A stretch of DNA of 60,905 bases, filler included. It is 6 parts of 6 records of this genome, joined end to end, with 100 filler letters (N's around TTAATTAATTAA, not from the genome) between each part and the next. Parts side by side here need not be neighbours in the genome. Positions count along the whole stretch, not along the records: positions 51,911 to 60,905 come from SRR31156797_17956; 5 more parts are not named here. One strand, given 5' to 3'. This document shows, piece after piece, positions 1 through 60,905 of this stretch (position 1 is its first letter; each line of letters starts with the position of its first letter). Made by a program: the position numbers and the translations under genes. Below the pieces are notes generated by a model that was not told the origin of the DNA, did no database searches, and saw nothing but the letters and a program-made list of their open reading frames with translations.

Positions 1-1227
1 TCATTTGATCCCCCGCCCCAAGCCTGCAAAAAGATAACCATAGGATACATATCCGCAAATTTTCGCAACCACCCAATGGCACACCTTCTGGCAAGTCTTT
101 TCAAGCGTCATGACAGAAACGACTTTCAGGTTAACTGCTACTCCCTGGGTCCGGATGATAAAAGCATCTACAGACAACGCTTCATGAAGGACTCAGACAT
201 CTTCAGAGACATAAGAGACATGACCTACCAGGATGCCGCCCGGCAGATATATGATGACAAGGTGGACATTTTAGTGGATCTCATGGGGTACACCAAGGGG
301 AACAAAATGGAAATCGCAGCCCTGCGCCCTGCTCCGGTCCAGGTAAGATACATGGGACTTGCAGGCACAACCGGGGGAAACTTTTTTGATTACATCATAA
401 CCGATGAAATCGTCACGCCCAGGGATCAGTCCGTCCATTATTCTGAAAAATTCATCTACATGCCCCACACCTATCAAATAAACGACCAAAACAAAAAAAT
501 CTCTGAAACCTCCGTATCAAGAAAACAGTTTGACCTCCCGGAAGACAGTTTTGTATTCTGCTCATTCAACCAATCCTACAAGATAGATCCGGTAATATTC
601 GAAGCCTGGATGGACATACTGAAAAGAACAAAAAACAGCGTGCTATGGCTAATGCCCAAAGACAATAGAGCCAAAGAAAATTTATTGGCCCGTGCCAGGG
701 AACAAGGCATCAATAAACACAGACTTGTTTTTGCAGGCCGCCTCCCCCTGGAAGAACACATCGCAAGGCTCCGACTTGCAGATCTGGCCCTTGACACCCG
801 GACAATAGGAGGCGCGGCAACGACAAGTGATTCGCTCTGGGGGGGACTGCCCGTTATAACCCTGCTGGGAAGAAACTTTGCTTCGCGCATGTCAGCAAGC
901 ATTCTCTCCGCAATAGGACTTGAAGAACTTGTCACCAACACAGTTCAGGAATATGCGGAACTTGCCATAAGCCTTGCAGCCGACCGCACAAAACTTGGCA
1001 CATTACGAAACAAACTAAAAACCAACATTGATTCCATGCCTCTGTTTAACACACCTGCTTTTACAGCAAACCTTGAACAGGCATTTAAAAAGATCTGGGA
1101 GATATATCGATCCGGAGAAGCCCCACGGATAATTGATCTGAAAAAAAAGCCCACAGATATCACCTGTGGCACTTCACTGCAAACAGACACCTATAATTTT
1201 CAAATCGAAAGGATTTTAATGTATTGA
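1..1227 (+). CDS. O-GlcNAc transferase / SPINDLY (GT41) family glycosyltransferase, 5'-truncated by the window edge
   Basis: Frame is open from base 1 (KITIGYISANFRNHPMAHL). Motifs DILVDLMGYT, RPAPVQV, FCSFNQSYKI and ADLALDT...TTSDSLWGGLPVIT...FASRMSASIL are typical of the GT41 catalytic domain. Confidence 0.9.
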   Translation, partial: SFDPPPQACKKITIGYISANFRNHPMAHLLASLFKRHDRNDFQVNCYSLGPDDKSIYRQRFMKDSDIFRDIRDMTYQDAARQIYDDKVDILVDLMGYTKGNKMEIAALRPAPVQVRYMGLAGTTGGNFFDYIITDEIVTPRDQSVHYSEKFIYMPHTYQINDQNKKISETSVSRKQFDLPEDSFVFCSFNQSYKIDPVIFEAWMDILKRTKNSVLWLMPKDNRAKENLLARAREQGINKHRLVFAGRLPLEEHIARLRLADLALDTRTIGGAATTSDSLWGGLPVITLLGRNFASRMSASILSAIGLEELVTNTVQEYAELAISLAADRTKLGTLRNKLKTNIDSMPLFNTPAFTANLEQAFKKIWEIYRSGEAPRIIDLKKKPTDITCGTSLQTDTYNFQIERILMY

Positions 1228-1361
1228 CCCATGAAGGGGGGGGGGAATCGACACCAGGACAGTCAATAAGTCCGGGAAGTAAAGGTTGCTTTGCCATATA
1301 ACCATCTGATACTATTGGACCTGGTTTTTGAAAATACATTTTCTTTCCGAGGTTATTGTGA

Positions 1362-1484
1362 AGTTACATTGTTAATAAAAACACAAATCATCTAACGACA
1401 ATAAGCTTTCCAATGTTGCCTATACTTGAAAATGAGGAAGTTGAAACGGTTATTAAACTAATTGAAAGGTTTTATGAAAAATGA
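1362..1484 (+). pseudogene. C-terminal remnant of a DegT/DnrJ/EryC1/StrS sugar aminotransferase
   Basis: Stop-to-stop 40-codon frame ending TTISFPMLPILENEEVETVIKLIERFYEK*. It resembles the DegT C-terminus (compare PseC here: VLSLPIWPGMGAQEIETVIEQV). Its TGA overlaps the neuB ATG (ATGA). Confidence 0.6.
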
Positions 1485-2557
1485 GTGCTAAGATTGAAAA
1501 CGTTGAAGTATCACAATTGAAAAATGGAACCTACATTGTTTTAGAAGCAGGTCCAACTCTTTATGATTTGGAATCAGCAAAAAAGTTAGTAGACTGGGCA
1601 GTTGAAGCTGGCGCAAATGCCGTTAAATTTCAATTGGTTTATGCGGATCGATTAATGGCAGATAAAAACATTCCTTTTTCATATAAAGCACTTAAGATTG
1701 ATGAAGAAGGCAAAGAGATATTTTATGAAGTAACTGAGCCATTATATGATATTTTGAAAAGAAGAGAACTTGAAAAAGAAGAATGGAAAGAACTAAAAGA
1801 GTATTGTGATAAGAACAAAATAACAATGTTTTCGACTGCTGTGTATAAAGAAGATGTTGATTTTTTAGTCGATGATTTAAACATTGATAGTATTAAAATA
1901 TGTTCGTCTGATATAAATGAACTTGATTTTATAAAATATTGTGCATCGAAAGGTGTTAACATTCAATTGGATACTGGTAGTGCTGATCTTTGGGAAATTG
2001 AAAGAGCTGTAATTGTAGCTGAAGAAGCTGGTTGCAATAATATAATTATCCATTTATGTCCAACGGGCTATCCTGCACATACCGAAAGCGTTAATTTGAA
2101 AATGCTAAAAACATTGAAAACAATGTTTCCGGATTATTCTATCGCTTTTTCAGATCATTCACCTGGATGGGAAATGGACATTGCTGCAATTGCACTAGGA
2201 GCAGATATGGTTGAAAAAACAATAACTCTTGATAAAACCATTAAGAGTTGTGAACATTCTTTTTCATTAGAATTAGATGACGCAAAAAATTTTGTTAATA
2301 CCATTAGAGAAGTAGAAACCGCATTAGGCCATAATAGAAGAGTAATCCCAAGTAATATTAAAGAATCACGAAAACAAACAAGAAGATCACCATATGCATT
2401 AAAGGAGTTGGATGAAGGCACAGTCATATCAATTGATGATTTTGAATTTAAAAGGCCGGGCTTTGGAATCACTAGCGATGAATTTGGGCAATTTATTGGC
2501 AAAAGATTATCTAAACCAATAAAACTCAATGAGGCTTTAACTTATGATTATGTCTAA
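1481..2557 (+). CDS. N-acetylneuraminate (nonulosonate) synthase family protein, divergent NeuB with C-terminal SAF/AFP-like domain
   Basis: AGANAVKFQ, HLCPTGYPA, FSDHSPG and C-terminal RRS...KRPGFGI. Visibly AT-richer than the flanking genes. Confidence 0.9.
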   Translation: MSAKIENVEVSQLKNGTYIVLEAGPTLYDLESAKKLVDWAVEAGANAVKFQLVYADRLMADKNIPFSYKALKIDEEGKEIFYEVTEPLYDILKRRELEKEEWKELKEYCDKNKITMFSTAVYKEDVDFLVDDLNIDSIKICSSDINELDFIKYCASKGVNIQLDTGSADLWEIERAVIVAEEAGCNNIIIHLCPTGYPAHTESVNLKMLKTLKTMFPDYSIAFSDHSPGWEMDIAAIALGADMVEKTITLDKTIKSCEHSFSLELDDAKNFVNTIREVETALGHNRRVIPSNIKESRKQTRRSPYALKELDEGTVISIDDFEFKRPGFGITSDEFGQFIGKRLSKPIKLNEALTYDYV

Positions 2558-3239
2558 AAATGTATGTCTGATTCCTGCAAAAGCAGCCTCAACCAGATTG
2601 AAAAAGAAAAATATTCTTAAAATTAATGGTAAAGAAATGATTTCTTATTCAATTAAAGCCGCTTTCGATTCTGATTTATTTGAAGATGGAGACATTATAG
2701 TATCAACCGAATCAAATGAAGTAGCAGAGATTGCAAAAAAATATGGTGCTAACATTCCTTATATGAGGGATGAAAAACTTGCTCATGATCCTTATGGTGT
2801 CAAGGATGTGGCTTTAGATTTTTTAGAGAAAAATTCAAAATACCAAGATTATGATAATCTTTTCATTTTACTTCCTACAGCGCCTTTGGTCTTAGGTAAA
2901 GATCTTACTGAAGCATTTTCAATTTTCAATAAGGGCAATCATCGTTACCTTATGTCAGTTTCAGAAACGGATCATAATGCATTAAGAAGTTCTTTTGTTG
3001 AAAATGGTTTTTTAAAACCACTCTTTCCTGAAAAAATACTTAAAAGATCACAGGAGTTAGAGCCGACCTATCATATTAATGCAGCTGTTACAATTGTTAA
3101 CATACAAGATTTCATGCGAACCAAGACCTATTTCACTTTTCCTTTAGGTGTATATATTATGCCAAGGGAGAGATCGATTGATGTTGACACCGAAATTGAT
3201 TATAAAATTGCAAAAGTATTGATTAAAGATGGATGTTAG
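2550..3239 (+). CDS. Acylneuraminate cytidylyltransferase (CMP-nonulosonate synthetase, NeuA family)
   Basis: IPAKAASTRLKKKNI, VSTES, LLPTAPL, RSQEL and SIDVDTEID motifs. Overlaps the neuB stop. Confidence 0.9.
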   Translation: MSKNVCLIPAKAASTRLKKKNILKINGKEMISYSIKAAFDSDLFEDGDIIVSTESNEVAEIAKKYGANIPYMRDEKLAHDPYGVKDVALDFLEKNSKYQDYDNLFILLPTAPLVLGKDLTEAFSIFNKGNHRYLMSVSETDHNALRSSFVENGFLKPLFPEKILKRSQELEPTYHINAAVTIVNIQDFMRTKTYFTFPLGVYIMPRERSIDVDTEIDYKIAKVLIKDGC

Positions 3240-3276
3240 GCACGAGGGGGGTAAATTCCCTTTTCCCCGATTTAAG

Positions 3277-3322
3277 AAGAGGGGCCTGGCTCAAAAGCTG
3301 CTGAGCCAAGCCCCCTTTTTTG
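3277..3322. terminator. Rho-independent terminator between convergent neuA and methylase genes
   Basis: Stem GGGGCCTGGCTCA / TGAGCCAAGCCCC followed by a T-run. Confidence 0.7.
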
Positions 3323-3332
3323 TTATCCGTCA

Positions 3333-3983
3333 TTAAGCCGGGCCGACTTTTTTTAACATATACATCTGGTCGACATTCGTATTTTCGATGTACTGAACCA
3401 TTCTTTTTTGTACGAGTTCAAGGTCTGGAAACTGTTTCTGGAAATGGGCCGCGTAGTCGGATTTCCATAACAAATCATTGTGTCCGCGGTATGAGACTTC
3501 GGTAAGGGTTTCTGCAAAATACTCAAATCCCCAGATCCGGCTGGCGCTGCACCGATACATTTCAGACATCACCTTCTCCAAATTTTCCGGGCTTATGTGG
3601 ATAAGAACGCCTGAGGTATATACCAGATCGAAATAGTCATCCTTAAAGGGAATATCAAAGGCTGACCCCTGGATCAGATTGATATTCTTTGTTAAAGATT
3701 TGGCTTTTTCCACTGCATACGATTGCAGTTCGATGCCATAGAGATTGGTAAACCCCATCAATTGAAGCGCTTGCAGTTGTATGCCAATGTTTACACCTAC
3801 TTCCAGGATTCGAATAGAACGATCCAAAGAGTTCAGGAATTCTTTGTTTAACGCAGATCGGGTGAAACCAAATTGTTTTTGGTAAAGCGCGTTCATTTCA
3901 TCGACGGATTGTGGATTCCGATTCGTATAGGCACGGCCAAATTCGCCAGACCATATCTCTTCCTGGGTGTTTTTTTTATGCAT
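3333..3983 (-). CDS. Pseudaminic acid biosynthesis-associated SAM methyltransferase
   Basis: QEEIWSGEFGRAYTNRN, ILEVGVNIG and FDLVYTSGVLIHI. Directly downstream of pseI, with an AAGGA RBS before the ATG at 3983. Confidence 0.85.
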   Translation of the reverse strand: MHKKNTQEEIWSGEFGRAYTNRNPQSVDEMNALYQKQFGFTRSALNKEFLNSLDRSIRILEVGVNIGIQLQALQLMGFTNLYGIELQSYAVEKAKSLTKNINLIQGSAFDIPFKDDYFDLVYTSGVLIHISPENLEKVMSEMYRCSASRIWGFEYFAETLTEVSYRGHNDLLWKSDYAAHFQKQFPDLELVQKRMVQYIENTNVDQMYMLKKVGPA

Positions 3984-4051
3984 GGATGATTTCCTTTTGA
4001 ATTGTTGCTTCATCGTTTCGGTCCGACTTCAAAGGCGTACCGCAATATTTC

Positions 4052-4078
4052 TGTCAGCCAAATATTGCTTGGCTGACA
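4052..4078. repeat. Perfect 10-bp inverted repeat between pseI and the methylase
   Basis: TGTCAGCCAA-N7-TTGGCTGACA. Confidence 0.5.
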
Positions 4079-4098
4079 ATGGCGTCATCACTATAATC

Positions 4099-5151
4099 CT
4101 AATCTGAATTTATCATTTCCCAAGCCAATGGGGTCCCTTTCTTGATATTTTCTTTGGCCATTTTTCCTAAAACGGTGTGAAAATATTTTGGAGGCAAACC
4201 ATGCCCCGGTCTTATCGAGCGAATGTTCTTATCGGTCAGTTTTCCCCCTTTCTTAATATTTTCCACAACAAAAAGAGAGCGCCTGAACACTTTGCTTGCT
4301 TTCTGGCTATCCGTAAGCTCATAACAGATTTTCCCCAATGCTTTTTCGACCGTTCTGATATCATGGACCATCTGTTTAAATTCATGGGGTTCCATGGAAA
4401 AGGCTGAATCCGGTCCCGGGTCCTTTCTGCTCAAGCAGAAATGCTTTTCCACGATGCAGGCTCCAAGCGCTATTGCGGCAGTTGCAACCGTGCTTCCCAT
4501 GGTATGATCGGAGAGCCCGGCAGGCAGGTTGAACTTTTCTGATAGATGGGGGATGGTCCGCAGGTTCGCTTCTTCTGGCGATGCCGGGTAGGCGGAGGTA
4601 CACTTAAGCAGGGCTATCTCCTTACATCCGTTTTCTCTCAGGGTTTTAACAGCCTCATCGATCTCATCCAGGGTGGCCATGCCGGTGGACATGATGACGG
4701 GTTTACCGGTTTCGGCAACTTTTTTCAGCAATCCTGTATCCACCAGTTCAAACGAAGCGATCTTATAGGCAGGAACAGTCATGGATTCCAGAAAATCAAC
4801 GGCGGAGCCGTCAAAAGGGGTGGAAAAAAGATCCAGTCCAAGGGCATCTGCTTCTCTTTTCAATTTCGGTTGCCACTCCCAGGGAGTGTAAGCCTCTTTG
4901 TAGAGTTGATAGAGATTTTTGTCCTTCCAAAGCGTCCCCTTGATTTTGAAAAACTCATTGTTACAGTCGATGGTTATCGTGTCGGGAGTGTAAGTCTGAA
5001 GCTTTACCGCATCGGCTCCTGCTTCTTTTGCGGCTTTTAAAATTTGTAAAGCTTTATCATAACTATGGTTATGATTGGCAGACATTTCAGCGATAATATA
5101 AACCGGCGTGTCCGGTGAAATCCGTCTATTGTTTATATGTATTTTATTCAT
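4099..5151 (-). CDS. pseI: Pseudaminic acid synthase
   Basis: IIAEMSANHN, AVKLQTYTPDTIT, KCTSAYPA, GLSDHT, EKHF and DSAFSMEP, within a pse cluster. Confidence 0.92.
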   Translation of the reverse strand: MNKIHINNRRISPDTPVYIIAEMSANHNHSYDKALQILKAAKEAGADAVKLQTYTPDTITIDCNNEFFKIKGTLWKDKNLYQLYKEAYTPWEWQPKLKREADALGLDLFSTPFDGSAVDFLESMTVPAYKIASFELVDTGLLKKVAETGKPVIMSTGMATLDEIDEAVKTLRENGCKEIALLKCTSAYPASPEEANLRTIPHLSEKFNLPAGLSDHTMGSTVATAAIALGACIVEKHFCLSRKDPGPDSAFSMEPHEFKQMVHDIRTVEKALGKICYELTDSQKASKVFRRSLFVVENIKKGGKLTDKNIRSIRPGHGLPPKYFHTVLGKMAKENIKKGTPLAWEMINSD

Positions 5152-6677
5152 GATTTGGGATGTAATAATTTTTGATAAACACTGTGGGTGGGAAAAGGCT
5201 TCTCACGGGTCGTTTCCAATAAGGTGAATCCACACTTCTCAAAGCTTGTCCTTGATGTGATATTCCCTTGTTTTATCCTTCCCTGGATCGTTACAGGCAT
5301 GTCAATGCAGTTTTGCATCGTCTTGAGACCGGCTGAGAGAAGCGTTTTCCCCAGGCCCAAGCCCCGGAATTCTTTTGCCAGGGAGTAGCTTATTTCCGCG
5401 GTTGAATTATTAAGGTCAAATCTTATCTGTCCAACTGGAATTTCAGACTGGTTTTCAGCGATGAATATCCAGGATTTATTGTTGTTCAGCTTCTCTTCGA
5501 GCCATTGCAGATGCGTGCCCCATGGTATAGGATCCGAATGAAACGATGACGATCTTACTTCTGCATCGTTGGCCCATTGCCACAGAAGGTTGGCATCGCT
5601 ATTCTTTACCGGCCTGACGGTTATTTTGCCGGCAAGCATGTGTCTGATGATTCGCCTGGTCCCTTTGCCATCAATCAGGGCTTTGCCAGATTTTACCATG
5701 CGGTTTCTTTTGTCGGGATCATGGGATAGTGCCATAATGGCCTGGGCAATCGAATCCGTTGTCAGGGACTCCTTTTTCCCAAGGTCAATAGCTGCTTCCC
5801 GTGTGCTCAGTTCCGAAACGATGGTATTCTGATTTTCAGCCAGTGAAATTGTCAGAAATGGAACCCCCATGAAACATAGTTCCCAGCAGGTGCTTCCCCC
5901 TGCTGATATGGCCATGTCTGCCCAGGCCATAAGATTTTGCATATCAGGGTTTTGAATTAATTCTATCTTACAATAATGCTGTTGAACCGCGTGGGTTAAT
6001 GTTTTTAGGTGTGGGTTGGCCGGACCAATTGCGATTTTGACCGCTATATCGGGATCACTGATCTGTTGTATCGCTTGTATCATTGTCAAGGTAAAATTGT
6101 CAAAATCGGCTCCACCCAAGGAGATCAGAATCGATCTTGCCTTGGACGGCGTCTTTTTATCGGCACGTTGTTTTTTTAGAAATTCATTGCGCAGCATTAC
6201 GTAGTCTGTCCCCCAAATCAGATGGGTATCATTGCTGCAGCAATAATTGTATCGATTCGCTCCAATGTTCTGATTCAGTAGAAGATCTGCATTATATTGA
6301 TCCAGGTGGTTATAGTCGTCAATCACCAGCAGCTTGAAGCCTTGTTTACGTATTGAACGCTGGTAGTCATGGGTGAAATGGTAACCATCAATGACGAGCC
6401 AGTCTGCACCATCCCTGGGAGAGGAGACAGCTGTGCTGGATTGGAGTATCTTCAGGGTTTGTTCCAAATCCTGGGGGTGGGGCCATTGTTTTTCAATGGG
6501 GTGAAGGTTAAACCCTTCGGAATCAATACGTTGCATTATCTGATGGCTTTTACAGTAACTGAGAAACGTGACAGAGCCGCCTCTTTTCTTCCAGGCCTGG
6601 GCCAGGGCGATACACCGCATCATATGACCTGTTCCCATTTCGGCTGTGGCATCGGCGCGAATAAATAATTGATTCAT
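5148..6677 (-). CDS. pseG: UDP-2,4-diacetamido-2,4,6-trideoxy-altropyranose hydrolase PseG fused to a GNAT N-acetyltransferase (PseH-like)
   Basis: N-terminal RADA..MGTGHMMRCIALA, VIDGYH, LGGAD and AISAGGSTCWE. C-terminal GNAT WQWAND.EVR...VGQIRFD...FRGLGLG. Confidence 0.88.
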   Translation of the reverse strand: MNQLFIRADATAEMGTGHMMRCIALAQAWKKRGGSVTFLSYCKSHQIMQRIDSEGFNLHPIEKQWPHPQDLEQTLKILQSSTAVSSPRDGADWLVIDGYHFTHDYQRSIRKQGFKLLVIDDYNHLDQYNADLLLNQNIGANRYNYCCSNDTHLIWGTDYVMLRNEFLKKQRADKKTPSKARSILISLGGADFDNFTLTMIQAIQQISDPDIAVKIAIGPANPHLKTLTHAVQQHYCKIELIQNPDMQNLMAWADMAISAGGSTCWELCFMGVPFLTISLAENQNTIVSELSTREAAIDLGKKESLTTDSIAQAIMALSHDPDKRNRMVKSGKALIDGKGTRRIIRHMLAGKITVRPVKNSDANLLWQWANDAEVRSSSFHSDPIPWGTHLQWLEEKLNNNKSWIFIAENQSEIPVGQIRFDLNNSTAEISYSLAKEFRGLGLGKTLLSAGLKTMQNCIDMPVTIQGRIKQGNITSRTSFEKCGFTLLETTREKPFPTHSVYQKLLHPKS

Positions 6678-6786
6678 TTGAAACCCTTCATTTGAACCGC
6701 ACTGATGGATTTGCCGCAGAAGTTTTTGATGTTTTTGCGTGGGATGCGCTTGCTTTCCCCCCTTGCAGGAATAATGGCTACATTCA

Positions 6787-6787
<1 letters not shown>
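6674..6787 (-). pseudogene. pseF: Internally deleted pseudaminic acid cytidylyltransferase (pseF remnant, 37 aa)
   Basis: Translates as MNVAIIPARGESKRIPRKNIKNFCGKSISAVQMKGFK*. The first ~27 residues match the canonical PseF/NeuA N-terminus. The start overlaps the pseC stop (TAATG) and the stop overlaps the pseG start (ATGA). Confidence 0.85.
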
Positions 6788-8969
<2,182 letters not shown>

Positions 8970-9112
8970 TCAGACGAAAATCCATTAATAGATTGTGCCC
9001 GGCATCGCTTTTGCCTCGTCCTCCATGGGTGGAAAAAGCGTTATTGATACAGGCAAATCCGGTCTGTCAGATAAGTCGTGCTGATTTGTCAAAAAAATGA
9101 CAGGGGTTGGTT

Positions 9113-9220
9113 GTAAAGTGGACCCCATCTCAAGACCGATTTTCCGGTGTCAATTTGAACCGACCCTTACCACTTGCTCTGTAGCTTAGCGACTGGTTAA
9201 AATTTTGGGGTCCATTATAC
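9113..9220. mobile_element. 108-bp non-autonomous element / IS remnant bounded by imperfect terminal inverted repeats
   Basis: GTAAAGTGGACCCCA (9113-9127) and TGGGGTCCATTATAC (9206-9220) are 13/15 reverse-complementary. The ends are reminiscent of IS3-family termini. Confidence 0.45.
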
Positions 9221-11879
9221 TCAACCAAGCTCAATCATTTTTTTAAACTGTTGGTATGCTTCGTAAGCTGCATCAAGATTTCCAAGTTTAGTATAACAGT
9301 CTCCCATTTTCTTTAAAGCAATGAAATGTTCAGGTGATGCAGTAAACCACTGCTCATAAGCCGCAATCGCATCCGTCAGGAGCCCCTCATTTTGCAGGTT
9401 ATCACCAATATTTTCCCAATAGACGGCATAGTTCCTGTCCTTTGCAACAGCGATGTTCAGATGCTTGATCCCTTCATCGAATTTATTTTGCGCAAACAAA
9501 ACATCTGTCAGAAGCACATGGAGATCAGGATTTTGGGGCGTATACGCCAAAGCTTTGCTGAAGCTTTCAAACGCCCCTGAAAAATCTTTTTTTGCAGTAA
9601 ACAGCATTCCCTGATATTTATAATAATCAGCTTTCTGGTCAGCATTTAAAATTTTCGGCAGGTGGGGATTATTTTCCAAGGGCGCTCGCCAAAACGCTAG
9701 AATAGAATCAATTCGCGCAATCGAATCTGTTTTAAGGTGTTCCTGAACTTCTTTAAGATCCTCGTTAAAATAGGAGACCAATTTTGTCTTTATGACCTTG
9801 TGATCAGAATTGTACCTCACCCCCTTCAGCAACATCCGTATTACGATATTTTTTTCACCAGATGCAGACTTTTTATCTGCAAATGCCAAATATTGATTCC
9901 CCATCTCAAATTGAAATGCACGGATTTGTTCTGCAAACTCAAAATCATCATCCACAGCCTTTTCAAAAAAACGCTCTGATTTTTCATAATCGGTCTGATA
10001 TGCGGCAATGACGCCAAGATAAAAATATAATTCAGCACTGTCCGGCGTGGCTGACGCCATCTTGCTAAGATCGAAATTCTCCAGCAGACGCCTTGCAAGC
10101 ATATAATTACCGGTATCAACATAAACCCTTGCAAGCTCAACATTTTTTTGCTTGTTATTCTCCTCGGTTTCAAGCTTACCAATCAGCTTTGTTTCTTTTT
10201 CGTGAAACTCCAGGACCGTATCGATATTACCTTCAAGCAGATCCAAAACCTCAATGCGCACACGATTGATAAGTTCCAGGCGTTCCATACTCAAAGAAAG
10301 CCATTCCAGATATCGGGCAGGATCATCCTTGCATAGGGCGGCTTTCTGCTTCAGCCGCTCACTTTGCTTGAGTCCTTCCATTGTGATATCTTCCAAAAGT
10401 TTCCAGACCTTATCCTCTTTATCTATTTTACTATGACAGGAATCGATTTCTGCAATCTGTTTCTGCATTGATTTAGGAAGGGTGTCAAATGACCTGTACC
10501 TTCCCTTGTTCTTGCGGCACTTTTTCAATTCATGCTGAACCCTGCGCCCCAGGGCATCTGCCTTTTTGATAAGTTTTCGAAGTTTTGTAACGGTTTTGTT
10601 AACAAATCGGAACTCGGCAAGCATTGCCTTTGGATCGATCAGATCCGCACCCATGGCGCAATTTTTCACCCGAAATGAAATTCCCTGCCTGTTTTTACAA
10701 TATGTATCCAGCACTTCCCTGAGTGGCACAGCCTCAGTCCCTTTAATATGGACCCCGCCTTCGGTTGCATTTATGTAATGGCCTGGGTTTTTCTCTATCA
10801 TTTGTTCAAACGTTGTTTTATGTGTCAAAAACCCCCGGGAGGTCGCGACCTTCTCCCCGTTGATGCCGTCAACCGTTATCATATCCCTGGAGGCCAAAAG
10901 CTCTTCCATCTGTTTCCGACTTGTCAAAGCCACATCACCGGCATGGTCTTTTGAATCCGTATACGCCAGGTCCTGTCCTGTAAACACAATAGGAGAACAT
11001 CCCATGATTACAGCCGCAATCATGTTCATATGGGCCACAGTCCCGGCCCCGCCGCTATGAATGCTCCCCCCCATCAAAGAATTCAGCCATTTTTCAATGG
11101 GGTTGCCGGAAAACGACCAAAAGACCCGATCCGCGGGAAACACCTTGGGAATTTTAGGATGAGCCCACGCCGAGCATATTAAATACGGCACTCCTTCCAC
11201 CTGGGGAACCACATCGGCAAATTTTTCATAGGTCATTTCCTGGGGATCGATGGATGTGACAAAATCAGGGATAATGTTACGCTTTAAAAGTGTCGGTAAA
11301 ACAGTATCAACCGCCAGGATCACCGCCTTGCCCTTGGCCTCCTTTAAAAGATGAATATTCTTATCAAGGGAAGGGCCGCCCGCAACCATGATGGCGGGAA
11401 TCCCGGCAAACTTCTCCCTAAGACTCTCCAGCAGGCAGCTGTGATGAATGGATGTCAGATGAACAAACCGGTTGTTGATGAAGTCGTTCCCAAACTTTAA
11501 AGTTGTGGCGGCACCGATATTCAACTGATTGGCATAGGCAAAGACCAGATCATAAAGCCTTTGATAAACTTGATTTTCAAGGGTAAACATGGGCAGATGC
11601 TTAAGCATGTGAGCGGGTTCAAGCCTCAAAACCAAACTTGCCGGGGCAAGCACTCTTTCCACGTCCGGTTCTTTCCCTATGGCCAGAATAAGCCTGGAAT
11701 CGGAAAGCATGGACGACAAGTCCATATGTTCAAGAGCCTGCAAAAATATTCCGGGATCAGCCTCAAACGCAACCAAATACCTGAGATTGGGTCTTTCCCG
11801 AAGCAAAGCCAGAGGGGTATAACCAAGCCCCATGCCGACCAATGCAACCACCCCCATGGAACTTGCAGGCACCATGTTA
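9221..11879 (-). CDS. Motility-associated factor (Maf / DUF115 MptE-like) flagellin glycosyltransferase with C-terminal TPRs, 5'-truncated
   Basis: GMGLGY, AGGPSLDKNI, AVDT, PDFVTSID, GGAGTVA, GQDLAY...H and INATEGG, followed by TPR-like helices. Confidence 0.85.
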
Positions 11880-11979
11880 NNNNNNNNNNNNNNNNNNNNN
11901 NNNNNNNNNNNNNNNNNNNNNNNTTAATTAATTAANNNNNNNNNNNNNNNNNNNNNNNNNNNNNNNNNNNNNNNNNNNN
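11880..11979. other. Artificial contig linker 1
   Basis: 44 N + TTAATTAATTAA (stops in all six frames) + 44 N, with a composition shift across it. Confidence 0.99.
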
Positions 11980-11980
11980 C

Positions 11981-12133
11981 TGGCTGCCCGTATCCATGAT
12001 GTGGCAGGACCTGGGCCTGGACCGGGGAGTGATTGCCAAGGCCATGGCCGCCGCCGGATTCAAAACCATCTCCTCCAGGCCGGTGGCCTTTGGCCTGGGC
12101 ACCATGGACCTGGACATTGCCCAAAAACCCTGA
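11981..12133 (+). CDS. C-terminal fragment of a probable class I SAM O-methyltransferase
   Basis: Open frame WLPVSMMWQDLGLDRGVIAKAMAAAGFKTISSRPVAFGLGTMDLDIAQKP*. The AGF...IA.K ending is typical of such methyltransferases. Confidence 0.45.
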   Translation, partial: WLPVSMMWQDLGLDRGVIAKAMAAAGFKTISSRPVAFGLGTMDLDIAQKP

Positions 12134-12157
12134 TCCCGAATGAAAGGAACGCCCCAG

Positions 12158-14269
12158 ATGCAACGTATCATTTGTTTGACCTGTTTGAGCTTGACCATTG
12201 CCGCAACATCATTTGTACCACAGATTTTTGCCCGGGACCTGACCCTGGACACCCTTACGGTGACGGCCCAGAAACGGGAAGAAAACGTCCAGGATGTCCC
12301 CATGACCATCGACCTGTTTACGGAAATGAGCCTGGAAGATTACGGACTGGCAGACATGTCCGACGTGGTGATGCAGTCCGCCAATGTATTCATGAAGACC
12401 AATACCGCGGAGAGCCCCATCATCATCCGGGGAATTTCATCATTTAAAAGTTCCATTTTTTCCCCTGCGGGATTTTATGTGGATGATGTCTCCTATCCCC
12501 TGAGCTATATGACCAATCCCGACCTGCTGGACATCCGGCGCATCGAAATCCTCAAAGGTCCCCAGGGCACGCTCTACGGCCGCAACACCCTGTCCGGCCT
12601 GGTCAATGTGGTGACCCGCCGGCCGGACAACCAGACCCGGGCCAGGCTCAACCTGGATATCGCCACCTATGATGCGGACAACAATGGAATGCGGTACCGG
12701 GCCGGGGGCTCCCTGGCCGGGCCGGTGATGCCGAACCGGCTGTTCATGGGGCTTTCGTTCCAGGGCCTGGAATCCGACGGATTCCGCACCGACATCGCCA
12801 CCGATGACGACCGGACCGGTAAGGAACGCCACCTGGACGGCCGGGGCACCCTCCGGTATACCCCGACCCCGAATCTTGACATTTCGTTTACCGTAAGCGG
12901 TGGGGATCACGAGGACGGGTTCGGGGTCTACCGCCTGGTCAACGGACCCAATGCCACCCCAGCCCACACGGCGAACAGCGGCGATCCGGGCCTGGGCAAG
13001 GACCAGCAGACCGACAGCCAGAACCTGAAAATCAGCTACCAGGGAACCGGCTGGGACTTGATCTCCATCACCAGCCGCCAGGCCTATGACATTGATTTTA
13101 TTTCGGACATGGATTTCAACGGGGGACCGAGCTATTCCGGGTTCGGGTTTGACGATACCCAATGGTCCCAGGAGATCCGGATCGCATCCCAAAACCCGGG
13201 CCGCCTGACCTGGCTGGCCGGAGTCTACGGATTCAAGGAAGACACCGGCACCCGCCTGGACGTCCGGCGCAGGACCGACGCCGGCAGCATGGGCCTGTGG
13301 CATCCCAAGGGGGAAATCGACATGACCGGGTACGCCCTGTTCTCCCAGGCCACCTGGCATTTTAATGCCCCCCTGCATCTCACGGCCGGACTGCGGTTTG
13401 ACCACCAGGAGCTGTCGGGCCGGGTCGTCAACCGTGAAACCGCCATGATGCCCTTTCTGCCGCCGTCCCAGTCCTTTGACCAGGACCTCTCCTATAACGA
13501 GATCCTGCCCAAACTGGCCATCCGATACGACCTGGCCCGGTCCGCCAGTCTGTACGCCAGTGCCGCCAAGGGCTACCAGGTGGGGGGGTACAACTATTCC
13601 ATGGTCATGTCGCCGGACACCTTTACCTATGACCCGGAATATGCCTGGAACTATGAAATGGGCGTCAAAAGCGGTTTTCTGAACAACCGGATCCGGATCA
13701 ACGCCAGCCTGTTCTACATAGACATCCGGGACAAACAGATAGACGTCAACAATCCCGATGCCCAGGGCGTTCCCATGGCACCGGACATCAACAATGCCGG
13801 CAAGGTTCACACCTGCGGGGCTGAAATCAGCATCCAGGCCGATCCCCTGCCCGGCCTCAACCTCTTTGCCAACCTGGGCGTGTTGAAAACAGAAATCGAT
13901 AAATGGTCCAATGTTTCCCGAACCGGCACCATCGATTACCAGGGCAACCGCCTGCCCTATTCCCCCAAGTACACCTTTTCCCTGGGTTCCACCTACCATT
14001 TAGACAACGGCCTGTTCCTGGGCGCGGACGCCTCGGGTATGGGTTCCTATTACGGGGATCCGGGCAACCGCATGAAACAAAAGGCCTTTGAACTGTTCAA
14101 CCTCCGCCTGGGATACGAGACCGAATCATTTGACCTGGTCTTCTGGTGCAAAAACCTCTTTGACCAGTCCTATTTCACCGTCCTGGATGAAATGATGAAT
14201 ACCGGCGTGCTCAAGGCCGTGGAGGGGGAGCCCCGCACCATGGGGGTCACGTTCCGCTACCGGTTCTAA
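12158..14269 (+). CDS. TonB-dependent receptor (FyuA/siderophore-receptor-like)
   Basis: Signal peptide, TonB box LDTLTVTAQKRE, plug RIEILKGPQGTLYGRN and C-terminal GEPRTMGVTFRYRF. Confidence 0.92.
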   Translation: MQRIICLTCLSLTIAATSFVPQIFARDLTLDTLTVTAQKREENVQDVPMTIDLFTEMSLEDYGLADMSDVVMQSANVFMKTNTAESPIIIRGISSFKSSIFSPAGFYVDDVSYPLSYMTNPDLLDIRRIEILKGPQGTLYGRNTLSGLVNVVTRRPDNQTRARLNLDIATYDADNNGMRYRAGGSLAGPVMPNRLFMGLSFQGLESDGFRTDIATDDDRTGKERHLDGRGTLRYTPTPNLDISFTVSGGDHEDGFGVYRLVNGPNATPAHTANSGDPGLGKDQQTDSQNLKISYQGTGWDLISITSRQAYDIDFISDMDFNGGPSYSGFGFDDTQWSQEIRIASQNPGRLTWLAGVYGFKEDTGTRLDVRRRTDAGSMGLWHPKGEIDMTGYALFSQATWHFNAPLHLTAGLRFDHQELSGRVVNRETAMMPFLPPSQSFDQDLSYNEILPKLAIRYDLARSASLYASAAKGYQVGGYNYSMVMSPDTFTYDPEYAWNYEMGVKSGFLNNRIRINASLFYIDIRDKQIDVNNPDAQGVPMAPDINNAGKVHTCGAEISIQADPLPGLNLFANLGVLKTEIDKWSNVSRTGTIDYQGNRLPYSPKYTFSLGSTYHLDNGLFLGADASGMGSYYGDPGNRMKQKAFELFNLRLGYETESFDLVFWCKNLFDQSYFTVLDEMMNTGVLKAVEGEPRTMGVTFRYRF

Positions 14270-14286
14270 TAAGCAATAAGTAAGCA

Positions 14287-14356
14287 GGGGTCAAATCTTT
14301 AATCTTGACATTTCGTTATCAAAACAGTGATTTGCCAAGTTTAAAGATCTGACCCC
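14287..14356. repeat. REP-like inverted repeat pair between the convergent receptor and amtB genes
   Basis: GGGGTCAAATCTTTAATCTTG ... CAAGTTTAAAGATCTGACCCC, 19/21 complementary. Confidence 0.65.
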
Positions 14357-14362
14357 ATTTCA

Positions 14363-15673
14363 TTAAAGGTTAAAGTCGGGATAGGCGTTTCCGCCGTGTT
14401 CGGTGAAATCGAGTCCTTCCAGCTCCTCCTCGGGAGAGCAGCGCAGACCGATGGTTCCGGCGATGAGTTTGAACATGGCAAATGCCGTGGTAAAGGTCCA
14501 GGCAAAGCAGGCCAGGATGCCGATCACCTGGACCGTGACGATGGCCATGGTCACGCCCTCCATGTTGAAGAGACCGGCGGCCAGGGTTCCCCAGGCACCG
14601 CACACCCCATGGACGGACACGGCGCCAACGGGATCGTCGATCCTGAGCCGGTCAAAAAAGAGGACGGAAAGGACCACCAGAACGCCGGACACGGCCCCGA
14701 TGATAATGGCGCTGGACGGCGACACATTGGCGCATCCCGCCGTAATGCCCACAAGCCCGGCCAGGGCGCCGTTCAGGCTCATGCCCACCTCGGGCTTTCC
14801 AAGCTTGATCCAGGAGACGATCATGGCGACCACGCACCCGGTGGCGGCAGAGAGGTTGGTGTTGACAAAGATCATGGCAATGCTCGTGTCCGCCGTGGTG
14901 GTGGAACCGGGATTGAATCCGAACCAGCCGAGCCAAAGGATGAATACCCCCAGGGAAGCAAGGGGGATGTTATGGCCGAGGATGGGACGGATACCCTCGT
15001 CCGTGTATTTTCCCGTGCGGGGACCCAGGACGATGGCGCCCGCCAGGGCCGCCCAGCCGCCCACGCTGTGCACCACGGTCGAACCGGCAAAATCGATGAA
15101 TCCGAGGCCTTCGAGCCAGCCGGAACCGTTGAAAAGGCTGCCCCAGGCCCAGCTTCCGAATATGGGGTAGATCAGGGCCGAGACAATGAAACTGTACGCA
15201 AGGTAGCCGGTGAATTTGGTCCGCTCGGCCATGGCGCCGGATACGATGGTGGCCGCAGTGGCGGCAAACACCACCTGGAACATCCAGAAGGCAAGGATCC
15301 AGGGATCACCGTCCGGAGTGAAGTCGCTCAGGAAAAAGCCCGAGGTGCCTAAAAACCCGGTGGAGGAGGTCCCGAACATCAGGCCGAACCCAATGGCCCA
15401 GAAGGCAAGGCTGCCCACTGAAAAATCCATGAGGTTCTTCATCATGATGTTGATGCTGTTCTTGGCCCGGGTGAACCCCGCCTCCACCAGGGCGAATCCC
15501 GCCTGCATGAAAAAAACGAGGCAGGCGGCGACCAGGGTCCACAGATAGTTCGCATGGGTCTGGACAAGCTCGATGGCTTCCTTGTTGGTCAGGGGTGACG
15601 GGGGGCTATCTCCTGCAAAGGCAGGGGTTAAATAAAAGAACAACAGGGCTGTCATAATACATATTTTTTTCAT
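14363..15673 (-). CDS. amtB: Ammonium transporter
   Basis: FFMQAGFALVEAG, ATAATIVSGAMAER, DFAGSTVVH, GWFGFNPGS and DDPVGAVSVHG. Confidence 0.96.
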   Translation of the reverse strand: MKKICIMTALLFFYLTPAFAGDSPPSPLTNKEAIELVQTHANYLWTLVAACLVFFMQAGFALVEAGFTRAKNSINIMMKNLMDFSVGSLAFWAIGFGLMFGTSSTGFLGTSGFFLSDFTPDGDPWILAFWMFQVVFAATAATIVSGAMAERTKFTGYLAYSFIVSALIYPIFGSWAWGSLFNGSGWLEGLGFIDFAGSTVVHSVGGWAALAGAIVLGPRTGKYTDEGIRPILGHNIPLASLGVFILWLGWFGFNPGSTTTADTSIAMIFVNTNLSAATGCVVAMIVSWIKLGKPEVGMSLNGALAGLVGITAGCANVSPSSAIIIGAVSGVLVVLSVLFFDRLRIDDPVGAVSVHGVCGAWGTLAAGLFNMEGVTMAIVTVQVIGILACFAWTFTTAFAMFKLIAGTIGLRCSPEEELEGLDFTEHGGNAYPDFNL

Positions 15674-15734
15674 CGGTGGCTCTCCATGAATTAATGTGTG
15701 TTACGGTATAAAGGGTCAGGAAAAAGGGATACGC

Positions 15735-16196
<462 letters not shown>

Positions 16197-16443
16197 TTAT
16201 ACGCCCACATCCAAATACAGTGTTTTTTCAGCAACACACAGAAATCACACTTTTGAAGATAAGAACAATGTAAAATACATTTTTGTTACAATCCATAAAA
16301 TCCCCTGCCCCACACACGGCAGTTATCAAAAAACCGATTAAACCCTGCGCGGTATTCGGCCGACACTATACTTTTTAAGTTTTTCTAGGGATGAGTTGTC
16401 AAACTGGGACAAACTCTGATAATAACAAGGGATAAATGGCAAA

Positions 16444-18096
16444 ATGAACCGGAAGGAAAAGTTGGGGATGGACAATAAGCGAAAAGAATCAACCGCCGCA
16501 AGAAAACCAACACCCGATTCCATATCCGGACCCCACAGAAAATTTGCCACGTTTTTTGCCATTGGCGCCCTGGCTGCCCTGCTTCTCTTTGTTGCCGCCA
16601 CATCGGTCCTCTACAGCAGGGCTGTTTCGCGACATGAAAAGATGTTCAATGACCACCAGGCGCTCCAGGTCTATCTTGCCCAAAGGGCCATTGCCGATCG
16701 AATAAACTGGATTGCGGACCATGGCAAACTCCTGGCCCTCTATTCATTGCCGGAATTTATCCAGGGCAAACGCGATCTGAACTCCCTGGAACGGCTCTTC
16801 AAGACCGAGCAATCCTTATCCCCTGAAAATCTCGCCATCTACCATCTTGATACGACAGGCCGCGTTATTTACGGCCTGCCCCATAAAACGCCGGCAGGCA
16901 GGGAGGCGGGAAGAATCGCCGTCAAACTGGCCCAAACCAGCCTGGCCAATGGAATACCGGAAGAATCCGATATGATTGTGCCGCCGTTTCACATCACAAA
17001 CCGCTTCCAGATGTTGGTGCTGCTGTTTCCCGTTTACATCGAAAATCAGCTCAGGGGGATTACCGCCATGGCATTTGACTTGAAGCCCATGGCAAACCGC
17101 TATATCGCACCGATAATTTCAGGCAGATACGGCGCCGCATACCTCCTGGATACCCAAGGAAGAGTCGTTTATGACCATGAAACCGATATCATAGGAAAAA
17201 ACGTATTTGACGGCATGCATGATAAGTATCCCGATCTCCTGCGTGTTGACAGGCGCCTTGTCAGCGAACCTTCGGGAAAGGATGAATACAAGTTCACGGT
17301 GAAGCGTAACGGCCGGGTCTCCCGGAAACTCATTGCATGGGATGCCGCAATGGTGGGGAACCGGAAACTTGTCGTGTGCCTATCCGCGCCGGACCTGGAA
17401 ATTGACAGGGAGCTTGGCAGCTTCCGCACCCAGAGTATCATTCTTGCCGTGTTTCTGCTGGTTGCGCTGATGATAATGGGCCTCTTCTTTTTTCGTGCCC
17501 GCCAGCGGATCTTCCAACAGGCGGCGTCGCTTTTGAAGAAGCGGGTCGAGCAGCGGACCTCGGAACTCCAGGCGGCCAATGCAAAACTGAAAAAGTTGTC
17601 CATTACGGATTCCCTGACAGGCGTATATAACCGCAGGTATATCTGCAAACGGCTTGCAGAGGAGATCAAAAAGGCGGACCGTTACGGGCATGACCTTTCA
17701 ATATTGCTTTTTGATGTGGATCACTTTAAAAACGTCAACGACAGATACGGTCACCTGTTCGGTGACATTGTCCTTCAAAGAATATGTGATGCCGTAAAAA
17801 AAAGCTTGAGGGAAGTCGACCTGTTTGGAAGATACGGGGGAGAAGAGTTCCTGGTTATTCTTCCTTCCATAAACCTTGAACAGGGTCATGTGGTTGCCGA
17901 ACGGATGAGAAAGAGTGTGGAATCCCTGAAATGGGACAAGCCCGATTTCAATGTGACCATCAGCGGCGGCATCACCACCCATGGCGCCAGATCCGGCAGC
18001 GACCTGCTCAAGGCCGCCGACGACCTTCTGTACAGGGCCAAGTCAAGGGGAAGAAACCGTATGGAAACAAACACTTCCCATCACGCCACCCGGTAA
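16444..18096 (+). CDS. Membrane diguanylate cyclase with Cache-type periplasmic sensor
   Basis: Two TM segments, a Cache-like region, a coiled coil, TDSLTG, RxxD I-site (REVD) and GGEEF. Confidence 0.9.
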   Translation: MNRKEKLGMDNKRKESTAARKPTPDSISGPHRKFATFFAIGALAALLLFVAATSVLYSRAVSRHEKMFNDHQALQVYLAQRAIADRINWIADHGKLLALYSLPEFIQGKRDLNSLERLFKTEQSLSPENLAIYHLDTTGRVIYGLPHKTPAGREAGRIAVKLAQTSLANGIPEESDMIVPPFHITNRFQMLVLLFPVYIENQLRGITAMAFDLKPMANRYIAPIISGRYGAAYLLDTQGRVVYDHETDIIGKNVFDGMHDKYPDLLRVDRRLVSEPSGKDEYKFTVKRNGRVSRKLIAWDAAMVGNRKLVVCLSAPDLEIDRELGSFRTQSIILAVFLLVALMIMGLFFFRARQRIFQQAASLLKKRVEQRTSELQAANAKLKKLSITDSLTGVYNRRYICKRLAEEIKKADRYGHDLSILLFDVDHFKNVNDRYGHLFGDIVLQRICDAVKKSLREVDLFGRYGGEEFLVILPSINLEQGHVVAERMRKSVESLKWDKPDFNVTISGGITTHGARSGSDLLKAADDLLYRAKSRGRNRMETNTSHHATR

Positions 18097-18193
18097 AAAA
18101 CAACACACAATCCCAGCCGGCCATACAAGGGAGCGGAAGACGATGCCCCCTCCCGCCCCCTTTACGGATCAGTCAAATGGGCAGACCGACGGA

Positions 18194-18574
18194 TCAGGAA
18201 TCAAAGCAGGCGATGGCGTCAATCTCCACCATCACGTTCTTGGGAAGCCTTGCCACCTCAACGCACACCCGTGCGGGTTTGTGGTCCCCCATGAAGCTTG
18301 CATAGACGGCGTTGAGCCGGTCGAACAGGGCAAGATCCGACACATACACCGTTGTTTTCACGATGGCGTCCACGCCCAGGCCCGCGGCTTCCACAATGGC
18401 TTTCAGATTTTTCAGGGCCTGGCCGGCCTGGGTCTCCATGTCCGTTCCCACCACCGTTCCTGTCTCTGGATCAAGGGGAATCTGGCCCGAGACGTACAGG
18501 GAATTGCCGCACCTGACGGCATGGGAATAGGGGCCGATGGCTGCGGGGGCTGCGGTTGAATTGATGCATTCCAT
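18194..18574 (-). CDS. ridA: RidA/YjgF family enamine deaminase
   Basis: APAAIGPYSHA, SGQIPLDP and KPARVCVEVARLP...VEIDAIA. Confidence 0.92.
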   Translation of the reverse strand: MECINSTAAPAAIGPYSHAVRCGNSLYVSGQIPLDPETGTVVGTDMETQAGQALKNLKAIVEAAGLGVDAIVKTTVYVSDLALFDRLNAVYASFMGDHKPARVCVEVARLPKNVMVEIDAIACFDS

Positions 18575-18587
18575 GGATCAATCTCCT

Positions 18588-19397
18588 TTATGGGTTGGTT
18601 TCAGGAAAAAAGCGTTCCATCCACGCCACGGAAGCGGTGAGGTTGCCCCGGTTGAACACCTCGAGGCTCACCACCCCGGTGAATTGTTTCAACACCTCAA
18701 GGGTGGGGGAAACCCGTTCCATGGGCGTTTTGTCGAGCCCCTGATGGTCCTTTGGCGGATCACAGGAAAAGTCCACCCCGTGGAAATGAATCAGGGGAAT
18801 TCTGGATCGATACCGCTCAAAGAGCGCTGCAATGTCGTAATCGTACTTGATCAGGTGGCCTGCGTCAATACAGAGGGACATGGGGGTTTCGTCCAGGACC
18901 GGAACGAGGATATCCGGGGGATAGTCAAGGGTTTCGAGGGTGATAAGACCCGGATCTGAAATCCTTGGGGCGAGCTGCTCCAGGGTGTTGATCACCCGCT
19001 CCTGCCAGCGCTTGATCCCCTCTTCCCCGGCCGCCCGGTCCCGGTCCGTAAAATCAAGGTGCAGGGTGTGGGTGGTGGGAGACAGGGGCGCCACAAGTTC
19101 CATGACCCGCGCAACCGTATCGATCCCCGCTTCCCGTTCCGCTTTTGAGGCGTGGGACAGGGAGATGTCCGTCGGCAGATGAACGTTGTAGGTGACGGAA
19201 TGGGCCTGGGAGAGACGGGCAAGCTCGTCGATGTCGGCCTTTGGCGGCAGGTATTCAAGGGGCTTGCTCTCAAAGATCAACAGCTCTATCTCATCAAAGT
19301 CCGGCCCTAGTTGTTTCACATTGGGAACGATATGGTCGGGATAGATGAAGGAGGTGGTGCCGAGCCTGAAGGGCCGGGCTGTTTTCAACAGGGTCAT
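18588..19397 (-). CDS. cbiR: Cobamide remodeling phosphodiesterase CbiR-like (AP endonuclease 2 / TIM-barrel family)
   Basis: FRLGTTSFIYP...DEIELLIFE, VHLP, LETL, CIDAGH, HFHG...DH and SLEVF metal-site pattern, inside a cobS-cobD-cbiB operon. Confidence 0.75.
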   Translation of the reverse strand: MTLLKTARPFRLGTTSFIYPDHIVPNVKQLGPDFDEIELLIFESKPLEYLPPKADIDELARLSQAHSVTYNVHLPTDISLSHASKAEREAGIDTVARVMELVAPLSPTTHTLHLDFTDRDRAAGEEGIKRWQERVINTLEQLAPRISDPGLITLETLDYPPDILVPVLDETPMSLCIDAGHLIKYDYDIAALFERYRSRIPLIHFHGVDFSCDPPKDHQGLDKTPMERVSPTLEVLKQFTGVVSLEVFNRGNLTASVAWMERFFPETNP

Positions 19398-19409
19398 GGT
19401 CTTCTCCTC

Positions 19410-20372
19410 CTAGGCGATCACCGCGGCCAGGGTGGCCGCGATCATGGACACAAGGGATGCAAGCAGCATCAGTTCACAGGCCCGGGCGATGGTCGCCTGT
19501 TTCGGATCCGTGTAACGGGTGCCGATGTAGGGCTTTTCCACCAGGGTGCCGTGGTAAAAGTTGGGGCCGCCGAGCCTGGCCCCCAGGGCGCCGGCAAAGG
19601 CGGCTTCGGGATAGCCCGCATTGGGGCTCTTGTGGCGCCGTCCCTCGGAAAGGCCGGTCTTGAAGGCCGCCCTTCCCCGTTTGCCCGAAAGAATGGCCGC
19701 AGCAAGTGAGATCATGGGCACACTGAGCCGGGCGGGAATGAAGTTGGCCACATCATCGATCCTGGCGGCGGCCCGCCCGAAGAGCAGGTAGCGCTCGTTC
19801 CGATAGCCCACCATGGAGTCCAGGGTGTTGACCATCTTGTAGGCAAGGGCCATTGGCACCCCGCCGATCAGGGCAAAGAACAGGGGGGAGAGAAAACCGT
19901 CCACAAAATTCTCGGCCACGGTCTCAACGCTCGCCTTGACCACGCCGGCCTCGTCCAGGCGATGGGTCTCCCGGCCCACGATCATGGCAACGGCCTGACG
20001 GCCCGCCTCAAGGCCTTTGGTTTCAAGGGCGTCTCCCACCTCGGTGGCGGCCTTTGCAAGGCTTTTGCTGGAAAAGCAGAAAAAGAGCAGCACCACCTGA
20101 ACCGCCTCCCCGAAAACCGGGTGCAGGAAAACAGCCAGCCGGACACAGCCGAAGGCGATCACCCAGGTGGCAATGATGAGGAACAGGGCAAAGAACAGGC
20201 CCGAGACAAATGCGTTCTTCACATGGCGCCGGAAAAAGATTTCCGAGCGCTCAATGGCCTTTCCCATAAGGACAATGGGATGGGGAAGGCTTCTGGGGTC
20301 TCCGATTAAAAGATCCAGGGCCAGGGCAAGGGGAATGATGTACCAGTTGAGATCTGCAAACATGTGGATCAT
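19410..20372 (-). CDS. cbiB: Adenosylcobinamide-phosphate synthase
   Basis: DLLIGDP...HPI, VGRET, ETVAENFVDG, YKMVNTLDSMVGY and SPNAGYPEAA. Confidence 0.93.
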   Translation of the reverse strand: MIHMFADLNWYIIPLALALDLLIGDPRSLPHPIVLMGKAIERSEIFFRRHVKNAFVSGLFFALFLIIATWVIAFGCVRLAVFLHPVFGEAVQVVLLFFCFSSKSLAKAATEVGDALETKGLEAGRQAVAMIVGRETHRLDEAGVVKASVETVAENFVDGFLSPLFFALIGGVPMALAYKMVNTLDSMVGYRNERYLLFGRAAARIDDVANFIPARLSVPMISLAAAILSGKRGRAAFKTGLSEGRRHKSPNAGYPEAAFAGALGARLGGPNFYHGTLVEKPYIGTRYTDPKQATIARACELMLLASLVSMIAATLAAVIA

Positions 20373-21466
20373 CCTTTGGGCATGGTGAGATGTTTTTGAA
20401 GCGCCAGGGCAAGCTGGGTGTTGATATCCCGGGTTTTCAGGGAGAAGCGCACAAACCGATTGGTGAGGCCGTCAAAATTGGCGCAGTCCCGGATCAGGAT
20501 TCTCTCGTCCCCGATACACCGGCACAGCTCCTCCGCCGCCATGGGCGGTTCAAGCCCGGCCAGGAGAAAATAGGCGTTGGAGGGAAAGAGCCGGATGCCG
20601 GGGCAGTCGGCAATACTCTGTGCGAACAGTTCTTTCTCGGCTGCCACAAAGGCCCGGGTCTCCAGGGTAAACGCATCCGTCTCGCTTTTGTTGTCAAGGA
20701 GATGAATCACGGCGGCCTGGGCCAGGGCGTTCACCGACCAGGGCTGGTAATAGTGCATGAAACTCTCGATCACCTTGGGATCCCCGCACAGGAATCCCGT
20801 GCGCAATCCCGGAATCCTGAAGATCTTTGACATGGAGGAGAGCACCATCAGGTTGGGAAAGCCCGCCTCGCTGACAAGACTGATGGCTTCCCCATGGTCC
20901 ACAAAGGGAAGGTAGGACTCGTCCACCACGAAACGAATCCGGGGATAGTCCCGCACAAGCCCGAGGATCGCCTCTTTTTCCACCATGGCGCCGGTGGGGT
21001 TGTTGGGATTGCAGATCACCATGGTGTCGAACCCGCCCGTGGCAAGCATCCCGGCCACCGTATCAAGGTCCGGGGCGAACCCGTTGTCGGCGGTTGCCAT
21101 GGCATAGTCATAGGGCACACCGTGCATGACGCACCCGTCCCGGTAATCGGAATAGGTGGGTCCCAGGATCAGCATCTTTTGGGTCTTCAACGCCAACGGC
21201 AGGGTGTAGAGAAACCAGGTGGTGCCGTTGCCCGCAATCACCCGGTCGGCATCCACGTTGTAGCGCCGGGAAAAGGCGTTGACCATCTCCCGGGCATCGG
21301 CCTGGGGAAGGGAGCGTATTTTGCCCATGTTTTCAATGAGAAACGCCTCGAGTCCCGGGGGAGGCCCCAGGGGATTCAAGTTGCTGCTCATGTCAATGAT
21401 ATCGTCTATGGAACATCCCAGTCTTTCGGCAAGGGCGTTTACGTTGCCCCCATGACCTGTAATCAT
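20369..21466 (-). CDS. cobD: L-threonine-O-3-phosphate decarboxylase
   Basis: HGGN...DMSSNLNPLG, CNPNNPTG, VDESY and SMSKIFRIPGLRTG. Confidence 0.88.
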   Translation of the reverse strand: MITGHGGNVNALAERLGCSIDDIIDMSSNLNPLGPPPGLEAFLIENMGKIRSLPQADAREMVNAFSRRYNVDADRVIAGNGTTWFLYTLPLALKTQKMLILGPTYSDYRDGCVMHGVPYDYAMATADNGFAPDLDTVAGMLATGGFDTMVICNPNNPTGAMVEKEAILGLVRDYPRIRFVVDESYLPFVDHGEAISLVSEAGFPNLMVLSSMSKIFRIPGLRTGFLCGDPKVIESFMHYYQPWSVNALAQAAVIHLLDNKSETDAFTLETRAFVAAEKELFAQSIADCPGIRLFPSNAYFLLAGLEPPMAAEELCRCIGDERILIRDCANFDGLTNRFVRFSLKTRDINTQLALALQKHLTMPKG

Positions 21467-21481
21467 AATTTAACTATCCTT

Positions 21482-22258
21482 TTATAATAATGTTGCGCCC
21501 GCCGTGAGAAATAAAACCGCCTCGGTCACCTCGGTCATTGCCCCCAACATGTCCCCGGTGATACACCCCATCTTGATCTTGTAAAATCCAAGAATCAAAA
21601 AGACCGTCACTCCGAACACCAGGAGGAGCACCACCCCTTTGACGCCAAGACAAAACGCGAGAATCACCAGCAGGAGCAGGGAGGCGAAATCCTTGAGTGG
21701 CAGGGGCTTTTCAAACAGGTCATGGCCGGTGCCCGTGTTTTTCCGTCCATAGTTCAGGAACCGGATGCCAAACAGCATGCCGGCCCGGGAAAGGGCGGGA
21801 ACGAGGAAAAGAATCAAAGCGACCGAAAACGGTGTGCAGGCGGTTTTCACGGCATAGATGCCCGCCACCTTCACAGCGAGCATGCAGAAAATGGCCACAA
21901 GCCCCATCATTCCGGTCCTGGAGTCCTTCATGATCTCCAGGGCCCGCTCCCGTGAGCGGTGGCTGAAAAGCCCGTCCGCGGCGTCCCCCAGGCCGTCCAA
22001 ATGAAATGCCCCGGTCACGGAGACCAGGAAAAGCACGTCCAGGACCGCCACCACCGGCGCGGTCCAGAACATGGATGCCACCCGGTCGACCACAACGAGC
22101 AGGGCCCCCAGTATCATCCCCACCACGGGGAAAAATCGTATCATGCCCGTGGCCGAGAACTCCCCTCCCTTTCCCGCGGGAAGGATGGTGATGAACATGA
22201 TGGCCGACCGTAGATCCCTGATAAATGCGCTAATCTGTGTCAATTTTAGCCTCTTCAA
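21482..22258 (-). CDS. cobS: Adenosylcobinamide-GDP ribazoletransferase (cobalamin synthase)
   Basis: TGAFHLDGLGDAADG, LEIMKDSRTG and GCITGDMLGA..E. Confidence 0.92.
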   Translation of the reverse strand: MKRLKLTQISAFIRDLRSAIMFITILPAGKGGEFSATGMIRFFPVVGMILGALLVVVDRVASMFWTAPVVAVLDVLFLVSVTGAFHLDGLGDAADGLFSHRSRERALEIMKDSRTGMMGLVAIFCMLAVKVAGIYAVKTACTPFSVALILFLVPALSRAGMLFGIRFLNYGRKNTGTGHDLFEKPLPLKDFASLLLLVILAFCLGVKGVVLLLVFGVTVFLILGFYKIKMGCITGDMLGAMTEVTEAVLFLTAGATLL

Positions 22259-22664
22259 TGCGTTTAATTCCGTTCTGGTTCAGGACCAGGCGAAAGCGCT
22301 TGTACCGCACCCGCCTGTTCTCCGAATACTTCATGATGATGTTGACATGGTAGACCCGGTTTCCGTAAATCCGCTGGCAGCTTTTGTCGTTGCACACGTA
22401 GATGGGCGTCTTGGGATTGTCCATCTTGCTCAGGAACCGGCTCACGTTGAGACGCATGATGTCCACGATGCTGTCTGCCGGGTAGTCGTGGTAGACGGAT
22501 CGAAACGGCCGTTTAAAGAGCTTGACCTGTTTCCGGTAAAGGATGATCTTCTCGCCCACCCAGTCGTTCTCGATCTCCGTGATATGATCCTTTGCCCTGA
22601 GCTTCACGATGGTATCGGGAATCTTGTCCGACTTGAGAAACGTGAAGCTCTCCTTGCACCACCC
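22230..22664 (-). CDS. Hypothetical protein, C-terminal part (truncated at contig end)
   Basis: Open frame ending RVYHVNIIMKY...RFRLVLNQNGIKRIEEAKIDTD, overlapping the 5' end of cobS. Confidence 0.6.
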   Translation of the reverse strand, partial: GWCKESFTFLKSDKIPDTIVKLRAKDHITEIENDWVGEKIILYRKQVKLFKRPFRSVYHDYPADSIVDIMRLNVSRFLSKMDNPKTPIYVCNDKSCQRIYGNRVYHVNIIMKYSENRRVRYKRFRLVLNQNGIKRIEEAKIDTD

Positions 22665-22764
22665 NNNNNNNNNNNNNNNNNNNNNNNNNNNNNNNNNNNN
22701 NNNNNNNNTTAATTAATTAANNNNNNNNNNNNNNNNNNNNNNNNNNNNNNNNNNNNNNNNNNNN
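22665..22764. other. Artificial contig linker 2
   Basis: 44 N + TTAATTAATTAA + 44 N. Confidence 0.99.
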
Positions 22765-23111
22765 TTCTTCTCGCTGGCGCTCTTGCAGTCGATGCAGAGA
22801 ACGGCATAGGGAATGGCTTCCAGTCTGTCGTTGGAAATCTTTTTGGAACACTTGGCGCAGACGCCGTACTTTCCGTTTTCAAGACGGATCAGAGCGGATT
22901 CAACCTTATTCAGCCTGAGGGTATCCTGAGAACTGAGAGCCTCAAGAGTCCGTACATCGATATCGTTTGAGGCGATATCGGCCAGATCCTTCACTCCAAG
23001 GTCTTCGACAGCGGCCTTAAAATCCTCGTTTTCCGACATAAGATTATGAAGAACCTGTTCCTTCATTTCGAGAAGAGTCACCTTCATTTTGTCTTGAAAA
23101 GCTTTGTCCAT
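22765..23111 (-). CDS. dksA: DksA/TraR family transcription factor (last few codons cut off)
   Basis: DLADIA coiled-coil tip (DxxDxA) and YGVCAKC...RLEAIPYAVLCIDC zinc finger. Confidence 0.85.
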
Positions 23112-23184
23112 TACACCGTACCTTATAAGGGGGGATATTTATATCCGGAATAATCTGTATTAATTAACAGAAAATGTCAAGGAG

Positions 23185-23213
23185 TTGACAAAGCGCATTT
23201 GATTTCCTAAGAT
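23185..23213 (+). promoter_or_regulatory. Sigma-70 promoter of infA
   Basis: TTGACA-N17-TAAGAT, followed by an AGGAG RBS and TTG start. Confidence 0.75.
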
Positions 23214-23245
23214 GCTAAGCACAATCCATAACAGGAGTTATTTGT

Positions 23246-23464
23246 TTGTCTAAAGAAGAAGCCATTGAAGTGGAAGGCATTGTAAAGGAATCTCTGCCCA
23301 ACACTATGTTCCGTGTTGAAGTTACCGGTGGTCACGTCATCCTTGCCCATCTTTCCGGAAAAATGAGAAAGCACTACATCAGAATCGTTCCCGGAGATAA
23401 GGTTAAAGTAGCCCTTTCCCCCTATGACCTCAGCAGAGGAAGAATCATCTACAGAGAGCGCTGA
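23246..23464 (+). CDS. infA: Translation initiation factor IF-1
   Basis: KEEAIEVEG...LPNTMFRV...[17 protein letters not shown]...[12 protein letters not shown]. Confidence 0.97.
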
Positions 23465-23470
23465 TCCCTT

Positions 23471-23971
23471 TCAGCGTAAAAGTATCCAGCTTGCCCCGCC
23501 GCCTCCCGCCCGGCCCTTAGCCGGACCGAAGGACCTTACAAGGGGCGAGTGTTCCAAATGTTTTTTCACCAGAGGACGCAGAACGGACTCTCCGCCCGGG
23601 GAGTGCAGCCCTTTTCCATGAACAACCATAACCTTTTTCAATCCCCGTCTCTTTGAAGTCCTCAGAAAACGATCCAGCTCCTCCAAGGCGTCCCGGCCTT
23701 TCCAGCCATGCAGATCCAGGGTGTCCTGAGGCTCCATGCGAGAGAGCTCCTTTTTTCTCGTATGGATGATGATCCTGTCCGGTTTTTCCTTTCTCTCTTT
23801 CATCCCCCGGTCGGGCGGGTACATCTCCAGCCAGTCGTCCATGGCTTTCTCTTTCCGTTTTTTCTCAGCGGCGGCGGCATTCCTCGCCTCATCGCACTCC
23901 CTCCGGCTTTTCGTCTTCTGCTGATCCTCCCACTGGGAGAGTATATCCTCAAATTTCAAAGGCCTCTCCAT
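23471..23971 (-). CDS. Stand-alone Smr/MutS domain protein
   Basis: LDLHG, VVHGKGLHS and GGGGASW. Confidence 0.88.
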   Translation of the reverse strand: MERPLKFEDILSQWEDQQKTKSRRECDEARNAAAAEKKRKEKAMDDWLEMYPPDRGMKERKEKPDRIIIHTRKKELSRMEPQDTLDLHGWKGRDALEELDRFLRTSKRRGLKKVMVVHGKGLHSPGGESVLRPLVKKHLEHSPLVRSFGPAKGRAGGGGASWILLR

Positions 23972-25967
23972 TCAGAACGATCAGATCGTCCCTGGGCACC
24001 CATCCCTCCAGGCCGTAGGCCGTCTGGATAAGGACGAAACCGTCGTAGGAGCGGATCATCCGGACAGCCGTTCCCTCGGGGAGTGCGATCCAGGGAGAGG
24101 CCCCCTCTTCAGGGATCTTACGAATGGAGATCTCCGATGAGATCACCGCCTCCTTTCTGTGGAGCAGAAGAAGGCTCCGGACCAGTTCCGTAGTCCCCGC
24201 CAGGGAGAGGAGCATACTGAGAAAAATCATAAGCACGGTCCAGCCGGCCTGGCGCTTCAGCCTGTAAAGAGCCAGAAACACAAAGACCAGGTTAAAAATC
24301 AATAGGAGGAGAATGAACAGCAGGTCGGGAGCGATGAACAGCCTGGCCACAGGCTGATGCTCCAGACCCAGATACTCTTCAACGAAGCTGAGGGTTCCGC
24401 TGATCATTGCGTTCGTAGGCCGCAGCTTGAGCGCAGACCTGAGATCGGCCACCGATGAAGAATAGGCTCCGTTCAGGAAGCGGAGGACCCCTCTGTTGTA
24501 GAGAAAGGAGGCCCTGGCCTCCCAGTCCCTTCCGCGGGTTTCATACAGATCCAGAGCCTGTTCGAATTCCGAGGAGTCGAAGGCCTGCTGCGCACTCTCT
24601 ATCCATGAGGTATCAAGGTTCTCCTGAAGAGCGGCCGACAGGAAGAGAAGGGACGCCAGCAGGACGAGCAGGCTTTTCCGGAACACACCCAGCCGCACCA
24701 GCAGCAGAAAGAGAGGCCCCGGCAGGAGGAAGAGGTAGAGCCAGGGATTCCGATACAGCGTCGTCGTCCTCTCTTTTACCATTTCCTGTGCGGAAACGAG
24801 AGCGAAACTCTGCGCATCTTCCTGAAGGGAATCCAGAAGAGAGTGGACCCGGAAGCTGAAGGATTCGGCGGAACGGCGCGAGATCCTTCCCGTTTCCGGA
24901 TCGATCCAGTTGAACCCGGGGACTTCAATGGAAAAGGCCCCCTCCTCTTCGGAGCTGAAACGGAACTCGAGCTCCCGGTACCCCTTGTATCCGCCGGAAG
25001 CCGCACGGTAATCCGAGATTTCCTTACGAAGGACATTCAATCCCTCTGGAAAAACAGGTTCAGGGAGATTCAGATAATTCAGGTTTCCCGTGCCGTCCAC
25101 CCGGACCGTCAGGACGGCCTGATTGCCGGAAAGGATCTCCCGTTCGGGAAAAGCCAGGGTATAGCGGAAGTCTCCCACCGCTGCGGTAGAAGCCAGTTCT
25201 TCGGGGAGAGGCCTTATCTCAAGCTTGAGGGGAGCCGTTTTTCTCGTCAGTCCGAGGATCTGTACGGTTGCGGCTCCCAACTCCACGATCCCGCTTTGGG
25301 AAGGAGTCAGCATCCAGGTTTCCATGGGAACGTGGAACAGGGTATCCGCTCCGACGGCATCATATCCGATGTCTCCGATTCCCCTGACCTTCTCAAGAAA
25401 CGCGTCATCAGGAGTGGACAGACGGACCGATTCGGGGAGGGAGATCTCCTCCATATTGTGCATAATCAGGACCAGCGGGAAGGCCTGCCCCGCATAGAGG
25501 GAGGTCGGAGCGTCCTGAGTAAGGTCTTGCCACCCCGCCACAAGCGGATACTTCAGAAAAGACTCGTCCCGTCTGAGAACCGGTATGAACAGGGATTCGC
25601 TCTGTTGCACTTCGGTTCCGTCGCTGACCTCCACGGGAGGGATGCCGAATATACCGGCGTTCCCGGCCCTCAGCGTATAGATCAGCTGCAGTACGGTCGC
25701 ATAGCTTCCGTCGTCCCTCTGAATGGTCCTCTGGGCCGTATAGGGTCCGGAAATTTTCTCGATCCCTTCCGGCCAGAGGGGATCCCCTATATCCACCTGA
25801 CTGCGGCCGGGAAAGGAGGTGATGTATTTCAGTGTGAAGCGCTGATGCTCGATAATATGATCTTTCCACTCCGCGTCGACGGCGACGGCGGAACAGAGAG
25901 GTATGAGAAACAGGAACAGGGCTACCAGTCCTGAACGGCATCTGACGGCTCTTCCTGAGCCTTCCAT
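23949..25967 (-). CDS. BatD-like protein fused to BatE-like TPR/SH3 domain
   Basis: AVGDF and VDGTGNL BatD repeats, then TM segments, a TPR (LYNRG) and C-terminal SH3-like LPEGTAV...EGWV. Confidence 0.72.
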   Translation of the reverse strand: MEGSGRAVRCRSGLVALFLFLIPLCSAVAVDAEWKDHIIEHQRFTLKYITSFPGRSQVDIGDPLWPEGIEKISGPYTAQRTIQRDDGSYATVLQLIYTLRAGNAGIFGIPPVEVSDGTEVQQSESLFIPVLRRDESFLKYPLVAGWQDLTQDAPTSLYAGQAFPLVLIMHNMEEISLPESVRLSTPDDAFLEKVRGIGDIGYDAVGADTLFHVPMETWMLTPSQSGIVELGAATVQILGLTRKTAPLKLEIRPLPEELASTAAVGDFRYTLAFPEREILSGNQAVLTVRVDGTGNLNYLNLPEPVFPEGLNVLRKEISDYRAASGGYKGYRELEFRFSSEEEGAFSIEVPGFNWIDPETGRISRRSAESFSFRVHSLLDSLQEDAQSFALVSAQEMVKERTTTLYRNPWLYLFLLPGPLFLLLVRLGVFRKSLLVLLASLLFLSAALQENLDTSWIESAQQAFDSSEFEQALDLYETRGRDWEARASFLYNRGVLRFLNGAYSSSVADLRSALKLRPTNAMISGTLSFVEEYLGLEHQPVARLFIAPDLLFILLLLIFNLVFVFLALYRLKRQAGWTVLMIFLSMLLSLAGTTELVRSLLLLHRKEAVISSEISIRKIPEEGASPWIALPEGTAVRMIRSYDGFVLIQTAYGLEGWVPRDDLIVLNGEAFEI

Positions 25968-26509
25968 CGGCTGCCCTCCTTACGTTTTATGTATTGCAGA
26001 ATCCGTCTGGCGTCGTCGGTCACCTCGGTTGCGGATTCATCGGGCCGGCTGTCGGAACTCCTGCTTTCGGCCTCAAGCCTCTCCAGGGTCAGCTCCAGGT
26101 TCTTCTTGGCGTCCAGGGAGGCAGGATTCAATTCCAGGGTCCTGCGGAAGGCGCGATAGGCCTCCACAAACTGTCCTGAGCGATAGTAGACCACACCCGC
26201 GTTGAAACCGGCGGCGAAGAGGAGCTCCCTGTCACGCTCGTCGTCGATCTCCTGCCAGAGCTCAAGGGCCGGCTGTCCCTCTCCCAGGGCGTAGTAGACC
26301 GTCGCCTTGTTGTAGATGATCCTCTGCTGAAGCCGGCTCTCCTCTTCCTGGGAGAGATAGCGCAGCAGGGCCGTCTGATAATCTCCCTTCTGGTAGGCGT
26401 AGTTCCCGCGCAGGATAGAGCTTCCCGGCTCAAAGAAGGAACAGGAGCCGAAGAGAAAGGGCAGAGCCAGTGCCGGCAGCAGAAGTATGAACTTTTTATT
26501 CAGAACCAT
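25922..26509 (-). CDS. BatC-like TPR (lipo)protein
   Basis: GNYAYQKGDY..A, YNKATVYY, FNAGVVYY, DAKKNLEL and terminal QDW. Confidence 0.75.
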   Translation of the reverse strand: MVLNKKFILLLPALALPFLFGSCSFFEPGSSILRGNYAYQKGDYQTALLRYLSQEEESRLQQRIIYNKATVYYALGEGQPALELWQEIDDERDRELLFAAGFNAGVVYYRSGQFVEAYRAFRRTLELNPASLDAKKNLELTLERLEAESRSSDSRPDESATEVTDDARRILQYIKRKEGSRWKAQEEPSDAVQDW

Positions 26510-27483
26510 CGGGACCACCTTATGCGGGGAGCAAGAAGATTCAAGAGAAGGCAGCATAGGGCGATGATCAGGAATATTCTGTAGTTGATTATGCTGTCGA
26601 AGCGAAGTCCCTCGGCACCGGTACCTCCCCGCAGATCCTGAAGATCCTGTATGATCTGCCCCGGAACTCCCGAGTCTCCCAGATCGTAGAACCGGCCGTC
26701 CCCGGCCGAGGCTATATCCATAAGGGCCTCACGGTCCATTCTCGTTACGACGGCCTGCCCGGACTCATCCTGAACGGGATCGCCCGAGGAGCCGGGAATC
26801 ATGCCTCCCCCGTCGCTTCCGACGCCCACCGCGAAAAGGGCGATATTCCTGAGACGGCACTCCCTGGCGATATAAGCTGGGTTTCCCTCCAGAGACTCAC
26901 CGTCGCTCAAAAGGATTATGACCTTTCTGGCGGGGGAACCTTCGGGGAAGGCATCCAGGGCGCGGGACAGTCCTTTGGAAAGATCCGAACCGGGAACCGT
27001 ATACATGGAGGGGGACAGATGGTTCACCCCGTCTTCGACGGCGATCAGATCTTCTGTCAGAGGGACAAGCACTCGGCCCTCTCCTTTGAAAATGACGATG
27101 CCGCTTCTGTCGGCCTCGCCCAGCAGAGAGTGGATAAGCTCCGCCGAGCGCCCGAGGCGGTTGGGGGATACGTCTTCGGCGATCATACTGCGTGAGACAT
27201 CCACGGCGAAGATCACATCCAGACCGGAAGAGTCGTCTCTCACAGGTGTTCTTGTCCAGGAGATTCCCGCCAGGGAAAGTATGGCGAAGAGGAAGAACAG
27301 GACGATGGTCAGCCATTCGACCACAGTCTTGATAAAGAATGCCTGTCCGGCGCTCATGCTCCGCCATCCGCCCGCCAGGCGATCAAGGATCCTCCGTCCC
27401 CGCTTGTACAGAACGACAGCGGGAACCATAAGAAGGAGAAGGGGTATGAAGAGCCAGAACGCCTCGGGGTACAGTACTGTCAC
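26500..27483 (-). CDS. BatB-like VWA domain protein
   Basis: MIDAS DVSRSM, PNRL, PLTED and LSDGE. Confidence 0.85.
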   Translation of the reverse strand: MTVLYPEAFWLFIPLLLLMVPAVVLYKRGRRILDRLAGGWRSMSAGQAFFIKTVVEWLTIVLFFLFAILSLAGISWTRTPVRDDSSGLDVIFAVDVSRSMIAEDVSPNRLGRSAELIHSLLGEADRSGIVIFKGEGRVLVPLTEDLIAVEDGVNHLSPSMYTVPGSDLSKGLSRALDAFPEGSPARKVIILLSDGESLEGNPAYIARECRLRNIALFAVGVGSDGGGMIPGSSGDPVQDESGQAVVTRMDREALMDIASAGDGRFYDLGDSGVPGQIIQDLQDLRGGTGAEGLRFDSIINYRIFLIIALCCLLLNLLAPRIRWSRWF

Positions 27484-28481
27484 AGGACCTCCCGGAGCAG
27501 TATTTTTCTGATGATGAGATTCAGGAAAACCAGAATCATTCCCAGGATCGTGAAAAGCCTGTTAAGGGCGACGGTTCGCACCTGAATCCGAACATGCTCC
27601 TCCACGGTTTCCAGAGAGTCAATGGAACGGAACACCGATTCCAGAACCCCCTGGGAGGATGCCTTGAAGAAACTGCCCTGCCCCGTCTCAGCCAGATTCC
27701 GCAGGAGATCTTCGTTGAAGCGGCTGTTCAGGACTCCGGACATCAGGTTGCCCGTGGCCGGATCGATGAAATCGAAGGGGACCTCTCCTTCCGTGCCGAT
27801 TCCGATGGTATACAGACGGATACCCATCTGGGCGGCCATGGCGGCCGCCGCCTCCGGCTTGATTTCGCCCGCATTGTTGTCTCCGTCCGTTATCAGGACG
27901 ATAACCCTCTCCTGGGCCCGGCTTTCGGAGAGGTGGAGCACAGCGACGGCCAGGCCCATGCCGATGGCCGTCCCCTCACCCAGCTCCATGATGCCGGCGT
28001 CGTCGAGGCGGGAGAGGAAGGAGCCGTAATCCGTTGTGGGCGGCACCTTGAGGACCGCCTCTTCCCCGAAGCCCACGAGACCGACGGCGTCGTTCTTCCG
28101 TCCGGAAACAAAGAATTTGATCATATTGGACGCCGCCTCCAGACGGGTTTCGGGAGGAAAGTCCCGGGCCGCCATGCTGGGCGACTGGTCCAGGACGATA
28201 ACGATATCGGCTCCGCGGTTGAGGTAGACCTTCTCGTGAATGCTCAGCTCCGGCCCCGCCAAAGCCGTCATCAGAAGCAGGACGCCCGCCCAGAAAAAAA
28301 GGGCGTTCAGAAAGAGGATGAACGAGAGGCCCCTCTGACGGACGGCGACTCTCCCCTTGCGCCAGACCCCCGAAGAGATCCTCAGGGAGCGGACGGCAAC
28401 GGGAGAGAAATGGCGCAGATAGATGACCACCGGCAGGAAGAACAGAAGGAACAGGTAGGCGGGCGCTTCAAAGGTCAGCAT
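27480..28481 (-). CDS. BatA-like VWA domain protein
   Basis: MIDAS DQSPSM, GTAIGMGL, ITDGDNNAG and IDSLE. Confidence 0.87.
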   Translation of the reverse strand: MLTFEAPAYLFLLFFLPVVIYLRHFSPVAVRSLRISSGVWRKGRVAVRQRGLSFILFLNALFFWAGVLLLMTALAGPELSIHEKVYLNRGADIVIVLDQSPSMAARDFPPETRLEAASNMIKFFVSGRKNDAVGLVGFGEEAVLKVPPTTDYGSFLSRLDDAGIMELGEGTAIGMGLAVAVLHLSESRAQERVIVLITDGDNNAGEIKPEAAAAMAAQMGIRLYTIGIGTEGEVPFDFIDPATGNLMSGVLNSRFNEDLLRNLAETGQGSFFKASSQGVLESVFRSIDSLETVEEHVRIQVRTVALNRLFTILGMILVFLNLIIRKILLREVL

Positions 28482-29364
28482 GGGTCTTCCTCCACTCCTC
28501 AAGGGCTGCCGAGAGCTGTTCCACCTCGCTCAGAAGCTGCTCCCGGTCGCTGTACAAGAGCTTCTCCCCGGCAAACTTCACGCGATCTATCCTGTGAAAA
28601 AGACCGACCAGCGCGAGAACCAGGCTCTCCTGTACCCGGGTACGACTCATAAGGACCTCGATCTCCGTTGTGGTGGAGCTGGTCAGGTCCTCACTCAGCC
28701 GTGACGAAAGATAGGATTTCAGCCCCTTTGAAAAGCGCTTGTAGAACTCCTTCTCCGGCATGGAGACCATGGAACGCCGGATACGGCGGACAAGCCTCTG
28801 AAACTGCCTGTAGGGAAGGTTCACGCGGTAGGACCGGATGATCTCCCCCGTCCTGTTGCGGATAACCCGGAACAGGAAGATAAGAACGACGGGCAGGGAA
28901 AAGAGGATGGAAAAGAGTATGGCCCCCACCGTTCTGGTTCCCGGAATGAGCAGGGGCGGCCTTATCCCCGCGATCTCCCTGGAGGACTCGGTGTTCAGCA
29001 TGGAAGATGTATAGAGCTTCAGATCATCCACGACCAGGTCCCCCAGCTCCAGGGGAGGCAGGGTTCTTGTTCCCGGGTAGAAGGGAATCAGGCTGATGAC
29101 CACCTCCGTCTCCCGCGCCCCCGGCACCACATCCAGGGAAAGGAACTTCACCCACCCCGAGTCCGGAAAGGACTCGGGAGCTGAGATGTTGTATGTCTGG
29201 TCGGTGCGGAGGGTAAAGCTCATCCGCACCGTATCGCCCACATAGTATTCGGCGGGGAGGAAACTCTGGTTATGGATCTGATAGGACTGGGCCCTGAGAC
29301 CGGCGGGCAGCGCCGTCAGCAGCATCAGAAGGAGCAGAGGCGCCGGAGGAAAGAGGCTTTTCAT
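28468..29364 (-). CDS. Membrane protein of the MoxR/bat operon
   Basis: Signal peptide, a single TM segment and STTTE...DRVKFA, in the conserved position between DUF58 and batA. Confidence 0.65.
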   Translation of the reverse strand: MKSLFPPAPLLLLMLLTALPAGLRAQSYQIHNQSFLPAEYYVGDTVRMSFTLRTDQTYNISAPESFPDSGWVKFLSLDVVPGARETEVVISLIPFYPGTRTLPPLELGDLVVDDLKLYTSSMLNTESSREIAGIRPPLLIPGTRTVGAILFSILFSLPVVLIFLFRVIRNRTGEIIRSYRVNLPYRQFQRLVRRIRRSMVSMPEKEFYKRFSKGLKSYLSSRLSEDLTSSTTTEIEVLMSRTRVQESLVLALVGLFHRIDRVKFAGEKLLYSDREQLLSEVEQLSAALEEWRKTHADL

Positions 29365-30227
29365 GAGCGTTTCTTCCTCCTCTCAAAGAAGTGCTGAAGC
29401 TTGACGGCCGGGTCGTCTTCGGTGGAGATCTCAAGGGTATCCGCTCCCGCGGCCTTGCAGTTCTTCAACCAGAGATATCGCTCGTGCTCCCAGTACTCTC
29501 TGTACTGCTGCCGCATCCTGGAGCTGCCCATGGCCCGCCAGACCTCTCCCGATTCGGGATCCTCCAGACTGATAAGCCCGGTGGGGGGAAACTCCCTGTC
29601 CAGGGGATCGGTCAGCCGGATGGCGATCACGTCGTGTTTCCGGGCCAGAAGGGTGAGCTCCGTCCTGTACCGGCTGGTTCTGAAATCGGAAAGGATGAGA
29701 CAGATCCCCCGCCTCTTCATGGTCTGGGAGGCGGTCTTGCAGGCCAGGGCCAGGTTGGATCCCCGTCCTCCTTCCGCAACGGCCAGGATCTGGGTGATCT
29801 GCTTCAACACATGCTTCTTGCCCTTGCGGGGCTGGATCTGCTCTTCGATCCTGTCGGAGAAAAGCAGGCTCCCCACCTTGTCGTTGTTGGCCACAGCCGC
29901 CAGGGCGACCAGGGCGAACAGATGGCCCGCCAGCTCTCGTTTGTTGATCCGCCCCGAGCTGTAATAGAGGGAGCTTGAGGTGTCCACCAGCACCTGGAGG
30001 ACCACCTCCCGCTCCTCGCGGAAGGTCTTGGTGTAAGGGGCGCCCATACGGGAGGTCACGTTCCAGTCGATAAAGCGGGGATCGTCGCCGGCGGTGTACT
30101 CCCGGACCTCGTCAAACTCGAGACCGGGCCCCTTGAAAACGGAGTGGTAGTTACCGGCGAATATGGTATCCACCAGTTTCCGTGAGGCGAAATGAAGCTG
30201 TTTGACCTTGCGGGAGATCTCTTCCAT
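29361..30227 (-). CDS. DUF58 domain protein
   Basis: GNYHSVFKGPGLEFDEVREY..GDD.RFIDWNVTSR and KTFREERE. Confidence 0.92.
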   Translation of the reverse strand: MEEISRKVKQLHFASRKLVDTIFAGNYHSVFKGPGLEFDEVREYTAGDDPRFIDWNVTSRMGAPYTKTFREEREVVLQVLVDTSSSLYYSSGRINKRELAGHLFALVALAAVANNDKVGSLLFSDRIEEQIQPRKGKKHVLKQITQILAVAEGGRGSNLALACKTASQTMKRRGICLILSDFRTSRYRTELTLLARKHDVIAIRLTDPLDREFPPTGLISLEDPESGEVWRAMGSSRMRQQYREYWEHERYLWLKNCKAAGADTLEISTEDDPAVKLQHFFERRKKRS

Positions 30228-30228
30228 G

Positions 30229-31212
30229 TCAGGGAACCGTCACCACCGACAGGAGATCCTTGATGACGTCGTCGCTGCTGAGTTCCTCTGACTCGGCCTC
30301 GTAGGAGAGGACGATCCGGTGCCTGAGAACGTTGTAGGCCACCGCCTTCACATCCTCGGGCAGAACGTATTCGCGCTTCTCGAACAGGGCCTGCACCCGG
30401 GCGCATTCGAACAGGGCGATGGAGGCGCGGGGCGAGGCGCCGAACTCGATAAAGCGGGTAAAGGGGAGCTGATGCCGGCCCTTGACCCGGGAGGCGTTCA
30501 CGATGGAGACGATGTACTTGCGGATGCTCTCGTCCACGCGGATCTTCGAAGCCAGTTCCCTCATGTCCAGAACCGAGTACTTGGAGAAGACCTTGCGGAG
30601 GAGCTGCTCTTCCTGAACATCCAGCTGATTGAGGATATCCAACTCCTCCTGGGGATCGGGATAGTCGACCTTGAGCTTCATGATAAACCGGTCCAGCTGG
30701 GCCTCGGGAAGCTGATAGGTCCCCTCCTGCTCGATAGGGTTCTGGGTCGCCATAACGAAGAAGGGCTCGGACAGGCGGTAGCTGTTCTCACCGATGGTCA
30801 CCTGATTCTCCGCCATGGCCTCCAGAAGGGCGGCCTGAACCTTGGCGGGGGCCCTGTTGATCTCGTCCGCCAGGATGACATTGGTGAAGACCGGTCCTTT
30901 GCGGGGGACGAACTCTCCCGTCTGGGGCCGGTAGATCATGGTACCCGTCAGGTCGGCGGGCAGGAGATCCGGAGTGAACTGAATCCTTTTGAAATCGGCG
31001 TTCAACACATCCGCCACGGCCTTGACCGCCTGGGTCTTCGCCAGACCGGGCACACCTTCCACCAGGACATGTCCTCCCGTAATGATGCCCATCAGGAGGC
31101 CGTTGATCATATCCGTCTGGCCTATGATCTTCTTGCCGATCTCCTTGCGGGCATTGTTCAGGAGGGTTGAGGCGTCCTCAATCTGACTGGTCAGCGTTCC
31201 TTCGTTGTTCAT
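30229..31212 (-). CDS. MoxR family AAA+ ATPase
   Basis: EGVPGLAKT, RIQFTPDLLPAD, DEINRAPAKVQ and ATQNPIEQEGTY.LPEAQLDRF. Confidence 0.96.
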   Translation of the reverse strand: MNNEGTLTSQIEDASTLLNNARKEIGKKIIGQTDMINGLLMGIITGGHVLVEGVPGLAKTQAVKAVADVLNADFKRIQFTPDLLPADLTGTMIYRPQTGEFVPRKGPVFTNVILADEINRAPAKVQAALLEAMAENQVTIGENSYRLSEPFFVMATQNPIEQEGTYQLPEAQLDRFIMKLKVDYPDPQEELDILNQLDVQEEQLLRKVFSKYSVLDMRELASKIRVDESIRKYIVSIVNASRVKGRHQLPFTRFIEFGASPRASIALFECARVQALFEKREYVLPEDVKAVAYNVLRHRIVLSYEAESEELSSDDVIKDLLSVVTVP

Positions 31213-31240
31213 CTGATTATCCTTTTCTTTTTTTTCAGGA

Positions 31241-31340
31241 NNNNNNNNNNNNNNNNNNNNNNNNNNNNNNNNNNNNNNNNNNNNTTAATTAATTAANNNN
31301 NNNNNNNNNNNNNNNNNNNNNNNNNNNNNNNNNNNNNNNN
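31241..31340. other. Artificial contig linker 3
   Basis: 44 N + TTAATTAATTAA + 44 N, with an abrupt shift from GC-rich to AT-rich sequence. Confidence 0.99.
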
Positions 31341-31844
31341 AACAATAGGATAAAAAAGTCTTGCAGGTATCTCTCTACTGTAATTTACAATATCACAGTC
31401 GTGTAAAGCAAAAGCATATGCATCTTTATCAGCTAATCCATACCCTATCATTGTCCAAACATTTCTGCCTTTTCCAGGAGTATCAAGTCCAGGAAAACCT
31501 TCAACTGTCATATCTTTATAAAGTTCTTTTATTCTTGGTCCATCATTCCAAAGTACATCAACTTTGCAAGGTAAAACAGACATAAGCTCTTTTACCTCTT
31601 CAAATTGCTCTTTTGTAGCTCTGTCTAAACCTAAAATAATCTTATAAAGGTAATTAACATTTTTTAATTCTTCAATAATATTATGCATGGCAGGAGTTTC
31701 AAACTCTGAATATAAAGCAGGTAAAAGTAATACCATTTTTCTTCTAGCACTAAACTCTTCAAGTTCTTTTTCCATATCTTCAAGTTTTCTATCACCTACA
31801 CTTTGAAGAGTTGTAATTACTCCATTTTGAAAAAAATCTGACAT
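31341..31844 (-). CDS. gpgS: Glucosyl-3-phosphoglycerate synthase-like glycosyltransferase, N-terminal part
   Basis: MSDFFQNGVITTL, LLLPALYSE, LWNDGPR, PGKGRNVW and ALHDCDI, next to a HAD phosphatase. Confidence 0.75.
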
Positions 31845-31848
31845 ACTT

Positions 31849-33009
31849 TTATTCCCCTTTTTTTAAAATTATAATAAAGTCCATTACATTTGTACCTGTT
31901 ATTCCTGTTATAAAATCATACCCAAGTTTTTCAAAAAATGTATAACTATCACTGTTATTTAAATAGACAGTTGGGTCAAGTTGTAACTTATCTATCTTTT
32001 CATATACTTTATTATCAACAAAAGCTCCAGCCGCTTCTGAACGACCATCAATCCCATCACTACCTGCACATAATAAAGATATTTCATCAGAAACAACTTT
32101 TTTGATTAATAATCTTAAAGATAATTCTTGATTTCTTCCACCATAACCATCTTTTGATTTTACAACAGTTGTTGTTTCTCCACCAATAAGCAAAGCAAAG
32201 CTTTTATATTTTGAGTCATATTCTTTTATTTTTTCCTCAATAAAATCAGCTGCTTTTGAGGATTCTTCTTCAAGTGTTGTTGTTACAATTTCTACTTTTT
32301 CTACTAAATCTTTACAATACTCTTTTGCTTCATTTAGTGCTATAGAGTTGTTTCCCACAATATGATGTTTGAATTTACCATTATTCATTGGAGCAGAACC
32401 TATAATATTTATATCATCTCCAATAACATCACTAAGAACTAAGACTTGCCCTTTTGCATCTATATTATCTGCTAATCTTCCACCTTTTATTAAAGATATA
32501 GATTTTCTAATAGTATTTAATGCTTTGATATCTATTCCTGATGTTAAAAGTGCAGATGATGCTTTTATAAAATCATCTAGACTCAATCCTTCAATTGGTT
32601 TTTCAATCATTGCAGATGCTCCACCAGATAAAAGGAAAATAAAATAATCATTAGATTTTAATTGTGCAGTTTTTTCAAGAAGTAAAGAAGCTGCTTCTTT
32701 ACTTTTTTTTGTTACTTCTGGATGAGTAGAAGTAAAATGCTCTAAAATATCTAGTTCACCTTTTGTTGTTGAAACAACAAAACCTCCAGCAATTTTATCT
32801 CCAAGTATAACTTCACACTCTTTTGCCATAGCATATGCTGCTTTTCCAACACCAAATATATATAGATTATCTATTATTGAGATATCAATCTCTTCATCTA
32901 CTACTTTTAAAATATTGCCATTTAAAGCTACATTATCTTTTATTATTGATGTTGCTTGAACTTTATTTAAAGCTTTATTATATATTTTTTCTAATTGTTC
33001 TTTATGCAT
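31849..33009 (-). CDS. Glycerate kinase, type 2 (GckA/MOFRL family)
   Basis: GKAAYAMA, LSGGASA, KGGRL, SDVIGD...IGSAP, GGETT, GGRNQE, SDGIDG and TGTNVMD. Confidence 0.9.
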   Translation of the reverse strand: MHKEQLEKIYNKALNKVQATSIIKDNVALNGNILKVVDEEIDISIIDNLYIFGVGKAAYAMAKECEVILGDKIAGGFVVSTTKGELDILEHFTSTHPEVTKKSKEAASLLLEKTAQLKSNDYFIFLLSGGASAMIEKPIEGLSLDDFIKASSALLTSGIDIKALNTIRKSISLIKGGRLADNIDAKGQVLVLSDVIGDDINIIGSAPMNNGKFKHHIVGNNSIALNEAKEYCKDLVEKVEIVTTTLEEESSKAADFIEEKIKEYDSKYKSFALLIGGETTTVVKSKDGYGGRNQELSLRLLIKKVVSDEISLLCAGSDGIDGRSEAAGAFVDNKVYEKIDKLQLDPTVYLNNSDSYTFFEKLGYDFITGITGTNVMDFIIILKKGE

Positions 33010-33796
33010 TTTTTACTACCATTTCATTCCAGCCTTTTGAGCCTTTGAAAGATGATTTTTGTAGATTATCAGATTTAAAATCTACATATTCACCCTTATG
33101 ATTTTTAATGATTATTGCTTTATCAACATTTTCAAACATAGGGATATCATTTTCCCCATCACCTAAACCTATTGACTCAATGCTATCATTGTATAATTCA
33201 CTAAAAATCTTTATTGCTTTTTCTACAGCAATACCTTTATCCTGATTTTCTCCAATAAAGTGATAAAATCTACCGCCTTTGGCGATTTTTATATGATATT
33301 TAGATGCAAGAGTTTTTAAATCTGCTAATAACGATTCATCTTCCATAATAAAAGGTTCAGTAAAATCTCTAAGTTTTGAAAGCTTTGCCCCATGTTCATC
33401 AAGTTTTGTATACTTTATAACCTCATCAATACTCATATCACTAAAACCCAAAAGTTTAAACTCTTTTTTGTAAGCATTATAAAAGTCTAAAATTTCATTG
33501 TACTTTAGTCCTAATTGCATAATTGAGTAGTTTTCATATTTTGTTAAAAAATCAAAGTTAAAATCTTGATAAGTAGTAGGGAAAAAAATTGCAGCACCAT
33601 TTTCTATAATAAAAGGCTCAGTTATACCAACCTTTTTTTGCAATTCCTCAACTTCAACTCTAGTTTTACTTGTAGTGAATACTAAAGGAATCTGCTTCTC
33701 TTTTATAATATCTAAAGCCTGCCTGGCTTCTTTAAAAGAGTAGTTATCATGATTTAAAAAAGTTCCATCTAAATCTGTGAATATTACTGTTTTCAT
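33002..33796 (-). CDS. Mannosyl/glucosyl-3-phosphoglycerate phosphatase (HAD-IIB)
   Basis: FTDLDGTFL, TSKT, ENGA, GGRFYH and GLGDGEND. Confidence 0.88.
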   Translation of the reverse strand: MKTVIFTDLDGTFLNHDNYSFKEARQALDIIKEKQIPLVFTTSKTRVEVEELQKKVGITEPFIIENGAAIFFPTTYQDFNFDFLTKYENYSIMQLGLKYNEILDFYNAYKKEFKLLGFSDMSIDEVIKYTKLDEHGAKLSKLRDFTEPFIMEDESLLADLKTLASKYHIKIAKGGRFYHFIGENQDKGIAVEKAIKIFSELYNDSIESIGLGDGENDIPMFENVDKAIIIKNHKGEYVDFKSDNLQKSSFKGSKGWNEMVVKNA

Positions 33797-33940
33797 ATTT
33801 TATTATATCACTTTATAAACACTAGTATAGTTTTTGTATGTATAAGGAATATACAATAACAAAATTGATATTAAACTTATATTTTGCTCTATTTTTAAGT
33901 TATTTTAATTAAAATTGTAAAGAAGTAAAAAAGGAGTGTT

Positions 33941-34240
33941 ATGGAACCTAGTTATGAAAAGATGATTGTGCTTGTAATTGTTATAGTTGCAGCAATATTA
34001 ACATGGAAAATGGTGAAAGATTTTTATATAAATAAATTTCACAAGCTTTTTGCACATATCATTGCAATATTAACATCTTCATTTATGATGTTATCTACAA
34101 TGTTTTTATTTATGCCCAAAAACTATCAAAGAGGTGTAACACCAGAAGTTGACTTAAACTTTTTTTCTGTAGCAACAGTTATTGTTATGCTAAGTCTTCT
34201 TTATGTTTTCTTTAAATATATTCCAGACAATAAAAAGTAG
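33941..34240 (+). CDS. Small hypothetical membrane protein (3 TM)
   Basis: AAGGAG RBS and three hydrophobic segments. Confidence 0.65.
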   Translation: MEPSYEKMIVLVIVIVAAILTWKMVKDFYINKFHKLFAHIIAILTSSFMMLSTMFLFMPKNYQRGVTPEVDLNFFSVATVIVMLSLLYVFFKYIPDNKK

Positions 34241-37084
34241 TCATTTTTTCAAAGCTTTTATAGCATCGTCAAAACTTAAAGGCTTTGAGAAAAAATACCC
34301 TTGTCCAATATCACATTTAATAGATTTTAAAAACTCTTCTTGCTCTAAATGCTCAATGCCTTCTGCTACAACTTTATAGTTTAAACTTTTTGATAAGGCA
34401 ACAATCGCTTTAGTGATTTGTACATTGTTATTATCTTGTGGCGTATTATCTACAAAAGCTTTATCTACTTTAATAACATTGATTGGAAATTTAGTTAGAT
34501 AACTCATAGAAGAGTAACCTGTACCAAAATCATCAATTGAGAATCTAAAACCTAAATCTTGAAACTCTTGAAGAGTATTTAAGTTAGTTTCTGAATACTC
34601 CATTATATATCTTTCTGTAACTTCTATCTCAACTTGGGAAGGTAAAAGTCCATGTTTTGTCACTATGTTTAATACTTTTTCTACAAAGTTTTTCTCTTTG
34701 AATTGAACACTTGAAACATTAATAGCAATATATTTTAATGAATTTTTAACTTTTTTCATCTCCATAAAGTCTCTACAGGCTGCATCAATGATAAATTTAC
34801 CAATTTCAAGAATCAGTCCATTGTCTTCTGCTATAGGTATAAACTTCGAAGGTGGAACAAAACCTAAGTCTTTGTTTTGCCATCTAACTAAAGCTTCAAA
34901 TGCAATTATCTCTTTTGTTTCTAAGTCATATTGAGGTTGATAGTTTAGATAAAGTTCATTATTAATAATTGAATCTTTTAATGCCTGTTCAATTTTTAAT
35001 TGTTCATGAACATTTAATGAAAGCTGTTTATTGTAGTATTGATAGTTATCTTTACCCAAATTTTTTGCATGATACATTGCTGTATCTGCATTTTTGATAA
35101 GTGTGGTGATATCTTCACCATCATCAGGAAAAATTGCCACTCCAATACTTGCACTTGTATTTAAAATATTTTTTTCAATTGTGATTGTTTTTTTAATCTC
35201 ATCCAAAATCTTTTTACAAACATAACCTGCAGCATTTTTATCTCTAGTTGAATCAAGAATAACAATAAACTCATCTCCACCCATTCTTGCAACAATATCA
35301 GAACCTCTTAAAACATCTTTTATTCTTATAGATATTATCTTTAAAAGTTCATCTCCAATTGCATGCCCTAAAGAGTCATTAATCATTTTGAATCTATCTA
35401 AATCTATAAACAGTACAAAGAGGTTTTGGTTTTTTCTTTTTGCAACTTTTAAAGAAAACTCCAAATCATTTTCAAGTTTAGCTCTATTTGGTAGTTTTGT
35501 TAAACTATCATGATATGCCAAAAAGTCAGCTTTTTTCTGTGTTTCTATAATCTCTTCAAGGTTTGTTGAAACAACAATAATTTTACTTAAATCACCTTTA
35601 TTATCATGAATAGTTGAAATATTTGTCCATAAAGGGATTAAATCACCATTTTTCTTCCTACTGATAATTTTACCTCGCCAAGAACCTTTGCTATAAATAG
35701 TATCAATTAATTTATCATAAAAGATTTTATCGTGTTCTTCAGACTTCAACAAATCAAGTGTTTCGCCCTTGAGTTCTTTTGTTGAATACCCACTCATATC
35801 TTCAAAAGCTTTGTTTGTAGATATAATCTCTCTTGAAGTAGCTTCAATTACTACAATACCTTCTTGTACATTATCAAATACAGCAGCAGAAAGTTTTAGG
35901 TTTTCATTTTGCATAATATATTTTGTAATATCAAGTTTGATTGCTAAATAGTTTGTGATTTCATTATCTAAAACAATAGGTACAATAGAAGCTTTTTCGT
36001 AATAAAGTGATCCATCTTTTTTCTTGTTGATAAATTCACCTTCCCATTTTTCACCTAAGTCTAATTGTTTATTTAAATCTTTATAGCTTTCTTCAGGAGT
36101 TTCCCCTGATTTTAGTATTTCAGGTTTACTTCCAAAAGCTTCACTTTTCTTATACCCACTTGTTTTTTCAAAAATATCATTTACATATAAAATATTTTTC
36201 TCTTTATCCGTTAAGATTATTGAGTTGTCGCTATTTTCAACTGCGTATTTGAAAGCTGCTAGTTCTTTTTTGATTTTTTGTGATTTTCTATGTTCATTGT
36301 AAATTAGAAATATGAAAACGACTATAATTATAAAGAAAAATATAGATATAAGTAATTGTGAAAAAAGTTTTTTATTATACTTTTTAACTAATAAATCATT
36401 TAAAAAACTTAACTTCTCATCTAGCTTTAATCCTCTTGAGTCATTTTTTATTTTTTCAACTAATTTTACATTTATTAAAATGTTATTTACATGATTTATC
36501 ATTAAAGTTAAACGACTAGAATGAAACCTTTTATTTAATATTCTCAATTGTTTAAGGTTAGAAACAATTGCTTTCTCATTTTTATTAATGTTTACAAATT
36601 GTTGCATAATCATAAAAAGTGTACTATTTATAATTAACTTTGTATCTTCATTTAAAAAATTATCTTTTAGAAGATATTGATTTAAATCATAAATAAAATG
36701 AACCGAGTTTAGTGTAGATGCATGTTTTGATTTAAATCTCTCAACAAAATCTTTTTTTTGTAAAAATAGATTTTCAATATCTGATATAGTATTGTAAGTT
36801 TCTACTCCAAACTCTTTTTGAATCTCTTTTGTTAAAATCATTTCAATCGAGTGTTCCATTGTTCTTACTTCTTTAACTATGTCATCATAATTAATAAATT
36901 TTTCTTTTTGATTGAGATAATTATTTAATTTTAAATTTGATACTATAAGTTCATCTACATAAGAGATATATGTATTATAATTTTTTTTGCTCCCCTCTAC
37001 TCTTACAAGATAAAGAAAAATAAATGTAAGGAAAAAAGTGAAAAATACAAGTTTAAAACTAAAATAGTCTTTTATTTTATTCAT
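34241..37084 (-). CDS. DAHL-like periplasmic sensor, 2xPAS, GGDEF and EAL c-di-GMP enzyme
   Basis: TM-periplasmic-TM region (KKDFVERFKSKHASTLNS), two PAS/PAC domains, GGDEF intact, EALVRW and DDFGTGYSS. Confidence 0.9.
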   Translation of the reverse strand: MNKIKDYFSFKLVFFTFFLTFIFLYLVRVEGSKKNYNTYISYVDELIVSNLKLNNYLNQKEKFINYDDIVKEVRTMEHSIEMILTKEIQKEFGVETYNTISDIENLFLQKKDFVERFKSKHASTLNSVHFIYDLNQYLLKDNFLNEDTKLIINSTLFMIMQQFVNINKNEKAIVSNLKQLRILNKRFHSSRLTLMINHVNNILINVKLVEKIKNDSRGLKLDEKLSFLNDLLVKKYNKKLFSQLLISIFFFIIIVVFIFLIYNEHRKSQKIKKELAAFKYAVENSDNSIILTDKEKNILYVNDIFEKTSGYKKSEAFGSKPEILKSGETPEESYKDLNKQLDLGEKWEGEFINKKKDGSLYYEKASIVPIVLDNEITNYLAIKLDITKYIMQNENLKLSAAVFDNVQEGIVVIEATSREIISTNKAFEDMSGYSTKELKGETLDLLKSEEHDKIFYDKLIDTIYSKGSWRGKIISRKKNGDLIPLWTNISTIHDNKGDLSKIIVVSTNLEEIIETQKKADFLAYHDSLTKLPNRAKLENDLEFSLKVAKRKNQNLFVLFIDLDRFKMINDSLGHAIGDELLKIISIRIKDVLRGSDIVARMGGDEFIVILDSTRDKNAAGYVCKKILDEIKKTITIEKNILNTSASIGVAIFPDDGEDITTLIKNADTAMYHAKNLGKDNYQYYNKQLSLNVHEQLKIEQALKDSIINNELYLNYQPQYDLETKEIIAFEALVRWQNKDLGFVPPSKFIPIAEDNGLILEIGKFIIDAACRDFMEMKKVKNSLKYIAINVSSVQFKEKNFVEKVLNIVTKHGLLPSQVEIEVTERYIMEYSETNLNTLQEFQDLGFRFSIDDFGTGYSSMSYLTKFPINVIKVDKAFVDNTPQDNNNVQITKAIVALSKSLNYKVVAEGIEHLEQEEFLKSIKCDIGQGYFFSKPLSFDDAIKALKK

Positions 37085-37087
37085 CTA

Positions 37088-37993
37088 CTACTCTATTAAA
37101 TTTAATTCGCCAGTTAAAGTTTTTAAGAAAGCAACAATTTTGTTTATCTCTTCTTCAGTAATTGGTCTTCCTAATTGAACTAAAGCCATAATCTCTACAG
37201 CTTTTTTTAAATCATATTCTCTTCCATCATGAAAATAAGGCGAAGTTAGTTCAATATTTCTAAGAGTTGGAACTTTAAAATAATATTTGTCTATTTCATT
37301 TTTTGTAATATCATATCGTCCTAAACTTTTGCTTTCAATTGAACTAAATGCTCCAAATTTATTATAATGATTTCCACCAATATTTACTCCATGATGACAA
37401 GATATGCAACCTTTGTTCTTAAAAAGTTCAAATCCCTCTTTTTCATACTTTGAAATAGCACCAATATCACCTAAAAGATATTGATCAAATCTAGAGTTTG
37501 GAGTAATCAAAGTTTTTTCAAACTCTGCTAAAGCATCAACAATATTTTGCTTTGTGATTCCGTTTGAATACAATTCTTTAAACTTTGTTTTATAGCTTGT
37601 TTTTTTTAGCTCTTTAATTACATCTATAAAACTATGTGCCATCTCTATTGGATTTTCTATTGGACCTGCTGCTTGTTCTTTTAAGTCTTTTGCTCGTCCA
37701 TCCCAAAATTGTCTAAAATTAAAAAATGAGTTTAAAACAGTTGGAGCGTTGACATTCCCTTCTTTGCCATTTACGCCAAATGAAAATTGAAGACCATCAT
37801 CTCCACCATTTTTTAAGTCATGGCAAGAGGCACAAGAGATTGTTTTGTCTTTTGATAACCTAGTATCAAAAAAAAGCTTTTTCCCTAATTTTGCTTTTTC
37901 TAAATTATAATCTAATTTTTGAGGTATGGGTGTAATATTTGAAGCTTGAACATAAGTTATTATAAAAATTAAAATTGTTAAATATCTATACAT
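37088..37993 (-). CDS. Di-heme cytochrome c peroxidase family protein
   Basis: Signal peptide, CASCH and CISCH heme motifs, NAPTVLN, QFWDGRA, KVPTLRN and PYFHDG. Confidence 0.92.
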   Translation of the reverse strand: MYRYLTILIFIITYVQASNITPIPQKLDYNLEKAKLGKKLFFDTRLSKDKTISCASCHDLKNGGDDGLQFSFGVNGKEGNVNAPTVLNSFFNFRQFWDGRAKDLKEQAAGPIENPIEMAHSFIDVIKELKKTSYKTKFKELYSNGITKQNIVDALAEFEKTLITPNSRFDQYLLGDIGAISKYEKEGFELFKNKGCISCHHGVNIGGNHYNKFGAFSSIESKSLGRYDITKNEIDKYYFKVPTLRNIELTSPYFHDGREYDLKKAVEIMALVQLGRPITEEEINKIVAFLKTLTGELNLIE

Positions 37994-38029
37994 TCCAAAC
38001 CTTGAAATATTACAAAAAAAAATGGTGTT

Positions 38030-38476
38030 TTATTTGTCTTGACAAGACTTACATACACCATATAGTTGCATTGAGTGGCTTGTAACCTTAAATTTATTTT
38101 TCTTTGCTATTTGATCTTGTCTTTTTTCTATTTCATCATCCATAAATTCTACGATTTTACCGCATGATGTACAAATTAGGTGGTCATGATGGTCTTTGTA
38201 GTTACTTTCATATTTTTTACCATCTGTACCAAATGTAATTGAAGTAATAAGATTTACCTCTTCTAAAAATCCTAATGCTCTGTAAACAGTAGCAATTCCA
38301 ATATTTGAATCTGGTCTTTTTTCTTTAATTAAAGTATAAACCTCTTCAGCTGTTAGATGCTCTTCTGCATTTAATAAAATATTCAAAACAATCTCTCTTT
38401 GTTCTGTATATTTTAAACCTTTTTGCTTTACAATTCTTTTTAGCTCGTCAATTACTTCTTCACTATTATTAATCAT
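38030..38476 (-). CDS. fur: Ferric uptake regulator (Fur family)
   Basis: YTEQRE, HLTAEEVY, IGIATVYR, HHDHLICTSCG and CKSC. Confidence 0.88.
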   Translation of the reverse strand: MINNSEEVIDELKRIVKQKGLKYTEQREIVLNILLNAEEHLTAEEVYTLIKEKRPDSNIGIATVYRALGFLEEVNLITSITFGTDGKKYESNYKDHHDHLICTSCGKIVEFMDDEIEKRQDQIAKKNKFKVTSHSMQLYGVCKSCQDK

Positions 38477-38629
38477 ATATAAACCTTGTAAAAAACTATA
38501 TTACTATTATGGCAAAATAAATATCAAAAATACTTAAAATCGGGACAAATCTTTGATTTATTTAAGAAACTTTCATTTTTTTTAATATTAATAACTTATA
38601 TCAATTTTTAATTTTAAGTTAAGTCTATG

Positions 38630-38655
38630 TATAATTCTTATGATAATTATAATCA
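38630..38655 (+). promoter_or_regulatory. feoAB -10 box and Fur box
   Basis: TATAAT at 38630-38635, preceded by TTTAAGT tracts typical of Campylobacterota. TGATAAT-T-ATAATCA at 38641-38655 is one mismatch from the 7-1-7 Fur box. Confidence 0.75.
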
Positions 38656-38675
38656 ATATATTTAAAGGTAAAATA

Positions 38676-38906
38676 ATGAAATTGAACCAATTACAAAAAG
38701 GGGAATGTGGGAAAATCATAAAGATTGATTCTGATCCAGTTTTAAAATCAAGGTTTAGCTCATTTGGAGTAGTTAAAAATACAAAAATTTTTATAATTGA
38801 ACAAACAATTAGTAAAAATACAATTGAAGTTCAAATACAAAACACAAGAATTGCTTTACGAAATACAGAAGCCCAAACAATAGAAGTAGAAAAAATAGAA
38901 TGTTAG
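38676..38906 (+). CDS. feoA: Ferrous iron transport protein A
   Basis: MKLNQL..GE.GKI...RFSSFG...IALR..EA..I, overlapping feoB. Confidence 0.88.
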   Translation: MKLNQLQKGECGKIIKIDSDPVLKSRFSSFGVVKNTKIFIIEQTISKNTIEVQIQNTRIALRNTEAQTIEVEKIEC

Positions 38907-41020
38907 ATAATAATAGAAAAAAACTGATTAAAGTTGCTCTAGTGGGGCAACCAAATGTAGGAAAATCGATGTTAATCAACTCGATTTCAAACTCAAGACT
39001 TAAAGTTGGAAACTTTTCAGGTGTAACAGTTGAAAAAACACAAATTGAATTTGAGTACAAAAACTACCATTTTGAGATAGTTGACTTACCTGGTTCTTAT
39101 TCACTTACAGATTATACAATCGAAGAAAAAGTTACTAAAGAATACTTAGAGGAATCAGAGTATGACATTATTTTAAATGTTTTAGACTCTACAAATCTAG
39201 AAAGGAATCTGTATTTAACAAATGAACTTCTAGCCTTAAATAAAAAGATGGTTATTTCTCTAAATATGAGTGATGAAGCAAATAAAGAAGGAATAACAAT
39301 TGATGAGAAGCAAATAAGCAAAATCATTGGTAAACCTTGTGTTAAAACTTCAGCAAAGACAAAAGAAGGGATTGACGAACTTATTGAGGTTTTAATTAAA
39401 AAATATGAAACTACTGAAATACAATCTAAGTTAATCTTTTCTGATGTAATAGAAGAAGAGATTACAACAATAAAAAACTTCCTTTATGATAAAAAGTATA
39501 AATCAAATACTCATTATAGAGAGCTTGCAATAAAACTTTTAAAAGAAGATAAAAAAACTTTTTTCAAATTAAGAGATGAACCTATATGGATAGAGTTGCA
39601 ACCTTTATTAAACAACTCTTTGGAGCATATATATTTACATTTTGGAACAAAAGATTTAAATGAAATTTTTGATGACGAAAAGTTTGCCTTTGCAAAAGGG
39701 ATTACAAGAGAAACAGTTAAAATAAAAGAAAAAGAGGAAAAGCTAACTATAACAGATAAAATTGACTCAATTTTAATTCATAAAGTTTTTGGTTTACCAA
39801 TTTTTCTTTTTTTAATGTGGGGGCTTTTTCAATTAACATTTGAACTTGGAAATATTCCAATGGATTTAATTGATGCATTTTTTGCAGGACTAATTGATAA
39901 AACAAAAAATGTTTTAGGTGATACACAAATAGCCTCAATGATAGCTGACGGTGCAATTGCAGGTGTTGGAGCAGTAATACTGTTCTTACCAAATATTGTA
40001 ATACTGTTTTTAGGGATTGCCCTACTTGAAACTACTGGTTATATGAGTAGAGTTGCTTTTCTACTAGATGGATTCTTTCATAAGTTTGGATTGCATGGGA
40101 AATCTTTTATTCCACTTGTTACAGGTTTTGGATGTTCAGTTCCTGCTTATATGGCTGCAAGAACACTAAAAAACCCAAAAGATAGATTACTTACACTATT
40201 TATTATTGGATTTATGTCTTGTGGTGCTAGATTACCAATCTATGTACTTTTTACAGGAGCTTTTTTCTCTGATGGAAGTGCAGGAAACATTCTATTTTTA
40301 ATCTATATTGGTGGAGCAATACTTGGATTAATCTCAGCAAAAGTTTTAAAAATGGTTGTATTTAGAAGTGAAGATGAACCATTTGTTATGGAGATGCCAA
40401 AATATAGAATGCCATCATTAAAACTGATTTGGCATACAGTTTCAAATCAAGCTTTAATGTATATGAAAAAAGCTGGTACATTTATCCTTGCAGCATCTAT
40501 TTTGATTTGGTTTGCTTCAAACTATCCAAAATATCCAGATTATGAAGAAGAGATATTACAAAAAATTGAGTTGGCTACTTCAGAAGAAGAGAGATATGAA
40601 CTAAATAACAAACTTTCACTTTATAATTTGGAAAATTCTTATTTAGGGATTATAGGTAAAACAACTGAGCCATTATTTAGACCCTTAGGTTTTGATTGGA
40701 AAATGACTGTATCTTTAGAGACTGGACTTGCAGCTAAAGAGATTGTTGTTTCAACTTTAGGTATTCTTTATGGTTTAGGAGATGAACTTGATGAAAACAA
40801 CAAAGGTTTACTTGAAAAGATTAAAACAAATATACCAATAGCTTCGGCATTAGCATTTATAGTATTTGTTATGATTTACTTACCTTGTTTAGCAGCATCA
40901 ATGGTATTTGCTAGAGAAGCAGGTGGATGGAGATACTTATTTTATCTATTTGTATTTACAACAGCTACTGCTTGGGTGTTATCATTTATAACTTATAGAA
41001 TAGCTTTAGTTTTTACATAA
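38900..41020 (+). CDS. feoB: Ferrous iron transport protein B
   Basis: GQPNVGKS, NFSGVTVE, DLPGSYSL, GFGCSVPA, MSCGARLP, AKEIVVS and YLPC. Confidence 0.97.
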   Translation: MLDNNRKKLIKVALVGQPNVGKSMLINSISNSRLKVGNFSGVTVEKTQIEFEYKNYHFEIVDLPGSYSLTDYTIEEKVTKEYLEESEYDIILNVLDSTNLERNLYLTNELLALNKKMVISLNMSDEANKEGITIDEKQISKIIGKPCVKTSAKTKEGIDELIEVLIKKYETTEIQSKLIFSDVIEEEITTIKNFLYDKKYKSNTHYRELAIKLLKEDKKTFFKLRDEPIWIELQPLLNNSLEHIYLHFGTKDLNEIFDDEKFAFAKGITRETVKIKEKEEKLTITDKIDSILIHKVFGLPIFLFLMWGLFQLTFELGNIPMDLIDAFFAGLIDKTKNVLGDTQIASMIADGAIAGVGAVILFLPNIVILFLGIALLETTGYMSRVAFLLDGFFHKFGLHGKSFIPLVTGFGCSVPAYMAARTLKNPKDRLLTLFIIGFMSCGARLPIYVLFTGAFFSDGSAGNILFLIYIGGAILGLISAKVLKMVVFRSEDEPFVMEMPKYRMPSLKLIWHTVSNQALMYMKKAGTFILAASILIWFASNYPKYPDYEEEILQKIELATSEEERYELNNKLSLYNLENSYLGIIGKTTEPLFRPLGFDWKMTVSLETGLAAKEIVVSTLGILYGLGDELDENNKGLLEKIKTNIPIASALAFIVFVMIYLPCLAASMVFAREAGGWRYLFYLFVFTTATAWVLSFITYRIALVFT

Positions 41021-41035
41021 ATTCGTAGAGTAATT

Positions 41036-41374
41036 TTACTCTACGATAAAATTAGTGATTGTTTCTAAATCACCCTCTTTAACTCTAAACTCCCACTTAC
41101 CTTTCATTCTACCTTCAATATATCTAAAATCATATACTGAACCATGTCCTGCAGGGATTATCATATTTCTTTCTCTTGAAACATTTCCTAAAGGGTCAAT
41201 CCATTGAACATCAATTGAAACATCTTCTTCCAATCTTTCGTGTTCATATTTACATATTATTGAGTTTTCATCTTGTAGTATTAAACAATCTGCCATGTTA
41301 CTTGGAGCTTCATCAAAGCTTTCAGCATAACAAAACACAGAAATAAATGCCAGTGAATATAGTAATTTTTTCAT
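41036..41374 (-). CDS. Hypothetical exported protein
   Basis: Signal peptide, a Cys pair (DC...IC) and a beta-rich mature domain. Confidence 0.6.
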   Translation of the reverse strand: MKKLLYSLAFISVFCYAESFDEAPSNMADCLILQDENSIICKYEHERLEEDVSIDVQWIDPLGNVSRERNMIIPAGHGSVYDFRYIEGRMKGKWEFRVKEGDLETITNFIVE

Positions 41375-41404
41375 TTCTTCTCTCTTCTTATCATTTTAAA
41401 GATT

Positions 41405-42142
41405 TTAATCTTTATATTTTTCCCAAATAGCTTCTTCTTCTAAAGTACTTCTATTTGTCAATACTTCAAAGGGTTGATAGTTTTCTTTGTAACCCATTGA
41501 AAAATGATCTTTAATCCAATATCCTAAATAGATATATGGAATATTTAACTCTTTTGCAATTTTTATTTGAGCAAGAATAGAAAACTTCCCTATTGATAAA
41601 TTTTCATAATCATGGTCATAATAACAATATATCGAAGATATTGATTCAGGAAGAATGTCGACCAAAGCAACACCTATTAATTTATTGTCCCTAACATATA
41701 AAAACTCTTTTGTATAATCCTCTTTTCCTTGGACATATGACCTGTCATATTCAGATGGCTCAATTGGAGAATAAGGCCAATCTTTTTTCTGATTCATATG
41801 ATTATGATACTTATCATAAAGTCTTAGATGATCAAGAGTCAATGATGGTGGCTGAATATAAAGTTTTGTATCTAAGTTTTTTTTGAACACTCTTTTTTCT
41901 GATTTTGAAAATTTGTAATTTGCCACATCAATTCTCATAGATATACACTTCGTACAGGTTTTACATTCAGGCACAAAATGCATTTTACCAAATCTTCTCC
42001 AACCATGTTCGAGCATATTTTGATAATCATCTTTTTCGCACTTATGAACATATCTATACCGTATATCAGATATCTCATTTTCAAAATAAGAGCACTCTCT
42101 GTTCTCTTCGACAAACTCTACATCATGTTCTAATATATGCAT
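41405..42142 (-). CDS. Arginyl-tRNA-protein transferase family (bacterial Bpt Asp/Glu leucyltransferase)
   Basis: CSY, GWRRFG...P.C..C..C, SSIYCYYD, SIG and YLGYWI...M.YK. Confidence 0.88.
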   Translation of the reverse strand: MHILEHDVEFVEENRECSYFENEISDIRYRYVHKCEKDDYQNMLEHGWRRFGKMHFVPECKTCTKCISMRIDVANYKFSKSEKRVFKKNLDTKLYIQPPSLTLDHLRLYDKYHNHMNQKKDWPYSPIEPSEYDRSYVQGKEDYTKEFLYVRDNKLIGVALVDILPESISSIYCYYDHDYENLSIGKFSILAQIKIAKELNIPYIYLGYWIKDHFSMGYKENYQPFEVLTNRSTLEEEAIWEKYKD

Positions 42143-42144
42143 AA

Positions 42145-42655
42145 TTATTCGTTTATTTTCTCTTTTATCTCTTTTGCTATTGAAGTTATTTTAGCAATTT
42201 TTTCATTATTTGACAAGGAATCATCAATCAAGTGTTTAACAAAAGCACTACCAACAATAACTCCATCGACACCTTTTGCTTTCTCTTTACAAGTATTTTC
42301 ATCAACTCCAAAACCTATGTATAATGGAGTCTTAGAGTATTTTTTAACTTGCTCTATAATGTAACTTAAATCTTCACTTTTACCACTTCCTGTGATACCA
42401 GCATAAGCAACCATATATATAAATTTTTTTGAATTTTCTACTACTTTTTTTATTCTCTCTTCTGTATGCGTTGGAGCTACAAAAGATATATTTGCTTTTT
42501 CATATTTGTCAAATAAATTTTTTACTAAATTTGATTCCTCAAAAGGTAAGTCAGGAATAATCATACCTTGTACATTAAATTCTTGAGCTTTTTGTAAAAA
42601 ATTTTCAAGTCCATAATGGAAAAATGGATTCATATATCCCATCCATAACATATCC
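42145..42655 (-). CDS. trpA: Tryptophan synthase alpha chain, C-terminal part
   Basis: MGYMNPFFHYG, IPDLPFEE, VAPT, GITG, GFGV and DGVIVGSA. Confidence 0.93.
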
Positions 42656-42755
42656 NNNNNNNNNNNNNNNNNNNNNNNNNNNNNNNNNNNNNNNNNNNNT
42701 TAATTAATTAANNNNNNNNNNNNNNNNNNNNNNNNNNNNNNNNNNNNNNNNNNNN
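42656..42755. other. Artificial contig linker 4
   Basis: 44 N + TTAATTAATTAA + 44 N. Confidence 0.99.
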
Positions 42756-43446
42756 TTACATTGTCAGCCAAAGTCTCTAGGTTATGATTAGTTTCAGCAA
42801 AGTATAATTGAAGTGGCATCTTGCGTTCTGGATCTGCAAGTCTAGACGCTGCCGTAAGCCATCCAGATTTTCTTCCCATAGCCTGAAAAACAGCCACAGA
42901 TTCAGATACGTTCATTCCTCTGTTCTCTTCTTCAACATTTTGCATTATTGTTGCCCAATACCTTGCTGCACTGCCATAGCCCGGTGTATGGTCTATTATT
43001 GTAAATTCGCTATCTCCTACATCATTGTCGATTGTTTTTGGAACTCCCACAACCGTCAAATCAACACCACGCTCTTTTGCAAGTTCCGATACTTTTGATG
43101 CTGTATCCATAGAATCGTTTCCACCAATGTAAAAAAAGTATCCGATATTATGCGCCTGAAACACATCAATTATTCTGTTGAAATCGTCTTGCTGATGTTC
43201 GCGCAGTTTATATCTGCATGTTCCGATAACTCCTGCCGCTGGCGTATTTTTAAGCAAAGCTATCTCATTTCTGTCCTGTGCTGTCATGTCTATAAGCTCT
43301 TCAAGCAGCACCCCTTCTATGCCGTGCCATGCAGCATATATCTTTTCTATTTCATCATACTCCATCAATGCTTCAACAACTCCTTGAAGCGATGCGTTTA
43401 TTACAGGCGACGGACCGCCCGATTGTGCTACCAATGCATTCTTCAT
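42756..43446 (-). CDS. Pyrophosphate-dependent phosphofructokinase family, N-terminal part
   Basis: AQSGGPSPVINAS, GGNDS (Asp signature), PKTIDND (Lys signature) and MGR. Confidence 0.88.
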
Positions 43447-43528
43447 TTTTATCTCCTTTTTAAATTATTTTATATTACTGCCTATGCTTTAATATTTTAC
43501 CATCACTATTCCTAATCACTTTCCCTCA

Positions 43529-44578
43529 CTATTCATTCAAAACAGGAGTTTCAGTGATACCAATCTCCACATTAAATTCCCGCTTCTCTAGTGGTTTAAG
43601 ATAAATTAATTCTTCCTCTTTCACATGTTTTCTCCCTTCAGCATAATTAGTAGCTGGAGAAAATCCTACTACATACTCCCTGCTTCTCATCATTTTCCAC
43701 TGCAGAAAAAAAGGTAATTCATTAACATCATACTTAACATATATGCCCAGACCTTTCTCTCCAATATCCGGATTAAAAAGACCACAATATGCTTTATTTT
43801 GATTATCAGCTTTAAACCAATGGTAAAAACATTCTTCATCAATTCCATCAATCGGCTCTACAAAATTTGCATAATCTTTTATTCCTTTCTCGGCATTTTT
43901 TGTTCGTGCTCTAGTCTTAATTATTGGAGATGATATCACTCTAGAGTTTTCATTCAAAAAAGGATAACCAAAATTAAAGTGATAGAACAACATAAAAGGT
44001 GTATCTTTGAAATCTTGATTTTCAATTGTATCTTTAATAGATATCTTGTTTCCCCCTACTTTTGTAACAATTTCTCTTTCAAAAATCAAGTCTTCAGCAT
44101 AAAACAAGCTGTGTCTGACTTTACCTTTAACTTTAATAAAATAATCATCTTCTTCCCAATATGTGCGTACACATACCTCTTCAGCTGGAGTATTCGAAAT
44201 ATCACCATGCATACCATATATACGTCCACCGACTTCACAACGACTTCCGATATTATTTAATCCACTTGTTGTAAGTACACCGCCAAAAAAATTATCAATA
44301 AATCCACTCTCAGCTTCTTTTCGGTAATATTCCGGTGAGCAAATACCAGATTTTGATATATAACCAAACGGATACTCTTTATATGAACCCCACGCAATGT
44401 CTAAAGCCCTTGAAGAGAGTACTGTAAATTTAATGTCACCTGCATTAACATCTATTGCATCAACATTTTTTGCTTTTCCAGTTAGTAATGTATATTCTTT
44501 TACTCCAGCTACTTGAGATATGTTACCTGTTTTTTTCATTAGGTCTTTTCTTGTAATTTCCTGTCCAAACAATCTCAT
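43529..44578 (-). CDS. Aldose 1-epimerase-like protein (DUF4432)
   Basis: SRALDI, FFGGVLTTSGL, MHGDISNTPA, YHFNFGYP and LQWK, with a GGGAGG RBS. Confidence 0.82.
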   Translation of the reverse strand: MRLFGQEITRKDLMKKTGNISQVAGVKEYTLLTGKAKNVDAIDVNAGDIKFTVLSSRALDIAWGSYKEYPFGYISKSGICSPEYYRKEAESGFIDNFFGGVLTTSGLNNIGSRCEVGGRIYGMHGDISNTPAEEVCVRTYWEEDDYFIKVKGKVRHSLFYAEDLIFEREIVTKVGGNKISIKDTIENQDFKDTPFMLFYHFNFGYPFLNENSRVISSPIIKTRARTKNAEKGIKDYANFVEPIDGIDEECFYHWFKADNQNKAYCGLFNPDIGEKGLGIYVKYDVNELPFFLQWKMMRSREYVVGFSPATNYAEGRKHVKEEELIYLKPLEKREFNVEIGITETPVLNE

Positions 44579-44727
44579 TATAACTGTCCTCCCACTACAC
44601 ACGATACTTAATTACATAGATTAACTAAATCCAAAAACCTTTAATAAGTATCCTGCTATCCCCTTTTGTGTTTCTTTCCATCCATATTTATCTTTTAAAT
44701 AAATCATAAAGCAAACTTTATGATTTT

Positions 44728-45708
44728 CTATTTACTGTTGAATGTATGCTTAATGTCCTTACATATTTGATCCAATGCTTCATAAGCTTCATCATATATA
44801 GCCTGAATAAAACCGTGCGGCATACCTTTATAAACAAAACATTCTACATCAACGCCGGATTCTTTGAGAAGCTGAGCATAAACCAATGCCCCGTCAACTA
44901 AAATGTCACATTCTCCAGAAATAAATAAAGCCGGAGGTAATCCCTTTAAATCCTTGCATAATACAGGAGAAACACACGGATTTTTTAAATCCTCTTCGTT
45001 TTCTACATAAGCAAGATTAAACTCATTTGAATCTTTATTCAAACCATAACCTTGTCCATATCTCTCGTAAGAATAATACTGGTTACTATATAAATCTGTT
45101 GCTGGGTATATCAATATCTGTTTTTTTATCTTAGGACCATTATTGTCTCTGTTATAAATGCATAACCCTGCTGTAATATTTCCACCAGCACTATCTCCAC
45201 CAATAACAATTTCCCCAGGAATTCCATTTACCTTATCTGCATTTTGAGAAACCCATTCAAGAACAGCTGCACACTCTTTTATTTGATAAGGAAATTTATA
45301 TTCAGGTGCAAGATGATAATCTACAGATATAACAATACATTCTGAATTAGCACTCAAATATCGGCAATCATGATCATGGGTATTCAAATCACAAAAGACC
45401 CATGCCCCACCATGAATATAAATAATAATCGGAAATGGACCATCCCCAGTAGGAGTATATATTCTCACCGGTGTACTATATTGACCATTTCTAATGGTTG
45501 TATTTTCAACTTTCAAATTTTCAATTGGATCATTTTTATGTAAATTATTCAAATTTATTGTTTGCTGTGATGTAATCCATTCTCTCCACTCAGAGGTTAG
45601 TCTATCTGGAAATTTCAATGGCTCATCCAAAATCTTATTATTCTTAACTTCAGGAGAAATCTCTCCATAATCAATCTCCATAAACTTCTTATACTTATAT
45701 TGATTCAT
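44728..45708 (-). CDS. Alpha/beta hydrolase, HSL-family (acetyl)esterase
   Basis: HGGAW, VDYHLAPE, GDSAGG, CDIL.D and HGF. Confidence 0.92.
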   Translation of the reverse strand: MNQYKYKKFMEIDYGEISPEVKNNKILDEPLKFPDRLTSEWREWITSQQTINLNNLHKNDPIENLKVENTTIRNGQYSTPVRIYTPTGDGPFPIIIYIHGGAWVFCDLNTHDHDCRYLSANSECIVISVDYHLAPEYKFPYQIKECAAVLEWVSQNADKVNGIPGEIVIGGDSAGGNITAGLCIYNRDNNGPKIKKQILIYPATDLYSNQYYSYERYGQGYGLNKDSNEFNLAYVENEEDLKNPCVSPVLCKDLKGLPPALFISGECDILVDGALVYAQLLKESGVDVECFVYKGMPHGFIQAIYDEAYEALDQICKDIKHTFNSK

Positions 45709-45737
45709 CTTTAAATGCTCCTTTTTACTAATGGGGT

Positions 45738-47246
45738 TTATGCCAAATACTCACCTATTCTGTCACTCACAATCGAATATCCAAGTTCCTTTTCATTTAG
45801 CCCATCTATCTCCCCGACAATTTTATTCTCTCTAAACACGAGAATTCTTCTTGAAAGTGTTATTAGTTCCGGCATATCAGAAGAAATCACAATAACCGAT
45901 TTTCCTTCCTCTTTTGCAAGATTCCATATTAGTTCATGAATATATTCTTTTGCCCCGACATCTACACCAATTGTCGGCTCATCAATAATCAATATATCAC
46001 AATCTGCAACTAGCCACTTTCCTATACTTACTTTTTGCTGGTTACCCCCAGACAAATTCTCTACTTTTTGATTCTGTCCAATTGTCTTTATCTCCATTTT
46101 ATTTATCATTTGACTAGTATTTTCTCTTTCCTTTTTTAAAGAAATTAATTTTGTAATCTTATTTCGAATATCTTTCCAAACTGTAATATTTATGTTTGTT
46201 TTTAAAGTATCACTGATTATTAGTCCTTCTTCTCTTCTGTTTTCTGAAACATACCCCATTTTATATTTTTCTAGACTATCTGACATACTCTTGATAACAG
46301 CTTTTTTGTTATTTACAAAAACTTCACCAGAGTGCATATTATCTTCACCAATAATAATCTTTGCTATTTCAGTTCGTCCTGAACCAACAAGTCCATAAAA
46401 TCCGAGTATTTCACCTTTATTTAACTTAAATGATATGTTATTGAAACGTCCATTTTGGCAAATATTTTTTGCCTCTAAAACAGTGTCCTCTTTATTTGGT
46501 TCAAGCAAACCTAAGAATTTATCTTCTGTTTCCCTTCCAATCATCATCTTAACAATTTCTTGTTTTGTGATTTCTGCACAATTCTTTGTACCGATATACT
46601 TACCATCTCTTAACACACTTAACTTATCACAAATTCCCAACACTTCTTCAAGTTTATGCGAAACAAAAATAATTGTTTTACCTTGTTTTTTTAACTCTTT
46701 TAATAAATTAAATAAAATTCCAACCTCGTGATTTGTTAAAGATGCTGTTGGCTCATCAAACAAGAATATATTTGCATCAGAAGCAAGTGCTTTAGTAATC
46801 TGTACTAACTGTTTTTCAGCAGAACTTAATTCTGCTACTTTCGTTTGCGGAGAAATATTTAGTTTAACCATGTCAAGATATTTCTTTGCGCTAATGTTTA
46901 ACGATTTCCAGTTAATTAATCCATTTTTGATAAACGGCTTCATTTTATCTAGCATAATGTTTTCAGCTGCGCTATACTGTGGAATTACCATTATCTCTTG
47001 ATTTACAATGGTTATCCTTTTCTTAATAGCGTCATTATAATCTGAAAGCACAGTTTCCTTACTGTCAATATATAATGAACCTTTTTCAGGTCTATAGATT
47101 CCAGAAATGATTTTTATTAGTGTGCTTTTTCCAGCACCATTTTCGCCAATTAGTGCATGAATTTCCCCGCTATTAAATTTTAGAGAAACATCATCCAATG
47201 CTTTTACCCCTGGAAAAACCTTGGTAATATTTTTTATTTCAAGCAT
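45738..47246 (-). CDS. Sugar ABC transporter ATP-binding protein (RbsA/MglA type)
   Basis: GENGAGKST, DEPTASL, LSGGNQQKV and DEPTIGVDVGAK. Confidence 0.95.
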   Translation of the reverse strand: MLEIKNITKVFPGVKALDDVSLKFNSGEIHALIGENGAGKSTLIKIISGIYRPEKGSLYIDSKETVLSDYNDAIKKRITIVNQEIMVIPQYSAAENIMLDKMKPFIKNGLINWKSLNISAKKYLDMVKLNISPQTKVAELSSAEKQLVQITKALASDANIFLFDEPTASLTNHEVGILFNLLKELKKQGKTIIFVSHKLEEVLGICDKLSVLRDGKYIGTKNCAEITKQEIVKMMIGRETEDKFLGLLEPNKEDTVLEAKNICQNGRFNNISFKLNKGEILGFYGLVGSGRTEIAKIIIGEDNMHSGEVFVNNKKAVIKSMSDSLEKYKMGYVSENRREEGLIISDTLKTNINITVWKDIRNKITKLISLKKERENTSQMINKMEIKTIGQNQKVENLSGGNQQKVSIGKWLVADCDILIIDEPTIGVDVGAKEYIHELIWNLAKEEGKSVIVISSDMPELITLSRRILVFRENKIVGEIDGLNEKELGYSIVSDRIGEYLA

Positions 47247-47266
47247 AATACCCTCCTTAATATTTT

Positions 47267-47300
47267 GCTGGGCATAAATGTTTATCCACTTATGCCCGGC
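47267..47300 (-). other. Stem-loop downstream of the binding-protein gene (mRNA stabiliser or partial terminator)
   Basis: GCCGGGCATAA...TTATGCCCAGC on the minus strand. Confidence 0.55.
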
Positions 47301-47317
47301 TTAATATTTTTCAATTC

Positions 47318-48427
47318 CTAGTTAATCTTTTCTAAATAATCAGTCTCAATTTTGCTAACTATTTCTTGTGTAACAGCCTCAATATCTTCTGAATAAGAAT
47401 CGATGTTTTCTTTTGTTAACATAACAGCACCAGTGTTTACAATATAAACGTCTTCTTTTGGTTGCCATCCTTCTGCCATATATTTACTTAATAACATAGA
47501 AATATAACCAATTCCAAATGGATTTTGTACTCTTGTAGCGTCAATGTCACCATTTTCAATTGCTTGTAATACAACCGGATCTTCATCTACAACAACAGTC
47601 CAAATCTTTTTATCATTATTCTGATAATACTCATTCATTATCTGAGCTAATGCAACTGAACCAGTAGCACCAGTACAAATAATACCATCTATATTGCTAA
47701 TATTTGCCGACATACCATCTTGGATTTTTATTAATGCTTCTTCGTTTGTTGACATATCTGCGATTTCTTGAACAATTTGAACATCAGGATATTGGGCAAC
47801 AACATCTTCAATTGCCTGTTTTCTGATAACAGTATTTGGGTCTGTCAATGATTCTAGTACATTTAGAATGCTTCCTTCTTCACCCATTAATTCAATAAGC
47901 TTTTCTGTTGCCATTGATTCTGCAGAATAAATATCTGTTGCAACAAGAAAAGATCCAGATGTAGGAGTTGTGCATGGAGCACCAAAAGTTATTGCTGTAC
48001 CGCCTTTAGCCACTATTTCCTCATAAATACTATTTACACCAGTTGCATCGCAAGGATAAGCAGCAAAATTTCTAAATCCCTGTGCTAACAACGCTTCCAT
48101 TTTCTCAGTTTGTTCAGTAATAGAAATACCCGAGCCAATTACTTTTTCCACTTCGATACCATAATCTTCTTCGAATGCTTCTACACCTTCTTTTACTGCT
48201 TCACCAAAAGAATGTGGCAACGGAAAATACCATACTAATTTCCCTTCTGCACTCATCTCTGTAGATTCATCTGCTTCTTGTTGCTCGGCAGATTCATCAG
48301 TTGCTTCTACTGTTTGATTTTCAGAAACCTCAGCGTTTGAATCTACTTTGTCGCATCCTACCATTGCACCAATAACCATCACCATTATCATTAAAAGTGA
48401 CATAATTGACATTGACTTTTTTCTCAT
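47318..48427 (-). CDS. Sugar ABC transporter substrate-binding lipoprotein
   Basis: Lipobox MVG-C, an acidic linker and a type I periplasmic binding fold (VATD...VQNPFGIGY). Confidence 0.88.
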   Translation of the reverse strand: MRKKSMSIMSLLMIMVMVIGAMVGCDKVDSNAEVSENQTVEATDESAEQQEADESTEMSAEGKLVWYFPLPHSFGEAVKEGVEAFEEDYGIEVEKVIGSGISITEQTEKMEALLAQGFRNFAAYPCDATGVNSIYEEIVAKGGTAITFGAPCTTPTSGSFLVATDIYSAESMATEKLIELMGEEGSILNVLESLTDPNTVIRKQAIEDVVAQYPDVQIVQEIADMSTNEEALIKIQDGMSANISNIDGIICTGATGSVALAQIMNEYYQNNDKKIWTVVVDEDPVVLQAIENGDIDATRVQNPFGIGYISMLLSKYMAEGWQPKEDVYIVNTGAVMLTKENIDSYSEDIEAVTQEIVSKIETDYLEKIN

Positions 48428-48461
48428 AATATCCTCCTACATTTTTCTTGACCTTTTATGG

Positions 48462-49463
48462 TCAAATTTTAATTTTTTTTGTTAAATATCTTGATCTGAC
48501 ACTTTCTATAGCAACAGATAACAAAATAAGTAATCCTAAGAAAGTTTGTTCAAGATAAACATTAACGTTCAACATTACAAGCCCATTCTTAATAAATGCC
48601 AGCATAAAACCACTGCATAAAATTCCTACTGCCGAGAAAACTCCACCTGATAAAGCTGTTCCGCCAATTACCGCAACGGCAAATGATATAAGCATCCAAT
48701 CATCTCCCATAGATGGAGGAGCCGATCCCATTCTTGAAATCCACAAAACACCTGCTAGTGCTGCAAAAAAACCTGACAAAGTGTTTCCTAATATAATAAT
48801 TCTTTTCGTTTTTATTCCTGATAATTGCGCTGCCTGTATATTGCCCCCCGTAGCGAGCAATCTCCTCCCAATCAGAGTAAATTTAAACATGACTCCAATA
48901 ATAATAAGGGTTAATATAACTAACCAAAAAAGTAATGGTATCCCCAGAAAACTTCCTCTTCCTATTAATGTATAGGACGATGGAATGTCTGTATAAGGGT
49001 AACCCTTAGAAATAACATTAACAAGTCCTGCATATACAAACGCAGTAGCTAAGGTAACAACAAAAGGGTTAATATTAAGTTTAGTAATTATCAAACCATT
49101 AAATGTGCCAGCAAGAATACCAACCAATATAGCAATAAGCGTAGCAGTAATAGCTGGTAAATGAAGCACATCCATACAGTACCCAGCTGCCACTACAGAT
49201 AATCCACCAATAGCTCCCAAAGAAAGATTCATCCCTCCTGTTATAAGAACCATGGCTTGTCCAAGTGCTATAAAAATGTACAATGAGGCATTTCTTGAAA
49301 CATTAAATATGTTATCTTCGGTTAAAAAATTATCAGTAAATATGGAAAAAACAAGTAACAATGCTATAACTGCAATAATAGCACTACTGTCACTCCTCCC
49401 AACCATCTTGCTCCAAACGCTTTGTCTTTGACCAGTATTATTCTTATGAAATTTCATCTCCAT
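48462..49463 (-). CDS. Sugar ABC transporter permease (RbsC type)
   Basis: GGMNLSLG, PFVVTL, GGN.QAA.LSGI and AVAVIGGTALSGG. Confidence 0.93.
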   Translation of the reverse strand: MEMKFHKNNTGQRQSVWSKMVGRSDSSAIIAVIALLLVFSIFTDNFLTEDNIFNVSRNASLYIFIALGQAMVLITGGMNLSLGAIGGLSVVAAGYCMDVLHLPAITATLIAILVGILAGTFNGLIITKLNINPFVVTLATAFVYAGLVNVISKGYPYTDIPSSYTLIGRGSFLGIPLLFWLVILTLIIIGVMFKFTLIGRRLLATGGNIQAAQLSGIKTKRIIILGNTLSGFFAALAGVLWISRMGSAPPSMGDDWMLISFAVAVIGGTALSGGVFSAVGILCSGFMLAFIKNGLVMLNVNVYLEQTFLGLLILLSVAIESVRSRYLTKKIKI

Positions 49464-49536
49464 CCTCCTAAATGTAAATTATGCAATACATGTTATTAAT
49501 TTGTTCATCTGCTACAAGAGTCGACACTATTGTATT

Positions 49537-49583
49537 TAATCGATTGCGTAATCGATTATATCATTGAAAGTTTTCCTTGTCCA
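49537..49583 (-). promoter_or_regulatory. ABC-operon promoter overlapped by a LacI-type operator
   Basis: Minus strand TGGACA-N17-TATAAT with TGn extension (49583 to 49555). Near-perfect palindrome TAATCGATTGCGTAATCGATTA at 49537-49558. Confidence 0.8.
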
Positions 49584-49723
49584 GAGTTTTTTATATTATT
49601 AACTAATTTTATTTAAAATTAGCTCTTTTCGCATAATAAACAACCCTTTTCAATAATAATTGTGCAATATACACATTTATATTACTTGTTTTTCATCTTG
49701 ATTTTAATTATTTTTATTTTCAA

Positions 49724-49783
49724 TTGACATAAGGATTATATAGTATTATATTGATGATAATGATTAAACGATTACGTAATCGT
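49724..49783 (+). promoter_or_regulatory. lacI-family gene promoter with downstream operator
   Basis: TTGACA-N17-TATATT (49724-49752). Perfect palindrome ACGATTACGTAATCGT at 49768-49783. Confidence 0.75.
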
Positions 49784-50053
49784 ATTAAGAAAATGATTTA
49801 ATATGAGATTAAAAATTAATATTATAAGCCCCCATGCAATCTCTTATAAATTTAAATCCAATGGTAATGCAATGTTAAAAACTACAACACTTGCAATATT
49901 ATGACTAAATATATTTTGATTGACCGTATAAAAAATGTTATGATTATTATAAGTTAAAAACATTACTTGTTTTTAAGCAGTATTTTATAAATTTTGAGTA
50001 ATCACCTGAATGAATAGTAACTTTTGGTGAAATAAAGATATAAGGCAGACATT

Positions 50054-51052
50054 ATGGCAATAACATTAAAAGAAATAGCAAAACTTGCTGGTGTTTCTAC
50101 AGCTACAGTATCTCATGTAATTAACGAAACCAGATTTGTTTCCGAAGAAACAAGAAAGAAAGTTCTTACAGTGATTGATGATGTGGGTTATAGAACCAAT
50201 TTTATTGCCCGTAGCCTAAGAAGCAAAAAATCATATACAATAGGTTTAATTGTTCCTGATATTTCAAACTCTTTTTTCGCTGCAATTACAGAAAATATTG
50301 CCAGATATCTAAAACGGCAAGGATATCGCCTCATTCTAGCAAATTCTGATGAAAACAAAGAATATGAAAAGGAAGAAATTAATGTTTTCAGCAGTCAAAT
50401 AATTGATGGATTGGTTATTGCTCCCGTAGCAGATGATCATTCTTTTATGCACGATCTTATTGAAGAAGATTATCCAATAGTATTTATTGATAGAAAACCT
50501 ACAGGATTTAGTAGAGATTGTGTTTTGGCAGATAATTTTACTGGTTCTTATGAAGCAACTTCAGCTTTTATAGAACAAGGACACAAAAAAATAGGAATAA
50601 TTACGGGATTATTAGGTCTTACAACAACAGAAGAACGACTAGCAGGGTATAAAGAAGCTTTACGAAAACACGATATTCCTATTGAAGAAAATTTAATTAA
50701 GTATGGCAATTCAAAACATACGAGTGGATATACTTCTACTCATGAATTATTAAAAAATACAAATATTACCGCTCTTTATGTCGGAAACAATTCCATGACA
50801 ATAGGAGCAGTTAATTGTTTGATTGATAATAAACGGAAAATACCTGACGATATTTCAGTAATAGGATTTGATGATTATGAATGGGCAAAAATCACAAATC
50901 CTCCTTTAACTGTAGTTAAACAACCTATATATGAAATGAGTATAAAAGCAGTAGAATTATTACTAAAAAGAATCAATGAAGGAGGAACTGATTTCAGCGA
51001 CTACAGATTACCTACAGAAATTATATATAGAGACTCATTCCCCTCCTCTTAA
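50054..51052 (+). CDS. LacI family transcriptional regulator
   Basis: TLKEIAKLAGVSTATVSHVIN HTH, ARSL hinge, IPDDISVIGFDD and PPLTVVKQP. Confidence 0.96.
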   Translation: MAITLKEIAKLAGVSTATVSHVINETRFVSEETRKKVLTVIDDVGYRTNFIARSLRSKKSYTIGLIVPDISNSFFAAITENIARYLKRQGYRLILANSDENKEYEKEEINVFSSQIIDGLVIAPVADDHSFMHDLIEEDYPIVFIDRKPTGFSRDCVLADNFTGSYEATSAFIEQGHKKIGIITGLLGLTTTEERLAGYKEALRKHDIPIEENLIKYGNSKHTSGYTSTHELLKNTNITALYVGNNSMTIGAVNCLIDNKRKIPDDISVIGFDDYEWAKITNPPLTVVKQPIYEMSIKAVELLLKRINEGGTDFSDYRLPTEIIYRDSFPSS

Positions 51053-51131
51053 AATTAGTTGAGATAAAATTCGCTTTCATTTGATATACGCTAATATTTT
51101 GGGTTCTGGAAGGGATTTCGGCTCTACACTC

Positions 51132-51159
51132 AGAAAGTGGCTTAAGCAGCCACTTTTTT
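51132..51159 (+). terminator. Rho-independent terminator
   Basis: AAAGTGGCT-TAAGC-AGCCACTTT followed by a T-run. Confidence 0.7.
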
Positions 51160-51235
51160 GCATGTTTTCAGATGTATCAAATTCGCAAGATTATCATGCT
51201 TTACATGTCAATTGTAGTTTTGATATAATTGTCAG

Positions 51236-51810
51236 ATGAATTCAAGAGATAACTACTTTATAAAGCTAATAAAATATATAAAAAACGTCTACCATATCGA
51301 TAAAGAAATAATACAAATTACAGACAAAAGAAAGAATCCCACTTATAAAACTTCACAGATTATATCACTGGTTTTGACCGGTTTCCTATTAAGAACACAA
51401 AGCTTCAATCAATTAAATAATATTATCAAGACTAACGATTTTGATTATGTTTATTCAAGTGAAAAAGGAATTCCCAAAATAGATGCTATAAGGAATTCAC
51501 TACAGTCAGTAAGCCTAAATGCTTTGCAACAGGTCATTGAAAAGACAGTAAACAGAGCAGTAAGAATCAACGTTTTAGATAAAGGCACTATTGATTATTC
51601 TATTGTAGCTGCTATCGATGGAACAAACATGTTTAATAATAAAAGCCCACATTGTGATGATTGTATATTGAAAAGAAACAAAGGCAAGATATATTATTCA
51701 CATAGTAGTGTAGTTATGTCATTGATAGGCGATGGACCAAACCTAGTATTAGATTTTGAAATGAACAAACATAAAAACACACCAAATGATACTGGAGAGG
51801 GAGAACTGGC
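51236..51810 (+). mobile_element. DDE transposase (IS4-like/ISNCY-type), N-terminal part
   Basis: DKR...Y, IP.ID.IR, first catalytic VAAIDGT, HCDDC, YYSH and GEGEL. Truncated at the contig end. Confidence 0.78.
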
Positions 51811-51910
51811 NNNNNNNNNNNNNNNNNNNNNNNNNNNNNNNNNNNNNNNNNNNNTTAATTAATTAANNNNNNNNNNNNNNNNNNNNNNNNNNNNNNNNNN
51901 NNNNNNNNNN
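51811..51910. other. Artificial contig linker 5
   Basis: 44 N + TTAATTAATTAA + 44 N. Confidence 0.99.
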
Positions 51911-52069
51911 TCCAACATTGGAGAGTCATAAGTTTGTTACTCCTACAACAAATTTACCATTAGTGAATTAATTCTGGAGTTAAGATACATTTCATAAAAC
52001 TAACCGAATACCGGGAATTGCATTAAGAATTGCTCGAGGTGTAATTCCCAAAATCTAAAAAATACTATT

Positions 52070-53110
52070 ATGAAAAAATTATATGCTTTACTTTTTGCAG
52101 TTGCTTTTTGTCTTCCTGCATTAGTTAGTGCACAAGGATGTGATGAGCCTTCGGGTGAGGGAGTTAACGTTTTTGGTTTTATTCAACCTAAATATGAGTT
52201 CAACGAAGTTGCTGGCGATGACAATACCAGTACTTTCGATTTTAACAGAGCTAGAATTGGTGTAATGGGGAAGATTCCTTATGATATCAGTTACTATGTG
52301 GTATTAGAAGCAAGTCCTGACAATACAAGACATGATGGTGATGCCTATTTACTGGATGCATTTGTAACCTATTCTCGCTACGATTTTGCAAAAATTTCAA
52401 TGGGTTCTTTCAAATCACCAATCTCTTTGGAATTGAATACTCCTTGTCACAAATTACATACAATTAACCGTTCAAAAGTTGTAAACCAGTTGGCATCTCC
52501 AGATAGAGATCGTGGTTTTATGGTTTTAGGTGGTTCGGATACTACTTTATTACAATACAGTTTTGCTGTTACTAATGGAACAGGTCTATTTGATAAAGAT
52601 GACAATAAGAAGAAGGATTACGCAGCTCGCATTGTATTGAATCCACATAAGAATGTAAAAATTGGTGCTAGTTACAAGTATGGAGAGTCAGCTTCAGCTA
52701 CAGAAGGTATGCCAGATGATGAAAGAACACGTTGGGGTGCTGACGTTCAGTACAAAAAAGGAGCTTTCATGTTACAAGGAGAATATCTTTATGGTGAAGA
52801 TGTTGGTACTTATACAACCGGTGGTGGTTGTGGTGAAGAACTTGCAACTCATGAAGGTAGTGTGAAACGTGACGGTGGTTTCTTAATGGCAATGTATAAG
52901 TTTAATAACAACCTTCAACCTGTATTAAAATGCGAGTTTTTCGATTCAGATAAGGATATGGGTAACAATACAGAATTCTGTACTACTTATGGTTTGAATT
53001 ATTTCTTAAACGATTGGACAAAAATTCAAGCGAATTACGTTTACCGTGCTGAAAGAGATAATGAAGTTAACAATGATATTTTCATGTTGCAGGTAACTGT
53101 TAAGTTTTAA
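52070..53110 (+). CDS. Outer-membrane porin, OprO/OprP (anion-selective) family-like, Cys-rich
   Basis: Signal peptide, F.FNRARIG, LLDAFV.Y, GSFK.PISLE, RDRG, alternating beta-strands and terminal Phe. Confidence 0.85.
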   Translation: MKKLYALLFAVAFCLPALVSAQGCDEPSGEGVNVFGFIQPKYEFNEVAGDDNTSTFDFNRARIGVMGKIPYDISYYVVLEASPDNTRHDGDAYLLDAFVTYSRYDFAKISMGSFKSPISLELNTPCHKLHTINRSKVVNQLASPDRDRGFMVLGGSDTTLLQYSFAVTNGTGLFDKDDNKKKDYAARIVLNPHKNVKIGASYKYGESASATEGMPDDERTRWGADVQYKKGAFMLQGEYLYGEDVGTYTTGGGCGEELATHEGSVKRDGGFLMAMYKFNNNLQPVLKCEFFDSDKDMGNNTEFCTTYGLNYFLNDWTKIQANYVYRAERDNEVNNDIFMLQVTVKF

Positions 53111-53120
53111 CAATTAATTA

Positions 53121-53146
53121 AAGGAAGTCGGAATGGCTTCCTTTTT
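53121..53146 (+). terminator. Terminator-like hairpin between porin and rhodanese genes
   Basis: AAGGAAGTC...GGCTTCCTT followed by a T-run. Confidence 0.55.
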
Positions 53147-53176
53147 CTACTGTTTACTATTTAAAAATATACAATT

Positions 53177-54022
53177 ATGAAAAAAATGATATTACTTGCA
53201 TTTGTATGCTTTCTAGGTTTACAAATGACTTTCGCTCAAGACGTGATTTCTGTAAAAGAATTCTTAAAGATTAAAAAAGATGCTAATGTTGTATTGGTAA
53301 GCACACGTAAGGCTTCTGATTATGGTAAAGTTCATATTGATGGTGCTATTCATGTAAACCATAAGGATCTTTACAAGGCATCTCCAAAAAGTACCTTAAA
53401 ATCGACAGCCGAAATTGCAAAAATGCTAGGTGAAAAAGGGATTAGCAATACCAATAAAATTGTTCTTTACGATAATGGATCAGGTAAATATTCAGGTCGT
53501 GTATATTGGATCTTAAAATATATGGGTGCAAAGGATGTGAAGATTTTGGATGGACACATGAAAGCATGGAGAATGGCTCGAAAGCCAGTTACCAAAAATC
53601 CTGTTAAAAGAAAAGCTGCAACTTTTGCTGTGAATGTAAACAAAGGTGCTATTGCTAACATTGCACAAGTTAAGAAAGCAAGTAATAATGCAGCTTCTGT
53701 TATTGTTGATGTTCGTTCAGCTGATGAGTACAAAGGAATTAAAGAGTCGAAATTACCTAAGGGACATATTCCTTCGGCTATTAATCTTGAATTTAAAAAG
53801 GTACTTACAAATAGAAGTTTACTAAAATCGAAGGAAGACTTACAGACATTATTTACAGCTGCAGGGATTACAAAAGATAAAGAAGTAATTCTATACTGCG
53901 AATCTAGTGTTCGAGCTGGTATCGTTTATTTAGCTCTAAAATCAGCTTTAGGATATCCAAATGTGAAAGTATACGACGGAGCATTATTTGAGTGGACTGC
54001 TAGCGAAGTAGTTCAAAAGTAA
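53177..54022 (+). CDS. Secreted tandem-domain sulfurtransferase (rhodanese)
   Basis: Signal peptide, HIDGA, inactive N-domain (YD), GHIPSA, catalytic YCESSVRAG and VYDGALFEW. Confidence 0.92.
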   Translation: MKKMILLAFVCFLGLQMTFAQDVISVKEFLKIKKDANVVLVSTRKASDYGKVHIDGAIHVNHKDLYKASPKSTLKSTAEIAKMLGEKGISNTNKIVLYDNGSGKYSGRVYWILKYMGAKDVKILDGHMKAWRMARKPVTKNPVKRKAATFAVNVNKGAIANIAQVKKASNNAASVIVDVRSADEYKGIKESKLPKGHIPSAINLEFKKVLTNRSLLKSKEDLQTLFTAAGITKDKEVILYCESSVRAGIVYLALKSALGYPNVKVYDGALFEWTASEVVQK

Positions 54023-54221
54023 ATTCTTTTTTTCATAAATCTGAGTTCACATCCCTCTTTTACTGAGGGATATGAATTCAACTAACACTACTACTACAAT
54101 TACTCTCACCAGGTAATTATTGATTCGAGAGAATCATGTGTGAAATAGAGAAAACACAAAGAAAACCAACAAACTAATGTTTGTATACTAAGCATCAGTT
54201 CAATTTTAAAACATCAATCTG

Positions 54222-56453
54222 ATGAAGAAGTCAAGAAGAGAATTTATTAAGTTATCCGCTATTGGTGCCGGAGGTTTGGTGCTAGCCAATCCTTTATTAA
54301 ATGCCATGATTGGGCAGGTTAATGCGGCAGAAATGGATGCTTCAAAAATAAAGCGCTTCCCAACTTACTGCGAAGTTTGTTTCTGGAAGTGTGCCGGTTG
54401 GGTTTACACTGACGATAAAGGTGAAATCTGGAAGATTGAAGGTAACGAGGATGATCCGCATAGTAATGGTAGATTTTGCCCAAGAGGAACAGGTGGAATT
54501 GGCATGTACAATGATCCGGATCGTTTGAAAACACCTTTAATGCGTGTTGAAGAGAATGGCAAGCAAACTTTTAAAGAAGTTAGCTGGGATAAGGCATTTC
54601 GCGTTATAGCGGAAAAAATGAATAAGATAAAAGAAGAAAGTGGAGCAGAAAGTCTTGCCTTGTTTAAGCATGGTTCGGGTGGAGCTCATTTCGGAAAACT
54701 CTTTAAAGCCTTCGGATCCAGAAATATTACCGCTCCTTCTTATGCTCAATGTAGAGGACCTCGTGAAGTAGGTTTCAAAACTACATTCGGTTCGAATATT
54801 AATTCGCCGGAACCTGTTGATTTGGAAAATACCAAGTGCTTGGTTCTGATAGGAAATCATATCGGAGAGAACATGCACAATTCTCACGTGCAGGAAATGT
54901 CAAAAGCGATTGATAGAGGAGCAACAATTATTACTGTTGATCCAAGATTATCGACTGCTGCAAGTAAATCGAAATATTGGTTGCCTATTAAACCAGCTAC
55001 TGATATTGCCTTGCTTTTGGCTTGGATGAATGTTATTGTTACTGAAGAATTATACGATAAAGCATATATAGAGCAATACGCTTACGGATTAGAAGATTTG
55101 CAAGCTCATGTTGCTGATAAAACGCCTGAATGGGCAGAAGAAATTACAACAATTAGTGCTGACGTAATTCGTCAGACAGCTAGAGAAATGGCATTCCATG
55201 CGCCTGCTACATTAATTCATCCGGGACGACATGTTACCTGGTATGGTGATGATACGCAGCGATTAAGAGCTATGGCAATGCTGAATGCATTATTGGGATC
55301 GTGGGGACGCGAAGGTGGTTTCTATTTCCCGGAAAAAGCAAAAATTCCATCTTATCCACACCCTGGATATCCATCGGCAAGTTGGACATGGAAAGATCAT
55401 TTGGATGGCAAATATGCGTTGGCAGGATCATCAATTGCGAATGTTTTTGTTGACATGTCTCATCCTGATAATGAATCGGATTATAAGATAAAAGGATGGT
55501 TTGTTGTTGGAACCAATTTAATATCTACGATTCCAGATACTCCAAGAACTTTGGAAGCCATTCAAAATCTCGATTTATTGGTTGTTGTTGATACCATGCC
55601 GATGGAAATTACAGGCTATGCAGATATCATTCTACCGGAATGTACTTATCTGGAACGTTATGATGATATGCGTAGCTCTCCAAATAGAACGCCAAATGTT
55701 GCAGTAAGAATTCCTGCGGTGAAACCTAAATATCTTTCAAAACCTGCAGATTGGATTGTAAGAAAATTGTCTAAGAAATTGAAAATCTCAAGTCATTTTA
55801 AATATGAAAGCTACGGCGAGATTATTGATTGGCAACTGAAGCAAATGGGATCTTCTTTGGCTGAAATGAAAGAAAAAGGTGTTTTAAAATTGGATAGAAA
55901 AACACCAATGTTTATGGCTGAGGATGATTATCACGAATTTGGAACATCAACAGGAATGATTGAATTGTACTCCTTAGATCTTGAAATGGAAGGATTCGAT
56001 CCAATACCAAATTATACGCCGCATCCTGAGCCACCAAAAGGTTTTTACAGATTGAATTATGGTCGTGCACCAATGCATACATTTGGTAGAACGGTTAATA
56101 ATCCAAATCTAAATGAATTGATGAGTGAGAATAAACTTTGGGTGAATCCAAAAGTCGCTGCTGAAAATAATTTGGTGAACGATCAGGAAGTTTGGTTAAA
56201 GAACCAGGATGGAGTCATTTCTGATTTCCCGATAAAAGTTCGTGTAACAGAGAGAATAGGGAAAGATAATGTTTACATGATTCATGGATTTGGACGTGGA
56301 AATAAAAAATTAAAAAGATCTTTTGGAAAAGGAATTAGCGACTCTCAATTGATAACGAACGTTATGGTTGATCCTGTAATGGGAGGAACCGGAATGAGAG
56401 GAAACTTTGTAAGCTTTATAACAAATAAACCTGAAAGAGAGGTGATATCATGA
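54222..56453 (+). CDS. psrA: Polysulfide/thiosulfate reductase molybdopterin subunit (PsrA/PhsA)
   Basis: Tat motif SRREFIK, [4Fe-4S] CEVCFWKC...CPRG, Mo-Cys region APSYAQCRGPR and HPGRH. Confidence 0.85.
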   Translation: MKKSRREFIKLSAIGAGGLVLANPLLNAMIGQVNAAEMDASKIKRFPTYCEVCFWKCAGWVYTDDKGEIWKIEGNEDDPHSNGRFCPRGTGGIGMYNDPDRLKTPLMRVEENGKQTFKEVSWDKAFRVIAEKMNKIKEESGAESLALFKHGSGGAHFGKLFKAFGSRNITAPSYAQCRGPREVGFKTTFGSNINSPEPVDLENTKCLVLIGNHIGENMHNSHVQEMSKAIDRGATIITVDPRLSTAASKSKYWLPIKPATDIALLLAWMNVIVTEELYDKAYIEQYAYGLEDLQAHVADKTPEWAEEITTISADVIRQTAREMAFHAPATLIHPGRHVTWYGDDTQRLRAMAMLNALLGSWGREGGFYFPEKAKIPSYPHPGYPSASWTWKDHLDGKYALAGSSIANVFVDMSHPDNESDYKIKGWFVVGTNLISTIPDTPRTLEAIQNLDLLVVVDTMPMEITGYADIILPECTYLERYDDMRSSPNRTPNVAVRIPAVKPKYLSKPADWIVRKLSKKLKISSHFKYESYGEIIDWQLKQMGSSLAEMKEKGVLKLDRKTPMFMAEDDYHEFGTSTGMIELYSLDLEMEGFDPIPNYTPHPEPPKGFYRLNYGRAPMHTFGRTVNNPNLNELMSENKLWVNPKVAAENNLVNDQEVWLKNQDGVISDFPIKVRVTERIGKDNVYMIHGFGRGNKKLKRSFGKGISDSQLITNVMVDPVMGGTGMRGNFVSFITNKPEREVIS

Positions 56454-56983
56454 GATATGCAATGGTAATTGACACAAAAAAATGTGTTGGATGTAGTGAC
56501 TGTGTAGTTGCTTGTCAGAACGAAAATCGTGTGCCTATTGGATATTGCCGTGATTGGGTAGTTGAAAATGCCAAAGGGAAATTTCCGAATGTAAATATTG
56601 AATTGAGATCGGAGAGATGTAACCATTGTGAAAATTCACCTTGTGTAAGATGTTGCCCTACAGGGGCAAGTCATTACGAGGCGGGAGGAATTGTTAAAGT
56701 GACTCGCAATGAATGTATTGGATGCGGCGCTTGTGTTCAATCCTGTCCATACGATGCTCGTTACTCTCATCCTGATGGTTACGTTGATAAATGCACTTTC
56801 TGTATCCATAGAGTGAAGGAAGGTAAATCACCTTCTTGTGTATCGGTTTGTCCAACAGAATGCATGTATTTTGGAGATATCGATGACAAGGAAAGTAAGG
56901 TTTATCAGTTATTACAAAATAGAGATTGGAAAATATTGGCTCCCGAGGTGGGAACGAAGCCACATGTTTACTATCTGATATAA
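56450..56983 (+). CDS. psrB: 4Fe-4S electron transfer subunit (PsrB/NrfC)
   Basis: Four Cys clusters: CVGCSDC..AC, CNHC..PC..CCP, CIGCGAC..SCP and KCTFC...C..VCP. ATGA overlap with psrA. Confidence 0.9.
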   Translation: MRYAMVIDTKKCVGCSDCVVACQNENRVPIGYCRDWVVENAKGKFPNVNIELRSERCNHCENSPCVRCCPTGASHYEAGGIVKVTRNECIGCGACVQSCPYDARYSHPDGYVDKCTFCIHRVKEGKSPSCVSVCPTECMYFGDIDDKESKVYQLLQNRDWKILAPEVGTKPHVYYLI

Positions 56984-57140
56984 GATATTTAAGAAAATGA
57001 TTGTTCGCTGTATTCAAGTTGGTTGTTGTATTCAGTTGGCGATCAGGTTTAACAAGTTCAAGTTTTATATCGGGTTCCGTTTGTCAAGATTCTTTGCGCT
57101 GGGGTAATTTTGACAGACGGAATCCAAAAACAATCAAATT

Positions 57141-58082
57141 ATGAACGAAGAAATTATTGTAAGTGGAAGAATGAATTCCCATATTGATCCCGTTTTGGCA
57201 ATTTGGGGGTGGGAAATTCCATTGTATTTATTTTTAGGAGGATTGGCAGCAGGAATTATGTTTTTTGCAGCTTTATATACCATACTTGGTAGAGAGAAAG
57301 AGCTTCCTACAGCAGTTAGAAAAGCAACTTTTATTGTGCCGGCAATTTTAGTAATAGGATTATTTGCCTTATTCCTTGATTTGAAACACAAATTGTATTT
57401 CTGGCAATTGTATACAACTATTCGTATTGAATCTCCAATGTCATGGGGAGCCTGGATATTAATGTTAATTACACCACTTTCGATTGTTTGGTGTGTTTCT
57501 TATTGGCGTGATTTAGTGCCAAATTGGAAATTTAAGGTGGAATGGCTGGAGTTTATCGAAAAGCAGGTTAATGCTTATCGAAAGCCACTTGCATGGGTAA
57601 TGATCGTTTCCTCAGTAATTCTTGGAATTTACACAGGAATACTATTATCTGCTTTTAATGCGCGTCCGCTTTGGAATACTTCAATATTAGGACCATTGTT
57701 CCTGGTTTCAGGTTTATCAACAGGAGCTGCAGTAATCATGTGGATGTCAAAAGATCATTTGGAAAGAACATTATTCAGTAAGATTGATCTATTGTTGATT
57801 GGAATTGAAATATTCTTTATTATACACCTATTTATGGGCTTCATGGCAAGTAATGCCGCACAAATTGAAGCAGCTCAATTGTTTTTAGGTGGAGCTTATA
57901 CTCTTCCTTTTTGGGGTGGAGTTGTTGTTTTAGGTTTACTGATTCCGGCTATTCTCGAAATATTAGAATTGAGAGGTAGGAAAATACCTGTTGCTTTGCC
58001 AGCAATTTTAATTCTTTTTGGAGGGATAGTTTTCCGTTTTATAATGGTTGATGCCGGTCAGATAAGTAAGTATTTATATTAA
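57141..58082 (+). CDS. psrC: NrfD/PsrC membrane quinol-oxidising subunit
   Basis: WGWEIPLYLFLGGLAAG, SPMSWGAW, YTGILL...RPLWN and PLFLVSGLSTG. Confidence 0.9.
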   Translation: MNEEIIVSGRMNSHIDPVLAIWGWEIPLYLFLGGLAAGIMFFAALYTILGREKELPTAVRKATFIVPAILVIGLFALFLDLKHKLYFWQLYTTIRIESPMSWGAWILMLITPLSIVWCVSYWRDLVPNWKFKVEWLEFIEKQVNAYRKPLAWVMIVSSVILGIYTGILLSAFNARPLWNTSILGPLFLVSGLSTGAAVIMWMSKDHLERTLFSKIDLLLIGIEIFFIIHLFMGFMASNAAQIEAAQLFLGGAYTLPFWGGVVVLGLLIPAILEILELRGRKIPVALPAILILFGGIVFRFIMVDAGQISKYLY

Positions 58083-58135
58083 TGGAAATTGGTTTTTATT
58101 AATAGTAACCTAAACCAATTATTCGCGTAAGTTGT

Positions 58136-58167
58136 AAAGGATACATTAGGTTGTATCCTTTTTTTAT
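58136..58167 (+). terminator. Rho-independent terminator after psrC
   Basis: AAAGGATACA...TGTATCCTTT followed by a T-run. Confidence 0.75.
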
Positions 58168-58195
58168 TGCAAGTTTAATACAATTGTATTTTATT

Positions 58196-58567
58196 ATGGG
58201 TGAAGTCACGTACGATATCATTACTAAAAATGACTTGAAAGTTGTTATTCGAAAATTCAATGGTATTGTTGATGTGGAAGATGTATTGGATTCTTTTAAG
58301 TATATCCAAAAAGAAATGCTTGATGAAAAAGTGCTTGGAGTAGTAACTAATTTTGATGAGAGTGTAATGAATATCAACTTATCCCAACTTCAAGAAGTAA
58401 TTAAATACCTGAAAACGACTCCTGAATTTCATCAAGTTAAACTTGCAGTAGTTGTTAATTCTCCAGATAAAATTGTCATTCCTATGATGGCACAAGCAAA
58501 AACTGAAGAAGCAATAATAAAACCTTTTTCAAGCGAGAATGCAGCTGTCAATTGGATATTTGAGTAG
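58196..58567 (+). CDS. Hypothetical protein, STAS/SEC14 (SpoIIAA-like) fold candidate
   Basis: G.VDVED, KLAVVV.SP and PFSSENAAVNWI pattern. Confidence 0.55.
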   Translation: MGEVTYDIITKNDLKVVIRKFNGIVDVEDVLDSFKYIQKEMLDEKVLGVVTNFDESVMNINLSQLQEVIKYLKTTPEFHQVKLAVVVNSPDKIVIPMMAQAKTEEAIIKPFSSENAAVNWIFE

Positions 58568-58686
58568 TAAATATTATCTAATTGTCAGAACCCTAAATCA
58601 TTATTGATTCAAAATTTTTTGGAGGAAACTAGATTTCTGTTGTAACTTGGGTAAAAACGGATAGTTAAACCTAAGTTATTGTTGTT

Positions 58687-59274
58687 ATGGCTCCTAATAA
58701 AAAATTACCTGATGATGTGGATAAGAGGAGGGAAATTCTAAGTACGGCTTTAGAGATTTTTGTGAAGGAAGGATATTTTTCAACTACTGGAGCAAGTATA
58801 GCCAAAGCCATTGTTATTTCTGAGAAAGAACTTTTTTCTTATTTCGAGACCAAAGAAGATTTGTTACATACCATTGTTGAAGAGGCAGTTCATTTGCTAT
58901 TTGATGGTATAGATCCTAATGAAGATGGCGAACTGCAGGAAGTAGAATTGCTGTTTTTTATCAATGATTATTTTGATTCTGTAGAGAAGAATCTCAGATT
59001 CTTTAAGTTGTTTTATGCGCTTAGACTTCAGCCAGGAGTGGTTCCTTTATACAAACAAGAATTGGATGAAATTGTAAGCATGAAATTCGATGTGTTGAAT
59101 GAGTACTTTAGTCAGAGTGGTGCAGCCGATCCCGAAATGGAAACAGAGTTTTTAACTTCGATGTTGGAAGGTATTGCGATGAATTTTGTTCTGGAACCCG
59201 AAGGTTATCCTATTGATGCCATGCAACAAAAAGTATTGAATATGTATGTAACCAAAGCAGAATATGAAGAGTGA
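58687..59274 (+). CDS. TetR/AcrR family regulator
   Basis: REILSTALEIF..EGY.STT..IAK...FSYFETKEDL. Confidence 0.85.
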   Translation: MAPNKKLPDDVDKRREILSTALEIFVKEGYFSTTGASIAKAIVISEKELFSYFETKEDLLHTIVEEAVHLLFDGIDPNEDGELQEVELLFFINDYFDSVEKNLRFFKLFYALRLQPGVVPLYKQELDEIVSMKFDVLNEYFSQSGAADPEMETEFLTSMLEGIAMNFVLEPEGYPIDAMQQKVLNMYVTKAEYEE

Positions 59275-59304
59275 AATTTATTGTGAATGAGTAATTAAGA
59301 ATAC

Positions 59305-59337
59305 AAAAAATCCGATTCGTAATACGAATCGGATTTT
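59305..59337. terminator. Bidirectional terminator between tetR and the peptidase gene
   Basis: AAAATCCGATTCGTA-A-TACGAATCGGATTTT perfect hairpin with A/T tails. Confidence 0.8.
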
Positions 59338-59376
59338 ATATTTTGAGCAAATTAGCTTATTGCTAATCGCTATTTT

Positions 59377-60905
59377 TTATTTTAAACCACGTTTGATCAA
59401 TAAAGGATCAATGCTAGGCTCAGCACCTCTAAATTGCTTGTACAATTTCATAGGATCTTCAGTACCACCTTTTGCCAATACGTTATCGCGGAAAGCTTTA
59501 GCAGTTGCTTTATCGAATAAAGAAGTTTCTTTAAATGCCATAAATGCATCTGAATCTAAAACACCTGCCCAAATGTAAGCATAGTAACCAGCAGAATATC
59601 CACCAGCGAAAATGTGGTTGAAGTAAGTAGAACGGTATCTTGAGTAGATCTCGTCAATTAATCCAAGCTCACCTAAATAATTCTTTTCGAAAGTCATTAC
59701 ATCTTCAGTTAATTCTTCAGACATTGTATGATATTTCATATCTAATAAAGAAGCAGCAAGATATTCAACAGTAGCAAATCCCTGGTTGAATTTACCAGCA
59801 TTTTGAATTTTCTTCACCAATTCAGCAGGAATTACTTCACCAGTTTTGTAATGCTTCGCATAGATTGCTAACATTTCTGGTTCGAAGCACCAGTTTTCCA
59901 TAACCTGAGATGGAAGCTCAACAAAATCACGAGAAACAGAAGTTCCCGATAAGTAGTTGTACTCACACTTAGAAAGGAATCCGTGAAGAGCGTGACCGAA
60001 CTCGTGGAATAAAGTTTCAACTTCATCTGGAGTTAACAATGCAGGAGTATCTCCAACAGGTTTAGTAAAGTTACAGATGTTCAAGATAACTGGAGTAACA
60101 GGCTTAGCAGTTCCGAAACCTGATTGCTTACGGAATGAGCTCATCCAAGCACCACCACGCTTAGAAGCACGTGGGTGATAATCCAAATAGAAAATACCAA
60201 TGTGAGATCCATCAGCTTCTTGCAATTCGAAAACCTGGTTTGCAGGATTGAATTTAGCGATATCGTTACGTTCAACGAATTTGATACCATATAATTTAGT
60301 AGCTAAAGCAAAAGCACCATCACGAACATTGTTTATTTCGAAATATGGCTTTAACTCTTCTTCGTCCAAGTCGTATTTCGCTTTCTTTACTTTGTCAGCA
60401 TAGTACCACCAGTCCCAAGAAGCAAGCTTGAATTTGCCACCTTCTTTAGCAATCATTTTTTGCATTTCCTTCACTTCTTTCTTAGCGTTAGGAAGAGCAG
60501 CTTTCCAAAGTTTATTTAATAATTCAAATGCTTTTTCAGGAGTTTTAGCCATGTTCTTTTCAAGAACGTATTCTGCATGGTTGTTGTAACCAAACAATTT
60601 AGCTCGCTGAATACGAAGATTTACAATCTTCTTAGCATTCTCTTTGTTATCGAATTCGTTGTTGTTGTTACCACGGTTTACGTAACCCATGTACAATTGC
60701 TTACGCAAGTCACGGTTATCAGCATACTGTAGGAAAGGCAACATACTTGGCTTTTGAGTTGTGAATAACCACTTGCCTTCTTTATCTGCAGCTTTTGCAG
60801 TTTCAGCAGCAGCAGCAATTACACCTTCTGGTAAACCTGCAAGATCTTTTTCGTTATCAATAACCAATTCGAAGTTGTTTGTTTCTTTCAAAACATTCTC
60901 GCCAA
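59377..60905 (-). CDS. M3 family metallopeptidase (peptidyl-dipeptidase Dcp), 5'-truncated
   Basis: KRGGAWM, FHEFGHALH, RDFVELPSQ and HIFAGGYSAGYYAY.W. Confidence 0.95.
   Translation of the reverse strand, partial: GENVLKETNNFELVIDNEKDLAGLPEGVIAAAAETAKAADKEGKWLFTTQKPSMLPFLQYADNRDLRKQLYMGYVNRGNNNNEFDNKENAKKIVNLRIQRAKLFGYNNHAEYVLEKNMAKTPEKAFELLNKLWKAALPNAKKEVKEMQKMIAKEGGKFKLASWDWWYYADKVKKAKYDLDEEELKPYFEINNVRDGAFALATKLYGIKFVERNDIAKFNPANQVFELQEADGSHIGIFYLDYHPRASKRGGAWMSSFRKQSGFGTAKPVTPVILNICNFTKPVGDTPALLTPDEVETLFHEFGHALHGFLSKCEYNYLSGTSVSRDFVELPSQVMENWCFEPEMLAIYAKHYKTGEVIPAELVKKIQNAGKFNQGFATVEYLAASLLDMKYHTMSEELTEDVMTFEKNYLGELGLIDEIYSRYRSTYFNHIFAGGYSAGYYAYIWAGVLDSDAFMAFKETSLFDKATAKAFRDNVLAKGGTEDPMKLYKQFRGAEPSIDPLLIKRGLK

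Follow-up and report, generated by a model that had tools for sequence, protein, structure and literature searches.

Introduction

In Wolinella succinogenes the polysulfide reductase PsrABC is served by Sud, a small single-domain dimer that acts as periplasmic sulfur carrier. The srr operon of Bacillus selenitireducens also includes a rhodanese, SrrE, Salmonella PhsABC has a cytochrome b-type anchor (PhsC), and alongside PsrABC of Thermus thermophilus (2vpw, 2vpx, 2vpy, 2vpz) we know of no dedicated porin or rhodanese genes. According to the accessible parts of the reports, the Geobacter sulfurreducens cluster extHIJKLMNOPQS shows the order rhodanese (the lipoprotein ExtH) then porin (ExtI) beside a polysulfide reductase (ExtKL, MccSep) with a multihaem selenoprotein as terminal enzyme, and GSU2937-2936, the neighbours of ExtH and ExtI, are described as a polysulfide reductase required for S0 respiration (PMC13510729, PMC5877670). 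In Dissulfuribacter thermophilus an OprO/P-like porin is located by a ttr-like cluster, and in the available text its authors suggest an import of sulfur compounds (PMC13490349). Here we describe an operon from a marine Marinifilum species, in which an OprO/P-type porin and a rhodanese are encoded directly in front of psrABC.

Results and Discussion

Operon layout and host

The window, meaning the whole stretch of DNA analysed (60,905 nucleotides), is made up of six contigs with N...TTAATTAATTAA...N linkers between them, and the contig with the operon occupies positions 51911-60905. Its features are:

51911..51971, + strand: 3' end (last 19 codons and stop) of the gene for an upstream multi-domain lipoprotein rhodanese, truncated by the contig start
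52013..52049, + strand: stem-loop that follows the upstream rhodanese gene and precedes the porin gene (-17.4 kcal/mol, z -4.6)
52070..53110, + strand: outer-membrane porin, 346 aa, OprO/P fold, three invariant Cys (C24, C126, C254); from profiles, alignment and model
53177..54022, + strand: tandem rhodanese of 281 aa, secreted, its N-domain inactive and its C-domain carrying a catalytic-type Cys241 (CESSVR loop); from profiles and alignment
54042..54080, + strand: strong stem-loop within the 199 bp that separate the rhodanese gene from psrA, not followed by a T run (-21.0 kcal/mol, z -6.2)
54222..56453, + strand: psrA, catalytic subunit (bis-MGD) of 743 aa, exported by Tat; from profiles, PDB match and alignment
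56450..56983, + strand: psrB, ferredoxin subunit of 177 aa with four [4Fe-4S] clusters; its reading frame begins within the last 4 nt of psrA, at the stop
57141..58082, + strand: psrC, NrfD-family membrane anchor, 313 aa; from a Pfam profile
58136..58169, + strand: terminator-like hairpin (58136-58161) and T run, closing the operon (-12.1 kcal/mol, z -3.6)

The five co-oriented + strand genes at 52070-58082 and the terminator behind them were found as the initial annotation had described them, with gene identities supported by profiles. Since the contig start at 51911 falls inside the upstream rhodanese gene, the operon comprises more than these five genes, and as the contigs are separate and only N-linked, the sequence left of 51911 is not physically linked to it. 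The translation of the partial upstream ORF, ...PTLESHKFVTPTTNLPLVN*, corresponds to the C-terminus of a 626-aa protein with four rhodanese domains from Marinifilum fragile (L001:4888-6768). The cluster of M. fragile shows the order Crp/FNR and lipoprotein rhodanese, four-domain lipoprotein rhodanese, porin, tandem rhodanese and psrABC, and its PsrA is 93% identical to PsrA from the window. The host is a marine Marinifilum species and the five genes are the distal part of a larger cluster. The complete uptake, carrier and reductase chain claimed originally is not present in the window, because the operon is cut upstream by the contig start.

The PsrABC molybdoenzyme

PsrA carries the twin-arginine motif SRREFIK and an N-terminal cluster motif (Cys50/53/57/86), and in an alignment its Cys177, His150 and Arg336 correspond to Cys173, His145 and Arg332 of Thermus PsrA. 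All of these positions are invariant in the sequences of 23 relatives; we take Cys177, His150 and Arg336 to be active-site residues, with Cys177 as the Mo ligand. The Pfam domains Molybdopterin (150 bits), Molybdop_Fe4S4 (27.7 bits) and Molydop_binding (39.7 bits) were identified. Against the PDB, Thermus PsrA (2vpw) was matched over its full length (E 3.7e-190, 637 bits), followed by a next best hit with 160 bits and ArrA with 123 bits. Among the NCBIfam models PhsA scored best (468.2 bits), ahead of Fdh (255), the DmsA family (226) and ArrA (154), with PsrA staying below the equivalog cut-off of the PhsA thiosulfate reductase model (NF012032, 694 bits); the PsrA copies of M. fragile reach 391 and 485 bits with the same model. 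PsrB shows four Cys groups providing 16 ligands (Fer4_11, 80.7 bits) and PsrC is covered by the NrfD profile over residues 20-308 of 313 (163.4 bits). Judged by HMM and PDB scores, on which the class assignment of PsrA rests, the enzyme is a Psr-type complex iron-sulfur molybdoenzyme from the PsrA/PhsA/SrrA lineage of the DMSO reductase family, and the expected grouping of the Mo subunit with sulfur enzymes is borne out.

The enzyme resembles Thermus PsrABC in its full-length A subunit with the Mo-ligand Cys kept, its four-cluster B subunit and its NrfD-type C subunit, but the putative reductase shows only moderate identity to it. Salmonella PhsABC provides the best NCBIfam model for PsrA, but the score lies under the cut-off and the anchor from the window is NrfD. 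SrrABC of Bacillus selenitireducens, which we compared by description, also has a rhodanese gene in its operon, but it reduces selenite in a Gram-positive organism, hence without an outer-membrane porin; according to the available part of the source it belongs to the same DMSO reductase lineage (PMC7331816). As stated in the accessible portions of two papers, the substrates of PsrA, PhsA and SrrA are not separable by sequence (PMC7331816, PMC7887784), and sequence likewise cannot settle whether polysulfide, thiosulfate or selenite is used here.

Rhodaneses

The tandem rhodanese has an N-terminal signal peptide and two Rhodanese stretches (PF00581, 134 bits). Its Cys241 is located in the active-site loop, YC-x-[ST]-x-x-[RK]-A, and is invariant in 14/14 tandem-rhodanese orthologues. 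The best NCBIfam matches are sulfurtransferase models; the score for the ExtH equivalog (NF040901) is 62.8 against a cut-off of 200 bits, and the cut-off of the SseA equivalog was also missed. As a candidate periplasmic carrier of sulfane sulfur to Psr it is comparable to Sud, but with 281 aa and two domains it differs by description from the small, single-domain Sud type; moreover, the Marinifilum genes lie in one cluster with a porin and the clusters of relatives add two lipoprotein rhodaneses. In one lipoprotein rhodanese of the full cluster Cys+1 precedes K-(D/E)2, known as the export signal of Bacteroidota lipoproteins, and the CxTGQT loops number two to four. In an NCBIfam profile search the upstream lipoprotein rhodaneses of the relatives gave no match to ExtH. 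One of the periplasmic rhodaneses of the cluster has a tail that is flexible and acidic and terminates in GGC-COOH, which recalls the carrier arm of SoxY.

Porin

The porin belongs to the OprO/OprP family (Porin_O_P, PF07396, 55.4 bits with a gathering cut-off of 20.9), labelled 'phosphate-selective porin' in database sources. Marinifilum sp. N1E240 has a porin with 99% identity to it. Its AF2 model (pLDDT 81.7) shows a 16-strand porin fold, for which OprP (2o4v, TMq 0.73) and OprO (4rjw, TMq 0.71) are the top two folds in the PDB. C24 is located in an N-terminal QGC, C126 in NTPCHK, which resembles loop 3, and C254 in a GGGCG loop. All three are invariant in 37/37 sequences and missing from 7/7 generic Porin_O_P paralogs, and the Cys triad is an orthogroup-specific feature. 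Gln at position +1 after signal peptidase I cleavage is known as the 'Q-rule'. A reading of Cys24 as a lipoprotein Cys was dropped because the residues around it, AQ/GC, point to signal peptidase I and a +1 Gln more than to a lipobox. A complex structure prediction for porin residues 22-346 and tandem rhodanese residues 21-281 scored 0.02 (mark 0.34), which is no evidence either way on their binding. The porin of Dissulfuribacter is comparable as it is from the same family and syntenic with a sulfur-metabolism enzyme whose Mo has a Cys ligand, but that system is from another phylum and a Ttr-like enzyme branch, with no rhodanese pair reported in the available part of the paper (PMC13490349).

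In an NCBIfam search ExtI (NF040900) was the only match of the porin, restricted to residues 48-188 and with 60.1 bits well below the equivalog cut-off of 150 bits. The proposed union of an Ext-type module with a Psr-type reductase thus gains support from this match and from ExtM/ExtP/ExtO-like genes in relatives, whereas the scores for ExtI and ExtH (60/150 and 63/200 bits) do not carry an assignment to the Ext families. The gene order beside a polysulfide reductase and the ExtM-, ExtP-, ExtQ- and ExtO-like genes of relatives are shared with Geobacter, but the terminal enzyme there is a multihaem selenoprotein instead of a Mo PsrABC, and Ext-like cytochromes are absent from the window's own clade.

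The Ext models also bear on the question whether the enzyme might reduce chalcogen oxyanions, i.e. selenite or tellurite, like SrrABC with its rhodanese SrrE or in the role originally assigned to ExtI and ExtH. We consider this quite unlikely, as the Ext scores are well under the cut-offs, GSU2937-2936 are now reported to be an S0-induced polysulfide reductase, and the runs with operon DNA are labelled marine sediment, where sulfur is far in excess of selenium. In its favour are the titles of the NCBIfam Ext models ('selenite/tellurite reduction operon'), including the sole match of the porin, and, from the accessible parts of the respective papers, the position of SrrA in the PsrA/PhsA/SrrA lineage (PMC7331816) and a lower selenite and tellurite reduction in an extI mutant (PMC5877670).

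Conservation of the gene cluster

The predicted linkage of porin and rhodanese to psr genes in related genomes was confirmed. Among 80 related loci, the porin orthologue and rhodanese adjoin psrABC in 15, which belong to several families of Bacteroidota, and the three porin orthologues found in a sample of 401 Bacteroidota genomes are all located among rhodaneses; two of them share a stretch with psrABC, and that of the third is truncated where its contig ends. No such rhodanese neighbours were found for seven generic Porin_O_P paralogs in six genomes. The cluster is also present in cultured marine Bacteroidota including Marinifilum fragile, Ancylomarina and Draconibacterium. In a PsrA tree of the related loci, built with FastTree, 14 of the 16 porin-linked rows fall within one 34-row clade, and the window is part of a 5-row clade (support 99) with the porin in every row. 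The porin label needs 6 changes on this tree compared to a mean of 15.0 after shuffling, and none of 500 shuffles was as low.

PsrABC itself is more widespread, with PsrA-like genes in 55/401 sampled genomes. As thiosulfate-reductase genes have also been listed for Marinifilaceae, according to the available part of the source (PMC9765461), the view of the lineage as usually fermentative was overstated. Rhodanese genes accompany psrABC in 58 of the 60 related loci having at least 6.5 kb of downstream sequence. Where the sequence upstream of related psrABC genes extends over at least 7 kb, the porin is absent from 37 of 51 loci, and therefore Psr does not need it. This absence from most loci, together with the family name 'phosphate-selective porin', could be taken to mean that a phosphate porin and a general sulfurtransferase are housekeeping genes that merely neighbour psrABC; given the linkage kept across families, the clustering of the porin label on the PsrA tree, the constant company of rhodaneses (3/3 in the 401-genome sample) and the orthogroup-specific Cys triad, this appears extremely improbable.

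Relatives' clusters additionally contain MobA, Crp/FNR regulators and ExtM/ExtP/ExtO- and ExtQ-like genes, and ExtM/ExtP/ExtO-like cytochrome and Rieske genes occur in 11 of the 15 porin-linked loci. Close psrABC relatives with ExtM-like cytochromes are also found in the Flavobacteriaceae Maribacter, Winogradskyella and Tamlana. As we take these to be aerobes, the direction of the reaction comes into question: sulfide, polysulfide or thiosulfate might donate electrons to the quinone pool while rhodaneses and porin handle the sulfur products, and sulfur oxidation has been proposed for Psr-like complexes of green sulfur bacteria. However, Crp/FNR-family regulators adjoin the cluster in relatives, and in the accessible parts of the literature Marinifilum figures as facultatively anaerobic (PMC13701630) and those members of the lineage that have been characterised act as reductases (PMC7331816), so that we regard an oxidative function as very unlikely.

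YeeE/YedE 'sulphur transport' halves are encoded in 53 of 60 related psrABC loci, and TauE in one. They would fit thiosulfate as physiological substrate, which would enter through the porin and give its sulfane sulfur to the rhodanese under release of sulfite, with PsrABC reducing the bound or released sulfane sulfur. PhsA as best NCBIfam match of PsrA, the sulfurtransferase models matched by the tandem rhodanese, the fact that OprO/P-fold porins are anion channels and 'thiosulfate reductase' annotations in Marinifilaceae genomes in the available part of one source (PMC9765461) point in the same direction. Nevertheless, the YeeE genes are missing from the window's own clade (L001-L003), the PhsA score of 468 bits is below the cut-off of 694, the NrfD-type anchor is unlike PhsC and the Geobacter parallel indicates polysulfide, and we judge thiosulfate in this role to be unlikely.

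Stem-loops and transcription

The stem-loop at 52013-52049 was not matched in folding by any of 200 shuffles, and its arms GGGAATTG / AATTCCC are conserved in M. fragile with a diverged loop. The pairing at 54042-54080 is also present in M. fragile with changed bases. RNA-library contigs cross it, and it is possibly an element for processing, stability or a partial stop. In two studies, marine-sediment runs contain RNA-library contigs that span each of the five junctions, which gives a weak hint of co-transcription and supports the operon proposed initially to that extent, as contigs of this kind may include DNA carry-over and do not demonstrate a single transcript, and operon parts uncovered in some runs were not counted. 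A scan for FNR boxes (TTGAT-N4-ATCAA, up to 2 mismatches) gave 85 matches in the window with 63 expected, the only one in the intergenic gaps of the operon being located at 58089-58102, placed 16 bases beyond the psrC stop. A sigma-70 promoter scan found 21 sites with 31.8 expected; Bacteroidota promoters deviate from the sigma-70 pattern.

Proposed function

Our preferred reading, to which we assign a probability of roughly 60%, is that the five genes form the distal part of a Marinifilum operon that serves anaerobic sulfur respiration by the reduction of sulfane sulfur. Beyond the directly observed gene identities, conserved residues, conserved linkage and RNA-library contigs, we infer the substrate, the reaction direction, a carrier function for the rhodanese and a transport function for the porin. 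PsrABC would be anchored in the membrane facing the periplasm and pass electrons from the quinol pool via PsrC and PsrB to PsrA, where sulfane sulfur would be reduced to sulfide. Polysulfide derived from S0 is the most likely substrate, with thiosulfate being possible. Anionic sulfur species would cross the outer membrane through the porin, and the tandem rhodanese may take up the sulfur as a Cys241 persulfide and pass it to PsrA, the role ascribed to Sud in Wolinella. The literature searched gave no match for polysulfide reductase in Marinifilum, and among the matches listed for Marinifilum and S0 reduction the one naming the genus ascribes no sulfur reduction to it.

A more far-reaching and rather doubtful idea is that the full cluster forms a complete thiol-based relay from solid extracellular S0 to the Mo site. 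It would start at a surface-exposed lipoprotein rhodanese with its export signal and CxTGQT loops, from which the three Cys of the porin might hand on sulfane sulfur by persulfide exchange instead of free diffusion to the periplasmic rhodaneses, one with the GGC-COOH tail, and finally to PsrA.

Conclusion

In summary we have described a Marinifilum cluster in which porin and sulfur-carrier rhodanese probably bring extracellular sulfur compounds to a Psr-type reductase. It is largely unsettled by which route poorly soluble S0 and polysulfide get over the outer membrane to a periplasmic reductase, and the cluster sets candidate parts for each step next to the enzyme, namely a thiol-bearing porin, several exported rhodaneses and PsrABC. 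Furthermore, the rhodanese-porin module of the Geobacter ext cluster is here paired in another phylum with a different terminal polysulfide reductase, which argues for a role in general sulfur delivery and not in selenite reduction specifically. For the ecology of marine sediments, the cluster supports the view that sediment Bacteroidota, which are abundant, take part in reducing the intermediates of the sulfur cycle.

Results and Discussion

Five N...TTAATTAATTAA...N linkers split the window (1-60905) into six contigs with G+C contents of 0.44, 0.56, 0.57, 0.28, 0.33 and 0.36, and because of these differences they probably stem from at least two organisms or a mixed bin. The operon sits on the last contig (51911-60905, 8995 bp, G+C 0.36), and the DNA left of 51911 has no physical link to it. 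The neighbouring contig ends in an ORF (51236-51810) that reads into the N linker and carries a weak DDE_Tnp_1-associated domain (22 bits, below the cut-off). The ORF listing, Pfam searches and a hairpin bore out the five co-oriented genes and the terminator that the initial annotation had placed on this contig.

Features of the operon
52070-53110, co-oriented with the other four genes: porin (ORF listing; Pfam Porin_O_P, 55.4 bits against a cut-off of 20.9)
53177-54022, co-oriented: tandem rhodanese (signal peptide; two rhodanese domains, 134 bits, Pfam)
54222-56453, co-oriented: psrA, Mo catalytic subunit (twin-arginine SRREFIK; Cys50/53/57/86 cluster motif; three molybdopterin Pfam domains)
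56450-56983, co-oriented: psrB, iron-sulfur subunit (4-base overlap with the psrA stop; four Cys groups, 16 ligands)
57141-58082, co-oriented: psrC, membrane anchor (whole-length NrfD match, 163 bits, Pfam)
58136-58169, 3' of psrC: terminator (hairpin, then T run)

The contig opens with 61 bases that code for ...PTLESHKFVTPTTNLPLVN*, the C-terminal end of a four-rhodanese-domain protein (626 aa) in Marinifilum fragile; only 19 of its codons lie within the window, and the operon is truncated by the contig start. PsrA is 93-94% identical to the M. flexuosum and M. fragile proteins and the porin 99% identical to a Marinifilum sp. N1E240 protein, and the source organism is a Marinifilum. The order in M. 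fragile (locus L001) is a divergent Crp/FNR gene, a 188-aa and a 626-aa lipoprotein rhodanese, porin, tandem rhodanese and psrABC, followed there as in the window by TetR and M3 peptidase genes. The TetR gene is intact in the window (58687-59274) and shows as two overlapping ORFs in M. fragile (L001:13091-13608), which suggests a frameshift in the latter. Between psrC and TetR lies a 138-aa ORF (58151-58567), spanned by one RNA-library contig, for which Pfam and NCBIfam searches gave zero matches; as the psrC-TetR gap is 605 bp here versus 228 bp in M. fragile, this region looks like an insertion.

Parts of the operon stretch were found in six public runs from three studies (shares 0.06-0.42). 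Five of these, which belong to two studies and were all obtained from marine sediment, are recorded as RNA libraries (shares 0.17-0.42). When four RNA runs were compared with the stretch, contigs 92-100% alike bridged every operon junction: upstream rhodanese/porin (X1 record 1, X2 record 9), porin/rhodanese (X3 record 17), rhodanese/psrA (X1 record 3, X2 record 11), psrA/psrB (X2 record 14, X3 record 22) and psrB/psrC (X2 record 15). For the proposed co-transcription this is a weak hint, since DNA carry-over is possible and bridging contigs are no proof of a single transcript. Two strong intergenic stem-loops, one at 52013-52049 (z -4.6) and one at 54042-54080 (z -6.2), the second not followed by a T run, are retained in M. 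fragile with changed bases.

The best match of PsrA among all PDB sequences, spanning its full length, was the Thermus thermophilus enzyme PsrA (637 bits, E 3.7e-190), with acetylene hydratase (160 bits) as runner-up and ArrA at 123 bits. Counted along the alignment, Cys177, His150 and Arg336 pair with Cys173, His145 and Arg332 of the Thermus enzyme, and the three window residues are invariant among 23 relatives. We take their Thermus counterparts to be the Mo ligand and active-site residues, assignments that reportedly go back to Jormakka et al. in 2008. Among the NCBIfam models PhsA came first with 468 bits, less than its cut-off of 694 bits, followed by formate dehydrogenase (255), DmsA (226) and ArrA (154). 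On these PDB and NCBIfam scores we assign the enzyme to the PsrA/PhsA/SrrA lineage, which according to excerpts of two papers is not separable by substrate on sequence (PMC7331816; PMC7887784). We consider thiosulfate an unlikely substrate; a selenite or tellurite system has a still smaller chance, and that the complex runs in the oxidative direction appears improbable.

To follow the linkage of porin and rhodanese to psrABC we scanned one genome per species and obtained 80 loci with close PsrA relatives (57-93% identity). The linkage is conserved among these relatives, with a porin orthologue (at least 200 bits) present in 15 of the loci: directly upstream of psr with a tandem rhodanese in four (Marinifilum, Ancylomarina, Draconibacterium and an Ichthyobacteriaceae MAG), upstream with 2.3-6.7 kb of other genes intervening in ten, and downstream in one. 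When only the 51 loci with 7 kb or more of sequence upstream are counted, the porin is found in 14 and missing from 37. An evenly drawn sample of 401 Bacteroidota genomes, centred on M. fragile, contained close orthologues of the porin (238 bits or more) in only three genomes, and the three copies all lie among rhodanese genes. Two of these copies share one stretch with psrABC; the third is separated from a contig end by about 0.5 kb, taken up by the adjoining tandem rhodanese gene, and psrABC is on a different contig there. Around seven weaker paralogs of the Porin_O_P family (58-89 bits, six genomes), the flanking 9 kb or so hold no rhodanese and no psr gene. With PsrA-like genes (E <= 1e-150) present in 55 of the 401 genomes, the reductase counts as common in Bacteroidota and the porin module as rare.

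A FastTree phylogeny of 94 PsrA rows was built among Bacteroidota relatives, without L065, whose PsrA is split in two, and L096, which is partial. The window falls into a 5-row clade (support 99) with the porin in every member, and 14 of the 16 porin-linked rows group within one 34-row clade (support 96). The porin label changes six times on this tree versus a shuffled mean of 15.0, and none of 500 shuffles was that low. That porin and rhodanese adjoin psrABC by chance is very improbable.

The second psrABC of M. fragile (locus L022, 63% identical) belongs to a separate 39-row clade without porin. Downstream of it (L022:12760-15817) are two YeeE/YedE halves ('sulphur transport'), then a rhodanese and an outer-membrane channel of the FadL/TodX type. 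Channels of this type carry hydrophobic compounds, and Psr is here once more paired with a channel of the outer membrane. In the 60 loci whose downstream sequence reaches 6.5 kb or more, YeeE halves follow psrABC in 53, a FadL-like channel in 4 and a rhodanese in 58; the two lowest rhodanese scores (29 bits; L001, L002) come from other rhodaneses at these loci. Close relatives of PsrA, 59-62% identical, are also encoded in MAGs with the labels Neomarinimicrobiota and Lentisphaeria (L019, L078), with two psrC-like genes in tandem at L019. At a further M. fragile locus (L083, G001:C4:133158-134213) a sequence that matches molybdopterin enzymes contains two in-frame TGA codons and may encode a selenocysteine enzyme or be a broken gene.

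The AlphaFold model of the porin (37 sequences, mean pLDDT 81.7) resembles OprP (2o4v, TMq 0.73) and OprO (4rjw, 0.71) as best PDB folds. Cys24 (in QGC, just past the signal peptide), Cys126 (in NTPCHKLHTINRS) and Cys254 (GGGCG loop) are invariant in all 37 sequences, present in all six further module-linked copies and absent from all seven generic Porin_O_P paralogs. In the tandem rhodanese, Cys241 is invariant and a signal peptide present in all 14 aligned orthologues, an alignment that excludes the L018 copy. The two lipoprotein rhodaneses lie outside the window, save for the 19 codons of the large one. In relatives the large one has K/S-(D/E)2-3 behind its lipobox Cys, with the exact K-(D/E)2, described as a Bacteroidota surface-exposure signal (PMC5080379), in five of ten copies (L001 and nine of ten rows of alignment A6, the tenth being without N-terminus), and two invariant CxTGQT loops in each repeat; the small one ends in GGC-COOH in 4/4 cluster-linked copies. 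Together, these cysteine, lipobox and rhodanese features point to a role in sulfur handling.

The only NCBIfam match of the porin is ExtI (60 bits, cut-off 150) and the second match of the tandem rhodanese is ExtH (63 bits, cut-off 200). With both scores far under the cut-off, neither protein belongs to these equivalogs. The Ext link is strengthened by the gene content of relatives' clusters. An ExtM-like multihaem cytochrome gene lies within 22 of the 80 psrABC loci (e.g. L004, L007, L012, L020, L027, L077), and 11 of the 15 porin-bearing loci have a multihaem cytochrome; these score 222-240 bits for ExtM, 56 bits for ExtP and weakly for ExtN, ExtO and ExtQ. At several loci the cytochrome forms a fusion of ~900 aa with a cytochrome b, encoded behind a Rieske gene and divergently from psrABC; in several porin loci fusion and Rieske gene lie on the opposite strand between rhodanese and psrA. 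In the window's own clade the Ext-like cytochromes are absent, with rhodaneses and porin kept. MobA and Crp/FNR genes are also frequent in the relatives' clusters. ExtM-like cytochromes occur at psrABC in Flavobacteriaceae too, e.g. Maribacter, Tamlana and Winogradskyella.

Conclusion

Marinifilaceae are already on record with PsrABC, as their genomes are listed with a 'thiosulfate reductase' (PMC9765461), and in other phyla sulfur molybdoenzymes have been noted with OprO/P-like porins or rhodaneses close by (PMC13490349; PMC6896113). A literature search, which took in passages of PMC13510729, found no description of a porin-rhodanese-psrABC cluster, the cysteine triad or an Ext-Psr hybrid. 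Most likely, with a probability of roughly 60%, the operon encodes a respiratory sulfane-sulfur reductase system, in which the porin would be the entry route for sulfur species and the rhodanese a sulfur carrier. The Geobacter ext cluster comprises ExtH (rhodanese), ExtI (porin), ExtJ, ExtKL (GSU2937-2936), the cytochromes ExtM and ExtN, ExtO (Rieske), ExtP (cytochrome b), ExtQ and ExtS (PMC5877670), and GSU2937-2936 (MccSep) is described as a polysulfide reductase that S0 respiration requires and induces (PMC13510729). Because of this parallel, polysulfide from S0 is the favoured substrate. Given this make-up, the role of GSU2937-2936 and the rhodanese, porin, ExtM/ExtP-like cytochrome and Rieske genes of Bacteroidota relatives, the Bacteroidota clusters look like Ext-type modules for sulfur delivery and electron transfer in which a Mo-containing PsrABC replaces the selenoprotein of Geobacter.
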